DNA from: Candidatus Latescibacterota bacterium | GTDB taxonomy: Bacteria > Latescibacterota > UBA2968 | Length of the DNA: 64,000 nt | Reading direction: 5' to 3' | Assembly: GCA_965207885.1 (NCBI GenBank) | Contig: OZ242311.1 | Location: forward strand, 3,712,001 to 3,776,000 | Part shown: positions 1 through 64,000 of the stretch, one piece after another | Position numbering within the stretch: the stretch's first letter is position 1 | Layout: each line of letters begins with the position of its first letter | Position numbers and translations under genes: made by a program | The notes under the pieces: generated by a model | Database searches by the model: none | Seen by the model: only the letters and a program-made list of their open reading frames with translations | What the model was told of the DNA's origin: nothing

Positions 1-806
1 ATGCCGAGGGCGGCCTTTTCGATATCGGCGGTCTCATCTACGACTACAGGAGGATTGCCAGGTCCTGCTGCGATCACGCGCTTGGGTGCTTGCATGGCCG
101 CTTTGACAACACCGCCCCCACCGGTGACGAGAACGAGATCAATGACGGGATGCACAAAAAGGCTCTGCGCCGTTTCTATGGATGGTTCGCGCACAGCGAC
201 GAGCAGATTTGGTGGACCGCCCGCGCCGACAATGGCGCGATTGAGCATCTGAAGACCCAGAGCCGAAACATCTTTCGCGCTCGGATGGGGCGCAAAAACC
301 GCGCTATTGCCCGCAGCGACAAAGCTAATTGCATTGTTGACCATCGTGGGCACCGGGTGCGTGGATGGCGTGACCGCTGCTATCACGCCAAAGGGCGCCA
401 TTTCAACAACCGTCAAACCATTGTCGCCCGTCCACGCCGTGGGTTGCAAATCTTCAACGCCAGGTGTGTGTTGTACAACAACCTCGAGTTTGCGAATTTT
501 GTGCGGCACCTTACCCATGCCGGTTTCTTCAACGGTTTTTTGCGCGATACCCTTTGAATGCGCCATAGATTCGCGGCGGATCGCAGAAATAAGCTCGCGG
601 CGTTGCTCCAGACTCATTGCTTCAAGGGCACGCTGGGCTTCTGAAGCTGCAGCAATAGCTTCTTCGAGATCATCAAAAAGGCCATCGTCGCCTTTGTTTT
701 CATAGCGCGCGGGCGGTGCAATAACAGCAGGGGCTTCGCGCTCAGCCACAAGGCGACGCACGACCTGCTCAACCACCGATTGGATTTGAATTTCGTCTAA
801 GTTCAT
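1..806 (-). CDS. BMC-associated acylating aldehyde dehydrogenase (EutE/PduP family), 3'-truncated by the window edge
   Basis: Absent from the ORF track (no stop in window). Manual translation from ATG 806: MNLDEIQIQSVVEQVVRRL...EETGMG...TPGVEDL...APFGVIAAVTPSTHP...VTGGGGVV...AGPGNPPVVVDETAD, the EutE/PduP motifs. Lies directly after BMC shell genes. Confidence 0.93.
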   Translation of the reverse strand, partial: MNLDEIQIQSVVEQVVRRLVAEREAPAVIAPPARYENKGDDGLFDDLEEAIAAASEAQRALEAMSLEQRRELISAIRRESMAHSKGIAQKTVEETGMGKVPHKIRKLEVVVQHTPGVEDLQPTAWTGDNGLTVVEMAPFGVIAAVTPSTHPVPTMVNNAISFVAAGNSAVFAPHPSAKDVSALGLQMLNRAIVGAGGPPNLLVAVREPSIETAQSLFVHPVIDLVLVTGGGGVVKAAMQAPKRVIAAGPGNPPVVVDETADIEKAALG

Positions 807-823
807 ATCTCACTTCGCACGTC

Positions 824-1114
824 TCACTTCTGATAAACCGCTTCACCTTCGATTTCTGCCGTGTCGATAATAGCGACAATCACAGCATCGACAGGGCGAT
901 CTTCAGTCACACTCGTCATGCGGGCGGAACTTCCACTACAACAGAGCACGACTTCGCCATCGCCTGCACCAACAGCATCTACGGCGACCAAAAAACTTTC
1001 TTTGAGTTCGAATGCGGGCAAATCAAGCGTTTGGACGATCTGGAGCTTAAAACCCGCCAGACCGCTGTCTTTTTGGGTGGCAACCACCGTTCCCACCACC
1101 TTGCCGAGGGTCAT
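824..1114 (-). CDS. BMC vertex pentamer (EutN/CcmL family)
   Basis: GKVVGTVVATQK...VAVDAVGAGDGEVVL..SGSSAR...PVDAVIVAIID is the BMC-P signature. Confidence 0.96.
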   Translation of the reverse strand: MTLGKVVGTVVATQKDSGLAGFKLQIVQTLDLPAFELKESFLVAVDAVGAGDGEVVLCCSGSSARMTSVTEDRPVDAVIVAIIDTAEIEGEAVYQK

Positions 1115-1117
1115 AGT

Positions 1118-1402
1118 TTAGCCGTCTGAAGAGCCGATAGGCAGAATATTTTCAAGGCTACCATGTGGTCGCGGAATGACGTGTACGGAAACGAGTTCTC
1201 CAATTTTGCCAGCGGCAGCAGCACCGGCTTCCGTTGCAGCTTTAACAGCTGCCACATCGCCGCGCACAATAGCAGTGACATATCCTGCGCCAATGCGTTC
1301 CCAATTGACAAATTGGACATTGGCGGCTTTGACCATCGCATCTGCAGCCTCAATCATAGCTACGAGACCTTTGGTTTCAATCATGCCGAGGGCTTCACCC
1401 AT
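1118..1402 (-). CDS. BMC shell hexamer (PduA/EutM-like)
   Basis: [26 protein letters not shown]...GDVAAVKAA...VHVIPRPH. Confidence 0.97.
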
Positions 1403-1424
1403 GTTGTGTCCTCCTGAAAAATGA

Positions 1425-1697
1425 TCATTGTGTACTGAAAATAACCGTCTCTACCTGTGGATCGAGATTTGGGATAACGTGAGCGGCAACGAGATCGCCA
1501 ACGCGCTCGGCAGCTTCTATTCCCGCTTCGATAGCTACGTGAACCGCGCCCACATCGCCGCGTACGAGTGTGGTGGTATATCCCGCACCGATTTTTTCGT
1601 ACTTTTCAATCGTGACGAGAGCCGTCTTAACCATGGCATCGGCAGCTTCTGTTGTGCCAATAACGCCGAGTGTTTCAATCATACCAAGAGCATTCAT
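1425..1697 (-). CDS. BMC shell hexamer (divergent paralogue)
   Basis: ALGMIETLG...[10 protein letters not shown]...[16 protein letters not shown]...HVIPN. Confidence 0.95.
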
Positions 1698-2401
1698 TTT
1701 ATCATAAACACCGTATCTCCACAGACGAGATCGGCTGCGTTGGCGTCGTCGGTATCCAAATGGAGTTCGGGCAAATAGCTTTCGTCAATTTTGAGGCGCA
1801 CATTATCATATATAACGCCTTTTTCGCCTCCCACGCGCACCCTGACAGATTCCCGCCCTTGAAAGCCATAATCTATTACATCAGATGGACGCAGGTGAAT
1901 GTGGCGCGCCGCGCGAATGGCTGCGTTGACCGTGACCGACCCCTTGGGACCGATAAAAGTAACAGGTGGCGCATCTCTCAGGTCTCCCGAATCCCTCACA
2001 GGCGGGTCAACACCGATATAGATGGCATCGGTTCGGGCGAGTTCGACCTGATTATAGTCGCGACTGGGACCGAGAATTCGCACGCGCTCAATCGCGCGCA
2101 ACCGGGGGCCAACAACAGATATGACTTCCTCGGCGGCAAAAGCACCCGGCTGATAGAGTTCTCGATAAGGCGTTAAGGTGTGACCCGCACCAAAAAGGAT
2201 CTCCAGAGTTTCGTCGTCAACATGTGCATGCCGGGCAGACACACCTGCAGAAATGGGAATTTCTGCGTTATCTCCACCGCGTATTTGGAGCACGACTTCT
2301 TGCGCAATGCGATCAATCGCATCGCTTTCCCCGCTGTTTTGCCCGAAAGAACAAAGCCCGCAGTCATCGCACACAGAGGCATTTTTTCGCATTGGAAACA
2401 T
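1694..2401 (-). CDS. pduL: Phosphate acyltransferase PduL (PTAC) with N-terminal extension
   Basis: GVSARHAH...ELYQPGAFAA...VRILGPSR..QVELARTD...PPVRDSGD...ARHIHL...LHLDTDDANAA. Start uncertain (2407 TTG, 2401 or 2392 ATG). Confidence 0.92.
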   Translation of the reverse strand: MFPMRKNASVCDDCGLCSFGQNSGESDAIDRIAQEVVLQIRGGDNAEIPISAGVSARHAHVDDETLEILFGAGHTLTPYRELYQPGAFAAEEVISVVGPRLRAIERVRILGPSRDYNQVELARTDAIYIGVDPPVRDSGDLRDAPPVTFIGPKGSVTVNAAIRAARHIHLRPSDVIDYGFQGRESVRVRVGGEKGVIYDNVRLKIDESYLPELHLDTDDANAADLVCGDTVFMIK

Positions 2402-2440
2402 TGTCAAAGTTCTGTATCAGGTGCTGTTTACAAAGGGCGA

Positions 2441-2469
2441 AAAATAGCCCATGCCTGCTGTAAAGTCAA
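2441..2469 (-). promoter_or_regulatory. Putative sigma-70 promoter of the BMC operon
   Basis: Minus strand TTGACT-N17-TATTTT about 40 nt upstream of pduL. Confidence 0.6.
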
Positions 2470-2559
2470 GAGCTAAACACGCCGTAAAAAGCGCCATGCT
2501 TGACAAGTACCGCGCTTTGAACCAAATTCAGAGAGACTGTTTTATTTTTTCTAACCATC

Positions 2560-4179
2560 ATGAGAAATATACACTTGCTACTTAGATCGCTCATGTGCAT
2601 CCTGCTGTTTTTCTATATAGCCAGCCCGGCAATCAGCGAAGATGCCTCACCCGATATTCCACTGTATCATCCCGTGTATCCCTTATTGGATCGCCTGAAT
2701 GCACGAGACTGGGTCGCCGTACCCGATACGCGTCCCTTGACCCGGATACAAGTTGTGCGGATGCTGTCCGCCGTGTCCAGTCAATCTATGTCGGCAACCG
2801 AGCGCGGCCTCATCAACCGATATATCGCAGAATTGGAAAATCGCGCGGCCTTTGCACGCGAACCCCGATGGACCTGGCACGACTCTGCGGCGTCCGTCAC
2901 CCTCGAACCGCTGGCACGGCAACAGGTGATTGCGCGCAGGGGCGATGGATTTTTGAACGAGACCGCGTCGCAAACCTATATTGGTGGTTCTATGCGCGGG
3001 CGATTCCACACATTGGGATTTTATGCACGCCACTTTGAGGCCCGCGAGTGGAGCAACCAACCGCGCCTTCGCCGAGAAGATGTGCTGGCCCATCCCCTTG
3101 AAGACGTGCAACTCAAAGGCAAAAAAGTGGATTTCCGCGAAAGCGCGTTTCAACTGGCCTGGGCAAATACATGGATGCGTGTAGATGTGGGTAAAGGAAG
3201 CCTCAGTTGGGGGCCCGGACGCACGGGAAATTTATTGCTCTCCAACAATGCGCCATCTTATGGCTTGTTCCGGTTGCGGACATCACATGGGCGATTGCGC
3301 TATACCCATATCGCTTCATCACTGCGCGCACGCCCGGGATTAATCGACACGACGCGACGGTGGATCGACAATGGGCATGTGCGTATTTTTTTAAGGCAGA
3401 AGCGACTTGCCGCGCACCGACTGGAGATTGCGTTCTCAAAAGTGAGAATAGGATTGCACGAGGCAGTGGTATATGGCGACCGAGGATTTGAACTGCTCTA
3501 CGTTTTGCCAGTCGCCGTATTTGCTGGAACGCAAAACCACCTGGGAAATCGCGACAATCTCGTAATTGGAGCCGATATATCAGCTCACATCCTGACGGGA
3601 CTAACACTTTATGGCGCGTGTTTTTTCGACGATATGGTCAAATTCGATCCCAATGCGTTTTCCAATCAATTTGCCTTTCAATTGGGCGCATTCTGGGTCG
3701 ATCCCTTGGGCTTGCGAGATACTGACGTACGCGCCGAATATGTGCGTGTGGAGCCTTATGTGTACGCACACAATTTCCACATCAATACGTATGAACACTA
3801 CGACGCGCTGTTGGGCTATCCAACCGGACCAAATGCAGACCGATATTTTGCACGAGTGACACACCGCTTTTCGCCGAGCCTGAATGCGTCTTTAACTTTT
3901 GAAAGAGAGCGACAAGGTGAAAATCCAGTAAATCCAGATGGAACAATTGTCAATGTAGGCGGCAATGCACAACTGGGGCGTCGATTAGAGGACCCAACTA
4001 CGCGAAACTTTATGTCGGGCAATATAGAGACACTAAAAAAAATAGGTGGCCACGTGTTATTCGCACCCGTGAGAAATTGGACTTTACAAATGCAATATCA
4101 ACACCATCGCATCACAACACAGCAAAGCAGGGTAACAGGGCATGAGTGGACAGCGACAATGGCTGTGAACTTCTATTAA
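2560..4179 (+). CDS. Capsule assembly Wzi-family outer-membrane beta-barrel protein
   Basis: Signal peptide; HPVYPLLDRL..RP.TR N-terminal motif; WGPGRTGNLLLSNNAP Wzi-type motif; aromatic C-terminus; heads the glycan locus. Confidence 0.8.
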   Translation: MRNIHLLLRSLMCILLFFYIASPAISEDASPDIPLYHPVYPLLDRLNARDWVAVPDTRPLTRIQVVRMLSAVSSQSMSATERGLINRYIAELENRAAFAREPRWTWHDSAASVTLEPLARQQVIARRGDGFLNETASQTYIGGSMRGRFHTLGFYARHFEAREWSNQPRLRREDVLAHPLEDVQLKGKKVDFRESAFQLAWANTWMRVDVGKGSLSWGPGRTGNLLLSNNAPSYGLFRLRTSHGRLRYTHIASSLRARPGLIDTTRRWIDNGHVRIFLRQKRLAAHRLEIAFSKVRIGLHEAVVYGDRGFELLYVLPVAVFAGTQNHLGNRDNLVIGADISAHILTGLTLYGACFFDDMVKFDPNAFSNQFAFQLGAFWVDPLGLRDTDVRAEYVRVEPYVYAHNFHINTYEHYDALLGYPTGPNADRYFARVTHRFSPSLNASLTFERERQGENPVNPDGTIVNVGGNAQLGRRLEDPTTRNFMSGNIETLKKIGGHVLFAPVRNWTLQMQYQHHRITTQQSRVTGHEWTATMAVNFY

Positions 4180-4192
4180 GCGGGAAAGAGAA

Positions 4193-5365
4193 ATGAGTCA
4201 TCGCCAGTACCTGTGGGGCTTGCTCGCATTCGCATTATTATTGCGCGTAGGGTTTGGGTTGTCGCAATCCGATTTGACCAATTCATCTGATGAGGTACAT
4301 TGGGATCGTTTGGGGCAGGCTTATGTCGCGCTGGGCGTTTTGCACCCCGATACCGGAATGTACCGCCCCCCATTATACGGCTTATTTCTGGCGGGCATGT
4401 ATCGTACATTTGGTCACAAACCCGTCCTGGTGCGGATTGCCCAGGCCATCTTGGGCACAATCACCTGCTATTTCATCTATGTTCTGGGCTGTAGAATGGG
4501 CAGGGTATTGGTCGGTCTGATCGCTACTGGTTTGTTCGCTATTTATCCGTTATTTATATATTTTTCCGGCGTGTTGATGGCCGAAACCATTCTGATTTTT
4601 TTGACGACTATTAGCTTTTTGTGCTGTGTCCAATTCTGGAAAAAAAACACCTTTCCGATGGCGATGATATTTGGTGGAATTGTGGGACTATCCGCACTTT
4701 GCAAGCCCGTTTTATTGCCCTGGTTACCTCTTGTTCTCTTTTTTTGGTGGCAAAAATCTCGCCTGACACCTGCACAAAAAGCATCGCGCGTGCTAACCGT
4801 AGTCGGCGCACTCTGCCTGATTATTTTGCCCTGGACAGCGCGCAATCATATCGTCTCGGGCGAATTTGTGCCTATCTCGACTAATTTGGGGATCAACTTG
4901 CTGGTGGGAGCACACCCAGAAGGACGCGGCGTTTACGACAACCACATCGATTATCTGGCACTTTATCACACACTGGCCGACACATCTCAGGGTGCAGCCG
5001 CCGACCGCCGCGTCGCGGGCGTTGTGATAGAGTGGATAATCGCGCAACCACTGCACTATCTGAGTTTGAGCATTGACAAACTGCTCTATTTTTGGTGCCC
5101 CTGGGTGCCGGGAGAGCCGCCATTATACAACGCAATTGCCGTGCTTTCCTGTACCCCATTGCTAACCCTGGGACTTGCCGGCACATTTATCCAACGCCAG
5201 AGGTCCGAAGGTCTGGCACTTATTCTACTGATAATTTGCATGTCACTATTGCACATGGTATTCTTTGCTCACACGCGCTTTCGGCTACCTGTTGACGCGG
5301 TTTTGTGCGCGCCTGCGGCCTGGGTATGTGTGCAGTGGATTAACCGAATAGGGCGAAGGGCGTGA
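4193..5365 (+). CDS. GT-C fold glycosyltransferase (ArnT/PMT-like, family 39/83)
   Basis: Multi-TM; DE motif after TM1 (SSDEVHWD), YRPPLY, PWTARN, HTRFRLP. Confidence 0.8.
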   Translation: MSHRQYLWGLLAFALLLRVGFGLSQSDLTNSSDEVHWDRLGQAYVALGVLHPDTGMYRPPLYGLFLAGMYRTFGHKPVLVRIAQAILGTITCYFIYVLGCRMGRVLVGLIATGLFAIYPLFIYFSGVLMAETILIFLTTISFLCCVQFWKKNTFPMAMIFGGIVGLSALCKPVLLPWLPLVLFFWWQKSRLTPAQKASRVLTVVGALCLIILPWTARNHIVSGEFVPISTNLGINLLVGAHPEGRGVYDNHIDYLALYHTLADTSQGAAADRRVAGVVIEWIIAQPLHYLSLSIDKLLYFWCPWVPGEPPLYNAIAVLSCTPLLTLGLAGTFIQRQRSEGLALILLIICMSLLHMVFFAHTRFRLPVDAVLCAPAAWVCVQWINRIGRRA

Positions 5366-6756
5366 TACTTCGAGCAGATTTTTTTGACCCTGCAAAACCT
5401 CACCTGCTGGTTCTGGTGTGTTTTGGGCAGATATTGTTGATTGCACTACCGTTTTTAGTAAATGACGCGCTTGCGGCAATTCTCGTCTTGAGCTTGTTGT
5501 CGGCAATCGCACTTTTTGGCTCTCTCACGCTGTCAGTGCTCTATTTGTGTTTCACCGCCGCGGTTGTGCCTTCCTGGTTTTACGAAGACTATCTGACCTT
5601 GCCTCTGGACTTCAAATTTTATGAAGGTCTTCTCGTAGTGGTGATGGGCATTGCCGCGCTCAACTATTTGTTAGAAGGCCGATGGAATTGGCGACGGCAT
5701 ACTTTTTTGGATCAACCAATGCGCGTATTGCTGGGGCTGGTCGTATTTTCATGCTTGTTGGGGTTGATCTACGGACAGTCGGTCTCGCAAATGTTGCGCG
5801 ATGTGCGCTATCCATTATACTACACGTTGTTCTTTGTGATAACGTGGTTTTTTGATATACGGAGATTCTCCACATTCCTGCATTTATTTCTCTTCATCGC
5901 CGCAATTGTCGGCATCGAGTACTTGTTTGAATTTCTTTTACAGGTAGATGCGAACATTGCGGGCGGTTTTGTTCGGGTCGCACGGCTCGAAGGTATTGTG
6001 TTGCCGATGGGCATACTCATTATTGCCGCCATTTTGTTATTTGAAGCACGGGCATACAGACGAGCATGGGCGTGGGGTGCGATATTGCCTATCGGGCTGG
6101 CCCTGGTTTTGACAATGGGGCGGGGCATGTGGATTTCACTATTCGTAGGGCTGGGCAGCCTCGCCGCGTTGACTGTGCTGGACAAGCAGGCCGCCCCCCG
6201 ACGCCTGTCGCGTCTTTTTATAGTGGCATTGGTTCCCCTGCTGCTATTGGCGATGGGTTATATTTTCCAGCAACAAACCCGTGCTGCCGTCAGTGATATC
6301 GCATTGGACCGCGTGACGCGCAGCGTTGAAGCCATAAGTGGGCGGTTGATATCTTATGGCAAAGCACTGGAAAAAATTCGTCAGCGCCCTTTGCTCGGCG
6401 GCGGACACGGTGAAACCGTGACGTCTTTGGTGACATTTCCACCACCGCCACAGATATTGACAGTAGGTGCAGTTGACAACGTTTATTTAACGATTGGGAT
6501 GCGAATGGGGCTGGTTGGCGTCGCAGCATTTTTGTGGGTCTTCGGCTTTGCTCTGTGGCGTGCATATCTATTATTCCAGCAAAGTTCTGATACCCGCGTG
6601 CGTCTATTCTGCGCGGCATTTATCGCCATTTACGCTGCGCTACTGGTCTATGGCATGGCAGACGCAACCCTCTTTGCCAATCGGTTGATCTTCATCCATG
6701 CGACATTTTTGGGGCTTATTGCGCGGCTGGTAGCAGAGGAAAAAAATAATGCCTGA
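5362..6756 (+). CDS. O-antigen ligase / Wzy polymerase family membrane protein
   Basis: About 12 TM segments; TMGRGMW, RPLLGGGHG, DNVYL...GLVG motifs. Confidence 0.8.
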   Translation: MILRADFFDPAKPHLLVLVCFGQILLIALPFLVNDALAAILVLSLLSAIALFGSLTLSVLYLCFTAAVVPSWFYEDYLTLPLDFKFYEGLLVVVMGIAALNYLLEGRWNWRRHTFLDQPMRVLLGLVVFSCLLGLIYGQSVSQMLRDVRYPLYYTLFFVITWFFDIRRFSTFLHLFLFIAAIVGIEYLFEFLLQVDANIAGGFVRVARLEGIVLPMGILIIAAILLFEARAYRRAWAWGAILPIGLALVLTMGRGMWISLFVGLGSLAALTVLDKQAAPRRLSRLFIVALVPLLLLAMGYIFQQQTRAAVSDIALDRVTRSVEAISGRLISYGKALEKIRQRPLLGGGHGETVTSLVTFPPPPQILTVGAVDNVYLTIGMRMGLVGVAAFLWVFGFALWRAYLLFQQSSDTRVRLFCAAFIAIYAALLVYGMADATLFANRLIFIHATFLGLIARLVAEEKNNA

Positions 6757-7669
6757 GCGCGTGACAGCAATAGTGGTCAATTGGAATGCCGGAGAACATC
6801 TGGCGCAATGCGTTACAGCATTGATCGATCAGTGTGGAATTGATCTCGATGTGATCGTAGTCGATAACGCATCGTCGGACAACAGTCTGGAGGCATTGAA
6901 AACTTATGGCGACCGCGTGCGCGTGATTCAAACCGGCGAAAATCTGGGTTTTGGGCGCGCAGTGAACCGCGGTGTGGCTGTCTCGCATAGCGCAATTGTC
7001 GTAGCCATGAATCCCGATGTTGTGTTGCAGCCAGATGCTGTGAATACAATGGTCGAATTTTTGAACACTCACGCCAATGTGGGCATGGTAGGGCCAAAGT
7101 TGAAAGACGCGGATGAACAGGTACTGGCCTCATGCGGCGAAGCGCCGAGGCTCAGAGATGAAATCTGTCGTAAATTCCTATTGCATCTAATATTTCCATT
7201 GCTTAAATTTCGGCGACGAAGCCCCTCCAAACCCGAAGCCGTGGCCTGGGTAACCGGGGCGTGTTTCGCGGTTCGTCGCCGCGTTCTGGACGCAGTCAAC
7301 GGGTTGGACGAGGCCATTTTTATGTATTACGAAGATGTAGATCTCGGCCTGAGCATCAACCGTGCGGGCTGGCAGGTCATGTATTTGCCCCACGCCGAAG
7401 GCATACATATTGGGGGCGAAAGTTCCAAACAGGCATTGACGCGGATGCTCGTGGTCAGTGAAGCGTCTTATGCCTATTTTATTGCCAAACACCTGGGGCA
7501 ATGGGCCGCGCGCTTGCTCAGGCTCCTCCGCCCCATCGAAATGACATTGCGCGCATTGCTCTGGGGAAGTGTGTTTTTACTCGCCCACAGCCGTCGCACA
7601 GAAGCGCGAGCGCGTTTGCGGGCTTACTGGTTTATCTTAACTCACGGCGCTGTGGAGGAAGGTCCATGA
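6749..7669 (+). CDS. Glycosyltransferase family 2 (WbbL-like)
   Basis: VVNWNAG..VVDNASSD..NLGFGRAVNRG..NPD..WVTGAC..DEAIFMYYEDVD. Confidence 0.92.
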   Translation: MPERVTAIVVNWNAGEHLAQCVTALIDQCGIDLDVIVVDNASSDNSLEALKTYGDRVRVIQTGENLGFGRAVNRGVAVSHSAIVVAMNPDVVLQPDAVNTMVEFLNTHANVGMVGPKLKDADEQVLASCGEAPRLRDEICRKFLLHLIFPLLKFRRRSPSKPEAVAWVTGACFAVRRRVLDAVNGLDEAIFMYYEDVDLGLSINRAGWQVMYLPHAEGIHIGGESSKQALTRMLVVSEASYAYFIAKHLGQWAARLLRLLRPIEMTLRALLWGSVFLLAHSRRTEARARLRAYWFILTHGAVEEGP

Positions 7670-8778
7670 TTCCCATTTTTCGTCCCTGGTTTGACAACGC
7701 AGAAGTCGAAGCTGTGCGCGAGGTATTGATGTCCGGTTGGGTCGGACCCGGGGAAAAGGTCGAAGAACTCGAAGCGCGATTTGCCCATTATGTGGGAGCA
7801 CAACACGCGGTATCTCTGAACTCGTGCTCTGCAGCACTGCTGTTGGCCTTGAAAACACTGGATATAGAAGGGGGAGAGGTCATTACCACACCCTTGACCT
7901 TTGTATCGACCAATCACGCAATTTTGCAAAACGGAGCCACGCCGGTTTTTTGCGACATAGATCCCGAAACACTCAATATCGATCCAAAAGCAATTGCCGC
8001 CAAAATCACGGCGCGCACCCGAGCGATTATGGTGGTGCATTTTGCCGGGCACCCTTGCGACATGGATGAGATTCTATCCATCGCAAACCAGCACGGAATT
8101 CCAGTCGTAGAAGACGCCGCACACGCCAGCGGCGCGCGTTACAAAGGCCAAATGGTCGGCGGAATGGGCACAGTAACATGTTTTAGTTTTGATGCGCGTA
8201 AAAATTTGTCAACATGTGACGGTGGGATGTTGACCACCAACAATTCAGACCTTGCCGAGCGCGCGCGAAAACTGCGCTGGATGGGCATCTCTCGCGGAAC
8301 TTATGATCGGTTTCGAAAAAATGGCGCAGAGCGCCGATGGGAATACGAAGTAGGCGAACTCGGCTATAAATGCTATATGAACGATCTCAATGCGGCAATT
8401 GGTCTGGTGCAATTGGGCAAATTGGAGTCAGCCAATGCACAACGCCGAGAGATTTTTTTGCAGTACGGACGTGCATTTGCCGCCCTCGACTGGATGCAAA
8501 TACCTGTAGAAAAACCCCAGGTTCGCAGTGCAATGCACGCTTATGTGGCACGCGTATCCCAGCGCGATGAATTGATAGATCATCTGGGGCAACACAACAT
8601 CGATGCGGGCGTACACTACAAGCCCTGCCATTTATTTGAAGTGTACAAACCCTATCGTACCGACCTGCCCATCACCGATGCCGTGTGGCGCAATCTGGTC
8701 ACGCTGCCCCTGTTCCCAAGCATGACCGAAAACGAAATTGGACAAGTCATCGCAGCCGTGTGCGACTTTCAACCCTAA
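7666..8778 (+). CDS. DegT/DnrJ/EryC1/StrS PLP-dependent nucleotide-sugar aminotransferase
   Basis: Start reset to ATG 7666 (GGAGG RBS, ATGA overlap). VEDAAHASGA, FSFDARKNLSTCDGG (PLP Lys), GVHY.P, TLPLFP. Confidence 0.93.
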   Translation: MIPIFRPWFDNAEVEAVREVLMSGWVGPGEKVEELEARFAHYVGAQHAVSLNSCSAALLLALKTLDIEGGEVITTPLTFVSTNHAILQNGATPVFCDIDPETLNIDPKAIAAKITARTRAIMVVHFAGHPCDMDEILSIANQHGIPVVEDAAHASGARYKGQMVGGMGTVTCFSFDARKNLSTCDGGMLTTNNSDLAERARKLRWMGISRGTYDRFRKNGAERRWEYEVGELGYKCYMNDLNAAIGLVQLGKLESANAQRREIFLQYGRAFAALDWMQIPVEKPQVRSAMHAYVARVSQRDELIDHLGQHNIDAGVHYKPCHLFEVYKPYRTDLPITDAVWRNLVTLPLFPSMTENEIGQVIAAVCDFQP

Positions 8779-8786
8779 GGTGTGTT

Positions 8787-9752
8787 TTGACGCCCGTTAT
8801 CTTATTCGGTACTACCGCAATTCTATCGGCTTTATTCACAGCGGTTGCGCGCCTGATGGCTCGCCGTTTTAATGCGCCCGACGCGCCTGTTTCAACTCTG
8901 GGCGGTACAGCTTTGCTGGCCGCTCTTTTTTGTAGCTTTTGGTTTTTGCCTCAATCGCTCCCGTTGGGCCTCGTCATCGGTGCTGTGGGAATGGCACTCA
9001 TAGGCATTTTAGACGACTGGAAGCCTTTTGCACCGCTACACAAATTTGCGTTGACCCTTGTAGCTGCAGGCATTGCCGCCTACCTCGGCCCGTGTATCCA
9101 TCTCACAAATATTATCTGGATAGATCGCCCCCTGACTGCGCTGTGGATGGTCTGGATGTGCCATGCGTTCAATGTTCTGGACATGGAAGACGGTCTTTCC
9201 TCAGGTAGTGGAACCATTGCTTCGCTGAGTTTGTGGGTGATAAATGCTGGCGATTGGGCACTCGTAACAGCGGGCGCACTCACGGGGTATTTGCTACACA
9301 ATTTTCATCCCGCCCGCATCCTCATGGGCGACACCGGAAGCCTGTTAATTGGCTTTTTGCTCAGTAGTATGGCCGTTTCTGTCGCAAATCAAATTGGCGG
9401 TCTCATGGGGGTCATCGGACCTTTGATCGCTCTGGGCCTGCCCATCTTTGAAGCGATATTTATCAGTGCGATCCGATTTGCCAAAGGCCGCTCTATTGTC
9501 CGACCCAGCCGGGATCACGTCGCACAGCGATTGATACAATGGGGGCTACCAGTGCGTGCAGCAGTCGTTCTGATGTGGCTGACAGGCGCAATTTTGGGTA
9601 CTTTGGCTCTCGTGTTCGCGTTAGGGCATTGGATCAGTTTGGTGGCGTTGCGTGCCTTGCAATCGGTGCGTGGTGGGGATTGTCGCGCGTGGATATGGAA
9701 GGCGATGGATGTGATGGACGCCCGGTCGGTCTATTTGGCAAAAACTGGTTGA
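8787..9752 (+). CDS. MraY/WecA-like polyprenyl-phosphate sugar-1-phosphate transferase (possibly frameshifted at its 3' end)
   Basis: LGG, GILDD, FNVLDMEDGL, NFHPARILMGDTGS, RDHVAQRL motifs; probable TTG start at 8787. Confidence 0.85.
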   Translation: MTPVILFGTTAILSALFTAVARLMARRFNAPDAPVSTLGGTALLAALFCSFWFLPQSLPLGLVIGAVGMALIGILDDWKPFAPLHKFALTLVAAGIAAYLGPCIHLTNIIWIDRPLTALWMVWMCHAFNVLDMEDGLSSGSGTIASLSLWVINAGDWALVTAGALTGYLLHNFHPARILMGDTGSLLIGFLLSSMAVSVANQIGGLMGVIGPLIALGLPIFEAIFISAIRFAKGRSIVRPSRDHVAQRLIQWGLPVRAAVVLMWLTGAILGTLALVFALGHWISLVALRALQSVRGGDCRAWIWKAMDVMDARSVYLAKTG

Positions 9753-10390
9753 TTCACCGCACAATGCGCCAGACAATGGACAAAGTAAAGGAGATGGTAA
9801 GTGGAAAATTGCTGGATGTGGGGTGTGGCAATAAACCCTATGCCAGCATTTTTGAGACGCGCGTGCAACAATACATCGGCCTGGAAAAAGGGCACGAGCG
9901 GTATGAACGCGCCGACGTGTGGGGCGATGTGCTGGCCCTCCCCATCCGCGACCAAACCTGCGGTACCGTGTTGTGCAATCAGGTCTTAGAACATGTGCCG
10001 CAGCCCCAACTGGCAATTGACGAAATGGCGCGCGTATTGCGACCGGGTGGCTATTTAATTCTCACCGCACCCCATATTTGGGGCTTGCACGAAGTCCCCC
10101 ACGACTATTTCCGCTTTACGCCTTATGGCTTGCGCCATCTCGCTGAAAAATCGGGGCTAACCGTCCATACAACGCAGGCACTTGCGGGATTTTGGGTCAC
10201 AGCCGGAACGCGATTCTGTTATTATTTGGCGCGTTTTGAGCGCGGACCTCTAATCCCCTTTACGCGCATTGGATTTTTGCTCATCCAACTCGGCGCACTA
10301 TTTTTGGATCGCTTGCACCGCGTAGAGAGCGAAGCGTGGAATTTTCTACTCATCGCACAAAAGCGCGCAAAGGTTTTATCCCATGAGTGA
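9695..10390 (+). CDS. Class I SAM-dependent methyltransferase (possibly the C-terminal domain of the upstream WecA-like protein)
   Basis: LLDVGCGNKPY, QVLEHVP, RVLRPGG, HEVPHDYFRFT; start uncertain. Confidence 0.85.
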   Translation: MEGDGCDGRPVGLFGKNWLIHRTMRQTMDKVKEMVSGKLLDVGCGNKPYASIFETRVQQYIGLEKGHERYERADVWGDVLALPIRDQTCGTVLCNQVLEHVPQPQLAIDEMARVLRPGGYLILTAPHIWGLHEVPHDYFRFTPYGLRHLAEKSGLTVHTTQALAGFWVTAGTRFCYYLARFERGPLIPFTRIGFLLIQLGALFLDRLHRVESEAWNFLLIAQKRAKVLSHE

Positions 10391-12506
10391 TTTTATCGCG
10401 TCCATTAAAGCCAATTTTAATGAGCGGTACCCGGGTATCCACCATGCGATAGTGAAACACTATTTCACATCTATCATCATCCTGATCATCTTCTTTGCAT
10501 TTATCCTTCGATATTTCCAATTAAACGTCGGTTTGCCCTATTTGTATTTTTGGGATGAACCCCTTACAGCCAGCAACGCGCTTCAGATGATAAAAACGGG
10601 GGATTACAACCCCCATTTTTTTAAGTACGGTTCTCTGATGATTTATTTGAACCTGCTGATCGATCAGTTATACCGTATTTATCTCTCACTCACGGGCGAT
10701 TTGGCAAGCGTAGAAAATATACGCATTGGAGCCGACACCGGTTGGCACTGGACGATATCTCATCCGAGCTTTTATTTTTGGAATCGTTTTTTGACCGCCA
10801 CAATGGGCATCGCAACAGTATTTATCGCCTATTTAATCAGCAGGTCGATATGCAACAGATGGACAGGCATCATATCGGCCCTTTTTTTATCTGTTCTCCC
10901 GATCCACATAGTTCATTCGGGTTTTGTAACAATGGACGCGCCAGTCGCCCTGTTTGTCTCGCTTGTCGCCCTATTCTCCATTTTGTTTATCGACCAAAAA
11001 AAAATCATCTATTTCATATTGGGTTTAATATGCGTCGGCTTTGCCACAGCGATAAAATACAATTCGAGCCTGGTAATTTTGCTCCCCATTGCATCGCTGA
11101 TTTGGATGTCTTACCGGGATGAACTCTCGCGCCAAAAATTTTATTGGCTTGCGATCCCCTGCCTGCCAGCGGTGACTTTCTTTTTTATGATGCCCTACGC
11201 AATTCTCGACTTTCCAAATTTTATTAAGGATGTCTTACACCAAATTAATTACTACAAAACCACGGGACACCCCGGCGCAACAATCAGCCCTGGATGGGAT
11301 TATTTTGCATTTCAGATACGGGAATTTTACCAAAACATAGGGCTAACAGGCACCATCCTGTTTGCAATCGGTCTGGCGGGGACAATTTCCCGCCCTGTAT
11401 TACTCCTGATCTTATTATTTCCCGCGAGCTATCTTGTATTTATGAGCGGCATGACCGTCAACTTTCACAGAAACTTTATACAGGTGTACCCATTCATCGC
11501 CGTCTTTACTGGTGTCGCGTTTTACAATCTGCATGCAGCATTGACGCGCTTTTATCCAAAGCTCAAAAAGCCAATTCTGATTGTATGCCTCGCAGCCATG
11601 CTCGTTTTACTGCCACGAGCTTATGACGCTTATCAAACGGGCATAGTATTGCACAACACCAGAGATACCAGAAGCACAGTCATAGATACGCTCAACGCAA
11701 TGGAAAATATGCAACAAGTCGTCTTTGCCAGAGAACTGCGTATTCACAAACAAGACCTCGACAGATTAAAATACGACTATGCGATACAGCCCATAGAAAT
11801 AATGAGCGCGGAACAAAATAGAGACCGCACACACTATGTCTTGCCAGTCGAAATATCTCAGATTTACACTTATCACCAGGAGGAAATACAGACAAAACAA
11901 GCAATCATCAACAAAATCCCTGACGAGCATATTATGCAATACATCGACAACATTTACATCGGGAAAAATATAGGAAAAAATTACATCAAACAAAATGCCG
12001 CAACCATGCTCGATGTATTTTCCACGAGCCCTTCGCTGATCATCGCAAATCAGATACCGCACGAACCATTGCACCCCGGCACTATTGCATTTGATACCTG
12101 CAAGCTATCTCCCACAGGCGTGCAAATCAACATCCGCAATACCGCAACACTCCGCGATGGCGTAATAACAACCCCGTCTTACCACCTGAAACGCGGGAGA
12201 TACCTGTTCACATTTCAAGCAAACAAATCTGCGACACCAGAACGCTCTAAAAGCTTTATTTTTAGAGAATACGAAACAAAAATCACCGTAAAACGCCTGA
12301 ACGCATTCCGCGAACATGCGAGCATCAAGGTCTCAATCTTTGCAGACCAGACGCTCTTAACACAACAAATATTCATCCCAACAGAGAACTTCGCTCAAAT
12401 GGACGCCTTTTTTTCGCTCGAAAAAAACCAGCGCGTTTCAGTCAAAATAGAAAATCTCTATCCTGTGAAAACAACAGTTAAGCAACTGAAAATTTTGGCT
12501 TTGTAA
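10383..12506 (+). CDS. GT-C glycosyltransferase (PMT/ArnT-like) with large C-terminal soluble domain
   Basis: YFWDEP...GDYNPHFFKYGSL, multi-TM, A.KYN, MPYA; AT-richer than neighbours. Confidence 0.75.
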   Translation: MSDFIASIKANFNERYPGIHHAIVKHYFTSIIILIIFFAFILRYFQLNVGLPYLYFWDEPLTASNALQMIKTGDYNPHFFKYGSLMIYLNLLIDQLYRIYLSLTGDLASVENIRIGADTGWHWTISHPSFYFWNRFLTATMGIATVFIAYLISRSICNRWTGIISALFLSVLPIHIVHSGFVTMDAPVALFVSLVALFSILFIDQKKIIYFILGLICVGFATAIKYNSSLVILLPIASLIWMSYRDELSRQKFYWLAIPCLPAVTFFFMMPYAILDFPNFIKDVLHQINYYKTTGHPGATISPGWDYFAFQIREFYQNIGLTGTILFAIGLAGTISRPVLLLILLFPASYLVFMSGMTVNFHRNFIQVYPFIAVFTGVAFYNLHAALTRFYPKLKKPILIVCLAAMLVLLPRAYDAYQTGIVLHNTRDTRSTVIDTLNAMENMQQVVFARELRIHKQDLDRLKYDYAIQPIEIMSAEQNRDRTHYVLPVEISQIYTYHQEEIQTKQAIINKIPDEHIMQYIDNIYIGKNIGKNYIKQNAATMLDVFSTSPSLIIANQIPHEPLHPGTIAFDTCKLSPTGVQINIRNTATLRDGVITTPSYHLKRGRYLFTFQANKSATPERSKSFIFREYETKITVKRLNAFREHASIKVSIFADQTLLTQQIFIPTENFAQMDAFFSLEKNQRVSVKIENLYPVKTTVKQLKILAL

Positions 12507-12619
12507 AATTTTCAAACTGTTGTAAAAATTCACACCTGTGCCATAGCGTCACATATCCCGCCTTTTCTATCCTGATTATATCATGTTGTAATTCAACAAC
12601 TTAAAACAATTCATCTCAA

Positions 12620-12636
12620 TTGGCACGCTGTTTGCA
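12620..12636 (+). promoter_or_regulatory. Sigma-54 (-24/-12) promoter
   Basis: TTGGCACGCTGTTTGCA matches YTGGCACG-N4-TTGCW exactly, ending about 45 nt upstream of the 12681 start. Confidence 0.85.
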
Positions 12637-12680
12637 TAACACTTTTACCGCACACAAAAACCTCAACGGAGAAATGTGCG

Positions 12681-14039
12681 GTGAAAACAATTTACTACAC
12701 AGTGCTTTTGCTAACCGTCTCGCTACACGGCTGCGCCACCTATTCTCACTTTTCGGGCGACTTTCGCACGAGCCTGCGCGCGCGCAATTACGAAGACGCC
12801 CGTGCAAAAATCAAAAAGTCGAGAAAAAGAGGCAACCAATTGCTCTATCTCCTCGAAAATGGCCTCTTAACCCACTATCAGGGTCACTACGAAACATCCA
12901 ACCGCTATTTTGCCGAAGCCGAGCGGTTATCAGATCGACTCTATACCCGCTCGGTTTCCCGAGAAGCCGCCGCATTTTTGACCAACGACGCCATACGCAA
13001 CTACCGCGGCGACAGCTTTGAAATGGTTGCCGTACACTACTATCGCGCGTTGAACTACTGGTATCTGGGCCTCCCTGAAGACGCCCTTGTCGAATGTCGC
13101 AAAGCCAATTTGAAACTCGACCAATACGCCATCCACAATGGACAGACGAGTTACAAAAATGACGCCTTTATTCACTACATCACCGGCCTGTTCTACGAAG
13201 CCACAGGCGAATTCAACGACGCCCGCGTCTCCTATCAGCACGCACAAGACGCCTATTCATACTACGAAAAAAAGTTCTATACCGCCCCACCTCAAACCAT
13301 CGCCGAAGACCTCAAACAGGTAGATGACATTCTCAACGGCAAGGAATCCGACATGCGCTTTGCCTCGCTCAACATCCCGCCCTTTGTACCGCCTGTGGGC
13401 AATGGCGAACTCGTGATCTTTTCTGAAATCGGCTTTATCCCCCGCAAAGTCCAGGAGGAAATAGATCTGCCCGTTTACGAAGAAGACATCAAACACAGCA
13501 AAGGCGACAAAGTATCTACCATCGCCGCCGAAATCTCACACCGCCGTCACCGCGTATATCCCATTCGCGATGTCGAATACTGGTTGCGCGTTACCCTTCC
13601 CAAATACGAGGCCGTTGCCCCGCGCACAAAGCACATTCTCATCCGCGCAGGAAATCGCACCATCCAAACGCAGATCGCCCAAAATTACGCCGCAATTGCA
13701 AAAACATCGCTCCGGGATCACTACCCGAGGATTATGATCAGAACAATTGCACGCGGGCTTGTGAAATACATAGCCCACCGAGAGGCCAAAGACGAAAATG
13801 AAGTCCTCGGTTTCTTCGTCAACCTGTTCAACATCTCAACCGAAATCGCCGACACCCGCAGTTGGGTCTCCTTGCCCCACAATATACAAATCGGCCGCCT
13901 CGAACTGCCACCCGGTATTCACACCATCACGCTCGAAGCACTCGACGCCAACGGGCGCATTATCGAAACCGAAACCTTTACCAACATCGAAATCAAACCC
14001 GGCCAACGCACGTTTTTAAATCACAGGATCTATCAATAA
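12681..14039 (+). CDS. COG3014-like TPR-type lipoprotein
   Basis: Lipobox LHGC; LYLLENGL, Y.G..FE..VHYY.ALNY...EDALVECRK, ADTRSW.SLP; sits near LpoB as is typical of this family. Confidence 0.8.
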   Translation: MKTIYYTVLLLTVSLHGCATYSHFSGDFRTSLRARNYEDARAKIKKSRKRGNQLLYLLENGLLTHYQGHYETSNRYFAEAERLSDRLYTRSVSREAAAFLTNDAIRNYRGDSFEMVAVHYYRALNYWYLGLPEDALVECRKANLKLDQYAIHNGQTSYKNDAFIHYITGLFYEATGEFNDARVSYQHAQDAYSYYEKKFYTAPPQTIAEDLKQVDDILNGKESDMRFASLNIPPFVPPVGNGELVIFSEIGFIPRKVQEEIDLPVYEEDIKHSKGDKVSTIAAEISHRRHRVYPIRDVEYWLRVTLPKYEAVAPRTKHILIRAGNRTIQTQIAQNYAAIAKTSLRDHYPRIMIRTIARGLVKYIAHREAKDENEVLGFFVNLFNISTEIADTRSWVSLPHNIQIGRLELPPGIHTITLEALDANGRIIETETFTNIEIKPGQRTFLNHRIYQ

Positions 14040-14058
14040 TTACACAAGGAGGAACACA

Positions 14059-14874
14059 ATGAAACTTTCACATCGAAGTCTTTTGTCGATAATCGCTCTC
14101 GTCCTGCTGGTCATGTCAACGGCAAACGCGGCGCAATCAGACCTGCCGCCCACGCGGGGCATCGTCGTCAACCTCGTCGAATGGGACGGCGGAGAATTGC
14201 CCGCCGTTTATGAACGCACGGACCAGCTTCCCTTTACCCATGAGGACCTGTTGCAATTGGTACAAAGCGACTTTAAACCCGACCAAATTGCGCAGATGAT
14301 TTCCGAGCGGCGATATGCGGGCGATGCATCTGCCGAAGGTCTGATTGCACTGAAGAGAGCTGGTCTTGCACCCGTCGTTATACAGGCCATCTCCAAACAC
14401 GCGCTCGCGCCCAACCAATCGCTCAACCTCACCATTTACCTGACCTTTGACGGGCATTCCCAAACAGCGCGCCATCGCTTTCTCTACGTCATCATTCCCG
14501 ACGGCGAGATCCAGCGCGTCTTCACTGCCGACTTAAACACAGTGCTCGCCGGACAGTGGAAAAGAGACACCCTGATCGATGCCACAGACCCCTTGATCCC
14601 GCGAAAAATTCGGCGCGTCACCTTCTCGGGAACAATCCCACTCAAAACACACGGCAGCAAAACCGTACGAATTTTCACATCCTCGCGCCCGGGAATCTAT
14701 CAAATCGACGAGATACCAGCGATAGACCTCTCGCGGGTTCAAACATATCAAATGGATTATCCAGTCAGTTCACCCATTCAAGACTGCCGCGCCTATATCC
14801 GCTACAAACAGGATGTAGTGCTGCCGGACAAATGGCACATGATTGACACGCGCATGGAATGCGAATGGCGATAA
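14059..14874 (+). CDS. Secreted protein of unknown function
   Basis: AGGAGG RBS, signal peptide ending ANA; helical module (FTHEDLLQLV...LIALKRAGL..VIQAI) followed by a beta-rich region. Confidence 0.75.
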   Translation: MKLSHRSLLSIIALVLLVMSTANAAQSDLPPTRGIVVNLVEWDGGELPAVYERTDQLPFTHEDLLQLVQSDFKPDQIAQMISERRYAGDASAEGLIALKRAGLAPVVIQAISKHALAPNQSLNLTIYLTFDGHSQTARHRFLYVIIPDGEIQRVFTADLNTVLAGQWKRDTLIDATDPLIPRKIRRVTFSGTIPLKTHGSKTVRIFTSSRPGIYQIDEIPAIDLSRVQTYQMDYPVSSPIQDCRAYIRYKQDVVLPDKWHMIDTRMECEWR

Positions 14875-14909
14875 GACACGCCTTTCACCTCTCAACAAGG
14901 AGTTAAGCC

Positions 14910-15497
14910 ATGAAACTCATCACCTGGATAGCAATCGCCCTGATCGGTATCACAACTGGATGCGCTGGGCCCAGAGCCTTTACAAAAGGGACGTATGAAG
15001 ATCCCAAAACCATCGCCTTGCTCGACGACCGCTTTAACGAAAACGACATGCAACTCATCGCCAAAAAAGTCGTCGATTCAATCCTCAAAGCCCCATTGAA
15101 CAGACCTGAACCCGCCATCATGCTCGGCAAAATGCGCAATCGCACTACCGAACACATCGACATGGTAGCCCTCTCCGACAAAATCAAAACCGCATTGATC
15201 CAGAGCGGCAAAGTGCGCTTTGTCGATGTCACCAACCGCAAAGACATCGCCACAGAATACGACTATCAACAATCGGGCTACGTCGATCCCACACAGGCCA
15301 AAGCACCGGGCAAACAGACCGGATCAGACCTGATCCTCACAGGCACACTCAGCGCGAACGTGCAGGAAGTGGGCAAAGACAAACTCATCTACTACAAAGC
15401 CACTTTCCAACTCACGGATCTGGTCTCATCAGAAATTATATGGACAGACGAAAAAGAAATCCGCAAAGCCTACAAAAAGCGCAGCATCGGATTGTAA
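14910..15497 (+). CDS. lpoB: LpoB-family penicillin-binding protein activator lipoprotein
   Basis: Lipobox TTGC; DMQLIA..VDS, NRTTEHID..LSDKI.TAL..SGKVRFVD, EIIW..EKEIRK. Confidence 0.8.
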   Translation: MKLITWIAIALIGITTGCAGPRAFTKGTYEDPKTIALLDDRFNENDMQLIAKKVVDSILKAPLNRPEPAIMLGKMRNRTTEHIDMVALSDKIKTALIQSGKVRFVDVTNRKDIATEYDYQQSGYVDPTQAKAPGKQTGSDLILTGTLSANVQEVGKDKLIYYKATFQLTDLVSSEIIWTDEKEIRKAYKKRSIGL

Positions 15498-15566
15498 TTG
15501 CGCAGAAGACCTGGGATTATTAGGTTGGGGTTTACGGATAATCCTGATCCAGAAAGGAGCAAAACC

Positions 15567-16112
15567 ATGAAACACCTGTTATTCACACTCGCAATCGCTA
15601 TACTTCTGGGGAGTAGTGCCAGCGCGCAAACTGGCCGCACTGATGGGGCAGAAGAAAGCGAATTCGGCAAAGGGGGATACCCGTTTGGCGGCCCGAGCCA
15701 TCGCGTCTATCTCAACACCGCCTTTGGCTCTGGTTTTTTTGACCTGACGGACGTCAACAAAACGCGCACGGGTTTTCTCTATGGGGTTGACCTCGGCGTC
15801 GAAATGGACCAGTGGCTCGGCATTCAGGCGAGCTATAATTATCTTTCCGACCGCGACATGTCCATCTTCAGCCTCGGCTCGCGTTTTGCCTACGCCTTTG
15901 ACCCCTTTGTGTACCACGTCTCGCTCAACGCCGGGCTATATGCGCCCAATGAAGGCAGCCGCAACTTTGGTCTGGCACCTGGCGCAGGCATAGACATCGT
16001 CCTCCACAAAAGGGTGCGTATCGGACTCGACTACAAACACGACTTTATCTTTACCGACAACCGCACCACCGACATGGACCGGATTTACGCAGGTCTCAAA
16101 TTCTTCTTTTAA
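15567..16112 (+). CDS. Small outer-membrane beta-barrel protein
   Basis: ATG 15567 after AAAGGAG; signal peptide; amphipathic strands; C-terminal YAGLKFFF BAM signal. Confidence 0.8.
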   Translation: MKHLLFTLAIAILLGSSASAQTGRTDGAEESEFGKGGYPFGGPSHRVYLNTAFGSGFFDLTDVNKTRTGFLYGVDLGVEMDQWLGIQASYNYLSDRDMSIFSLGSRFAYAFDPFVYHVSLNAGLYAPNEGSRNFGLAPGAGIDIVLHKRVRIGLDYKHDFIFTDNRTTDMDRIYAGLKFFF

Positions 16113-16114
16113 TC

Positions 16115-16156
16115 AAAAAAACAAGAAGCGAGGGCCAAACAATCCCTCGCTTCTTG
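16115..16156. terminator. Intrinsic terminator between convergent genes
   Basis: 13-bp stem CAAGAAGCGAGGG/CCCTCGCTTCTTG with a preceding A-tract (U-tract on the minus strand). Confidence 0.75.
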
Positions 16157-16182
16157 CGTCTTATCCACAGGCCTCATATCAC

Positions 16183-17205
16183 CTATCCAAACACCTCACT
16201 CGCGACAAAAGCCATACCCAGTGCAGCAGCAGAATCGCCGCCGCGCGCCCATTCAAACTGCGTTGAAACAGCCTGCGTATCAAAGGGATTTTCGAGATAG
16301 ATCGGCCACGACCCATCCTTAAATCCTTCGATTACCCACGCCATATACCGATCGCGAAAAGACGCTTCTGAAAGCCCTCCGCCGATCACCACAAGCCCGG
16401 GGTCGAATAATCGCACCCAATTCGCGATCGCATAACCCAGAATAAATGCCTGCTCCTTAAAAAGCGACACCGCGAGTGGGTCGTCATTCTCCGCGTAATC
16501 GCGGAGTTGATACGCCTTTTCCTCAATTGACGCACCAACAGCATTCAGCGCGTGATCCCTCCATTTATCCTGCGTCAATTCAATCCCGAGTCTGCGTCGC
16601 AATGCCATAAGCGACACCCAGGCCTCCGCACAACCCGTAAGCCCACAGGAACAAGCAGGCAACTCCCCATCCACCTCCCGAAACGGAACCGAAGCATGCC
16701 CCACTTCCAGCGCGAGACCATTTGAACCCTCGTAAATCTGCCCACCGGGCAAAACCAATCCACCACCCAGACCCGTTCCAGGCGCAACGAGCAAAAGACC
16801 CGCATCGGAATCTGGCCGCGCAGCGTATTCACCTGCCGCCGCTGCATTGCCATCATTCGTCATATACACGGGTACACCCGCGCGCGCAGAAAACTCGCCG
16901 CGAATATTCGTCCCCACCCAATCCGCACCCAGATTGGCCTGCACCCGAATCACGCCACTACTACTCGGCGCAGGAACATCCAGCCCAATACCCGCAATAT
17001 CCGATTGGCTCCTCCCAGCGCGGTCCGCCAATAACAACAGTGCTTCCTCGAGCTGTGCAAACGTCGCCTCATACCCGTCTTTGACGCGACTGGGCACCTC
17101 TACCATATCGCCCAATAAATTGCCAGCAGCATCGACGAGAATAGACTTCACACTCGTCCCACCGATATCCAGCCCCGCAAAACAGCGCGTATTACTCTCT
17201 CCCAT
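16183..17205 (-). CDS. ROK family sugar kinase
   Basis: GLDIGGT, NDGNAAAAGE, GTGLGGG, EVGH...CSCGLTGCAE Zn motif. Confidence 0.92.
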   Translation of the reverse strand: MGESNTRCFAGLDIGGTSVKSILVDAAGNLLGDMVEVPSRVKDGYEATFAQLEEALLLLADRAGRSQSDIAGIGLDVPAPSSSGVIRVQANLGADWVGTNIRGEFSARAGVPVYMTNDGNAAAAGEYAARPDSDAGLLLVAPGTGLGGGLVLPGGQIYEGSNGLALEVGHASVPFREVDGELPACSCGLTGCAEAWVSLMALRRRLGIELTQDKWRDHALNAVGASIEEKAYQLRDYAENDDPLAVSLFKEQAFILGYAIANWVRLFDPGLVVIGGGLSEASFRDRYMAWVIEGFKDGSWPIYLENPFDTQAVSTQFEWARGGDSAAALGMAFVASEVFG

Positions 17206-17215
17206 AACCCCATTC

Positions 17216-18394
17216 CTATCTTCGGGTAATCACAAACAACTGGCGCGTCCCATCTCTGGAAATCGAAGGAAAAAGCACCTGGTCACTCGTGCGGTTCCAG
17301 CAGGGTGCGGGATCGCTCCTCAAATCCCCCGATATCCACTCCCCCTGATCGTATCGCTCGGTTCGCGCCCATGCCCCGTCAGCCATGCGATACATCACAT
17401 AAACCGTTCCGCGCTTTGGCCCCGAACCATTGATGATCCACTTTCCATCTGGGGAAAACGCATTGTCTCCGCCAGGCTCCGGAAAAACAGACTGATCTCC
17501 CAAAGTCCGTACAATTTTCTGCTCATCGGTATCGTACACCACCAAATCATCTGCATTGTGACCGAGAATCTCATGCCCTTCCAACCACTCGGGATGACCA
17601 CCAATAAAAACCTTCTGTATGGTTAAATCACTGCCATCGGAATTCACGGTAAAAGGCACATTGAGCTGATCCCCGCGCCCACCGAAATTGCCTCGCGCAT
17701 AAAAATAAATCCGATCATCATCCCGGTTCCACAGCGTATGGTTGATAAACATCTCCTTGCTCTCAACTCCCGGGTGGTAATCCCGCAACGCATCTCCCAA
17801 TTCGGCAAAAGATGCAATCAACTCTTTTTCGCCCGTATTCACATCAATCTTAAAAATCCCATCGTCCTCGGGATGTACAACCCCTTCAGTCCAGTCCGCC
17901 GCGCCGAGATATCCCGTCACCAAACGCAGACGCGCCATACGCGCATAATTTAATCCCAGAAAATAGCCGCCATTTTGCGCCACACCGCTGTTGCCAAACG
18001 ACGTATCTTCATAGCGATACTCGCGGATCCTTTTCCCCCTGGAAATATCAAATAAAACCGTAAAAACCTTCTGCGTCTCTGGATCGCGATCATTGAAAAA
18101 AAACTGCATCTCCGGCGATTCGGGATTCCAATAAAACATCGTACCCTGCTGCGGATTCCATCCCTGCGACTGATCAACTATCTGGATCGAATACTCATTC
18201 TCAGTATCGATCAAAATCACATCCGCTGCCTCGCCAGGTCCGGGCATATGATCCTGAAAACCATTCCGCAACGCGACGATATAGCGACCGCTCTGATTCC
18301 AGGAAATGGTCTGCGACTGACCGATATAACCAAAAAAGTGATGTTTGGGACCATACGTGATCTGCTCAACTTCAAGCTCAAATGAATCTGACAA
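17216..18394 (-). CDS. Hypothetical beta-propeller (TolB-like) protein
   Basis: TTG start 18394 after GAGGAG; HHFFGY, WNPQQG, HTLWN, GGHPEW, FSPDG, DPAPCWN blades. Confidence 0.65.
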   Translation of the reverse strand: MSDSFELEVEQITYGPKHHFFGYIGQSQTISWNQSGRYIVALRNGFQDHMPGPGEAADVILIDTENEYSIQIVDQSQGWNPQQGTMFYWNPESPEMQFFFNDRDPETQKVFTVLFDISRGKRIREYRYEDTSFGNSGVAQNGGYFLGLNYARMARLRLVTGYLGAADWTEGVVHPEDDGIFKIDVNTGEKELIASFAELGDALRDYHPGVESKEMFINHTLWNRDDDRIYFYARGNFGGRGDQLNVPFTVNSDGSDLTIQKVFIGGHPEWLEGHEILGHNADDLVVYDTDEQKIVRTLGDQSVFPEPGGDNAFSPDGKWIINGSGPKRGTVYVMYRMADGAWARTERYDQGEWISGDLRSDPAPCWNRTSDQVLFPSISRDGTRQLFVITRR

Positions 18395-18420
18395 TTTATT
18401 CTCCTCGTGTATTTTACGGA

Positions 18421-20046
18421 TTAAACTCCTATCGCATAGCCATCGCGTCTCGGATCTGCACCGCCCATCAGCGCGCCCGATTCTGCATCTACCACAATAC
18501 CCTGCGCACCCCCGCAAACGGGTGAATAATCGGGCAACACCTTCACATCGTGCCCACGCGCTTTCAGTGCGCGCCGAATAGACTTCGACACCCGCCCTTC
18601 AATAGACACATTAGTACCTGCACTCTCAATGCGGAACCGGGGTGCTTCAATCGCCGCCTGTATATTCATGCCGTAATCCAGCACATTGGTCAAAAATTGC
18701 ACCGACGTTTGTTGAATACCCCAGCTACCCGGCGTACCCAGAGCAGAAAAAAGCGCGCCATCTCGAAACACCAGCATCGGCGACAAACACATATCCACTT
18801 TTTTGTGAGGCGCAATACAATTTGGGCTATTGGGCACAAGATCGCCCCATCGAATAAAATTGTTCAAAAACATGCCCGTATCGCCCATCATCACCCCCGA
18901 CCCAAAACCCGACCCCAAACTCTGAGTTATAGCCACGGCATTGCCATCACCATCGACCACATCGAAATGTGTCGTGCATTCATTGAGCCAGGCCTTTGGA
19001 TCGCCCGGGTCAACCTCGCCCGGCAACTTCGTCGCCGGATACCACTCGCCCCGATGCACGCCCGCGCGATTTCCAATCAGCTTTCGGCGTTCTTCTGCAT
19101 ACCCCTTCGCCAGCAATCCTTCAACAGGAGCCTGCGGGGCTGCCGCGTATTCGATCCGATCTGCATTGCCCAACTTCACAGCTTCGATGAACAGATGCAA
19201 TGTCTGCTCCGAATGGTGTTCCATCTCAGCCAGATCGTATCCCTCCAGCATATTGAGCGTTTCAAGGATCTGAAATCCCGCACTCGGTGGCGGCGGACAA
19301 AATACCTCATAGCCGTGATAAGTCGTCACCAATGGATCGACCCATTCCGGTTCAAAATCCGCCAAATCGCGCTCGGACAACCAGCCCCCTTCACCCTGAA
19401 TATATTCCGCCATTTCGCGCGCGAGATCTCCGCGATAAAAAACCTCCGCTCCCCCTTCAGCGACCCTTCGAAACGTCCGCGCCAAATCCTTTTGAATTAA
19501 AATCTCCCCCGGCAGAGGTCCGCGCCCACGCGACAGAATAACGTGTTCGGCCCTGTCGTTCATCTTTCCGCCACTGGTCATCGATTGGCTATTCCTCACC
19601 GTCACGGCATACCCGTTCTCCGCCAGATCAATCGCAGGCGCAAATACATCTGCTGGTGTCATCGTGCCATAGCGCTCCAACAATTCCAACCAGCCACCAC
19701 AAGCACCCGGCGTCAAACACGAACGCGGCCCAGCATCTTTATCCGCCGGTCCATCAAACAACTCGGCACGCGCTTGATACGGTGTTCGCCCACAATAATC
19801 CAGCACGCGCCTGTGGTCGTTTTTCGCATCATACACAATCGCATACCCCACCCCCGCAATACCAGACATATAGGGTTCCACAACATTGAGCGCGGCAGCA
19901 ACCGCCACCGCAGCATCAAACGCATTGCCCCCTTCAAGCAACATCCGCGCGCCAGATAGCGCGGCCAGCGGATGTGCGCACGCAACCATCCCGCGCGTAC
20001 CCGTAACCGTTGGTCTATGTGTCACACCATGTGCTGAAAAAGCCAT
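18421..20046 (-). CDS. Gamma-glutamyltransferase family Ntn-hydrolase
   Basis: GGNAFDAAVA, VVEPYMSGI, catalytic Thr in ECTTHFDVVD, GTPGS, GGADPRRDG. Confidence 0.93.
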   Translation of the reverse strand: MAFSAHGVTHRPTVTGTRGMVACAHPLAALSGARMLLEGGNAFDAAVAVAAALNVVEPYMSGIAGVGYAIVYDAKNDHRRVLDYCGRTPYQARAELFDGPADKDAGPRSCLTPGACGGWLELLERYGTMTPADVFAPAIDLAENGYAVTVRNSQSMTSGGKMNDRAEHVILSRGRGPLPGEILIQKDLARTFRRVAEGGAEVFYRGDLAREMAEYIQGEGGWLSERDLADFEPEWVDPLVTTYHGYEVFCPPPPSAGFQILETLNMLEGYDLAEMEHHSEQTLHLFIEAVKLGNADRIEYAAAPQAPVEGLLAKGYAEERRKLIGNRAGVHRGEWYPATKLPGEVDPGDPKAWLNECTTHFDVVDGDGNAVAITQSLGSGFGSGVMMGDTGMFLNNFIRWGDLVPNSPNCIAPHKKVDMCLSPMLVFRDGALFSALGTPGSWGIQQTSVQFLTNVLDYGMNIQAAIEAPRFRIESAGTNVSIEGRVSKSIRRALKARGHDVKVLPDYSPVCGGAQGIVVDAESGALMGGADPRRDGYAIGV

Positions 20047-20240
20047 AACACTGCTCCTGATAGTTTGATTTCACGCCACAATAGGCCGAATTAAGATCGG
20101 TATAATCTACGTCCGAGAAAAAAAATTGGCAACCGTAGAGTCATAGCGATTATTGTTGCAGAATCTATTGCCCCAATCGCCGCACCAACGTATATTGCCC
20201 ATCCACTATCCCATTCATCCATAATCTGGAAAGAAACCTT

Positions 20241-21353
20241 ATGGACCCCGTACAACTCACGCGCGAATTTGTATCCTTCAACTCAACCAGCTATTTGAGC
20301 AACGTAGATTGCTCAAACGCCATGGCAGAAAGTATGCGCAAAGCTGGCCTCGCGGTCGAACGCATCCCCTACACAGACCCCAGCGGCGTTCCCAAACTGA
20401 ACCTCGTCGGAAAAAAAGGAAATGGCACCGGTGGCCTCGCCCTGATGGGACACAACGACGTCGTACCCGCCGAAGGGTGGGCCTGGGACCCCTTTGAAGT
20501 CGTCGAAAAGGGATCCCGAATCTACGGACGCGGCGTAGCCGACATGAAAGGTTCGGTCGCCTGCATGATCGCCACGGCAAGCCGTTTCTCCACCGACGAA
20601 CTCAAACAACCCATCTACGTAGTCGTCACCGGAGATGAAGAAATCAACTGCGGAGGCGCCGATGTCGTCGCCCAAAAATCCGAGGTATTAAAAGAATCCG
20701 ATGTGCGCTACGGCATTATTGGCGAACCGACCCTGCTCGACGTGGTACACGCCCACAAAGGCTCGGTCAAAATCAGCGTCACCGCCACGGGAAAAGCCAC
20801 GCACAGCAGCACGGGAACAGGCATCAACGCCAATCACAAACTCATCCCCTTCCTCAACGATATGCTCGCCATAGACCGCGAACTCAAAACCGACGAAAAA
20901 TACCTCAACAACGCCTTCACACCCCCACACGCCACGCTCAACACCGTCATACACGGGGGGGAACAGGCATCAAACATCACCACACCAGAAAGCGGGGCAA
21001 CACTCAACATGCGCCCTATGCCCGGACAGGATTTCGCGCCCCTGCTCGACAGAATCAGAACACTGGCCGAAGAACGCGAGGTACACGTCGATATCTACGA
21101 CGGCCTCGCTCCGCTCCATACCCCCGTAGAATCTCGCATCGTGCAAGAAGCCCTCTCCGTTGCAAACAAGAGCGAACCCAAAACCGTAGCTTATGGCACC
21201 GATGGCCTGATCTTTGGCAAAACCATGGAACTCGTCGTACTCGGTCCCGGCAATATCCAACAGGCGCACACCATTGACGAATGGATCGAAATCGAACAAC
21301 TCCATCAAGCTGTGGATACCTTCTCGGAAATGGTGCGGCGGTTTTGTAGTTAG
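20241..21353 (+). CDS. M20 family deacetylase (ArgE/DapE-like)
   Basis: GHNDVVP, GRGVADMKG, DEE, GEPT, GPGNIQQAHTIDE. Confidence 0.9.
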   Translation: MDPVQLTREFVSFNSTSYLSNVDCSNAMAESMRKAGLAVERIPYTDPSGVPKLNLVGKKGNGTGGLALMGHNDVVPAEGWAWDPFEVVEKGSRIYGRGVADMKGSVACMIATASRFSTDELKQPIYVVVTGDEEINCGGADVVAQKSEVLKESDVRYGIIGEPTLLDVVHAHKGSVKISVTATGKATHSSTGTGINANHKLIPFLNDMLAIDRELKTDEKYLNNAFTPPHATLNTVIHGGEQASNITTPESGATLNMRPMPGQDFAPLLDRIRTLAEEREVHVDIYDGLAPLHTPVESRIVQEALSVANKSEPKTVAYGTDGLIFGKTMELVVLGPGNIQQAHTIDEWIEIEQLHQAVDTFSEMVRRFCS

Positions 21354-21368
21354 TAATCTCTTCCAAAT

Positions 21369-21408
21369 ATGAAAAAGCCCCGTGATCTCAACCACGGGGC
21401 TTTTTCAT
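21369..21408. terminator. Bidirectional intrinsic terminator
   Basis: ATGAAAAAGCCCCGTG-N8-CACGGGGCTTTTTCAT between convergent genes. Confidence 0.85.
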
Positions 21409-21432
21409 GTGTAAGCGGACTGGCGCGAACCT

Positions 21433-21699
21433 CTATCCACCCGCAATCGACGTCACAAAATGAACCTCGCTATCGGGGGGTATCTGTGTCCGCAGCCCCT
21501 CTTCGGTGACAACGCCATCAATCGCAACAGCCAGTCCAGGTGCAATCCGATAATCCTCGTACACCACCCGATCTTTAATACCGGGAAATTGTGCATCCAG
21601 ATTTTCGATCACCTCTCGCAAGGTATTGCCACCAACAACCACCTTCTCCTGGCCATCGGTCAATTTGCGCATCAGCGAAGGAATCCACACTTCAGGCAT
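21433..21699 (-). CDS. MoaD/ThiS ubiquitin-like sulfur carrier
   Basis: Beta-grasp pattern, C-terminal SIAGG. Confidence 0.9.
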   Translation of the reverse strand: MPEVWIPSLMRKLTDGQEKVVVGGNTLREVIENLDAQFPGIKDRVVYEDYRIAPGLAVAIDGVVTEEGLRTQIPPDSEVHFVTSIAGG

Positions 21700-21726
21700 A
21701 GTCAAACTCCTGTTTCTTTGATCTTC

Positions 21727-24027
21727 TCAGGCCGAGCCGTTTCCACCGTTTTTATCCCACCAGGCTTCCAACACGCGCGGGGGCGACATGGGCAACTCTG
21801 TCAGACGCAGGCCAATAGCATCGTAAATCGCATTGGCAACCGCTGCTGTGGGTGGCACAATCGGCACCTCTCCCACCCCGCGCACACCGTATGGATGCCC
21901 CGGATTGGGAACCTCGACAATATGCGCATCAATCATCGGCAAATCCAAACACGTTGGCATCCGATAATCCAACAAGCTGCTATTCCGCAAAATGCCCTGC
22001 TCATCGTACACATACTCTTCATTGAGTGCCCAACCAATCGCCTGCGCCACGCCGCCCTGCATCTGCCCCTCCACATAAGGCGGATAAATCGCTTTCCCCG
22101 CATCCTGGAAAATCGACGCACGCAAAATATCGACCTTACCCGTATCGGGATCGACCTCCACATCCACAATCGCCACCGCATAAGCACCCCCAACACCTGT
22201 GGGTTTTGCCGTGGCGCGTCCCATCACCGGCCCGCCCGTTGAATCGAGCTTGGCCGCCAGATCTTTAAACGTAATCGACTTCGACGGATCGGACTTCGAG
22301 CGGAACACAGCCTGATCGAACTCGACATCGTCCTCAGAAATCTCCCACAAAATCGCCGCACGCGCCATCATCTGTTCTTTGATATCTTGCGCGCACTTGT
22401 AGGCCGCCCAACCCGTCGCAAATGTCGTGCGCGAACCACCCGTCACACCCGTATAGCCAATCGAATCCGTATCGCCCACCTGTGGACGAATCTCCTGCTC
22501 TGAAATACCCAGCACCTCGGCCATCTGCATCGCAACCGATGTGCGCGTGCCCCCAATATCTGTCGAACCCTCCACCAGATTGATCGTGCCATCGTCATTC
22601 ACACTCGCAGCCGCACTCGAAACACCGCCCCCATTGCCCCAGAAACCAGACGCCACACCGCGACCGCGATATTTTCCATTAATTGCAGTCTGATAGTGGT
22701 CAGAAGAGACCGCAGCGCGAACGCACTCCTCGTGCCCAATGCGCTTATTCACAGGCCCATCTGCGCGGCGCGTGCCTTCTTTTGCAGAATTGCTCAACCG
22801 AAATTCCAGCGGATCGGCCCCCAATTTTTCGGCGAGTTCATCCACCACAGTTTCAACGGCAAAAGCCGCATTCGTCGTGCCCGGCGCGCGATAAGCCGAA
22901 GAGGAGGGCTTGTTGTTCACCACATCATAACCATCCACCAGAACATGCGGGATAATATAAGGCGCCAGCATATTGCGCGCGCCCGCGCCCACGGGACTGC
23001 CAGAAAAAGCCCCCGCCTCATAGACCAGTTCGCTCTCGGCAGCGACGAGCTTGCCGTCATTGGTCGCGCCCATCTTCACCCGGATCCACGAACCCGACGT
23101 CGGGCCAGTCGCCTGCAAGACCTCAGTGCGGGTCATAATCATTTTCACCGGATGCCCGGTCTTTCTCGACAACAGCGCGGCAATCGGTTCCAAATACGCT
23201 TTGATCTTCCCGCCAAATCCCCCGCCAATCTCCAGGGGCACAACCTTAATTTGCGACACGGGGATGCCCAAAATTCTCGCAGTCTGATCCCGCACGCCAA
23301 ACGCACCTTGATTGCTGCACCAGATCGTCACCACGCCATCGGCATTCCACAACACCGTGGCATTTTGCGGTTCGATATAGCCCTGATGCACCATATCCGT
23401 GAGAAACTCGCGCTCCACAATCACATCGGCTTCGTCAAATCCCTGCTCGATATCGCCCAATTCCGTGCGAAAATGCGACGCCACATTGCTAAAATTCTCG
23501 CTCCTCTCGCCCATCGAATTGGTTCTCTGGTCTTCATGTACCAGAGGGGCATCATCCTTCATCGCCTCCCGCACATCCAGCACATGGGGCAGCACCTCGT
23601 ACTCTACCTCAATCAAATCCAGCGCTTCTTCGGCAATATGGACATTGGTCGCTGCCACCGCCGCCACGGGATACCCCTGATAGAGCACCTTCTCGCGTGC
23701 CAACACTGCCGCACACATATCTTTAACGCGCACCACCTCTTCGCCTAAATCGGCCAACTGCTCCTCGGCATTGAGCGCCAAATCCTGCCCCGTAACAACC
23801 GCGCGCACGCCTTCGAGCGCTTCGGCCTTGCTCGTATCAATCGACTTAATCCGAGCGTGCGCATGCGGGCTTCGCAAAACTCTGGCATGCAACATATCGG
23901 GCAAATTGAGGTCCGTACCGTAAATCGCCCTGCCCGTCACCTTATCTGCGCCATCGTGCCGCACGGGCCGCGTCCCCACGACCTTATAATCCGTAATACC
24001 CAAATAATCTTCCTGTGGAATCGCCAT
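21727..24027 (-). CDS. Xanthine dehydrogenase-family molybdopterin-binding large subunit
   Basis: KVTGRAIY, RSPHAHARI, GGGFGGK, AYRAPG, EGQMQGG, GVGEVP. Confidence 0.92.
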   Translation of the reverse strand: MAIPQEDYLGITDYKVVGTRPVRHDGADKVTGRAIYGTDLNLPDMLHARVLRSPHAHARIKSIDTSKAEALEGVRAVVTGQDLALNAEEQLADLGEEVVRVKDMCAAVLAREKVLYQGYPVAAVAATNVHIAEEALDLIEVEYEVLPHVLDVREAMKDDAPLVHEDQRTNSMGERSENFSNVASHFRTELGDIEQGFDEADVIVEREFLTDMVHQGYIEPQNATVLWNADGVVTIWCSNQGAFGVRDQTARILGIPVSQIKVVPLEIGGGFGGKIKAYLEPIAALLSRKTGHPVKMIMTRTEVLQATGPTSGSWIRVKMGATNDGKLVAAESELVYEAGAFSGSPVGAGARNMLAPYIIPHVLVDGYDVVNNKPSSSAYRAPGTTNAAFAVETVVDELAEKLGADPLEFRLSNSAKEGTRRADGPVNKRIGHEECVRAAVSSDHYQTAINGKYRGRGVASGFWGNGGGVSSAAASVNDDGTINLVEGSTDIGGTRTSVAMQMAEVLGISEQEIRPQVGDTDSIGYTGVTGGSRTTFATGWAAYKCAQDIKEQMMARAAILWEISEDDVEFDQAVFRSKSDPSKSITFKDLAAKLDSTGGPVMGRATAKPTGVGGAYAVAIVDVEVDPDTGKVDILRASIFQDAGKAIYPPYVEGQMQGGVAQAIGWALNEEYVYDEQGILRNSSLLDYRMPTCLDLPMIDAHIVEVPNPGHPYGVRGVGEVPIVPPTAAVANAIYDAIGLRLTELPMSPPRVLEAWWDKNGGNGSA

Positions 24028-24109
24028 TTATTCCTCCTGTAATAATAAAATTGCGGTCCTGATCAACTATAAAAAATAATGCAGACCGCGCACCCTGTCC
24101 AGTTTTTAA

Positions 24110-25009
24110 TCAAGCATCGCTGATCTTGATACCCGACAGGGTCTCGATGGTCTTTGTCACGGCTGAAAAATCGAGTGCACCAGCACCCAGGCTACTGGCG
24201 GCCGCATACATCTGATAAGCCACAGCCCCCAGCGGCACGGGCACATTCATTGCGCGGCCCATCTCCACGCCGATACCGATATCCTTCTTCATCAAATCGA
24301 GCATAAACCCCGGCGCGTACTCATCCTGGAACACAAAATCAGCAACACGCGCCTGAAAAGCCGATGAATTACCCGAACTCACGCTAATCACCTGCCGCAT
24401 CACCTCGGGATCAGCACCTGCTTTAACGCCCAATGTAAGCCCCTCTGCAATCGCTGCCATGGTAATACCACCGAGCAACTGATTCACAATTTTAACCGTT
24501 TGCCCCACGCCAACATCCTCCACATGAAAAATATTCTCGCTATTGCCCATCGCGTCAAAAATCCCCTTACAGCGATCAAAATCGGCCTTTGCCCCACCCG
24601 CAATAATAGTCAGCGTACCGTTAATCGCCCCAATATCGCCACCACTTACCGGTGCATCCATCACGCGAACCCCTTTTTGCGATGCCTGTTCCGCCACATC
24701 CTGAATCGTCAACGGCGAAATCGTACTCATATCCACAATGAGATCGCCTTCAGATGCCCCGGCCAAAACCCCCTGATCGCCCAGGATGACCTCGCGCACC
24801 TCGGGATCAGCCGTCACAATCGTAATAATAATATCCGTTGCCTTGCCCACCGCCTGTGACGAAGACACATAAGTCGCCCCCGCGCCCTCCATCTCGGCCA
24901 CAATCTCATCTCGCCGAGCATAAAATGTCACATCAAAACCCGCCTTCAATAGATTGTGGCACATAGGCTTGCCCATAATTCCCAAACCGACAAATCCAAT
25001 CTTGTCCAT
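24110..25009 (-). CDS. Beta-hydroxyacid dehydrogenase (2-hydroxy-3-oxopropionate reductase/HIBADH family)
   Basis: IGFVGLGIMG, DMSTISP, DAPVSGG, K..NQ, KD; start reset to ATG 25009. Confidence 0.92.
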   Translation of the reverse strand: MDKIGFVGLGIMGKPMCHNLLKAGFDVTFYARRDEIVAEMEGAGATYVSSSQAVGKATDIIITIVTADPEVREVILGDQGVLAGASEGDLIVDMSTISPLTIQDVAEQASQKGVRVMDAPVSGGDIGAINGTLTIIAGGAKADFDRCKGIFDAMGNSENIFHVEDVGVGQTVKIVNQLLGGITMAAIAEGLTLGVKAGADPEVMRQVISVSSGNSSAFQARVADFVFQDEYAPGFMLDLMKKDIGIGVEMGRAMNVPVPLGAVAYQMYAAASSLGAGALDFSAVTKTIETLSGIKISDA

Positions 25010-25113
25010 CTTGCTACTCCTTCCCTGGTAAAACATCTATTTGTCTTTGACAACTGAAATACTTCAATATAATATAACCACAACCTACCCTATCATCCAA
25101 TAAAGAGCCAACC

Positions 25114-26661
25114 ATGAACACAAAAACCTCCTCCGACCCTTTACTCGTCGGCATCGACATTGGAACCACCAACATCAAAGCCTTGATCTTTGATCCTCGA
25201 GGTCGCGAAATCGCCCGCGCACAGGCCAAAACGCCCACGCATCATCCACAGCCAGAATGGGCGTATTACAAACCCGATGAACTCTGGAAAACCGTGAGCA
25301 ACGTCCTGAAAGATACTGTTGCACAAATCGACAACCCCGCCAACATCGCGGGCATAGCCACCGCGAGCATTGGAGAAACAGGCGTCCCAATCGACAGGAG
25401 CGGAAATCCAACCGGTCATGCAATTGCGTGGTTTGACCAGCGCACCCGCCCGCAATGCGAGCAATTGCAAAAAATCTTTGATAGAGACGAACTCTTCTCG
25501 CTTACAGGGCTTCCACTACAACCCATTTCCAGCCTGTGCAAAATCCTCTGGATACGCGAACATCAGCCCGAAGCCTTTGCGCGAACCGCCACCTGGCTCA
25601 ACACTGCCGATTATATTGCCTTCCGTTTATCGGGCATACCCGCCACCGACTATTCGCTCGCCTCTCGCACCCTTGCTTTTGACCTCCACAGGCGGCAATG
25701 GGCGAACGACCTCCTCAGCGAAGTCCGTCTTTCGCCAAATCTCTTCGCACCACTTTGCAATGCCGGAACAGACCTGGGCACCATCCTTCCCGACATCGCA
25801 CGCGAAATTGGCTTGCCCCTGCACACGCGAATATGTACTGGTGGACACGACCATATTTGCGGCGCACTTGCCGTCGGCGTTACAGAACCGGGAACAATGC
25901 TCAATTCTCTGGGCACCGCAGAAGCCATGTGCCTGCCCATTTCTCAGCCGCTTACAGACCCGCAAATAGGCCGCCAAAACTTCACCATAGGCGCGCACGT
26001 CGCACCCGACCAATATTACTTCCTCGGCGGATTGTTTACAAGCGGTGCGAGCATCGAGTGGTTCCGCAGTTTATTTGGCGAAGACGCAGATTATACCACC
26101 CTAATTTCCGAAGCGAGCGAATCGCCCCCCGGTAGTCTGGGTGTTGGCTTTCTCCCACAACTGCGCTTTACCAACCCGCCCCATGCAGAAGCCATAGCAC
26201 GCGGAACATTTATTGGCCTGACCCCCGATGTCAACCGAGGGACGCTCTTTCGCGCAATCCTCGAAGGTCTATCTCTGGAAATGCGCCATATTATCGACGC
26301 GTCCAAATCTCATCCCGGCGTGCCCGAAACAAAAAATATTGTCGCAATCGGCGGAGGTATCCGCAACCAACTCCTCATGCAAATCAAAGCCACTGTACTG
26401 AACCAGCCCATCGCCCTCGCTGAAATGGATGAAGCAACAGCCCTGGGCGCGGCAGTACTCGCGGGATTGGGCACAGGTGTTTACGCGGACATCACCGATG
26501 CCCTGCACACGCTCGATATCCCCCTGCAGACCATTCACCCCATACCTGAACAGGTCGTCCATTACAACAGAATTTACAACCGCGTACACAAACAAATTTA
26601 TCCGGCAGTACAAGATCTCCACCACCAGATAGATCAGATCCAGATAACAACGGTCAGATAG
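25114..26661 (+). CDS. FGGY carbohydrate kinase (xylulo-/fuculokinase-like)
   Basis: GIDIGTTNIK, AWFDQRT, GGHDH, SLGTAE, RAILEG, EATALGAA. Confidence 0.92.
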   Translation: MNTKTSSDPLLVGIDIGTTNIKALIFDPRGREIARAQAKTPTHHPQPEWAYYKPDELWKTVSNVLKDTVAQIDNPANIAGIATASIGETGVPIDRSGNPTGHAIAWFDQRTRPQCEQLQKIFDRDELFSLTGLPLQPISSLCKILWIREHQPEAFARTATWLNTADYIAFRLSGIPATDYSLASRTLAFDLHRRQWANDLLSEVRLSPNLFAPLCNAGTDLGTILPDIAREIGLPLHTRICTGGHDHICGALAVGVTEPGTMLNSLGTAEAMCLPISQPLTDPQIGRQNFTIGAHVAPDQYYFLGGLFTSGASIEWFRSLFGEDADYTTLISEASESPPGSLGVGFLPQLRFTNPPHAEAIARGTFIGLTPDVNRGTLFRAILEGLSLEMRHIIDASKSHPGVPETKNIVAIGGGIRNQLLMQIKATVLNQPIALAEMDEATALGAAVLAGLGTGVYADITDALHTLDIPLQTIHPIPEQVVHYNRIYNRVHKQIYPAVQDLHHQIDQIQITTVR

Positions 26662-28444
26662 CCTTATCTTTGCCAATCTCCATATTCCGAAATTGCAAAT
26701 CGCACAACTCGCGATAAAGCCCACCCCTGGCAAACAAAGCCTCATGAGTTCCGCACTGCGCGATCTCCCCTTGATCCAGCACCAGAATGCAATCCGCATG
26801 TTGTACTGTTGACAACCGATGTGCAATAATAAATGTCGTGCGCCCCGCCATCAACCGTTCCAATGCCTGCTGCACCTGCGCCTCTGAAGCCGAATCCAGC
26901 GATGAAGTCGCTTCATCCAGCAACAAAATACGTGCATCTCTCAACAGAGCACGCGCAATTGCAACCCTCTGCCGTTGTCCCCCACTCAATTTCACGCCCT
27001 TTTCCCCAACCAACGCGCCGTACCCCTCCGGCAATTCCACAATAAAATCGTGGGCATTCGCATCTCGCGCCGCCTGCTCAACCTCTTCATCCGCCGCATC
27101 CAATCGCCCATATCGGATATTTTCGCCAATGGAAGTCCCGAACAAATCCACATCCTGTGATACCAGCGCGATCTGTTCGCGCAGCGATACAATCTGCACA
27201 TCGCGCACATCCACCCCATCCACACGCACAACCCCAGAGGTCGCATCGTAAAATCTCGGAATCAGATTCATCAGCGTCGTCTTACCCGCGCCGCTCGCTC
27301 CCACAAGCGCTATTGTTTGCCCTGGCAGGGTCTCAAATGAAACCCCCTTGATTACCGATCGGTCGGACTCGTATCCAAACCAAACATCTTCAAACGCCAC
27401 GGCACCGCGAACATCTGCAAGCGGAAACGCACCCTCGCCATCGGCAATCTCCGGTCGCGTCTCCAGCAACTCAAAAATGTGTTCTGACGCACCCACAGCA
27501 GAATTTAAGGACGCATAAAGACGCGAAATCCCCATCACGGATCGGGCAATATTCATCGCGTAAAAAATAAACGCCACCAAATCGCCCGCCGACAAACGCC
27601 CGGCCAGCACCTCTGTGCCTCCGTACCAGAAAATCACCACCAGTGCCAGCATAAAAAGAAATGCGATACAAGCCGAAAAAACCGCCTCCATAATCACGCG
27701 ATAGCGCGACGTGCGAAACAAATCTTCGTTTGCCTTGCCAAACCGATTCACCTCAAAAACTTCGCGTGCAAACGCCTTAACAACCCGCACAGCCGACAGG
27801 GCTTCTTCGGCAATCGCAGTCGTATCGCCCAACCGATCCTGCACCGTGCGAGACAACTCGCGGATGCGCTGTCCAAAATAGCGCGCCCCAACAGCAGCAA
27901 CTGGCGCGGCGGCAAACACTACCAGACTCAATCGCCAATTGAGAGCAACCATAGCCGCCACAGAGCCAACAGTCATAATCCCCGTCATCAAAACCTGCGA
28001 AATAGCCCCCGTCGCGGCATTTCTGATAGCCCCCACATCATTGGTCAAACGCGACATGAGTTCGCCCAACCTGTGATCGGCATAAAAGCGAAGCCCCAAA
28101 AGGTGCAAATGCGCGTAAACCTTCTTTCGCAGATCTGTCACCACGCGCTCACCCACCCAGGAAATCCAGTAATGGCTGCCAACGTGCAATAGCGACTGAA
28201 GCACAAACAGCACCAGCATGCCAAGCGCCAGCAAATCCAACTGGTGTCGATCGCCCTGCTCGAACACAGAATCCAAAAGCGACCGCAAGCCCAGCGGAAT
28301 CATCAGCCACACACCTGAGGAAAACGCGGTAAATACCAGCCCCAGAACGAGCCGCAACAAGTATGGCCGGGCAAAAGCAAAAATTCGCTTCCACGCCAGC
28401 CACAATGCCACAGGGGAATATGTCTGGTCGTTTTTTTCAGCCAT
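26654..28444 (-). CDS. ABC exporter, fused TMD+NBD (MsbA-like)
   Basis: 6 TM segments; GASGAGKTT, LSGGQRQR, LLDEATSSLD, IAHRLST. Confidence 0.93.
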   Translation of the reverse strand: MAEKNDQTYSPVALWLAWKRIFAFARPYLLRLVLGLVFTAFSSGVWLMIPLGLRSLLDSVFEQGDRHQLDLLALGMLVLFVLQSLLHVGSHYWISWVGERVVTDLRKKVYAHLHLLGLRFYADHRLGELMSRLTNDVGAIRNAATGAISQVLMTGIMTVGSVAAMVALNWRLSLVVFAAAPVAAVGARYFGQRIRELSRTVQDRLGDTTAIAEEALSAVRVVKAFAREVFEVNRFGKANEDLFRTSRYRVIMEAVFSACIAFLFMLALVVIFWYGGTEVLAGRLSAGDLVAFIFYAMNIARSVMGISRLYASLNSAVGASEHIFELLETRPEIADGEGAFPLADVRGAVAFEDVWFGYESDRSVIKGVSFETLPGQTIALVGASGAGKTTLMNLIPRFYDATSGVVRVDGVDVRDVQIVSLREQIALVSQDVDLFGTSIGENIRYGRLDAADEEVEQAARDANAHDFIVELPEGYGALVGEKGVKLSGGQRQRVAIARALLRDARILLLDEATSSLDSASEAQVQQALERLMAGRTTFIIAHRLSTVQHADCILVLDQGEIAQCGTHEALFARGGLYRELCDLQFRNMEIGKDKAI

Positions 28445-30140
28445 TCATTTTTCTCCTCAAAACAGCGGTCGCCTCAACATCCACATCGAGATCAGCCGTA
28501 AGCGCCACGCCGTAAGCGTCTCGCGCGGCCTCGACCGACAACCGCTCCTGTTTAACATCCTCCAGCACCCTTTTGGGATCGCGTTCAAAAGGCGATCCAT
28601 AGCCTCCACCACCCGGAATACGCAACGTCACCGACTGCCCGGGTTGGAGATCATAGCGACCCTTTGGCGGCAAAACAGTGCCATCCGACAAAAAAAGTTC
28701 GCCGCACCTGCCATCGCGTCCCCCCAAAAAACCGCGCGGTGCATAGCGCGTGCGATCGTACATACACGAATGCAGCGTGGGATGATCGGAGTCAACAGAC
28801 AAAACCATCTCCTGCCCCAGACCACCTCGAAAAGTACCCGCACCGCCAGAATCGGGAATCAACGCGCGCCTGTGCATAATCACTGGCGACACGGACTCAA
28901 TCGCTTCGGCAGGCACGCCCTTAATCCCACTGGGAAAAGCCGTTGCCGAGATCCCATCATCGCCGGGACGCGCGCCCATACCCCCCGCGGAAAAAAAGAT
29001 ATACGCAAAGCGTTCACCCGTGCGACCTATCCCCTCCAACTGCGTATTCCAAAGCCCAGCCGACCCATCGGCAATCACGCGATCGGGAATCGCCTGAGAA
29101 AGCGCTCCCAATAGCGGCTGCGAAAGAAAATGCCCAATCAGATGCCGCGCACCCACAGCACATGGAAATTGCGCGTTTAAGATACATCCCTCGGGTGCCG
29201 TAACTGTTATGGGACGAAAACTGCCTTCATTATTGGGAATATGCGGGCTAATGGCGCATTTCAAGGGATAAGTCGTATAGGCATGCGTGTAATTGTACAC
29301 CACATTGATCCCGCGATCGACCTGTGGTGACGTGCCCATATAATCAACGATCAAACTGCGATCTTTGACAATAACTTTTGCGCGAATAACCAGCGGTCTA
29401 TCGTACCCATCGAGTTTCACCTCATCCTCATACACGCCATTTGCAATCTCCGAAATCGCCTCTCGAGTCGCCATTTCTGACCGATCTAAAATCAGTTCCG
29501 ACAAACCCTCCAGATCCACGAGATCGTAATGTTCCAGCGCCTGAAGCAACTTGACAGCCCCCACATCATTCCCTGCCTGCTGCGCGTACAAATCGCCGAC
29601 AACCTGATCTGGCTCGCGCACATTTGCCCGCACAATTGCGATCAAATCGCGATTGATCTCTCCCTCGCTAAACAATTTCATAATCGGGATATTCAGGCCC
29701 TCTTCATACACCTGACGTGCACCGGCCCCCAGCGTGCGACCGCCAATATCCATGGCATGGCAAGTATTGGCAAACCACCCCACGCCCCTGCCCCGATAAA
29801 AAACCGGTGTGACAACTGTAATATCGTGCAAATGCCCCGACCCCATCCACGGATCATTGGTGAGCAAACTATCGCCGGGGTTCAGCGTATCAATCGGATA
29901 CGCTTTCACAAAATGCCGCACGCAATTCGCCATTGTATTAATATGTCCCGGCGTCCCCGTCACCGCTTGCGCCAGCATATTGCCCCCGCGGTCAAACACC
30001 CCCGCAGACAAATCGCCTGCCTCGCGCACCACCGTTGTAAAAGAAGCGTGCATCAGTGCTGCTGCCTGCTCATTCACAATAGAAATAAGGCGATTCCAAA
30101 GCACTTCCAGCTCAACCGCATCGATCTCGCGCCCCGTCAT
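28437..30140 (-). CDS. Hydantoinase B / 5-oxoprolinase beta subunit
   Basis: NDPWMGSGHLHD, EEGLNIP, DSGGAGTFRGG, PGGGGYG. Confidence 0.92.
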   Translation of the reverse strand: MTGREIDAVELEVLWNRLISIVNEQAAALMHASFTTVVREAGDLSAGVFDRGGNMLAQAVTGTPGHINTMANCVRHFVKAYPIDTLNPGDSLLTNDPWMGSGHLHDITVVTPVFYRGRGVGWFANTCHAMDIGGRTLGAGARQVYEEGLNIPIMKLFSEGEINRDLIAIVRANVREPDQVVGDLYAQQAGNDVGAVKLLQALEHYDLVDLEGLSELILDRSEMATREAISEIANGVYEDEVKLDGYDRPLVIRAKVIVKDRSLIVDYMGTSPQVDRGINVVYNYTHAYTTYPLKCAISPHIPNNEGSFRPITVTAPEGCILNAQFPCAVGARHLIGHFLSQPLLGALSQAIPDRVIADGSAGLWNTQLEGIGRTGERFAYIFFSAGGMGARPGDDGISATAFPSGIKGVPAEAIESVSPVIMHRRALIPDSGGAGTFRGGLGQEMVLSVDSDHPTLHSCMYDRTRYAPRGFLGGRDGRCGELFLSDGTVLPPKGRYDLQPGQSVTLRIPGGGGYGSPFERDPKRVLEDVKQERLSVEAARDAYGVALTADLDVDVEATAVLRRKMNG

Positions 30141-32215
30141 GCTTCCTCCCTGATGAGAATCAGATTACCCGTATCATCGACCTGCAACACCCATCCGGGC
30201 GGCAGTACCGTAGTGGATTCAACCTCCTCGACAATAGCGGGACCTTGCAAAACAACCCTTCTTCCGAGTTCCTCTCGCCTGTAAACCGAAGTCCCGTATT
30301 TCCCTTCCGAAAAAAGAACGTCGCGCTGTCCCTCGGGAACCTGATCACCAGCGACTTCCCCAACAGACGCAACATCACAAATTTCCGGCTCTGGCCCCGA
30401 AACCGTCACGCGCCAGTGGATGGCCTCAACGGGAACTCCCTCACACAGGCGTCCGTATAATTTTTTATACGATGCATCAAAAGCCGCTTGAAGCGCGCCA
30501 TCGGAACTTTCTGTGAATTCTCCCAAAGGTACGGGAACGCTTATCTCGTGCCCCTGCCCCACATATCGCATATCTGCCGTGCGTACCACGCGGATTTCAG
30601 AATCATCAATCCCCGCCTCTCGCACAAGCGCACGGCCTTCGTCTTCCATCTCCCCATAGAGCTTATTGACAACCTCGCGATCCAATGCGGCGATCCGCGA
30701 TACAAAACTCCGCACATAATCAAAAGCAATGGGCGCGAGCATCAAACCAAAAGCCGATCCCACACCCGCAGCTGGCGGCACAATCACCCGGTCAATCCCC
30801 AAGCGCATTGCAACCCCGCATGCGTGCACAGGCCCAGCCCCACCCGTTGCAACAAGCGCGTATCCATTCAAATCAATCCCGCGCTCGGCAGCGTGAACCC
30901 GCGCGGCATTGGCCATATTTTCATTCACCAAATCGTGAATACCCTGTGCGGCGCGCACGCGATCCAGCCCGATAAATCGCGCAAATTCATCGACCGCATC
31001 CGCAGCGCGACCCACATCCAGATCCATTTGTCCGCCCAAAAAATACCCGGCATTTAAATAGCCCAACAAGAGATCGGCATCCGTCACCGTGGGTAACTGT
31101 CCACCACGCGCATAACAGGCAGGACCGGGATCTGCCCCCGCACTTTGCGGTCCCACCGTAGGCAAACCCAATTCACTCGCATGCGCGATACTGCCCCCGC
31201 CAGCCCCAATTTCGATCATATCGAGCACAGGCACGAGCAAGGGCAAACCGCTGCCGCGCTTGAAGCGATAAACCCGTGCGACCTCCGATTCAGTCGTAAT
31301 GGGGAACGCCCCATTTTCGCTCAAAATGGCCTTTGCCGTCGTGCCCCCCATATCAAATGCGAGAATCTGCCGATACCCCGACCGATTGCCGTAATGCGCC
31401 GCGGCAAGCGCGCCGCCGCAAGGACCGGATTCTACGAGACGCACGGGAAAACGCACTGCGGTCTGCACAGAACACGACCCACCGTTTGAAAGCATAATAT
31501 GCAGCGGTGCTAAAATCCCCAGCGCCTTCAACCCATCTTCCAAACGCGCGAGATATTTTGCCACCATAGGCTGCACATAAGCATTTGCCACAGTCGTGGA
31601 AGTACGCTCAAATTCTCGAAGTTCGGCGGCAACCCTGTGCGAAACCGAAATGGCGACATCGGGCATAAGAGAACGCACAATTTCCTCTGCTCGACGCTCG
31701 TGATCGGGATTGACATAAGCGTGCAAAAACACAATGGCGACTGCCTCCACCCCGCGCAACGCCTCGCAGGCTTTGACCACATCATCTTCATTTAATGGCG
31801 TCATCACCTCGCCACGCGCGTACAGCCGCTCCCGCACCTCAACGCGCAACCGCCTCTCAACGAGGGGTTCAGGCAATTTTAAAAACAAATCGTAGATATC
31901 GTAACGTCCTTCGCGCCCGATTTCCAGCGCGTCTCGAAAACCCGCTGTCGCAATCAGCCCGGTCTTAGCCCCCCTGCGCTCAATCAGCGCGTTTGTCACC
32001 AGCGTCGTGCCGTGAACCGCTCGGGAAATCGCGCCTGGCGATACCCCATCGAGCACCTCTTTCACGCCCTCCAGCACACTGACCGAAGGGTCTGGAGACT
32101 GCGTCAACACCTTCGCCACAGACAAAACACCCGAAGCGTGTTCTCTCAACACAACATCTGTGAATGTGCCGCCAATATCTATTGCAAGCGTGTATGCCTC
32201 GTCGCTCACCATCAT
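30137..32215 (-). CDS. Hydantoinase A / 5-oxoprolinase alpha subunit
   Basis: DIGGTFTD, HGTTLVTNA, DMGGTT, IGAGGGSIA, SAGADPGPACY. Confidence 0.93.
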   Translation of the reverse strand: MMVSDEAYTLAIDIGGTFTDVVLREHASGVLSVAKVLTQSPDPSVSVLEGVKEVLDGVSPGAISRAVHGTTLVTNALIERRGAKTGLIATAGFRDALEIGREGRYDIYDLFLKLPEPLVERRLRVEVRERLYARGEVMTPLNEDDVVKACEALRGVEAVAIVFLHAYVNPDHERRAEEIVRSLMPDVAISVSHRVAAELREFERTSTTVANAYVQPMVAKYLARLEDGLKALGILAPLHIMLSNGGSCSVQTAVRFPVRLVESGPCGGALAAAHYGNRSGYRQILAFDMGGTTAKAILSENGAFPITTESEVARVYRFKRGSGLPLLVPVLDMIEIGAGGGSIAHASELGLPTVGPQSAGADPGPACYARGGQLPTVTDADLLLGYLNAGYFLGGQMDLDVGRAADAVDEFARFIGLDRVRAAQGIHDLVNENMANAARVHAAERGIDLNGYALVATGGAGPVHACGVAMRLGIDRVIVPPAAGVGSAFGLMLAPIAFDYVRSFVSRIAALDREVVNKLYGEMEDEGRALVREAGIDDSEIRVVRTADMRYVGQGHEISVPVPLGEFTESSDGALQAAFDASYKKLYGRLCEGVPVEAIHWRVTVSGPEPEICDVASVGEVAGDQVPEGQRDVLFSEGKYGTSVYRREELGRRVVLQGPAIVEEVESTTVLPPGWVLQVDDTGNLILIREEA

Positions 32216-32290
32216 CTCCTTTGCATTTATTTTTCTTCTTCATCTCAAAAATAAAGAACAGCCCCTTTACCAACAAAGACAAAATTGACC

Positions 32291-32319
32291 TTGACAAGCC
32301 ATGATCCTTTTTGTAATTT
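32291..32319 (+). promoter_or_regulatory. Sigma-70 promoter of tRNA-Gly
   Basis: TTGACA-N17-TAATTT with a TG just upstream of the -10. Confidence 0.75.
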
Positions 32320-32336
32320 TTGAGTCCTCACAACGA

Positions 32337-32413
32337 GCGGGAATAGCTCAGCTGGCTAGAGCATCTGCTTGCCATGCAGAAGGTCGCGGGTTCGAATCCC
32401 GTTTCCCGCTCCA
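32337..32413 (+). tRNA. tRNA-Gly (GCC)
   Basis: GCGGGAA acceptor stem, D-arm, anticodon arm TCTGC-TTGCCAT-GCAGA, GGTTCGAATCC T-arm, encoded CCA. Confidence 0.97.
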
Positions 32414-32420
32414 TTAACCC

Positions 32421-32448
32421 AACCCGTTAAATTAACGGGTTTTTTTTA
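32421..32448 (+). terminator. Intrinsic terminator after the tRNA
   Basis: AACCCGTTAA-A-TTAACGGGTT followed by a T-tract. Confidence 0.8.
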
Positions 32449-32461
32449 TGGAGTAAACCGC

Positions 32462-33601
32462 TTGTCATCAGCTCTTGCCCGAGAAATAGCCAACCTTCGC
32501 CTGCCTGCGCTTGCCCTTTGGGCACCTGGACCACACATGCTCACCCCTGCGGTTCGCCGGGTCTTGCAAACATATCAGGCGACCTATTCCCACCGATCCG
32601 CTGAATTTCAAGCTTGCTATCAAAAAACTGTAGATTTGCTGCGCGAAGTCTTTCAAATTCCACGCGGATTTACTCCGCTCATCTTCGGTCACACCGGCAG
32701 CTACAACTGGGAAATGGTCGTCACCAATACGCCCTACAATAGCGCGACACTGGGCATGGACATCGGTGCTTTTTCAAAAAAATGGGCACAGGTATTCACA
32801 AGTCACGGGCGCGACATCGACATCTTAAAAGCCGATTGGGGCGACGGCATCTGCGCTCGGACATGGTCCAACGCCATTGCCAAAAACTACGACCTTGCCC
32901 TTTTGACCCACAACGAAACATCTACCGGTGTTATGCTGCCCATTCAGGAAATGTGTGACACCGTCCGCAAAGCATCTCCCAAAACTCTGGTTGCCATTGA
33001 CGCAGTCAGCATAGCAGGGGCATCAGATACGCCGATGGAGACCTTGCGCCCCGACTACTATCTCTGGAGCCTGCAAAAAGACTTCGCGTGTCCCACCATC
33101 GGCTCTCTCATGATTGTATCCGACCGCGCGTTTGACATCGCAGCCAACACGCCAAACCGCGGTTATGTCCTCGACTTGATCGAATGGCGAACGCGCGCAA
33201 AAACAGCCCAAACCCCCATGACCGTAGCCGACCTGACTTTACAATGCCTGAATGCGCGTCTCGAAGAAATGAAACGAGAAGGCGACCAGCGCTTCAAACG
33301 CCATCAGAGCCTCGCCCACATGCAACGCGAATGGACAGTAAAACACGGCCTGAGCCTCATAGCCAAACCGAGATACGAGAGCCTGACCGTAAATGCTATC
33401 CTCTTGCCAGACCACATTTCGGGTTCTGATTTCGTCGATCGCGCAAAAAAATTGCTCAATGTACAACTCGCCCCGGGCTATGGCGACACCAGAGACAAAG
33501 CCTTCCGCATTGCGGCTATGGGCCACACGTCAGAATGCGATATGCGACGCGTACTCAAGGGCCTCTCCCTCATCCTCAACAACTGGTCAAAACTCGAGTA
33601 A
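32462..33601 (+). CDS. Class V PLP aminotransferase (alanine-glyoxylate/serine-pyruvate-like)
   Basis: TTG 32462 after GGAG; PGP, SHRS..F, HNETSTGV, DAVS, SLQK (PLP Lys), FRIAAMG. Confidence 0.88.
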   Translation: MSSALAREIANLRLPALALWAPGPHMLTPAVRRVLQTYQATYSHRSAEFQACYQKTVDLLREVFQIPRGFTPLIFGHTGSYNWEMVVTNTPYNSATLGMDIGAFSKKWAQVFTSHGRDIDILKADWGDGICARTWSNAIAKNYDLALLTHNETSTGVMLPIQEMCDTVRKASPKTLVAIDAVSIAGASDTPMETLRPDYYLWSLQKDFACPTIGSLMIVSDRAFDIAANTPNRGYVLDLIEWRTRAKTAQTPMTVADLTLQCLNARLEEMKREGDQRFKRHQSLAHMQREWTVKHGLSLIAKPRYESLTVNAILLPDHISGSDFVDRAKKLLNVQLAPGYGDTRDKAFRIAAMGHTSECDMRRVLKGLSLILNNWSKLE

Positions 33602-33605
33602 TCCC

Positions 33606-34430
33606 ATGCCACCTCCCACCTCCATGATCTGCCCAGGCTGTGGCTACCTCATCAATACCGATGAGAAAAGATGCCCCCATTGCGGCGCTTATAATCCCAG
33701 TCTCTGGGGTCTCGGTCCCGCGCTGAACCGGCTTTTTGGCGGTCGCATCGACGTCCTCACCCTGATACCCACCGCGTGTATTGCCCTTTACGCAGTCAGT
33801 CTATTGCTCGACCTCGGCGCCGCACTGTCTATGGGCGGCGGGCTTTTTGGCATGCTAAGCCCTGGCAATATCCCGCTGATCGTTCTCGGTATGACCCACG
33901 GCGAAGCCCCCTGGTGGACCGTGCTCACCGCGACATATCTTCACGGCAGCCTCCTTCACATCCTCTTCAACGTCCTGTGGATTCGGCAACTCGGTCCCGA
34001 GGTCGGGCAGTTCTTCGGCCCGGCGCGCTATTTTATCATCTACACCGTTGCGGGAGCTATCGGCTTCATCCTCTCCAATCTCATCTCAGGCTATCCCACC
34101 GTAGGCGCGTCGGGTGCGATCTTTGGACTTTTTGCCGCCATCATTGTGTACGGCCGCAACAACAAAACACAGATGATGTCACTCATGACGCGGCAGATGT
34201 GGCAATGGGCCATCATGCTATTTGTCCTGGGCTTTCTCATGAGCGGCGTCAACAACTGGGCGCATCTGGGCGGTTTTATCGGCGGCTGGATCGCAGCGCA
34301 AATCCTCGTTTCCAGTGCAGAATACCGCGAAGGGCGCATCACCATTCTCATAGCCCTGCTCTGTCTTTTGCTCACCGTCCTCGGCTTTGTCCTTTCAATC
34401 TTAGAATACTTCCCACTCCTCCTGTCCTGA
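33606..34430 (+). CDS. Rhomboid intramembrane serine protease with N-terminal zinc ribbon
   Basis: CPGC-x10-CPHC; HGSLLHILFN, GASGA (Ser), AHLGG (His). Confidence 0.9.
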   Translation: MPPPTSMICPGCGYLINTDEKRCPHCGAYNPSLWGLGPALNRLFGGRIDVLTLIPTACIALYAVSLLLDLGAALSMGGGLFGMLSPGNIPLIVLGMTHGEAPWWTVLTATYLHGSLLHILFNVLWIRQLGPEVGQFFGPARYFIIYTVAGAIGFILSNLISGYPTVGASGAIFGLFAAIIVYGRNNKTQMMSLMTRQMWQWAIMLFVLGFLMSGVNNWAHLGGFIGGWIAAQILVSSAEYREGRITILIALLCLLLTVLGFVLSILEYFPLLLS

Positions 34431-34437
34431 CGCGGGC

Positions 34438-36045
34438 CTATCTCCCCAATCTCACATCCACAGGCTCAGGTATCCATGAAGCGGTAATGCCCAGATCACT
34501 GTGAATAACCTGTGCTGCATTATACCCCGGCAAACCAGTCACATTTCCGCCGGGATGACAGCACGACCCGCAAAGGTACAGCCCTTCAAAATATCCCCGA
34601 TAATGCCCCGCACCGGGAAACGGACGGTTATACCCCGTCTGCCCATTTGTAAACGCACCCACGAGCAAATCCCCATCCCGCATATTGGGCAATGCGCGTT
34701 CGACATCCAGCGGACTGCGAACAAAAGAATCGATCACACAATCCTTCAAATTGGGCGCGTATTCAGACCACATATCCAGCATATCGCGACCAACCACATC
34801 CCGCTGACGATCCCAGTTTGCAGAATCACCATACAGATGAAATGGCAACTTCTGCCACATAAACGCCGTGTGTTTTCCCAAAGGAGCCTGTGTGGCATCA
34901 AAATGCGTTGGACACGCGCCCCACATCACAGTCGGCGGAATCGTCCCCTTTTCGTGGCGGGCAACAATATCCACATATTGATCCGCGTGTTCCAACCCCA
35001 GAATAACCATCAGCGCATCCGCCACTTCCGGATGTTTTTCCACAGCGCGATAACGCGGCGATTCACTCAAATTCAAATGGAGAGCGAACAGCGGAGCCAG
35101 CACATTATACTTAAATCTCTCGACCCGGTTTTTCCAAGCATCGGGCAACGCCTCGCGGTCAATCAAATCGAGAAACGTCTGATGGGGATTCAAGCTGGAT
35201 ATGACCACAGGCGCTTTGATATACTTGCCAGCCACCGTTTCAACACCTCTAACGCGATTATCCTCCACCACAATGCGCCCGGGTTCGGTTTGCAACCAAA
35301 TCTCCCCACCCATATCAGAAATAGCAGCAACCAGCGCGCGCGCCAGTCCCGCTGCCCCGCCCACACACATCTGAGCTTTCCCCTTGCTCGCCAGCAAAGC
35401 CGGTATATGATGTCCAAATCCCGAGGCGCGCAAATCCACTTCGCGCAGCCCATTGAAAAACAACAACCCGGCTCGAATGACCGGGTGTTCAAATTCCCGA
35501 TTCACAAACTCGTGCGGGGAAAGCGCGCTGACTTCGAGCAACATCTTCCCCTCTCGGGACTGCGACAAAATTTTTCGCCTCAACGCCTGCGGCAAAGGCG
35601 GCCCCTGTGCCTCGACAGACAGAATATTTCTCACAACGGGGTCAAACGCATCGCGCCATCGCCGAAGTGTCTGTGCATCCCTTTTGCTAAACCGTGCAAA
35701 ACTGTCTTCAGTGCGTTCAAAATCCGTGTACCATTTCAGCACATCGCCATTTCGCAGCACAAGCGCCACATTCAGTTCGGGTTCAATATAGCGCGCGCCA
35801 TACCGTTCCAGATGCAAATCGCCAAACCACGGCATTTGCGTGATAGCGCGATGAAAAAAAGAATGCGTATTGTGCAAAAAACCCGGATAACGGGGGTCTT
35901 CAACAGTCGCCAGCCCGCCTCCGGGTTTATCCGATCGCTCCAGGCAAATCACATTGAGTCCTGCGCGACACAAATACGCCTGCAAAATGAGGCCATTGTG
36001 CCCGGCACCCAGCACAATCGCATCAAAGCTTTTATCCTCTCCCAT
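34438..36045 (-). CDS. FAD-dependent oxidoreductase (phytoene dehydrogenase-like superfamily)
   Basis: GAGHNGL..YL, GGG, SPLD.ER, GLYLCGS..HPGG.VTG.PGYNAA. Confidence 0.88.
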   Translation of the reverse strand: MGEDKSFDAIVLGAGHNGLILQAYLCRAGLNVICLERSDKPGGGLATVEDPRYPGFLHNTHSFFHRAITQMPWFGDLHLERYGARYIEPELNVALVLRNGDVLKWYTDFERTEDSFARFSKRDAQTLRRWRDAFDPVVRNILSVEAQGPPLPQALRRKILSQSREGKMLLEVSALSPHEFVNREFEHPVIRAGLLFFNGLREVDLRASGFGHHIPALLASKGKAQMCVGGAAGLARALVAAISDMGGEIWLQTEPGRIVVEDNRVRGVETVAGKYIKAPVVISSLNPHQTFLDLIDREALPDAWKNRVERFKYNVLAPLFALHLNLSESPRYRAVEKHPEVADALMVILGLEHADQYVDIVARHEKGTIPPTVMWGACPTHFDATQAPLGKHTAFMWQKLPFHLYGDSANWDRQRDVVGRDMLDMWSEYAPNLKDCVIDSFVRSPLDVERALPNMRDGDLLVGAFTNGQTGYNRPFPGAGHYRGYFEGLYLCGSCCHPGGNVTGLPGYNAAQVIHSDLGITASWIPEPVDVRLGR

Positions 36046-36050
36046 AGCTT

Positions 36051-36869
36051 TTACCAGTAGCGTTCTATATGTATCTGCCCGGGATCTCTCCGCTTGTGTT
36101 CCTTAAAACCCTCTGAAATCAAAATTTCTGTCACATCATCGCACATATAGGGATTACCACATACAAACACATGCGTATCTTCAGACGTGGGATGTCCGCC
36201 CCAGACCTCATCGAGCGGACCATCTGTCCACAAATTCTGCACATAACCCGTATATCCGCTCCACGCCACATGCTCATTTGCCGGACGGCTAATCTGGGGG
36301 ATATAAATAAAATTAGCGCATAAATCTTGCATCATCTCCAATTCAGATCGATACCCCAAATCCCATGAATGTCGCGCCCCGTGCAACACTACAAAACGCC
36401 GCTCTGTATTTTCCTTCAAATAAGTCCGCAGCATACTCATATAAGGCGCCAATCCCGTGCCCGTCGCCACCATCACGACATTTTTATTCGGTGGCACATC
36501 TTGCAGCGTAAACATACCCGTAATTTTTGGCCCCAACCAGAGGCGATCGCCAATTTCGAGCGCGAATAACCTGGGCGTCAACGCCCCCGACCTCACCAGG
36601 GTGATATAAAACTCGAGGTACTCTGTTGCCACCGAAGAAGATGCAATAGAATACGCCCGCCGGATCAAACCTCTCTGCGGCTTCTCGTAATCTTCGACAG
36701 GGTCTGAATACTCTGTGCGGGGTGCATCAGGAGGCAATCCGATCACGCCAAATTGCCCGGCTTCAAAAGCCGGCAATTCCCATCCGTCGGGCACAACGCG
36801 AAGAATAATCAAATCGGGGGTCACTTCGAGACGTTGTGTCACAACGGCATTGAGTTCATCCTTCGGCAA
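36051..36869 (-). CDS. fpr: Ferredoxin--NADP+ reductase (Fpr type)
   Basis: RAYSIAS, GALTPRL, ATGTGLAPY, VCGNP, C-terminal ERYW. Confidence 0.9.
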   Translation of the reverse strand: MPKDELNAVVTQRLEVTPDLIILRVVPDGWELPAFEAGQFGVIGLPPDAPRTEYSDPVEDYEKPQRGLIRRAYSIASSSVATEYLEFYITLVRSGALTPRLFALEIGDRLWLGPKITGMFTLQDVPPNKNVVMVATGTGLAPYMSMLRTYLKENTERRFVVLHGARHSWDLGYRSELEMMQDLCANFIYIPQISRPANEHVAWSGYTGYVQNLWTDGPLDEVWGGHPTSEDTHVFVCGNPYMCDDVTEILISEGFKEHKRRDPGQIHIERYW

Positions 36870-36879
36870 ACCACCCTCC

Positions 36880-37926
36880 TTAAGCTAAGGTTATACCAAC
36901 TGCCTGTCCTGTTTCGCAAATCTGTCGCCAGGTCTCATCATCTATATCTACACCACGGGCTTCTTTCTCCCGCCGCATGCGCGCTTCCATCTCACCTGGC
37001 ATCAAAATTTCATCAAACCCGGGCGCGAGCCGGGCACTCTTCAAAAACTGAACAAATGATTGCATCTCATCGCGAAATTGATCGCGTCCGACAAAAGCCC
37101 CAATATCCAGCGCCATAATAAACACCCCATTGCCACCGGAAAGTCCACCTTCGCGACTGCAACCACCGCCACCGAGTGCGCCAGACAAAACATCAACCAC
37201 CACAGAAAGCGCGTAGCCCTTATGCGCAGAAATCCCGCCAAAAGGCAAAATAGCCCCTCTGGGCGGACCATAAAACTTTGCCGGATCCGTCGCCGGATCG
37301 CCCTCTGCATCAATAACCCATCCTTCGGGCAGCGATTCCCCCAAATTGCGCTTCACCCGAATTTTCCCTTCCGCGACAACACTCGTGGTCAAATCCACGA
37401 CTATCGGAAAATCGCCTCCCGTGGGAATACCCACAGCAATGGGATTGGGCGACATGCGCGCGTCAATACCGCCAAATGGATGCTGAAGCAATCCCCCGCC
37501 GTGATTATTGCACATCACAATGCCAATCATCTCGGCCTCGGCAGCGACCTCCACATATTCACCCAGACGCCCAATATGCCCGCTATTGAAAAGCTCGACC
37601 ACGGCAACCGACCGCTGTTTTGCCTTCTCCATTGCCAGCGCCATAGCCTGATGGCAAACCGTTTGTCCAAACCCCCAACCACCATCGACAACCGCCGAAG
37701 CATCGGCCTCGCGCACAACCGCGATCTCTTGCCCTGCATGCACGCGCCCTTCCTCGAGTGCCTGAACGTATTGCACCAGGCGAATCACACCGTGGGAATC
37801 GTGCCCCATCAAATTGGACAACACCAGCGAATGCGCAATCTGGCGCGCTTCTTCCGCGCCCAGACCCGCGCCTTCAAACACCTGTGTACAGGCCCCTTTG
37901 AGCCTCTCAACATCCAGAACAGGCAT
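36880..37926 (-). CDS. Ldh_2 family (malate/L-lactate/sulfolactate-type) oxidoreductase
   Basis: GHDSHG, SGHIGRLG, NPIA, AEGKI, HKGYAL, PGE; start ATG 37926 after GGAGGAG. Confidence 0.9.
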   Translation of the reverse strand: MPVLDVERLKGACTQVFEGAGLGAEEARQIAHSLVLSNLMGHDSHGVIRLVQYVQALEEGRVHAGQEIAVVREADASAVVDGGWGFGQTVCHQAMALAMEKAKQRSVAVVELFNSGHIGRLGEYVEVAAEAEMIGIVMCNNHGGGLLQHPFGGIDARMSPNPIAVGIPTGGDFPIVVDLTTSVVAEGKIRVKRNLGESLPEGWVIDAEGDPATDPAKFYGPPRGAILPFGGISAHKGYALSVVVDVLSGALGGGGCSREGGLSGGNGVFIMALDIGAFVGRDQFRDEMQSFVQFLKSARLAPGFDEILMPGEMEARMRREKEARGVDIDDETWRQICETGQAVGITLA

Positions 37927-38010
37927 ACACTCTCCTCCCAAATCGCAATCGGGCCATAATCTACCATTAACGAGCATAATGGTCAATAATTGAGTCTAAT
38001 TTCTCACCCC

Positions 38011-38397
38011 TCAAAGCATCTTCTCTTTGCGATGCACCAGTTGCACGCAAACGCCCCAGGGATCGCGCAGCATCGCCAGCGTATCCCCTGCATCCGTGGG
38101 TTCGGGTTCCTGCACAACCGTTGCACCCGCGGCTTTCAATCGCGCGAAATCGGCCTCAATATCCTCGGTCGCATAAGCAAAATGCAGTGCCAGATGGTGC
38201 ATCGAAGCATAATCTGGCGTCTCCACCTCTGGCTGGTGATAAAGCTCGTACATCGTCTCCCCTTCCGAATCCGCCACAAACGTCATCTTGATGGGTGGTG
38301 GCCCCTGGCGCACAACGCGCATACCCAGATTATCGCAATACCACTTTGCAACCACATCGGGATCATCAACCACAAAAGCAATGTGTTCAATCTTCAT
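38011..38397 (-). CDS. VOC/glyoxalase family protein
   Basis: IEHIAF.V.DP...WY..NLG, HFAY, LRDPWG..QLV. Confidence 0.88.
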   Translation of the reverse strand: MKIEHIAFVVDDPDVVAKWYCDNLGMRVVRQGPPPIKMTFVADSEGETMYELYHQPEVETPDYASMHHLALHFAYATEDIEADFARLKAAGATVVQEPEPTDAGDTLAMLRDPWGVCVQLVHRKEKML

Positions 38398-38443
38398 CTC
38401 TTTCTCCTTATCAATAATGATGGGCAGATTCACGGGTCTGCCC

Positions 38444-39457
38444 CTATCCCGTCATTCCCTCCAACTGCAATACATCGCTCAAATGACATCGCACCGCATG
38501 CCCTGGTGCGATCTCGCGCAATTCTGGCACTTCCTCCTTACATTGATCCTCAGCATAAGGACAGCGCGGATGAAACGCGCATCCCGAAGGCGTATCCCCG
38601 GGATCCGCTACCTCGCCAGACAGCAAAACGCGCTTCTTCTTTCGTTTGGGATCTGGATTGGGCACCGCCGACAAAAGTGCCTCGGTATAGGGATGCGCCG
38701 GACTTTGAAAAAGCTGATCAACCGGAGCCAATTCCACAACCTTACCCACATACATCACCGCCACGCGGTCGGAAATATGGCGCACCACACTCAAATCGTG
38801 CGCGACAAACAAATACGTCAACCCGAACTTTTCTTGCAACTCCTGAAGCAAATTGAGCACCTGCGCCTGCACAGAGACATCCAACGCGGAAACGGGTTCA
38901 TCCGCCACGATCAACCTGGGATGCAATGCCAGTGCCCTCGCAATGCCAATACGCTGCCGCTGCCCCCCGCTAAAAGCGTGTGGATACCGCCGCAAAAAAT
39001 GGGGATTCAACCCCACCTGAGCGAGCAATTCCCGCACGCGCGTCTCCCGTTCGAGGCGATCTGAGACCCCATTGACCAGCAGCGGTTCACCAATAATATC
39101 GAGCACCGTCATACGCGGATTCAAAGAAGCGTAGGGATCTTGAAAAATCATCTGCATATCGCGGCGCAGCGACTTGAGCACATCGTGGGGCGCCCGTGCA
39201 ACATCGATCTCCTCGCTATCCTTGCGGAACCACACCTCGCCAGCCGTAGGAGCTATCGCCCGCAAAATCGTGCGCCCAACCGTTGTTTTACCCGATCCAC
39301 TTTCCCCAACCAGCCCCAGGCACTCACCCTCAAACAAATCAAAACTCACGCCATCTACGGCTTTGACCTGACCGACAACCGTATTAAAAAAACCGCGCGT
39401 GATGGGAAAATGCTTTCTCAAATCGCGCACCCGCAGCAGGGCGTTCTGTTCACGCAT
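38444..39457 (-). CDS. Peptide/nickel-family ABC ATPase (OppF/DppF-like)
   Basis: [26 protein letters not shown]-terminal C.FHPRCP...C...H...C. Confidence 0.94.
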
Positions 39458-39480
39458 CGCGCACATCCCCTCGGCAAAAC

Positions 39481-39558
39481 AGCGAATCAACGAATCAGCG
39501 AATCAACGAATCAGCGAATCAACGAATCAGCGAATCAACGAATCAGCGAATCAACGAA
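39481..39558. repeat. Tandem repeat (AGCGAATCAACGAATC) x ~4.9, i.e. ~10 alternating 8-mers
   Basis: Read directly from the sequence. Confidence 0.97.
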
Positions 39559-39579
39559 CCCCGCCCATCCTCCCAAAGC

Positions 39580-39605
39580 ATGTGCTGACATGATGTGCTG
39601 ACATG
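39580..39605. repeat. 13-bp tandem duplication ATGTGCTGACATG x2
   Basis: Read directly; followed by GTCAGTA, near-inverted to TGCTGAC. Confidence 0.85.
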
Positions 39606-39633
39606 ATGTAAGTCAGTATCAGTGTGTATCGCC

Positions 39634-39671
39634 ATTCGTCTATTCGTCTATTCGTCTATTCGTCTATTCGT
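39634..39671. repeat. Tandem repeat (ATTCGTCT) x ~4.75 overlapping the OppD-like stop codon
   Basis: Read directly; inverted relative to the 39481 array. Confidence 0.95.
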
Positions 39672-40653
39672 ACAGCACACACGCAACCGCATGCCCATCT
39701 CCAACAGCGAGCAATTCTGGCCTATCGCCCGCATTGCACACCCCATCCTGCGCCACTTCACATCGCGGATGAAAAGGACACCCCTGCAATTGCGTATAGG
39801 GATCGGGCACGGACCCCCTGATCGTCTGCAACCGCGTCTTTCTCGCCCGGGTCATTCCCGGGATAGATTGCATCAGCGCCTGTGTATAGGGGTGTTTGGG
39901 ATTTTCAAAAATCTCCTCTGTCGCCGCGTGTTCCACAATGCGCCCCATATACATCACCGCAACCTCATCTGACATCTCTGCGACCACACCCAAATCGTGT
40001 GTAATCAACATAATCGACATCTGAAATTCGTCTTGCAAATCGCGCATCAAATCCAGTATCTGTGCCTGAATCGTGACATCTAATGCCGTCGTGGGTTCAT
40101 CGGCAATCAACAGTGATGGACGGCACGAAAGCGCCATGGCAATCATCACGCGCTGTCGCATCCCACCGCTCATCTCGTGCGGATATTGTGCAAACCGCCG
40201 CTCCGCATCCGGAATCCCAACCCGATCCAGCATATTTACGGCGAGTGACCGCGCTTCTTCACCCCGCAAATCGAGATGCAGCCGAATCGCCTCCACAATT
40301 TGAAACCCCACCGTATGCACCGGACTCAGCGACGTCATCGGCTCCTGAAAAATCATCGCAATCTCGTGCCCGCGAATCGCGCGAATATCCTCGCCCTCCT
40401 CGTCCAGATCCGTCAAATAAATCTCGCGGTCGGGACGATGCAAAACAATCTCGCCCTCCACAATCCGCCCGGGTGATGACACCAGGCGCAATGCCGAAAA
40501 AGCCGTCACACTCTTCCCGCACCCACTCTCCCCCACAATACCCATCGTCTTTCCCCGGGGAATATCCATCGTCACGCCATCCACAGCGCGAACCGTTCCC
40601 TCATCGAGAAAAAAGTGCGTCTTCAAATTATTTATGGTCAACACATTGTCCAA
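39664..40653 (-). CDS. Peptide/nickel-family ABC ATPase (OppD/DppD-like)
   Basis: GESGCGKS, MSGGMRQR, DEPTTALD, CPFHPRC. Confidence 0.94.
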   Translation of the reverse strand: MDNVLTINNLKTHFFLDEGTVRAVDGVTMDIPRGKTMGIVGESGCGKSVTAFSALRLVSSPGRIVEGEIVLHRPDREIYLTDLDEEGEDIRAIRGHEIAMIFQEPMTSLSPVHTVGFQIVEAIRLHLDLRGEEARSLAVNMLDRVGIPDAERRFAQYPHEMSGGMRQRVMIAMALSCRPSLLIADEPTTALDVTIQAQILDLMRDLQDEFQMSIMLITHDLGVVAEMSDEVAVMYMGRIVEHAATEEIFENPKHPYTQALMQSIPGMTRARKTRLQTIRGSVPDPYTQLQGCPFHPRCEVAQDGVCNAGDRPELLAVGDGHAVACVLYE

Positions 40654-40654
40654 A

Positions 40655-41407
40655 TCACACGGCCCCTTTTGCCCGCGCTATAAACGCCTTTGCACCCTCT
40701 TGCAGCCACCCGGTGCTATTCACCAGCATCATCTGCACCCCGGTAGCGGCGAATTTCCCGACATTGTCTGAGGAAGTCATCGTACCCGCTATACGTCCCG
40801 ACGCGATGATCTTTGCAAGCGCGTCGTCAATCGTCTTTTGCACCACTTTATTTTCTAAATCGTCAATATACCCCATCGACGCCCCCAGATCTGAAGGCGC
40901 GACAAAAAACACATCGATCTGACCCACAGTCAGAATCTCATCCAGATTCTCCACCGCGACAATATCTTCAATCAAAATGGTGAGCAATACTTCGTCATTC
41001 GCCTTAGCAAAATAATCCGCAACCCCATAGCCCTGCCGACTCGTGAACATACCGCGCTGACCAATGGGCGCGAACCGCCCGCCCGCCACGACATTTTCCG
41101 CTTCTTCGCGCGTATTCACATGCGGCACCACAATACCCTGCGCCCCCCTGTCCAGGGTGCGATAAATAAGCGTCTGATCATTGCGATTCACGCGCACAAT
41201 CGACGTCATGCCCCACAGATCACAGGCGCGCGTGAGATTGCCCAACTCGTCAAAAGCCATAGGGCCGTGCTCACCCTCAATCCATATCCCATCAAAATTT
41301 GCGGGACCAAATGCGTCGATATCATCCGCGTGCGTAAAACCACCGGCGATGTACGCCTGTTCGCCGCGTCGCAACTTGTGTTTTACCCGATTCTGTCGAA
41401 GTTCCAT
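40655..41407 (-). CDS. HpcH/HpaI class II pyruvate aldolase family
   Basis: WIEGEHG, VRV, LDRGAQGIVVPHV, P.GQRG, LIED, APSDL. Confidence 0.9.
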   Translation of the reverse strand: MELRQNRVKHKLRRGEQAYIAGGFTHADDIDAFGPANFDGIWIEGEHGPMAFDELGNLTRACDLWGMTSIVRVNRNDQTLIYRTLDRGAQGIVVPHVNTREEAENVVAGGRFAPIGQRGMFTSRQGYGVADYFAKANDEVLLTILIEDIVAVENLDEILTVGQIDVFFVAPSDLGASMGYIDDLENKVVQKTIDDALAKIIASGRIAGTMTSSDNVGKFAATGVQMMLVNSTGWLQEGAKAFIARAKGAV

Positions 41408-41419
41408 AAGTCTAATCCC

Positions 41420-42556
41420 CTAACGTGAATAAGGATCGGCGGCGTCGCGCAGACCGTCGCCTACAAAATTAAATGCGAGCACAGTAATAATCACAAAAAT
41501 CACAGGCGTCAAAAGCCACGGCTGAAAAGCCACAGCCTGAACATTTTGCGCCTCTTTCAACAGCACGCCCCAACTCGTCACCGGCGGACGCAGCCCAAGA
41601 CCGAGAAAACTCAGTGAAGTCTCGCCCAAAATCATACCCGGCACAGCGAGCGTCAAACTCACGATAATATGGCTCATAAACGAAGGCAGTAAATGCCGCG
41701 TCATAATCCGCCAGCGACTCGCGCCGGCAAGCAATGCAGCAGTTGCGAAATCCTCTTCGCGCAACGACAAAATTTTCCCGCGCACCTGCCGCGCCAAACC
41801 CGTCCACCCAATAAAGGACAGCACAACCGTAATGCCCATATAGATTTGCAAGGGCGACCACGATGAAGGCAGTGCCGCAGCCAGAGCCATCCACAGCGGA
41901 ATAGATGGAAAAGACCTGAGAATCTCAATCCCGCGCTGAATGAGATTGTCGATCCAACCCCCGTAGTACCCGGACACCACGCCGATCACCAGACCAAACA
42001 CAAAACTCAGTGTCACCCCCACCAGCCCTATCGTCAGCGAAATGCGCGAACCGTAAATAATCCTCGAAAGCAAATCCCGCCCGAGATGATCCGTACCCAA
42101 CAGAAAAAGCGTCCCCTCATCATCAACGCCAAAAAGATGGATATCCGTCTCAAACAAGCCCCAGAACCGATAGGGTGCGCCTCGCACAAACAACCGTACG
42201 GCATAGCGTTGCGAGCGGTCTTCGATATAGAACTTCCGAAGCGTTTCCGGATGTCGCACGCCCTTGATCCCATACACAAACGGCCAGAAATGCACGCCCT
42301 CATCCGACACAAATTGCAAACGCTGGGGCGGAGCAAACGCATAGGCAACCTGCCGATGATTGAGCGTATAAGGCGCCAAAAACTCGCAAAATACAGCCAC
42401 CACATAAAGCGCGACAATAACCATACCCGCAGCCATCGCCAGGTGGTGCTTGCGAAACTTCCACCACATCAACTGCCACTGAGACGCGGCATAAGCCTCC
42501 GTTTCCCCGGTCAGCACATCTTGCTCGACCACCTCTTCTCGTCTGGGCATAGCCAT
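41420..42556 (-). CDS. ABC permease (OppC/DppC-like)
   Basis: LGTDHLGRDLLSR, EAA loop, SFLGLG...SWG, GDGLRDAADP. Confidence 0.94.
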   Translation of the reverse strand: MAMPRREEVVEQDVLTGETEAYAASQWQLMWWKFRKHHLAMAAGMVIVALYVVAVFCEFLAPYTLNHRQVAYAFAPPQRLQFVSDEGVHFWPFVYGIKGVRHPETLRKFYIEDRSQRYAVRLFVRGAPYRFWGLFETDIHLFGVDDEGTLFLLGTDHLGRDLLSRIIYGSRISLTIGLVGVTLSFVFGLVIGVVSGYYGGWIDNLIQRGIEILRSFPSIPLWMALAAALPSSWSPLQIYMGITVVLSFIGWTGLARQVRGKILSLREEDFATAALLAGASRWRIMTRHLLPSFMSHIIVSLTLAVPGMILGETSLSFLGLGLRPPVTSWGVLLKEAQNVQAVAFQPWLLTPVIFVIITVLAFNFVGDGLRDAADPYSR

Positions 42557-43552
42557 CTAATGCTCTCCCTCTTCGTATCGAATGCGCGGATCGAGCCACA
42601 ACAACAAAATGTCTGAAATGAGCGTACCGACAAGCGTCAACAGGCTCAACATCATCACCATACTGCCCGCCAGATACATATCCTGATTCATAAGCGCGCG
42701 CAATAACAGCGGTCCCGTCGTCGGCAACCCCAACACCACCGACGTAATCGTCGCCCCAGACACAATACCCGGCAAAACCCATCCCACAGTACTGACGAGC
42801 GGATTGAGCGCCACACGCACCGGATACCGCATCAGCAACACCCAGTAGCGCACGCCTTTGGCGCGGGCAGTCATCACGTATTGTTTCCGCAATTCATCCA
42901 GCAAATTGCCCCGCATCACCCGTATCAATCCCGCCGTACCCGACGTGCCAATCACAATCACAGGGATCCACAAATGCCAGAGCAAATCGAGAAATTTGCC
43001 AAAGGACCACGCCGCACTCTGATACTCCGGTGAAAACAGACCGCCTGCACTCACCCCAAACACGGAATACCCGATGTACATAAAAATGAGCGCGAGCAAA
43101 AAATTGGGCGTTGCAAGCCCGATAAAGCCCAAAAACGTAAAACAATAATCCGGCAGTGAATACTGCTTCACAGCCGAATAAATCCCAACCGGAATCGCCA
43201 GTGCCCACGTCACCAGTAGCGTCACAATCGAAATAATAGACGTCAGCAAAATGCGTTCGCCAATCAGCTCTGTCACGGGGCGATTCCACTCAAACGACAT
43301 CCCCAAATCACCCTGCACCATGCCGGCCAGCCACCGCCAGTATTGCACCATAAAGGGCTGATCGAGATTGTACCGCGCCCGCAGTGCCGCAGCCTGCGCC
43401 TCATCCACCGTCTCCCCCGTCTCACCCAGCGCAGCAATATACGACGTGAGATAATCCCCCGGTGGAAGCTGGATAATTGAAAACGAAATAAATGAGATGA
43501 TTACCATCGTGGGAATCATCCAGAGTAAGCGTTTGACGATGAGGACGAGCAT
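42557..43552 (-). CDS. ABC permease (OppB/DppB-like)
   Basis: QLPPGD, GDLGMSF, TARAKG, LDPRIRY. Confidence 0.94.
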   Translation of the reverse strand: MLVLIVKRLLWMIPTMVIISFISFSIIQLPPGDYLTSYIAALGETGETVDEAQAAALRARYNLDQPFMVQYWRWLAGMVQGDLGMSFEWNRPVTELIGERILLTSIISIVTLLVTWALAIPVGIYSAVKQYSLPDYCFTFLGFIGLATPNFLLALIFMYIGYSVFGVSAGGLFSPEYQSAAWSFGKFLDLLWHLWIPVIVIGTSGTAGLIRVMRGNLLDELRKQYVMTARAKGVRYWVLLMRYPVRVALNPLVSTVGWVLPGIVSGATITSVVLGLPTTGPLLLRALMNQDMYLAGSMVMMLSLLTLVGTLISDILLLWLDPRIRYEEGEH

Positions 43553-43585
43553 ATAAAAATTTCCTGGGAGGTGAAAAAAACTATC

Positions 43586-43612
43586 CGCAGATGACGCAGA
43601 TGACGCAGATGA
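43586..43612. repeat. Tandem repeat (CGCAGATGA) x3 plus a degenerate fourth unit
   Basis: Read directly. Confidence 0.9.
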
Positions 43613-43635
43613 GTGGAGATAAAAATATTTTAAGT

Positions 43636-44214
43636 TCAGCCATTATGTTCCTCAGACCCTTCTTTGGTCCGTTGCAATAATTCAGACAAATTTAGAGCGT
43701 TTGCCCAGTGCTTCAGGTAATCCCAATCTAACCTGTCCCCCTGTACTTTTAAGATACCCGATACATCCCGTAATTGCCGATCTGAAACTTCGCCACCTTT
43801 TCGAAACCAGATCAATTTTTGCAGTACAATATCCTCTGGCGTTGCCACGATCAATTGCGTGTCAGCAATGGTCTGCGGCCTTCGACGACGCATTTCTTCG
43901 CGGTCAATCGCATCAGAACCAGGTACAAAAATATCTACCTTAATCATTGTTTCGAGATGGATAACATTGAAGGAACTGTGCTGAGAGACAGCGCGAATAA
44001 CGTCTTCTTCTTCGATGTAAAATGCGTTTTGGGTATTTGCAATAAGAGCTTGAATATGGTGTTTCTTCAGTTCTGCAACCATGTCGATATCCTGTGTGGC
44101 GCGAGGCTCTCCGTAGATTGAACTGGCAATTGATCCTCCCACCAGATATGGAATATCCAGATTTTCAAAAATTTCAGCCATTTGCAGGGCGACGCAAAGG
44201 GGTTCAGAAATCAC
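43636..44214 (-). CDS. Nucleotidyltransferase-fold protein (TA toxin-like)
   Basis: YLVGGSIAS..YGEPRATQDIDMV (GS...DxD), KVDIF, ATPEDIVLQKL..R..DRQ.RD, LD.DYL..WA. Confidence 0.8.
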   Translation of the reverse strand: MISEPLCVALQMAEIFENLDIPYLVGGSIASSIYGEPRATQDIDMVAELKKHHIQALIANTQNAFYIEEEDVIRAVSQHSSFNVIHLETMIKVDIFVPGSDAIDREEMRRRRPQTIADTQLIVATPEDIVLQKLIWFRKGGEVSDRQLRDVSGILKVQGDRLDWDYLKHWANALNLSELLQRTKEGSEEHNG

Positions 44215-44215
44215 G

Positions 44216-44482
44216 TCAATAGCCCTCTTTGTATGGGTCCCATCCGAATGCTTTAATCATGGTCTGTCGGGGAAGCCGCAATGCGCCGAGACGAAGGCGA
44301 ATTTCTCGCTTATCTGCCTCGGGATACCTGCTGCGAATGCCCGCAACTGCAAGGTCTGTACACGCCTGAGAGAGTTGGGATATCTTCTCGGCTTTTTCGT
44401 GTGGTGTCATTCTCCGATACGCTTCAATGAGCAGGCGTTCTACCCTGAGATTCGTGTCCCGCGATTGTGTTTTATAAGCCAT
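44216..44482 (-). CDS. Small helical partner protein (putative antitoxin)
   Basis: 88 aa, DT...YRRMTP.EK...GIR.RYP...EIR.RL; stop lies 1 nt before the NTase start; GGAG RBS. Confidence 0.7.
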   Translation of the reverse strand: MAYKTQSRDTNLRVERLLIEAYRRMTPHEKAEKISQLSQACTDLAVAGIRSRYPEADKREIRLRLGALRLPRQTMIKAFGWDPYKEGY

Positions 44483-44592
44483 ACGACTCTCCAATTTGAA
44501 CAATTACCTGTTCGTCTATGAACTGGCCTGTGGATGGTGTACAACGAGCCGCTTTTCAGGCTTGTTCACCGGCCAGTTGTACACCGCTCCGT

Positions 44593-46689
44593 CTATTCCT
44601 CCATCGCATAACACTCAACCGCCGTATTACCGGGCGTGCGAAATGCCCAGCCGGACATCGCGACCTCGGGCACATTGCGAAATGAATTTTTGACCAGATA
44701 AAACGAGGGCAATGCCCCCACCGTGCCGATAACCCACAGGTTCTTTCGATTCAAATCGATAATTTCTCCCATAAGCCTGACCTGTTCATCTTCGTCAATC
44801 GTCTTCTCAATCTCCCAAAACAGCTCAATACACCGCCGCATATCCCTGGGGGGTTCTTCGCCTCGTTTTTTCTCCGTGCGATACCAGCGCGCATAATCCA
44901 CCGCGTGTACAGACTCATCGCTAAATGGAACGAGCCAGCGCGGATCCAGAACAGCGATCTGCTCATCTGACCCGCCCCACACGCCAACATCGTGCAACAA
45001 ACCCTTTTTGCGCTCGTAAAACAACTGCCGCGCTTCTTCCTTGACTTCTGAATGCACCCCCACCGCAGTCCAATAACTCGCCACCAGTTCCAGAATGCGA
45101 TTGTTCAGAGACGTCGTCTCAATATAGAGCTTAATAGGTGCCCCATCTGCCCGCAATCGCATGCCATTTCTCCCGCGCTTCAAACCCATCTCGTTGAGCA
45201 ATGCATTTGCGCGGTCCGGATCGTATTCGATATATGCACGCTCGTAATCCGCATCGTAAAACGGTGACGATGGCGGCGGACAAACCTGCCGTGGCTTCCC
45301 AATTCCAAAATAATCTGCCTCGTTTAATTCATCGCGATTCAGCGCAAGTGACAGGGCTTTTCTAAAGCGGTGATCCCCGATAATTCTCTTCATCTCCGGA
45401 TCGCGGTGATTCAAATTCAACGCCAGGATATTTGACCCCGCCGATCCATTGATCCAATGCACAACCCGATAATCGCCCTTCTTTCTCCCCTCCATAAACA
45501 GCGGATAATTCTGGAACTGCAGGTGCCGCCCCTGCATGCCTATTTCCCCGTTGATCGCCTTGAGATTAATCGTTTCGGGATCAAAAATCTCAAAGGTCAT
45601 GCGGTCGATGTACGGCAATTGATTCCCAGCGGAATCGACCTTCCAATAATAGGGATTGCGCTCCAGAACTGCCGGGCGCGCAGGCGGTGGCGCAACCACA
45701 ATCCATGGCCACAAACGCGGGATATCCGGATTGCGCCAATCGCGCATATCTTCAAAAAGCTGCTTCCACAAATCAAATCCCGCAGCCTCACTCATCGCCT
45801 CGAGCTTTTCTAAAGACGTGTACTTCGGATGAAATTGCTTCATATAATGGGCGGGATAGCGCAACATCTCATAACCGCGCCCCGACGCCAACTTCACAAC
45901 AAACAACCCATTGGGTTCCAAAAATGTGAACCGCACCGTATAATCATCGACCTTCTCCAACCCCATCACCCGTCCACCCCGTTTAAAATCGCGCGGAACA
46001 ACAGGCGTTATCTCCTCATTTTGCAACACATCCTCATACCAGAAAATCAAATCATCAACCGTAAACGGATGTCCGTCCGACCACCTGACCCCTTTTCGCA
46101 AAAAAAATATAAAACTGCGCCCCCCATCGGCAATCTCCCACCGCACTGCCAGATTGGGGATCACCTCCTGCGCCATCGCATCCCACCGCACCAACCCTTC
46201 ATACGCAAACCGGGCTTCGACAATACCCACATCGCGGGGACCAGTGGCAAACCGCGTCCACGTCCCCCCATAAGGCCCATGCTGTTGCGGCGGTACAATA
46301 ACAAGAGGATCTTCCGGCAGGCGTTCCGATACCGGCGGCAGGATCCCTTCTCGCACCCGCTGGGCGAGCATAGGCGCTTCACCCAATCGTCCACCCGACC
46401 ATTCTACCACCCGATGCACCGCCCCCGTTGCCTCGGGATGGCGATTGGGAATCTCAACATCCGCCATCACTGCTTCAAGGTCCCGCGCCCCATCTGCCTG
46501 CACCACAGGCACAACACCATCCTCGGGCGCACGCACCAGACTGCCCATCACAGCCTCAAATTCCGATGCCCGTTGTATAGCATCCGGATCGCGTGGCGAA
46601 AGGTAAAACGCGACATATCCCATCCCCTGCACCAGAAGCACAAAACTGGCAAAAACACCGATAAGCGCGATCCACACTTTAATTCCCAT
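44593..46689 (-). CDS. ABC substrate-binding protein, family 5, with N-terminal membrane anchor/extension
   Basis: EAPML..V..G.LPPV.ERLP.DP, YGGT, LRKGVRWSDGHPFT.DD, ERNPYYWKVD..GNQLPYID. Confidence 0.92.
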   Translation of the reverse strand: MGIKVWIALIGVFASFVLLVQGMGYVAFYLSPRDPDAIQRASEFEAVMGSLVRAPEDGVVPVVQADGARDLEAVMADVEIPNRHPEATGAVHRVVEWSGGRLGEAPMLAQRVREGILPPVSERLPEDPLVIVPPQQHGPYGGTWTRFATGPRDVGIVEARFAYEGLVRWDAMAQEVIPNLAVRWEIADGGRSFIFFLRKGVRWSDGHPFTVDDLIFWYEDVLQNEEITPVVPRDFKRGGRVMGLEKVDDYTVRFTFLEPNGLFVVKLASGRGYEMLRYPAHYMKQFHPKYTSLEKLEAMSEAAGFDLWKQLFEDMRDWRNPDIPRLWPWIVVAPPPARPAVLERNPYYWKVDSAGNQLPYIDRMTFEIFDPETINLKAINGEIGMQGRHLQFQNYPLFMEGRKKGDYRVVHWINGSAGSNILALNLNHRDPEMKRIIGDHRFRKALSLALNRDELNEADYFGIGKPRQVCPPPSSPFYDADYERAYIEYDPDRANALLNEMGLKRGRNGMRLRADGAPIKLYIETTSLNNRILELVASYWTAVGVHSEVKEEARQLFYERKKGLLHDVGVWGGSDEQIAVLDPRWLVPFSDESVHAVDYARWYRTEKKRGEEPPRDMRRCIELFWEIEKTIDEDEQVRLMGEIIDLNRKNLWVIGTVGALPSFYLVKNSFRNVPEVAMSGWAFRTPGNTAVECYAMEE

Positions 46690-46701
46690 ACGGATAATAC
46701 C

Positions 46702-47439
46702 TCATCTACTATATGCCCCACTGACAAACTTTTCAATCTCACCTCGCCCCCGCGCAATAGCTTCATCGACGAAACGCGCTTTTATACTCTCATCAAAAAA
46801 CGCATCTGCCCGTCTCCTGTTCTCAGCAAGATGCTTTTCCATATCATCAGACAGGGGGCGCCCTATCATCTTGAGAAATATCTGCTCGAGAACAACGGGG
46901 TCTGCATTCTCTGCCCACCCCCGCGCGCGTCTCACAAATCGGGATACTGTTGCGCGATCAATAAACCCCACCTCTCCACGCCCTTCAAACCGATCCAGCA
47001 CCTCCGCGACACCTGGATAATTAATGGGCAATTCATCTACATAAGACCACAACCCGTAAATAATGGGCCGCCAGTCTTCAATACCGTGTACATAAATCGT
47101 CACCTCATCGCGAAACGCTTCATCCGTCGTCAGATGCGCGATATACCCCATCAACAAAACGCGATCTCGCGGATCCATATTCTGATAATCCGCCAGATCG
47201 GGATGCGCCTCAAACATACCCGAAACGGATTTGCCCCACGTCTCGCGCTGCTCCTCCGTGTAAAAATGTGATCCGTACTTGCCCATCTTTCCGAGCAAAC
47301 GCATCGCATCTGGCGCCATAGAACCCGCCACAAGCTCCGGCAAATACTGCCGATTTAGAGCACCTACCTCAGGCAAATCGCGCTCGAGCTGTACCTGCAA
47401 CTCGAGCACCAGCGCAAAATGACACCGCCCACGAGGCAT
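46702..47439 (-). CDS. Zinc-dependent phospholipase C / S1-P1 fold protein
   Basis: N-terminal MP....H, GSMAPD, SHFY, GYIAHLTTD Zn-ligand pattern. Confidence 0.7.
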   Translation of the reverse strand: MPRGRCHFALVLELQVQLERDLPEVGALNRQYLPELVAGSMAPDAMRLLGKMGKYGSHFYTEEQRETWGKSVSGMFEAHPDLADYQNMDPRDRVLLMGYIAHLTTDEAFRDEVTIYVHGIEDWRPIIYGLWSYVDELPINYPGVAEVLDRFEGRGEVGFIDRATVSRFVRRARGWAENADPVVLEQIFLKMIGRPLSDDMEKHLAENRRRADAFFDESIKARFVDEAIARGRGEIEKFVSGAYSR

Positions 47440-47452
47440 CCGTCTTCCTTTC

Positions 47453-47659
47453 TTAATCAGAATCCAATTGCAATTCTGTTCGTATTTCAGAGTATGCCCG
47501 AAAACCCGTCGCCGTTTCAACCGCCCGATCCAGATCTAAAGCGTCTTCCAAATCCTCAAGCCGTTGCATCAAAGCGCGATAATCTTTGATTGATAGCAGG
47601 ACTGCGGTCTTCCGCCCCTTTTCATCCACGACATATTTTGGTTTGATATTGAGCATCAT
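47453..47659 (-). CDS. Small Phd/YefM- or RelB-like antitoxin
   Basis: KYVVDEKGRKTAVLLSIKDY..L...LEDLED pattern typical of type II antitoxins. Confidence 0.7.
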   Translation of the reverse strand: MMLNIKPKYVVDEKGRKTAVLLSIKDYRALMQRLEDLEDALDLDRAVETATGFRAYSEIRTELQLDSD

Positions 47660-48078
47660 TGTTCAACCGTTTTGAGCACAGTTATCCCCATCATCGCAAA
47701 ATGATCGTCAAAAGCATAGGTCTCAGAAATTTTATGCTTCTGACAAACCGCGAAACTGGTGCAATCTGTAAATGATAACTTTGCAGAATCGTATTGCCGA
47801 AAAAGCCGCTTGGCTTCTTGAAACAGGGTCTTATCGATTTCTGTGACGGTTAAACCATCTATTTTTTCTGCGCGTTCAATAAAGTCGAGAAACTGCACCG
47901 CTACTGAGTGGCTCACGTCATATCGAAGTCGGGTTATAGTTTCATCAAGCACATAATCCGTCGTTAAAAATCGCGCTCTTTGCCGTTTTAAGTCTGCGTA
48001 AATCGTTACAGCGTCGGTGTGATTCTGATCTCTTTGACTGGAAAGGGCAATCCAGGCACCGCTATCGACAAAAATCAT
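47656..48078 (-). CDS. vapC: PIN-domain ribonuclease toxin (VapC family)
   Basis: IFVDSGAW, TTDYVLDET, SFTDCTSF, FDDHF acidic tetrad. Confidence 0.92.
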   Translation of the reverse strand: MIFVDSGAWIALSSQRDQNHTDAVTIYADLKRQRARFLTTDYVLDETITRLRYDVSHSVAVQFLDFIERAEKIDGLTVTEIDKTLFQEAKRLFRQYDSAKLSFTDCTSFAVCQKHKISETYAFDDHFAMMGITVLKTVEQ

Positions 48079-49862
48079 GGTTTTGACCGCAATTCATAGA
48101 TGATTTCATCGTGATTGGCAGACCCATCAGTTCGGTCAGATTTTGCAAATCCAACCATCTCATCGAGAATCGCGTATCCTTCTTCTATTTTATTTTTTTC
48201 TATGATTTCAGGATTAATTGGGCTACTTCGCACAAGAAAGATAAAGTAATCCAGAACATCTAATGCCTGCCAGATAATCCCGGTAAACACATCGCGCAAA
48301 TGCTGACTTTCAACACCGAAGTCCTTAGCAATTTTTCGATAGTTGCGACCTTTGCGATGTGCGGCACTACTGGAACGCAAACTCTGGAGTTTCCGCAAAA
48401 AGGCGATGCGCTCGGCAGCATCTTCAACATCATGGGCACTAAGCACAGCTTCCAGACGTGCAATGCTACCTTTAAGTTTTGCTTTTTGATCTTTAGAAAT
48501 GAGCGTTTTTAGGCGCCTCTCGTTTAGGGAATCAATGAGTATCTTTGTGAGACTCAAAACCAACGCATCAAAATCGCTTTGCTCATCAGTGGCTGGAATC
48601 CTCAAGCCTTGGAAATGGTATTCGTCACCAGTGCCCAGCGGCAACAACAACTGCCAACCCAGATATTCTTGACAGGCATCTTGCAACTCATGATAACGTT
48701 TCTTAAACAAGTGCTCTGGCCGGTCTGATTCCGTAGCCTCTCCTTTGATTCCACAATTAAAAAAAGCCTCGCTCACACCGCCTTTGGGAGGGATATTGTG
48801 TGCCCGCCAATGTAGTTGCTCTTTGTAAGGCAATCTTTCTCCAAGATGTCCTAAAAACGCACAAACTTTGTCATCATGGTCTTTGTCAATCCACATGTGC
48901 CATAAGCTACCACAGCGCAGACTCCAAGCATCTACTTCGTACTTACTGGGCTGTTGGTAGTATTTGTCTAAAACCTGTTTGTCAAAATGCACAGGGGTTA
49001 GAAAATGAGGCGCATTAGGATTTGCACCAAAATAATTTGCCAGAACATCCGGGTCAGATGTATGGATAATTTCATCTCCGTTCTCATCAACATCAATGAT
49101 AAATTCCACATGCTTTTTTTGGGGTTCCTCGGCAAATCCCCATAACCCACTCTTGGATTTCGGTAGGGGATTAATAAGCCGCTTTCCATCTAATCTGCTA
49201 AAAGATTTATATCTACCTAAACTCCTATCACCATAGCCATGGCACCAACGCATAAAACTATTCTGTTGATGTGCTTCTCCCCTTTCAAGTCCAAGTTCTT
49301 GTAGATCATATTCCGAGTTTTCTATGCAATCAAATTGAATTGATAAATACATCTCTTTAATTGCCAAGAACTGACGAATCTCCCTGAGCCTTATCTTGAC
49401 GCAGTCTGGCTCCACAACCGCCACAGTGTATTCATTCCCGTCATCATCAATCTTGATGTATTTATCCGTCTTTCCGTCGTGATATAGATTGTGAAAAAGG
49501 CGAAACTCCTCAGATATTTCCATATAGGCATCATATAAACCAGAGAATTCGCGCCCCAAAACCAAAGGTTCCACTCTATTTGTTGTATCTCCATACCGGA
49601 GATATTCGACTCTCTCTTCTCCGCCTTCATAAGACACAGATGCATCAGGCATACCACCACCCCAACGGAGGTCCCAACTCGGAGAAGAAAATACTTGATC
49701 AATCCCATCCAATGGAATTAAAGCACAATAAATGCCGTAATTGTGGGACTCTCGGTGATCAGATAGATACACGGTGACCATCTCAGTCATTTTTAGATCG
49801 CGTTGCAACCATTCCAGCATCCTGGTTTGCGATAGCCGTTCTCGGTCTAAATCAATGCTCAT
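48075..49862 (-). CDS. Uncharacterised ~595-aa protein with a C-terminal HEPN-like motif and VapB-like tail
   Basis: ATG 49862 six nt after AGGAGG; LQSLRSSSAAHRKG in a helical domain; tail LDEMVGFAKSDRTDGSANHDEIIYE; ATGA overlap with the PIN gene. Confidence 0.75.
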   Translation of the reverse strand: MSIDLDRERLSQTRMLEWLQRDLKMTEMVTVYLSDHRESHNYGIYCALIPLDGIDQVFSSPSWDLRWGGGMPDASVSYEGGEERVEYLRYGDTTNRVEPLVLGREFSGLYDAYMEISEEFRLFHNLYHDGKTDKYIKIDDDGNEYTVAVVEPDCVKIRLREIRQFLAIKEMYLSIQFDCIENSEYDLQELGLERGEAHQQNSFMRWCHGYGDRSLGRYKSFSRLDGKRLINPLPKSKSGLWGFAEEPQKKHVEFIIDVDENGDEIIHTSDPDVLANYFGANPNAPHFLTPVHFDKQVLDKYYQQPSKYEVDAWSLRCGSLWHMWIDKDHDDKVCAFLGHLGERLPYKEQLHWRAHNIPPKGGVSEAFFNCGIKGEATESDRPEHLFKKRYHELQDACQEYLGWQLLLPLGTGDEYHFQGLRIPATDEQSDFDALVLSLTKILIDSLNERRLKTLISKDQKAKLKGSIARLEAVLSAHDVEDAAERIAFLRKLQSLRSSSAAHRKGRNYRKIAKDFGVESQHLRDVFTGIIWQALDVLDYFIFLVRSSPINPEIIEKNKIEEGYAILDEMVGFAKSDRTDGSANHDEIIYELRSKP

Positions 49863-49903
49863 CACCATCCTCCTTCTGCTATTTTGATTCCTGATCAAAC
49901 AAA

Positions 49904-49931
49904 TGTATAGCACAAAAACCACGTTTGTCAA
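49904..49931 (-). promoter_or_regulatory. Sigma-70 promoter of the islet
   Basis: TTGACA-N16-TATACA with extended -10 TGn. Confidence 0.6.
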
Positions 49932-49932
49932 C

Positions 49933-50796
49933 TTAATCCCCTGATCTAATTCTCTCTCTCACCTCATAAGCCCCTGCATCATCTCGTCTCAATCGTCCCC
50001 AGGCAACATCCGGATCGTGCGGCCACACCATAATCCAGTTCTCGGAAACTGCCCTCTCCATAAACTCTTGCTTAACCAGATAGGTCTGCCGCGGATACAG
50101 ATCATACGCCATCACATAAATCGGCTTCAGGTGATGCGTCGTGGGAATCAAATCCCCCACAAAACAGAACGTATCCTCGCCCGTATGCACCAGCACAGAT
50201 TGATGCCTGCGTGTATGCCCTGGCGTAACTATGACCTCGACAAAAGAACAAATACGCTCATCCCCATCCAGCAGCGTGAGCACAGGTGACAACGGCCTCA
50301 TCACCTCGTCGTATCGGTACCCATTCACCGTCTGTCTATCGGCATTCTCAGCATCGTCCCATTCCCCCTTTTGCACATAATAAGTCGCATTTGGAAAAGC
50401 GGGCACATATTCACCACCCTTTTGCACCGTACATCCCCCGGCATGATCCTGGTGCAAATGCGACAAGACAACCCGCGTAATCTCCTCGGGCGCAATCCGC
50501 AACGCCTCCAGAGACGCCAAAAGCCCATCCGACTCATCAAGCGCGTAAATCTCTCGCAGCTTCTCCGTCACCTTGCCTCCAAACCCCGTCTCAATCAGCA
50601 CAACCTCCCCCTGCCCTCTCACAAGCAAACAATTCATCGTCAACCCAATGCGATTGCGCTCATCGGGCGGATAACACTTCTCCCACAGCGGACGGGGTAC
50701 AACCCCAAACATCGCGCCGCCATCCATCCTCACACACCCGGCAGATAAAATCCACACATCGCAACCACCACTTTGCTTATAATCTACAATCGCCAT
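49933..50796 (-). CDS. MBL-fold metallo-hydrolase (YtnP-like)
   Basis: DGGAMFGVVP, SHLHQDHAGG, TPGHT..HQ, GDLIP, YDLYP, HDP. Confidence 0.9.
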   Translation of the reverse strand: MAIVDYKQSGGCDVWILSAGCVRMDGGAMFGVVPRPLWEKCYPPDERNRIGLTMNCLLVRGQGEVVLIETGFGGKVTEKLREIYALDESDGLLASLEALRIAPEEITRVVLSHLHQDHAGGCTVQKGGEYVPAFPNATYYVQKGEWDDAENADRQTVNGYRYDEVMRPLSPVLTLLDGDERICSFVEVIVTPGHTRRHQSVLVHTGEDTFCFVGDLIPTTHHLKPIYVMAYDLYPRQTYLVKQEFMERAVSENWIMVWPHDPDVAWGRLRRDDAGAYEVRERIRSGD

Positions 50797-50880
50797 TTTT
50801 TACCTCCAACTTTGCACTTCGCACTTAACCCTATATATCTTATCTTATCTCTATACAAAACCAAAAAAACGGGAGGAAAC

Positions 50881-51648
50881 ATGCCAGCAGCACTCGTCAC
50901 CGGATCCAGCAGAGGTATAGGCAGAGGCATTGCGTTCTGCCTTGCCGACGCGGGCTACGACATCCTCGTCAACTACGCGGGCAATCTAACCGCAGCAGAA
51001 GAAACCGCAACAGGCGTTCAAGAACGCGGACAAAACGCCCATATATGTCAGGGCGACATAACCCGCATAGAAGATGGCAAACGCCTCGTAGATACCACAC
51101 TCGACGCCTTTGGCCGCCTCGACATGCTCGTCAACAACGCCGGCATTGCCCCCCGCGTGCGCGCCGACATACTCGAAGCCACGCCAGAAAGCTATGAAGA
51201 CGTCATGAACACCAACCTCAAAGGACCCTACTTTTTAACCCAATACGCGGCAAATCACATGATCGCACTCAAACAACAGGGAAAAATACAAACACCGCGC
51301 ATCGTCGTCATCACCTCCATATCGGCCTACACCTCTTCAACAGCGCGCGGCGAATACTGCGTCTCAAAAGCAGGCCTGAGCATGATGACGCGCCTATTTG
51401 CCGACCGGCTCGCAGAACACGGCATCCCCGTCAATGAAATCCAGCCGGGCATCATCCAGACCGACATGACAGGCCCCGTAAAAGAAAAATACGACCACCT
51501 GATCGCGGATGGACTAACCCCCATCCGCAGGTGGGGACAACCCGAAGACATCGGCAAAGCAGTAGCCGCCATTGGACTCGGCTATTTCGACTTCACAACC
51601 GGCGCGGCAATCCCGGTTGACGGCGGATTCCACATGCATCGGCTCTGA
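50881..51648 (+). CDS. Short-chain dehydrogenase/reductase (FabG-like)
   Basis: ATG 50881 after GGAGG; TGSSRGIG, NNAG, YCVSK, VDGG. Confidence 0.92.
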   Translation: MPAALVTGSSRGIGRGIAFCLADAGYDILVNYAGNLTAAEETATGVQERGQNAHICQGDITRIEDGKRLVDTTLDAFGRLDMLVNNAGIAPRVRADILEATPESYEDVMNTNLKGPYFLTQYAANHMIALKQQGKIQTPRIVVITSISAYTSSTARGEYCVSKAGLSMMTRLFADRLAEHGIPVNEIQPGIIQTDMTGPVKEKYDHLIADGLTPIRRWGQPEDIGKAVAAIGLGYFDFTTGAAIPVDGGFHMHRL

Positions 51649-51701
51649 TTTGGTAGCCAGCACACGGCCTCATTTAGCCTTTGATTTCCTGGGGTACGAG
51701 G

Positions 51702-51730
51702 TTGACATATTTGCCCTTATATCCTACCTT
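51702..51730 (+). promoter_or_regulatory. Putative sigma-70 promoter
   Basis: TTGACA-N17-TACCTT upstream of 51780. Confidence 0.6.
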
Positions 51731-51779
51731 ATAAGTAAGCATAAAATATCGTATTCGACGCTTTCAAGTGAGGACCCAA

Positions 51780-52559
51780 ATGCTGAAACGCTTTTTTAGT
51801 AAAAATGACGAAGAACCAGACAATGGTACAAGCAAAGAAAGACAAATCCACATCGAAGGGCAAGACGAGCACGTTCAGGAAGCCATGGACCTCCTCGCAC
51901 AAGAGGATCAAGATGAACTCGACGAAGCCCTTGACGAAGTTAATGAAACCGTAAGAGAAGCCGCCAGAGCCTCCCTGCGCGACCTGAGACTCATGCAAGA
52001 GGGCCACTGTCCCTCCTGTGGCCACAAAACACTGCGGCAATTTCTCTTTACAACTGTGTGTTCCAGTTGCGGTTGGTTTTCATTTATCTCGCCCGAAGAA
52101 GGCAAATCTCACATCCACCTGCAAAGTGGGCGCACCATTGAATGCGGCACCACATTTGACACCAAAGGCGACTTTGTACTCGGCATCACAAGTGGTGTGG
52201 TTCGCGCCAAAGTGCCCAAGGAAAATGTCGAATACATCGAATTTTCCTGGACCGACGAAGAAGTTCGGCGCAAACGCGAATCCCGCGCAAAAGAGGAAAC
52301 GGGAATATGCAGCTGGTGCGAAAAATCCCTCGCAGATGATAGTGATGATAATATCATTGTCTATGCGGCTTTTGGCTCCACTCAGGAACGCTATGTCTTC
52401 TGTTCGACAAAATGCAACGAAGCCTTCCAAAAACAATACCCCATTCGCATTCACAAAAATTGCTATGAACGCTCCTGCCTCGATTGCGACCTGTGCAACA
52501 AACGTTACCTGGGCGAAGACGAGACCTTCCTCAAATTGCTCGAACAAGGGAAAGTGTGA
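51780..52559 (+). CDS. Cys-rich multi-zinc-finger protein of unknown function
   Basis: Acidic helical N-terminus; CPSC..CSSC, CSWC..FCSTKC, HKNC..C..C..C. Confidence 0.75.
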   Translation: MLKRFFSKNDEEPDNGTSKERQIHIEGQDEHVQEAMDLLAQEDQDELDEALDEVNETVREAARASLRDLRLMQEGHCPSCGHKTLRQFLFTTVCSSCGWFSFISPEEGKSHIHLQSGRTIECGTTFDTKGDFVLGITSGVVRAKVPKENVEYIEFSWTDEEVRRKRESRAKEETGICSWCEKSLADDSDDNIIVYAAFGSTQERYVFCSTKCNEAFQKQYPIRIHKNCYERSCLDCDLCNKRYLGEDETFLKLLEQGKV

Positions 52560-52590
52560 GAAGGCGGTCACCCCGCCCAACCCAAAAATC

Positions 52591-52628
52591 AATCCCCCAT
52601 CGCAATGATACGCGATGGGGGATTTTTT
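52591..52628. terminator. Intrinsic terminator between convergent genes
   Basis: AATCCCCCATCGC-N8-GCGATGGGGGATT followed by a T-tract. Confidence 0.85.
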
Positions 52629-52647
52629 GTCGGTCTATCAGATGTGT

Positions 52648-54612
52648 TTATCGCTTTTTATCTGTAGTTTGTAATTGCTTCACGCCCTTTTCTACATCTT
52701 CCATCGCCGACATAATCCCATCAATAAATTCATCTGCCGCATCTTCTTTCTGCTTTTGCTGCTGTTCGTAGAGCAAGCGATAGACCTCGCACTCTTCCAG
52801 CAAATCGTCGTGGAAACCCCAGCCCGCCATGCGACCATTATCCAGCACCAGAATGCGATCTGCTCGCATCGCCGTAGAAATCCGGTGGGTAATCACAAAA
52901 GTAGTACGCCCCTCCATCAAATGGTCCAGCGTCTCTTGAATCTTCGCCTCTGTCTTTGCGTCCAGCGCAGAGGTCGTATCGTCCAAAATCAGAATACTGG
53001 GATCGGTGACAACAGCCATCGCAAAAGCCAGACGCTGTTTTTGACCGCCCGATAAATTGGTACCGCGCTCCTCGACCGGCGCTTCGTATTTCTCTGGCAG
53101 CGTCATAATAAAATCGTGCAACTCCGCCGCCTTAGCCGCAGCCATCACCTGCTCGGGCGTGGTATAGGGCTGACCGTAGCGAATATTATCGGCAATTGTC
53201 CCGGAAAAAAGAACGGGTTCCTGGGGCACCATACTGATATGCTGTCGCAGTGAAGAAATTTTGACATCTTGTATATCGTAATCGTCCAGAATAATTCTCC
53301 CCTCTGTGGGTTCATAAAGACGCATCAACAAACTCACCAGCGTACTCTTCCCCGAACCCGAAGGCCCAACCACGGCCACCGAAGTGCCTGGCCGCACGAC
53401 AAACTTGAGATCTCGAAGAACGTAATCACCAGCATCTGTATAGCGAAACGACACATTGCGAAACGACACGCGTCCGCGTACTTTGTCGAGGGTCTTCGCA
53501 TCTTCCCTATCCCGAATAATCACCTCTTCATCCAGCACCTCAAACACGCGACTGATCACCACCAGCATCTGTTGCAACGTAGCATTCACATTGGCAAGAG
53601 CAACCAGTGGCGAAAAAAGATTCCCCATCGACATAGAAAAATAAACCAATTCTCCAACCGTCATCATACCGCCGCGAACCTGCAACGCGCCAAAATAAAA
53701 GATCAGACCCATTGCAACCCCCCCCACAACCGAACAGACTGACCCCAGACCAGAACTCAAAACAGACTGCTTGACGCCCAACCGATACAACCCGATCAGA
53801 CGCCTGAAAAAGTCCCGAAACTCCCGTCTTTCTCGCGCATAAGACAGGATGAGGCGAATCCCCTTTGAGCGTTCTTCCAACAGCGCAGAAACCTCGGCAT
53901 AATCCTCTCGAAACCGCATAAAAACATTCGCTATCGGACGCTGAAACACCTTATAGGTCACGACGTACGCGGGCAATGCAACAAAAGCCATCAGCGCGAG
54001 CTTGACATCAATCGTAAACAGAATCGCCGTACCCATCAAAATGCGCGCAACATGCCGCAGCGTCTCTACAAAAGTCGTCGTAATTTCGCTCTGCAACAAC
54101 CCCACATCATCCAAAATGCGCGCCATAATCCGCCCGGTTTGCTGGCGATCAAAAAACGTCATCTGCAACTGCTGCACTTTCTCGTGCAGCGCAAGGCGAA
54201 TGCGGAAAACAATCCGCTGCCCCACATAGGCGATGCTATACGTATAAAACCAGTTGAGCGTGGCAAAAAACGATCTCACGACCAGGTAGAGAATGAAAAT
54301 CCACCCCAACCATTCCAGTTTTTCCGTGCGCGTTTTGGGCAGCATTATCCCGCCTTCTTTGCCCAGCCCCGGAATCGTCGCCTGCGGATCTCGCTTTGGG
54401 CGCCTCTCCTCCTGAATCAAAGACTGCATGTGGGCTTCTGAAACGACCTCACCCGCGGGCTTAAGTTGCAAGACCTCGTCAACTGTAATTTTTGAAATAA
54501 ACCCGAGCAAAAACGTATAGGACGACGTAATAGTAGCCATCGCAATGACCATTAACAGGCGTCCCCAATACGGCTTGATATACAAAATGGTAAATCGCTT
54601 TAAGTTTTCCAT
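52648..54612 (-). CDS. ABC exporter TMD+NBD (heterodimer subunit with degenerate site)
   Basis: GPSGSGKST, LSGGQKQR, LDDTTSALD (D in place of the catalytic E). Confidence 0.92.
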   Translation of the reverse strand: MENLKRFTILYIKPYWGRLLMVIAMATITSSYTFLLGFISKITVDEVLQLKPAGEVVSEAHMQSLIQEERRPKRDPQATIPGLGKEGGIMLPKTRTEKLEWLGWIFILYLVVRSFFATLNWFYTYSIAYVGQRIVFRIRLALHEKVQQLQMTFFDRQQTGRIMARILDDVGLLQSEITTTFVETLRHVARILMGTAILFTIDVKLALMAFVALPAYVVTYKVFQRPIANVFMRFREDYAEVSALLEERSKGIRLILSYARERREFRDFFRRLIGLYRLGVKQSVLSSGLGSVCSVVGGVAMGLIFYFGALQVRGGMMTVGELVYFSMSMGNLFSPLVALANVNATLQQMLVVISRVFEVLDEEVIIRDREDAKTLDKVRGRVSFRNVSFRYTDAGDYVLRDLKFVVRPGTSVAVVGPSGSGKSTLVSLLMRLYEPTEGRIILDDYDIQDVKISSLRQHISMVPQEPVLFSGTIADNIRYGQPYTTPEQVMAAAKAAELHDFIMTLPEKYEAPVEERGTNLSGGQKQRLAFAMAVVTDPSILILDDTTSALDAKTEAKIQETLDHLMEGRTTFVITHRISTAMRADRILVLDNGRMAGWGFHDDLLEECEVYRLLYEQQQKQKEDAADEFIDGIMSAMEDVEKGVKQLQTTDKKR

Positions 54613-54616
54613 AATC

Positions 54617-56392
54617 TCAACTCGCCATAGCCTCTACAGCCTCTTCAATAGACCCCGCAGCCTGCTGCTCGTAAAGCTGGCGATACTTTCCATCGGGTAT
54701 TTGCAACAATTCGCTATGCGTCCCCTGTTCAATAATCTCGCCATGGTCCATCACAACAATAATATCAGCATTGACAATCGTCGATAATCGATGTGCAATG
54801 GCAAAGGACGTCCGCTCCTTTAACACCCTGGTCATCGCCTTTTGTATCAGAGCCTCCGATAGAGAATCGAGTGACGAAGTCGCTTCATCCAGAATTAAAA
54901 CCGACGGATTGGTCAGCACGGCTCTCGCAATGGCGAGGCGCTGTTTTTCTCCCACAGACAGTTTAATCCCATCTTTTCCCAGCATCGAATCGTAACCCTC
55001 GGGCGTACGCATAATAAATTCGTGAATCTCGGCAATACGCGCCGCCTCAATCAACTCGGCATCTGTGGCATCTGCGCGACCGTATAGCAAATTCTCCCGG
55101 ATCGTACCATCGAACATCACCGAATCTTGCAACACCTGGCCGATTTGTGTACGCAGGCTCCTCAACTTCACATCCCTCAAATCGTGGCCATCAATTGTAA
55201 TACGCCCTTCCTTCACATCGTAAAAGCGCATCAACAAACTCGTCAACGTCGTCTTGCCGCATCCCGTATGCCCCACCAGCGCAACCATCTGCCCTGGCTG
55301 TACCTCCAGGTTGATCCCCTTCAAAACCGGCTCATCCTCTTTGTACTCAAAATGCACATTTTCAAATTTAATATGCCCTTTTATCGGCGGCAATTCGACG
55401 GCATCTTCCTTGTCCTTAATCTCTATGGGAAAATCTAATATTTCCAATACGCGATCCACAGACACCATCACGGATTGAAGGCGCATGGCAATTTGCGTGA
55501 GATTGAGAATGGGCTGAAACATCCGGCTCGAATAAGAAAAAAAGGCCATCACAGCCCCATAAGTCATCTCGCCCTCAATCACGTAATAACAGCCCAAACA
55601 AAAAATCACCGTATTGCGCAATCCCGACACCCCCCAGGACCCCGCCATATAGCCAGCGCGATTTGTGGCAGTCTGCATCGCCGCATCCAAACTCTCGTGC
55701 GTATCTTCTGCAAATGAGCGGTGTTCTCTGCGCTCTCGCCCATAAGATTTTACCAGTTGCACCCCGGACAACCGCTCTTGTAGTCCAACCGACACCTGGT
55801 CCATCTTTTTGCGCCAGAGACTGTAAGACTCCCGCATTGGCGTGCGCCACCCGTAATAATTGAAAAAATACAGGGGCATCAGCAAAAGCAGCAGGCACCC
55901 CATCTTCCAATTCAAACCCATGCACAGCGCAAGCGCCACCCAGAACGACACAAAATCAACGAGAATGCCCAGCATGCGCGACGTCACCATACTGCGTACA
56001 CTCGCAATATCAGACATAATGCGCGACATAATTTTGCCCGTACCCATCTCGTCGTAAAAGCGCATGGGCAATTTCAACATGTACTCATACGTGAACCTCC
56101 GCATACTCGTCGTAATCCCCCACCCCACATACGCATTGGTAAATGAGACCCAAACGCGCATCGCAGCGGACGTGATAGGCAGACAAATCGAAATAAACAA
56201 AAGCACTTCCAGCAAATGCCAGTTGCCCATGGTAATGACATCATCGATGATAAACTTCATCACCAGAGGGGGCAGCATGCTCAGTGCCGTCATCGTCGCC
56301 GTCAGGCAAAACAGCAAGATCAGGCGCGATTTGTAAGGCGTGACAAAATGCGCGAGCTTGCGCAGCTTGTCGGTATTGCTCTCATCTGCCAT
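54617..56392 (-). CDS. ABC exporter TMD+NBD (heterodimer partner)
   Basis: GHTGCGKTT, LSVGEKQR, LDEATSSLD, AHRLST. Confidence 0.92.
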   Translation of the reverse strand: MADESNTDKLRKLAHFVTPYKSRLILLFCLTATMTALSMLPPLVMKFIIDDVITMGNWHLLEVLLFISICLPITSAAMRVWVSFTNAYVGWGITTSMRRFTYEYMLKLPMRFYDEMGTGKIMSRIMSDIASVRSMVTSRMLGILVDFVSFWVALALCMGLNWKMGCLLLLLMPLYFFNYYGWRTPMRESYSLWRKKMDQVSVGLQERLSGVQLVKSYGRERREHRSFAEDTHESLDAAMQTATNRAGYMAGSWGVSGLRNTVIFCLGCYYVIEGEMTYGAVMAFFSYSSRMFQPILNLTQIAMRLQSVMVSVDRVLEILDFPIEIKDKEDAVELPPIKGHIKFENVHFEYKEDEPVLKGINLEVQPGQMVALVGHTGCGKTTLTSLLMRFYDVKEGRITIDGHDLRDVKLRSLRTQIGQVLQDSVMFDGTIRENLLYGRADATDAELIEAARIAEIHEFIMRTPEGYDSMLGKDGIKLSVGEKQRLAIARAVLTNPSVLILDEATSSLDSLSEALIQKAMTRVLKERTSFAIAHRLSTIVNADIIVVMDHGEIIEQGTHSELLQIPDGKYRQLYEQQAAGSIEEAVEAMAS

Positions 56393-56589
56393 ATCGATCT
56401 CATCTCAAAAATAAGTTGCAGATTTTTGGATCTCGACGCTTCTTTATTTATACATCTTTGGGCACAAACATAAATAATATTTAAGAACAGATATGGAAAT
56501 ATAAAGATACCTTTTAATTAAATCAAGCCCCTCTCATCCGAATAGACGTGTATCCGGGTTCAGATTTCGCACCTCCTGCATCTTCAGCC

Positions 56590-57873
56590 ATGAAAAATCT
56601 CTCAACAATGACCATTGCGCAAATTCGCGGCCACATCAAATCTGTCAATCGCCCTGACGAAGCATACCTCTGCGCCCTCGAACAGGACCCCCGCGCTGGT
56701 GTTCGCGCAATCGCAGAACAGATGAGAAAAAAGCAAAAAGCACAAGCCCGTGAAAACGCGCGCCTCGAACAAATGCTCATCATAGAAAAAAAACTCAGAG
56801 AACGGGGCATCCAGCACATCGCAGGCGTAGATGAAGCCGGGCGAGGTCCCCTCGCAGGACCGGTTATCGCCGCCGCGGTTATCCTACCGCCAGATACACT
56901 CATCCCCGGTTTGAACGACTCCAAAGCACTATCCGAAAAACGCAGGGAAGAACTTTTTGAAACCATCCACAATATAGCCCTCACCATTGGCACAGGCAAA
57001 GCATCTCCACGAGAAATAGACAAATTCAACATCCGCAACGCCACCCACCAGGCCATGTGCGAGGCTCTCGCCGCCCTCAGCATCTCGCCAGACCGCGTGC
57101 TCATCGATGGCAATGCCATCCCGGGCAGCCCATTCCCCGAACAAGCGGTCATAGGTGGTGATCGTAAGTCGCTTTCTATAGCCGCCGCGTCTGTCATTGC
57201 CAAAGTAACGCGCGATCGCCTGATGATCGATTACCACGCGCAATACCCCGCTTACGGCTTTGCCGGTCACAAGGGATACGGCAGCGCCGATCACCTCGCC
57301 GCCTTGCAAAAACACGGTCCCTGTCCTATCCACCGCCGATCTTTCCGGGGCGTCTTTGAAGTCAGGCGCTCTGAAGATTTTAAAATTTTTGCTGAGGGTA
57401 TTCAAACTGCCATCAACCTCGACCAACTTCAAGCCATAGGAAAAACCATTGCCAGTGCCAGCAAACATATCCCCCAGGATGACGTACACGCCCTGCGCAT
57501 GCTATTTCGCAAACAACGCACCCGCCTGCAACAATCCGGTCCCAAAGGCGAACAATTGGCAGAAAAATTTCTAAAACAAAAAGGATATAGCATTCGCGGG
57601 CGCGGATTTCGCGCCCTGGGCGGTGAAATCGACATCATTGCAGTAAAAAACAACATCCTGATCTTTGTCGAAGTCAAAACCGCGACCACTTCGCATTTTG
57701 GGCAGCCAGAGGCCTGGGTGACGCCTGCCAAACAAGCGCAAATTATCAAAGTTGCCCAAGCCTACCTGCACCAACGCTCCGACCACTCGGCACCGAGATT
57801 TGACGTCATCGCCATTGACCTGACACAATCGCGCCCTGTCATCCGCCACTACGAAAACGCTTTTACAGCTTAG
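56590..57873 (+). CDS. rnhB: Ribonuclease HII fused to a C-terminal YraN (UPF0102) nuclease domain
   Basis: AGVDEAGRGPLAGPV, DSK, SIAAASVIAKVTRD, HRRSF; then G..GE.LA..FL..KGY..GEIDII..FVEVK..RFDV in the same frame. Confidence 0.93.
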   Translation: MKNLSTMTIAQIRGHIKSVNRPDEAYLCALEQDPRAGVRAIAEQMRKKQKAQARENARLEQMLIIEKKLRERGIQHIAGVDEAGRGPLAGPVIAAAVILPPDTLIPGLNDSKALSEKRREELFETIHNIALTIGTGKASPREIDKFNIRNATHQAMCEALAALSISPDRVLIDGNAIPGSPFPEQAVIGGDRKSLSIAAASVIAKVTRDRLMIDYHAQYPAYGFAGHKGYGSADHLAALQKHGPCPIHRRSFRGVFEVRRSEDFKIFAEGIQTAINLDQLQAIGKTIASASKHIPQDDVHALRMLFRKQRTRLQQSGPKGEQLAEKFLKQKGYSIRGRGFRALGGEIDIIAVKNNILIFVEVKTATTSHFGQPEAWVTPAKQAQIIKVAQAYLHQRSDHSAPRFDVIAIDLTQSRPVIRHYENAFTA

Positions 57874-57902
57874 ACCAATCCCTAAATTTTCCCTCTTAAA
57901 CC

Positions 57903-57931
57903 TTGACAATACCCTCTCTTACCTTTATTTT
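57903..57931 (+). promoter_or_regulatory. Sigma-70 promoter of hisS-aspS
   Basis: TTGACA-N17-TATTTT. Confidence 0.7.
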
Positions 57932-57973
57932 CGTTTTCTATTATAAAAAATAATTTGCAACGGATATACACCC

Positions 57974-59266
57974 ATGCCACAGTTAATTCCCAAAGTAAAA
58001 GGCACCCGCGATTTTTATCCCGAAGATTGGGCCTACCAGAAATGGCTCTGCGAGAAATTTATCGGCGTTGGCAACCTCTTTGGATATAGAGAATACGAAA
58101 GTACAATACTCGAATACATGGCCCTCTACCTGGGCAAAAGCAGCGAAGAAATCGTCACACAACAGACATTCACGCTATCTGATCGGGACGACAAACAACT
58201 CGTCATGCGCCCAGAACTCACCCCCACACTCGCGCGCATGGTCGCCCAAAAAGAAGGCGAACTCACCTTCCCTATCCGCTGGCAATCCTACGGCCGGTTC
58301 TTTCGCTACGAGCGCCCCCAACGCGGTCGCGGTCGTTCCTTTTTTCAATGGAACATCGACGCGCTTGGCAGCGATAGCTATCTGGCCGACGCCGAAATAA
58401 TCACCATAGCTTGCACGCTATTCAAACACCTCGACCTCAGTACCCAACACGCCACTATTAGAGTCAACGACCGACAGGGTCTCGAAAATTTAATCGCCAA
58501 AGAACTGGCCCTACCGCCCGAGAATATCAGACCCGTTTTGGGGGCCATTGACCGCATAGACAAAATGCCCGAGGAAAAATTCCGCATCTATCTCGCCGAT
58601 GATCTGGATCTCAGTACAGATCAAATCGATACCCTCTACGAAATCCTTCAAACGGCAGATCTGACATTTTCCCCCTGGCTCCAGCGTATATTTGAGCAAC
58701 TCGACAAAAATGGTGTCATAGAATTTGTAAAACTCGACCTCAAAATCGTGCGCGGTTTTGACTACTATACGCGCACGGTATTTGAAGCATGGGCCAAAAC
58801 CTCATTGCGCCGTGCCCTCTTTGGAGGAGGTCGTTACGACAATCTCACGCGCCAGGTGGGCGGCAAACGCCAGGTACCGGGCGTGGGATTTGCAGTCGGC
58901 GATATGGCCATCACCGAATTGCTGAAAGAAATAGACATTTATCCCCAACTCGAAACGCCCGGCGCCCGCGTCTTTGTTACGATATTTTCAGAAGACCTGC
59001 TCACCCAATCGTCTTCTTTTGCCGAAAAACTGCGCCAGGAGGGTATCGCAACAGAACTGCACCTTATTCCGGGACAGCGTCTCGACAGACAATTCAAATA
59101 TGCAGATCGTCAAAATATTCCCTTTGCAGCGGTTATTGGGCCAGATGAAGCATCTGCAAATACCATCGTACTCAAAGACCTCAAAGCGCGCGCACAGCAA
59201 ATTTTTTCACAAAACGACCTGTGCGCGATAAAAACAACGCTTAAAAACGGAATTACCCAAGCGTAG
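57974..59266 (+). CDS. hisS: Histidine--tRNA ligase
   Basis: KGTRDF, RPELT, FRYERPQRGR, VRGFDYYT, GGGRYD. Confidence 0.97.
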   Translation: MPQLIPKVKGTRDFYPEDWAYQKWLCEKFIGVGNLFGYREYESTILEYMALYLGKSSEEIVTQQTFTLSDRDDKQLVMRPELTPTLARMVAQKEGELTFPIRWQSYGRFFRYERPQRGRGRSFFQWNIDALGSDSYLADAEIITIACTLFKHLDLSTQHATIRVNDRQGLENLIAKELALPPENIRPVLGAIDRIDKMPEEKFRIYLADDLDLSTDQIDTLYEILQTADLTFSPWLQRIFEQLDKNGVIEFVKLDLKIVRGFDYYTRTVFEAWAKTSLRRALFGGGRYDNLTRQVGGKRQVPGVGFAVGDMAITELLKEIDIYPQLETPGARVFVTIFSEDLLTQSSSFAEKLRQEGIATELHLIPGQRLDRQFKYADRQNIPFAAVIGPDEASANTIVLKDLKARAQQIFSQNDLCAIKTTLKNGITQA

Positions 59267-59275
59267 GAGACAGCC

Positions 59276-61051
59276 ATGTCAGAGTCGCTCGGCGACTGGA
59301 AACGCACACACAACTGCGGCGAATTGCGCATCGAAAATGTAGGCGAAGAAGTCTGCCTGATGGGGTGGGTTGGCAAAAGACGCGACCACGGAGGCGTCAT
59401 ATTTGTCGATTTGCGCGACCGCTACGGCATCACCCAGGTAGTCTTTCGGCCCGATCTCGAAGAAGAGACACACGCCATTGCCGAAAAAATTCGCAACGAA
59501 TTTGTCCTCGCAATAAAAGGCAGAGTTGAGCCGCGCCCAGAAGGCATGACAAATCCAAAATTGCCCACCGGCGCCATCGACATCGAATGTTCGGATCTGC
59601 GTCTTCTCAACGAAGCGGACACCCCGCCATTTGCCATAGAACCCGACATCGACGTCAACGAAGAACTGCGCTTGCGCTATCGCTACCTCGACCTGCGCCG
59701 CCCCGATATGCAACAAGCCCTGTTCCTGAGGCATAACGCCGCACAGGAGACGCGCAAATATTTGATTGGCCAGGGCTTTCTCGAAATCGAAACCCCCTTT
59801 CTCATGAAAAGTACGCCCGAAGGTGCAAGAGATTATCTCGTTCCATCTCGCGTTCAAAGAGGCAACTTCTATGCCCTACCCCAATCGCCGCAAACCTACA
59901 AACAGTTGCTCATGATCGCCAGCTATGATCGCTACTTTCAAATCGTGCGCTGCTTCCGCGATGAAGACCTGCGGGGTGACCGCCAGCCCGAGTTTACCCA
60001 AATTGACATTGAAATGGCATTTGTCACAGAAACCGATGTCATGCAACTCGCAGAAGGGCTTACGCGGCACCTTTTTGAACACGTCATAGGCTTTGATATC
60101 CCCTCCCCCATACCACAAATGACCTATCGCGAGGCGATTGACCGCTTTGGAACCGATCGCCCGGATACGCGCTTCAGCCTCGAAATTGTCGATATTGCAA
60201 AAGCTGCTCTCGCTTCGGAATTTCGGGTCTTTAAATCCGTAATTGATTCCGGAGGGCAAGTTCGCGCCATTAATGCCAAAGGATGTGCAAACTACTCGCG
60301 CAAACAAATTGATGACCTTACGACCTTTGTTGCACAACACGGAGCTAAGGGACTCGCCTGGATTAAAGTGACCGACCAGGGACTCGAATCATCAATTGTC
60401 AAGTTCTTCCCCGATCAAGCCCAACAAATACTCAGAGAATCACTCGACGCACAGACGGGAGACCTGCTTTTATTTGTCGCTGATCAACCCGCAATTGTCG
60501 CAAACGCACTGGGCAATCTGCGCTTAGAACTCGCACGGCAACAAGACCTTATGGAGACCGGCGCCTTTAGTTTTTTATGGGTGACGCAGTTCCCCCTCCT
60601 CGAATTTGATGACGTTGAAAAACGCTACGTCGCCTGCCACCATCCCTTCACTTCCCCTATGGAAGCAGACCTCAATGAGCTTGAAACAGCCCCGGGTGAT
60701 GTTCGCGCCAGAGCTTATGATCTCGTTCTCAATGGCAACGAAATCGCTGGCGGAAGTATTCGTATCCACCACAGAGAAATCCAGGAGCGCGTGTTTCGCA
60801 TGTTGGGGATATCCGAAAGCGAATCGCGGGAAAAATTTGGCTTCTTACTCGACGCCTTTCGATATGGCGCGCCTCCCCATGGCGGCATCGCGTTTGGATA
60901 CGACCGCCTGGTCGCCCTCATGGCCGGCAAAGCGTTTATCCGCGATGTCATTCCATTTCCGAAAACCAATACAGCGGCATCGCTCATGGATGGGGCACCA
61001 TCCATAGCAGATCCCACCCAACTCCGCGAACTCGGTTTGCGATTATTGTAA
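59276..61051 (+). CDS. aspS: Aspartate--tRNA ligase (probably non-discriminating Asp/Asn)
   Basis: RRDHGG, STPEGARDY, LPQSPQ, FRDEDLR.DRQPEFTQ, GAPPHGG. Confidence 0.97.
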   Translation: MSESLGDWKRTHNCGELRIENVGEEVCLMGWVGKRRDHGGVIFVDLRDRYGITQVVFRPDLEEETHAIAEKIRNEFVLAIKGRVEPRPEGMTNPKLPTGAIDIECSDLRLLNEADTPPFAIEPDIDVNEELRLRYRYLDLRRPDMQQALFLRHNAAQETRKYLIGQGFLEIETPFLMKSTPEGARDYLVPSRVQRGNFYALPQSPQTYKQLLMIASYDRYFQIVRCFRDEDLRGDRQPEFTQIDIEMAFVTETDVMQLAEGLTRHLFEHVIGFDIPSPIPQMTYREAIDRFGTDRPDTRFSLEIVDIAKAALASEFRVFKSVIDSGGQVRAINAKGCANYSRKQIDDLTTFVAQHGAKGLAWIKVTDQGLESSIVKFFPDQAQQILRESLDAQTGDLLLFVADQPAIVANALGNLRLELARQQDLMETGAFSFLWVTQFPLLEFDDVEKRYVACHHPFTSPMEADLNELETAPGDVRARAYDLVLNGNEIAGGSIRIHHREIQERVFRMLGISESESREKFGFLLDAFRYGAPPHGGIAFGYDRLVALMAGKAFIRDVIPFPKTNTAASLMDGAPSIADPTQLRELGLRLL

Positions 61052-61085
61052 TCACAGAGGGTCATAACGCATTCAAAACTTTTTC

Positions 61086-61114
61086 TTGACTTTCTGTATT
61101 TTATGTAGTACTTT
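61086..61114 (+). promoter_or_regulatory. Putative sigma-70 promoter
   Basis: TTGACT-N17-TACTTT. Confidence 0.6.
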
Positions 61115-61208
61115 GTCTAAAAGTTGTATTATCAGTTTTTTCAGTTTCTCCCTAAACTCTTGATAATTCAAATACTTACGTCAATATTTATGAGGAGGCA
61201 GTCGGGTT

Positions 61209-61454
61209 ATGAAAAGACTCAAAAAAGCGGCAGGTTGTGGTCTGTTACTTGTTCTGTTATCTGGATGTTGCACGCCAATGGCCTCAAGATCGCAACTCCA
61301 AATGCTTGAAGAAGCGCGTAAAGCCGCAGAATCGGCTGAAGCCGACCTCGCAGCCTGTAAGCAACATCGGGCCGAGTTGGAACGCCAATTGGCACAGAAA
61401 AAGCAGGTTCTGGCCGAGTGGCAAAATATCTTGAGTCAGTGCAACAGATCTTGA
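61209..61454 (+). CDS. Small coiled-coil lipoprotein
   Basis: GAGGAGG RBS; basic N-terminus, lipobox LSGC, Ala/Glu/Gln-rich heptads. Confidence 0.8.
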   Translation: MKRLKKAAGCGLLLVLLSGCCTPMASRSQLQMLEEARKAAESAEADLAACKQHRAELERQLAQKKQVLAEWQNILSQCNRS

Positions 61455-61492
61455 GCCAGTAATCTTTTGGTGTGTGGAAAGGAGTTGGTCGG

Positions 61493-62329
61493 ATGACAGG
61501 TTTGAAGCTTTTCGGGTTCTTTTGTTGTGCAGTCACCCTTTTGGTTTTCCCTCAAAAGGGAATTGCCCAGATGGAAATGACCTATGATGAATACAGGATG
61601 AAACTTACAGAGCAGGAGCAACGGCTTGCAGAACTCAAAAAGTCTTTGCTTGAATGCCAAACAGCATCTAATGACCTTTCGAACCAGATGTCGAGTCTGG
61701 ATACCCAGATTAGTGAAATCAAACAACAAGTCTATAGCCTCGTTGAGTCCGATGAAGCAGGGGTCAACGAATATATGCAAGAACTCGGTCGCATTGAAGG
61801 CCGTCTCATGGGCTTGCGCAGCCTGGCAGAAGATGCCCTGTTTGAAGTTCGAGATGAAATTGATCAAATAGAAGCTCGCGTATCAGAGCTTAAAGCAGAC
61901 AAAAGAGCCTGTTTTCCAGCTGCACAGGCAAAACTGGCCAGTATTGATCAATTACTTGAGCAAGTCAAAGCCCGAATGCCTCGCAAGCGCATTCGGCAAT
62001 ATTCGGTTGTCAGAGGTGATAATCTCTGGAGAATCGCTAAAAAAGACGATATTTATGGCGATCCTTATCTCTGGCCCCGTATCTATGTTGAAAACCGGGA
62101 TAAAATTAAACATCCCGATATAATTTATCCCAAGTGGGTTCTCAACATTCCCTTTGGCGTCGATATCAATCAACATCTCGTAATGAGTGGCGAGAACCTC
62201 TCGTCCATTGCTGGCAAAGTGTACAATGATGTCACCAAATGGAACCGGATCTACCAGGCCAACAAAACACAGATCTTTGATCCGAGCATGATTTTCCCAG
62301 CTCAAGTATTCGACATTCCAGCAAACTGA
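61493..62329 (+). CDS. Secreted coiled-coil protein with two LysM domains
   Basis: Signal peptide; long coiled coil; YSVVRGDNLWRIA..WPRIY.EN..IYP and H.V..GENLSSIA..W..IY.AN..IFP. Confidence 0.9.
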   Translation: MTGLKLFGFFCCAVTLLVFPQKGIAQMEMTYDEYRMKLTEQEQRLAELKKSLLECQTASNDLSNQMSSLDTQISEIKQQVYSLVESDEAGVNEYMQELGRIEGRLMGLRSLAEDALFEVRDEIDQIEARVSELKADKRACFPAAQAKLASIDQLLEQVKARMPRKRIRQYSVVRGDNLWRIAKKDDIYGDPYLWPRIYVENRDKIKHPDIIYPKWVLNIPFGVDINQHLVMSGENLSSIAGKVYNDVTKWNRIYQANKTQIFDPSMIFPAQVFDIPAN

Positions 62330-62411
62330 CCTCAACCTCTTCGATCCCAGAATTTGGATCTTTCATAAATCCAATGGAAGGTTCATCTATCAACCTCTAA
62401 CTCTAAAATAG

Positions 62412-62457
62412 AACTCTCATTCCCGTAGTCTGTTTGGGAATGAGAGTTTTCTTTTTT
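62412..62457 (+). terminator. Intrinsic terminator
   Basis: AACTCTCATTCCC/GGGAATGAGAGTT followed by a T-tract. Confidence 0.8.
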
Positions 62458-62470
62458 AAATACTCAAATC

Positions 62471-63454
62471 GTGGAAAATAGAGAACTCTCCCATAGACTA
62501 TCGTTGCGCGGTGTTGACCTCCTATCGTTATACGGTCACAACGATGCAAATTTGCTCGCCCTTGAAGACCGCTATGGCGTGCGTTTAACCGCCCGCGGAG
62601 ATCAGCTAAATGTTCAGGGACCACAACATAAAGTTCAACACGTCTCTGGTCTATTAGAAGAAATGATTTCGTGCCTTCGACGCGGCGATCAGTTTGACCC
62701 TCTACACCTGCTTGCGCCACCGCCAGAAAACTGCGAATCTGAAATTGGTGAATACGCAAAGCCCATTCTTTCAACACCCAAAATTCTCATTCGCCCCCGC
62801 TCACGGACTCAGGTTGCTTACTCAGCAGCTATAGAAAACTACGATATTGTTTTTGGCATTGGACCGGCGGGTACGGGCAAAACTTATCTGGCAGTCGCAG
62901 CGGCTGTTGCTGCGCTAAAAAGCAAACATATCTCCAGAATTATTCTGACGCGCCCGGCTGTAGAAGCTGGCGAAACCCTGGGATTTCTACCGGGAGATAT
63001 ACAGGATAAAGTCGATCCCTATTTGCGTCCGCTCTACGATGCACTGCGCGACATGCTACCCGATACACAATTGCAACACCTTATGGAAATGCACACACTT
63101 GAAATTGCACCGCTTGCATTTATGAGAGGACGCACTCTGAATAACGCTTTTGTCATTCTCGACGAGGCCCAGAATACCACCGTCAACCAGATGAAGATGT
63201 TTCTTACCCGTCTGGGCAACAATGCCAAGGCTGTGATTACAGGTGATATAACACAAATAGACCTGCCGCCGGGTATTCAGTCTGGGCTTATACACGTCCA
63301 GCACATCCTGTCTCATATAGAAGCCATCAAATTCGTCAACTTTTCAGAAAAAGATGTTGTACGACACCCACTGGTTCAAAAAATTATAACAGCTTATGAG
63401 CAAAGCGAACATGCCCATGAACCAGAGGGAGAAGAGGCTCTGCCCAAACCATGA
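62471..63454 (+). CDS. phoH: PhoH-family ATPase (YbeZ-like)
   Basis: GPAGTGKTYLA, RPAVEAGE.LGFLPG, FMRGRTL, DEAQN, DVVRH. Confidence 0.95.
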   Translation: MENRELSHRLSLRGVDLLSLYGHNDANLLALEDRYGVRLTARGDQLNVQGPQHKVQHVSGLLEEMISCLRRGDQFDPLHLLAPPPENCESEIGEYAKPILSTPKILIRPRSRTQVAYSAAIENYDIVFGIGPAGTGKTYLAVAAAVAALKSKHISRIILTRPAVEAGETLGFLPGDIQDKVDPYLRPLYDALRDMLPDTQLQHLMEMHTLEIAPLAFMRGRTLNNAFVILDEAQNTTVNQMKMFLTRLGNNAKAVITGDITQIDLPPGIQSGLIHVQHILSHIEAIKFVNFSEKDVVRHPLVQKIITAYEQSEHAHEPEGEEALPKP

Positions 63455-64000
63455 TGTTCTTTAGAAAACGTCAACGCGACCGTACGCGTCAGACAAGACA
63501 ACAGTGGAAACAGCGGGGAAAACAAGCCTTCCGCATTGTGTTAATGCTCGCCCTCTTAGGCGTACTAACCGTCTTGTTTCCCACGCAACAGCATTACGAG
63601 TACAGTGCCTTCCGCGAAGGCGCGATTGCGCCAGATGAAGTCATTGCATCCGAATTATTCCCCGTGTACAAAAGCGAAGAAGCATACCAGGATGAAGTCG
63701 CAGAAGCTCGCCGCCAGATTTTGCCGGTTTTGCGCTATGATAGCACAGTGCAGCAAAGCAAACTGAACGCATATAAAACATTTCTAAACGACTTAAAAAA
63801 ACACACTGGCTCCGGGGTAAGCGAATCTCTCTCACAAGAGCTACGGCTTTCACACCCGGAGATTAGCCCCCTGTCGGAATCCACCCTGAAATATCTCGTA
63901 CCCGTATCTCGAAGGCGATCAGCCAGCCGCAGTACATTGACCACCGCAGTCGAGAAAATTCTTCAAAGCACCTACCAGAACGGGATTATCGACCAGGAAA
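63451..64000 (+). CDS. 7TM-HD (HDIG) phosphohydrolase, PgpH-like, N-terminal part (runs off the window)
   Basis: ATGA overlap with phoH; manual translation gives a TM helix then FP...G.IA...VIA...F..YKS extracellular pattern; phoH followed by HDIG is a conserved order. The HD domain lies outside the window. Confidence 0.7.
   Translation, partial: MMFFRKRQRDRTRQTRQQWKQRGKQAFRIVLMLALLGVLTVLFPTQQHYEYSAFREGAIAPDEVIASELFPVYKSEEAYQDEVAEARRQILPVLRYDSTVQQSKLNAYKTFLNDLKKHTGSGVSESLSQELRLSHPEISPLSESTLKYLVPVSRRRSASRSTLTTAVEKILQSTYQNGIIDQE

Follow-up and report, generated by a model that had tools for sequence, protein, structure and literature searches.

Toxin-antitoxin (TA) modules stabilise genomic islands and integrons, with loss of the region freeing the stable toxin. 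The closest known systems to the locus described here include the HepT/MntA HEPN toxins (SO_3166, 5yep; 6m6u; 7ae2) and other HEPN RNases, as well as the CapRel-type and other TA fusions, which hold toxin and antitoxin in one chain (PMC11980606). We consider it likely that the present locus, carried on a 64,000-nt window (the whole stretch of DNA that was analysed) from a Candidatus Latescibacterota bacterium, is a VapBC module whose antitoxin has been grafted onto a defence protein, the 595-aa product of the first gene serving as the antitoxin of VapC.

The open frames of the locus all lie on the minus strand of the window (48075..49931, 47656..48078 and 47453..47659; Table 1). The likely start of the first gene is the ATG at 49862, 6 nt past a GGAGG, and yields a protein of 595 aa, the size at which a preliminary description of this DNA had put it. 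That description had also proposed three translationally coupled genes with two 4-nt overlaps, and both ATGA junctions are read directly in the sequence: '...AAA CCA TGA' over 'ATG ATT' between the 595-aa gene and vapC, and 'GAA CAA TGA' over 'ATG ATG' between vapC and the 68-aa gene. The overlap of the 595-aa gene with the start of the PIN gene leaves no space for a vapB of its own, in keeping with the earlier remark that no standalone vapB lies upstream of the PIN gene. The GC content is 0.40-0.46 across 47500-50000, compared with 0.51-0.55 in the flanks. The window copy of the locus is flanked by housekeeping-type genes. A promoter and terminator scan returned 6 promoter-like sites where 5.4 +/- 2.5 were expected, a number not above chance; upstream of the 595-aa gene, at 49931-49902, one promoter-like site has 10/12 matches. 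RNA-library contigs (90-99% likeness) cover parts of all three genes, which does not in itself show transcription or an operon, and a 236-nt contig from this source that spans the junction of the 595-aa gene and the PIN gene is likewise too weak for either claim.

Table 1. Features of the locus, with positions in the window.
Feature	Position	Strand	Basis
595-aa protein gene (stop codon included)	48075..49862	-	ORF list; AF2 model; family searches
GGAGG ribosome-binding site, 6 nt 5' of ATG 49862	49869..49873	-	read from sequence
N-terminal domain, residues 1-234, beta-rich; fold resembles SeAvs3 C-terminal end	49161..49862	-	
Middle domain, residues 235-365; most conserved stretch of the family	48768..49160	-	invariant or nearly invariant alignment columns
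Helical HEPN-like domain, residues 380-548	48219..48725	-	
R496-SSSAA-H502, candidate R-x5-H HEPN motif, then RKG	48357..48377	-	alignment conservation
VapB-type tail, residues 553-595 (IEEGYAILDEMVGFAKSDRTDGSANHDEIIYELRSKP), predicted PIN-binding	48078..48206	-	missing from 36 short-form loci
vapC, 140-aa PIN nuclease gene	47656..48078	-	start overlaps stop of 595-aa gene (ATGA); Pfam PIN
68-aa RelB/Phd-like antitoxin gene	47453..47659	-	overlaps vapC stop (ATGA); Pfam RelB-like

The AF2 monomer model of the 595-aa protein has a pLDDT of 90.0 and a pTM of 0.82. Searches of Pfam, NCBIfam, PADLOC and PHROGs returned no family for the protein, and in the ESM Atlas it matched unnamed 'hypothetical protein' clusters only. 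The preliminary description had likened its layout to that of ApeA/RloC and had named PADLOC among the searches to be run; PADLOC, finding no match to the 595-aa protein, gave that likeness no support. No NTPase/ATPase family was found in the protein in Pfam or PADLOC, and no DNA-binding domain (RHH, AbrB, Phd or HTH) by Pfam, NCBIfam or the structure model. Its core is a widespread, unannotated protein family of about 550 aa, with 1952 representatives at E ≤ 1e-3 and no curated model. Record titles place core homologues in cultured strains of Shewanella insulae, Allochromatium humboldtianum, Zobellella iuensis and Laspinema palackyanum. The literature searched describes neither the family nor any large defence protein that ends in a VapB-type tail; supplementary tables, among them those of the embedded-defence paper (10.1101/2024.01.29.577857), might list the family.

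Foldseek returned nothing at E ≤ 1e-3 for the whole model against PDB, for the C-domain against PDB or for the whole model against the viral BFVD. The Avs3 chain matches the core model at its end only (residues 1849-2076), in a fold search that barely probed the middle domain, which contains the conserved residues C317, W321, D326, N327, D339, E348, N356 and S364. The middle domain could be given no fold in these searches. Type I restriction-modification (R-M) genes are the commonest neighbours of the core family, most loci nonetheless not being adjacent to R-M; Methylase_S is the commonest immediate neighbour (7/69 neighbours of 36 loci), and short-form homologues sit between hsdS and hsdR, the one locus checked in full having the order HsdM-HsdS-gene-HsdR. 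These type I R-M neighbours, the Avs3-like beta domain and the conserved R-x5-H mark the core family as a candidate new anti-phage system. A more far-reaching proposal would make the family a new non-STAND phage-protein sensor, in which the Avs-type 'C-terminal sensor' fold, possibly directed at the large terminase, controls a HEPN-like RNase and in sponge-associated lineages acts as a guard that also leashes VapC, so that sensing, cleavage or phage-driven loss would fire both RNases; we hold this to be decidedly unlikely.

The translation of the 595-aa protein contains LRSSSAAHRKG, with R496 to H502 mapping to 48357-48377, and the preliminary description had read this R-SSSAA-H as a HEPN signature. 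Its conservation agrees with that reading: R496, S497, H502, R503, K504 and G505 are invariant in an alignment of 20 sequences, and in a 60-sequence alignment with identity down to 32% H502 is still invariant, while conservation reaches at least 90% for R496, R503, K504 and G505. No curated HEPN sequence model matched in Pfam, NCBIfam or PADLOC, and a C-domain profile gave chance-level matches only against PDB sequences (best E 0.1). We take the HEPN-like domain to be a putative RNase. The alternative that the core is no RNase at all, with the R-x5-H and the helical domain serving binding or regulation (for example in an R-M accessory or specificity factor) and VapC as the sole nuclease of the locus, is possible, if on the whole improbable.

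The 595-aa protein ends ...LDEMVGFAKSDRTDGSANHDEIIYELRSKP, and comparison of homologues indicates that its about 43 C-terminal residues are an add-on: the tail-less forms stop just past ...LDYF..VRSGRI, near the LDYF at which the preliminary description had suspected that they might end. In the monomer model the tail has a pLDDT of 49-58, a value to be expected if the segment becomes folded only once bound. Nor is the tail a chance resemblance: a six-frame translation of the genome (7.9 million residues) contains the motif [DE].S..HD..[ILV]Y three times, and each copy is the C-terminus of an ORF directly before one of the genome's three PIN genes of this subfamily. Among 32 related PIN loci, from the phylum plus the window's own genome, HD-x2-(I/L/V)-Y ends the upstream ORF at 29, which bears out the earlier statement that such a tail is typical of VapB. 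Thirteen of these 29 ORFs encode small proteins of 74-88 aa, of which two match RHH_1 (one above the cut-off) and one matches PhdYeFM weakly. Judged by sequence, the tail is homologous to VapB tails.

Across 80 core-family loci the tail is present at 44 and absent at 36, and 41 of the 44 tail loci have a PIN gene no more than 200 nt downstream, versus 0 of the 36 tail-less loci. Tail and PIN thus recur together across genomes, a point that had been left for checking, and the upstream, antitoxin-type overlap arrangement is seen at most of the 41 PIN loci. Other carriers of near-identical tails are a UPF0150/HicB-like domain, DUF2806 and a 1066-aa Type ISP enzyme; a dedicated tail search in proteins of >1042 aa gave 12 candidates, none at E ≤ 1, and was too insensitive, given that the 1066-aa Type ISP-plus-tail protein exists. 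Two N-terminal fragments of the core, one of 293 aa and one of 276 aa, break off at different points and continue in frame into the tail, with PIN behind it. In a metagenome contig, position 48199 is connected to 49884, with the core skipped or replaced and the tail kept. On a core tree built with MAFFT plus FastTree the tail state needs three changes, so that it must have been gained, lost or recombined more than once. The preliminary description had also considered an in-frame insertion into vapB. The architecture is instead that of a tail-plus-PIN module added at the 3' end of an older gene of ~550 aa, and other N-terminal partners carry this module too.

These arrangements also bear on whether the locus is a guard. 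Under such a two-effector abortive infection scheme the N-domain would sense a phage protein, and binding, oligomerisation or proteolysis would activate the HEPN-like RNase and free VapC, the fusion having been selected for immune signalling and not for gene stabilisation. Against it, the tail and PIN form a working unit behind unrelated N-termini and behind core fragments without the HEPN-like domain, so that neutralisation would not require the core. The analysis turned up no trigger, no conformational switch and no protease site, and residues 1849-2076 of Avs3 are taken as a 'C-terminal sensor' from their position alone. We regard the guard scheme as possible but rather unlikely.

The product of gene 2 falls in Pfam PIN (E 8.3e-11; 43 bits, cut-off 23.6), and its acidic residues D5, E46, D105 and D124 do not vary across 35 sequences, in agreement with the earlier call of an intact PIN nuclease. 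Modelling of the tail with VapC, also suggested at the outset, gave a complex with an ipSAE of 0.69 (runs 0.70, 0.69 and 0.69) versus 0.00 for the best of three controls, a mark attained by 58/80 solved complexes and 2/110 mismatched pairs; because VapBC complexes have been solved, this pass may reflect likeness and not real binding. From run to run at least 91% of the contacts recur, with a pLDDT of 57-58 for the partner. The confident predicted contacts are those of tail residues 556-575, and the most conserved tail motif, D-G-S-x-N-H-D-x-x-I-Y (579-589), falls outside them and is left unexplained by the model. The complex model supports tail-PIN binding, and from it we infer that the tail would bind and neutralise VapC. 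The earlier proposal that the HEPN-like protein itself is the VapC antitoxin accordingly stands in two parts of different kind, the VapB-type character of the tail being read from alignments and its binding to VapC being a prediction of the complex model.

Gene 3 matches the RelB-like family PF18506 (E 7.9e-8; 32.5 bits, cut-off 27), as its first assignment to a Phd/RelB-like type had implied. Its further casting as a second antitoxin of the system did not hold up: the gene follows PIN at 4 of the 41 PIN loci only, the other 37 being without a third gene and so without another antitoxin, and relatives of its product (72-79% identity) precede a ParE_toxin gene. On this distribution and these ParE-linked relatives we rejected the 68-aa protein as the cognate antitoxin of VapC. 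No ParE/RelE toxin gene adjoins the 68-aa gene in the window, where a Zn_dep_PLPC-like ORF comes next. It is probably an orphan ParE-type antitoxin neighbour, outside the conserved system.

The tail might instead be a decaying remnant without present function, with VapC rendered harmless by the 68-aa protein, by low expression or by lost activity. Such decay could be seen in the two loci that hold a tail without PIN (L029 and L053; a third, L025, ends 143 nt past the gene), in the PIN matches that bear stop codons in the phylum search (L091, L093 and L096) and in one genome in which an IS element separates the core gene from PIN, cutting the tail short by its last residues. Set against this are the invariance of N557, G571, D579, S581, H584 and I588 in 36 long forms with identity down to 52%, the independent deletions that retain the tail in frame, the invariant catalytic residues of PIN and the 37 PIN loci that have no third gene. 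We judge decay to be highly improbable.

In the grafted-antitoxin reading that we prefer, a VapB-type toxin-binding peptide of ~43 residues would have been joined to the C-terminus of the core in this lineage. The tail would bind and neutralise VapC made from the translationally coupled downstream gene, and the 595-aa protein would act as antitoxin in a VapBC pair of type II; the 68-aa gene would take no part. Removal, truncation or shut-off of the 595-aa gene while VapC persists would release the RNase, so that the defence gene would be 'addicted', and phage-induced shut-off could also be punished. Losing or silencing the 595-aa gene would thus probably set the toxin free. Because the 595-aa protein has no recognisable DNA-binding domain, autoregulation of the kind typical of VapB is left unexplained. 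The loci that have a tail without PIN, the PIN matches with stop codons and the three changes of tail state on the core tree also count against this reading. Post-segregational killing needs a labile antitoxin, and a well-folded protein of 595 aa need not be labile.

If this reading is true, a type II antitoxin has been reduced to a portable peptide of ~40 residues that can be grafted onto large defence proteins, and its carriers (the core family, the Type ISP enzyme and DUF2806) would each be individually 'addicted', a simple route for keeping costly immune genes in genomes. The deletion products that retain the tail would then be direct genomic traces of selection by addiction, and the locus would offer a concrete system for asking whether sensor-fused TA modules act as guards. 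The analysis also flags a large family without a curated model as a testable anti-phage candidate.

Compared with known systems, the locus resembles VapBC in having a PIN toxin with an acidic quartet and an antitoxin directly upstream with a 4-nt overlap, and in carrying a C-terminal toxin-binding peptide whose motif is common to the small VapB-type partners of related PINs. It differs in that the antitoxin part amounts to ~43 residues at the end of a multidomain protein of 595 aa, which, lacking an RHH, AbrB, Phd or HTH domain, is not a canonical VapB. Genes embedded in type I R-M operons, such as PrrC, are the subject of 'guilt by embedding' (10.1101/2024.01.29.577857), and the short-form homologues between hsdS and hsdR are reminiscent of them; PrrC and RloC, however, combine a C-terminal nuclease with an N-terminal ABC ATPase domain that is absent here, and no PADLOC model matches. 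In contrast to Avs2/Avs3, with their C-terminal sensor, and to Upx (PMC13601566), the protein has no STAND ATPase and no TPR, its sensor-like domain is N-terminal, and its effector is HEPN-like and not PD-(D/E)xK. With fused TA defence proteins such as CapRel and the TA fusions of PMC11980606, it shares an antitoxin element within a larger defence-type polypeptide, but here the toxin is separate and held in trans, and the carrier has a putative effector domain of its own. Finally, loss of the region would free a stable toxin here as it would with the TA modules that stabilise islands and integrons, but in this locus the antitoxin is in frame with the cargo gene, and addiction would act on a single gene.

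The three genes at this locus (table), a large gene followed by a PIN nuclease gene (vapC) and a 68-aa RelB/Phd-like gene, are joined by an ATGA overlap at each of their two junctions, as the preliminary description had it, and the large gene most likely starts at the ATG at 49862, which has GGAGG 6 nt before it and gives a product of 595 aa. GC content is 0.40-0.46 in the three-gene region versus 0.51-0.55 in its flanks, where an MBL-fold-like and a Zn_dep_PLPC-like ORF lie on either side. The second gene has a Pfam PIN match (E 8.3e-11) and the third matches RelB-like (E 7.9e-8) and Phd-like (E 4.6e-6) families, while the 595-aa protein, to which no family name could be given from the sequence alone, likewise has no match in Pfam, PADLOC, NCBIfam or PHROGs. 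RNA-library contigs of 90-99% likeness, which are not equivalent to transcripts given that such libraries can include DNA, overlie parts of all three genes, and one of them spans the large gene/PIN junction, a weak indication for the same reason.

Coordinates of features in the window and of related loci (L, loci of the homologue and PIN searches; G, genomes, G000 being that of the window)
Feature	Position	Strand	Source
ORF 1, large gene	48075..49931	minus	ORF listing
ORF 2, PIN gene	47656..48078	minus	ORF listing
ORF 3, 68-aa gene	47453..47659	minus	ORF listing
Middle domain, residues 235-365	48768-49160		
Adjoining 95-aa and 192-aa ORFs	43636-44503	minus	
GC of 0.44 within the second GC-poor patch	43500-43999		
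L081 and L082, small antitoxin + PIN pairs	G000:C1:84218-86194 and 6165626-6167602		
L147, transposase-like ORF	G085:C1:1813500-1821500, ~858-1868		
L144, DUF2806 protein with tail	G089:C1:394500-399500, 1471-2463		
L026, ATPase + ~165-aa gene	1984-3932		
L029, DndC-like and DndD/SMC-like genes	6316-9809		

A word-indexed search with the 595-aa protein scored 8000 candidates, 1447 of which reached E ≤ 1e-3, and the 120 matches listed had no Pfam domain and no name other than "hypothetical protein". Exhaustive HMMER searching of 50%-identity representatives gave 1952 proteins at E ≤ 1e-3, of which 1433 also passed 1e-10 and 728 also 1e-30; lengths of about 545 aa predominate. Homologues are either about 594 or about 552 aa long, and the shorter form, without the VapB-type tail (residues 553-595), terminates right after the helical HEPN-like domain. 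The HEPN-type residues on which that description relied proved to be conserved, with H502 invariant and R496, R503, K504 and G505 at least 90% conserved in 60 sequences of identity down to 32%. Conservation is highest, however, in the middle domain, where Y301, D326, N356 and S364 are invariant. Across 60 sequences C317, W321, N327, D339, E348 and Q349 are at least 90% conserved, and closer relatives also share H329, D331 and C334. The domain could house a second active site, or else bind a metal. The AlphaFold2 model of the protein (pLDDT 90.0, pTM 0.82) is confident apart from residues 551-595 (pLDDT 49-58), and Foldseek found no match to it at E ≤ 1e-3 in PDB or BFVD.

From a scan of one genome per species we obtained 172 relatives and retained 80 loci, 44 of them with the tail. 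Of these 44, 41 have a PIN gene no more than 200 nt downstream, usually with a 4-nt overlap, as against 0 of the 36 tail-less loci, so that tail and PIN do recur together across genomes, although kinship among the loci inflates the strength of the association. PIN residues D5, E46, D105 and D124 are retained in all 35 aligned sequences. Two tail loci (L029 and L053) have no PIN gene, and the contig of a third (L025) stops 143 nt past the gene. Downstream of the tail gene at L029 we read a DndC-like gene with a PAPS-reductase-type motif and a DndD/SMC-like ATPase, which would make this a phosphorothioation-type neighbourhood if both readings hold. By record title, tail-bearing loci come from MAGs of Latescibacterota, Poribacteria, Caldilineaceae and Nitrospinota. 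On a midpoint-rooted FastTree tree of the core region the tail state has to change 3 times, short forms (0.89) enclose the Latescibacterota tail clade (support 1.0), and the Poribacteria clade contains one short form; the module has therefore been gained, lost or exchanged more than once. The window stretch occurs mainly in runs labelled sponge metagenome (11 runs contain at least half of the sampled words), and entries with any part of it come from 11 studies.

PIN matches occurred in 53 of the 168 phylum genomes searched. We surveyed the upstream ORF at 32 PIN loci (30 returned by the phylum search plus the 2 other PIN copies of the window's genome), and at 29 the ORF terminates with G..(T/S)D.S..HD..(I/L/V)Y or a near match to it. 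Attached to this ending is a small protein of 74-88 aa at 13 loci, the full-length core protein at 9, a Type ISP protein at 3 (one Pfam-confirmed, Type_ISP_C E 1e-100), a core N-fragment at 2, and a DUF2806 protein and a frameshifted HicB-like protein at 1 each. Six of the small proteins were scanned with Pfam: two match RHH_1 (one above cut-off), one weakly matches PhdYeFM, two have no family and one has a chance-level match only (DUF6335, E 0.04). A region-limited protein search found near-identical tails on 130-aa UPF0150/HicB-like proteins, 73-aa proteins and a 326-aa DUF2806 protein. The three exceptions are a contig-end locus, one further locus, and L147, where a 337-aa transposase-like ORF (IS) separates the large gene from vapC; the tail there loses its last ~9 residues (...NHDEVT) and lies ~1 kb further upstream of a PIN that is still open. 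In 7.9 million six-frame residues of the window's genome the motif occurs three times, once immediately ahead of each of the genome's 3 PIN genes. Given both results, the view in the preliminary description that such tails are typical of VapB antitoxins is borne out. The other two copies (L081 and L082) are near-identical small antitoxin + PIN pairs, each adjoining a 379-aa ORF whose end reads as a Cys-rich TnpB-like motif, and seem to travel with an IS-type element.

Modelling the tail with VapC, a step already suggested in the preliminary description, gave an ipSAE of 0.69 for PIN plus residues 540-595 (0.70, 0.69 and 0.69 in separate runs) versus 0.00 for the best of 3 controls, passing a mark that 58 of 80 solved complexes attained, as did 2 of 110 mismatched pairs; the pass may reflect likeness to VapBC complexes alone, since these have already been solved. 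Contact agreement between runs was at least 91%, with a partner pLDDT of 57-58. The predicted contacts fall on tail residues 556-575, and residues 579-589, the most conserved tail motif, lie outside the confident ones.

The best-supported reading, which we consider probable, makes the locus a VapBC pair in which the C-terminal tail of a defence-type protein serves as the antitoxin. Two genomes have core N-fragments (293 and 276 aa, with unlike breakpoints) joined in frame to the tail, with PIN next in line, and the Type ISP protein, encoded just upstream of the core gene elsewhere, is fused directly to the tail in three genomes. A sponge-metagenome DNA contig (run X5) connects 48199 with 49884, so that the exact tail start meets the region upstream of the large gene, the core being skipped or replaced; this is a naturally occurring form of the locus whose N-terminal partner is different or missing. 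If loss of the tail with VapC kept is lethal, tail-keeping deletions are the survivors to be expected. Judged by sequence, these derivatives show that the putative neutralisation would need no HEPN-like domain. Together with the modularity of the module, they lead us to favour gene-level addiction as the role of the fusion. The guard circuit raised in the preliminary description draws on the presence of a sensor-like N-domain and on how long the fused form has been stable, and we think it rather unlikely.

The 68-aa protein did not stand as the second antitoxin of the system that it had been taken for, and we reject that role: its gene comes after PIN in just 4 of 41 loci, these being close relatives, and copies at 72-79% identity precede a ParE_toxin-domain gene (E 2.5e-11). 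The gene was found in 33 of 168 phylum genomes; in the window it has no toxin gene behind it, and four ParE-like ORFs lie elsewhere in the genome. In congeners the equivalent site, likewise upstream of the Zn_dep_PLPC-like gene, bears other cassettes beside the Phd-like gene: a DUF2806-tail gene, then PIN and the Phd-like gene; a Type ISP protein whose tail is truncated, without a PIN; and a DUF2806-tail gene with PIN deleted, the first five PIN codons being fused to the Phd-like gene. We read the 68-aa gene as a putative orphan ParE-type antitoxin bordering a variable site. At L144, a congeneric copy of this site, the order is an 805-aa HEAT-like ORF, a DUF2806 protein of 330 aa that has the same tail and a weak Abi_alpha match (E 0.0024, under cut-off), PIN and the Phd-like gene. 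Elsewhere in the window, the 95-aa and 192-aa ORFs, which lie in a second GC-poor patch (0.44), are one base apart and may be another TA pair, the start of the latter resembling by reading a nucleotidyltransferase of the AbiEii/MNT kind.

Methylase_S, with 7 members, is the most frequent family among the 69 immediate neighbours of the short-form genes at 36 loci (HsdR has 2), and one locus checked in full has the order HsdM-HsdS-gene-HsdR; most neighbours have no relation to defence. Upstream of long-form genes BLAST clustering, with a Pfam check on one member per cluster, found a Type ISP methyltransferase-like gene (12 loci) and an AAA_15 ATPase (10 loci). At L026 and 8-9 more Poribacteria loci an AAA_15/AAA_21 ATPase of ~454-487 aa and a ~165-aa gene without a Pfam family lie directly upstream of the long-form gene, and may be a separate two-gene defence system.

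Our literature search, which covered papers without their supplements, found no description of the core family or of a VapB-type tail on large defence proteins. The nearest ideas are those of modular antitoxins and of TA proteins in fused form (PMC10440598, PMC11980606), genes embedded within R-M systems (bioRxiv 10.1101/2024.01.29.577857) and non-STAND sensors such as Upx (PMC13601566).
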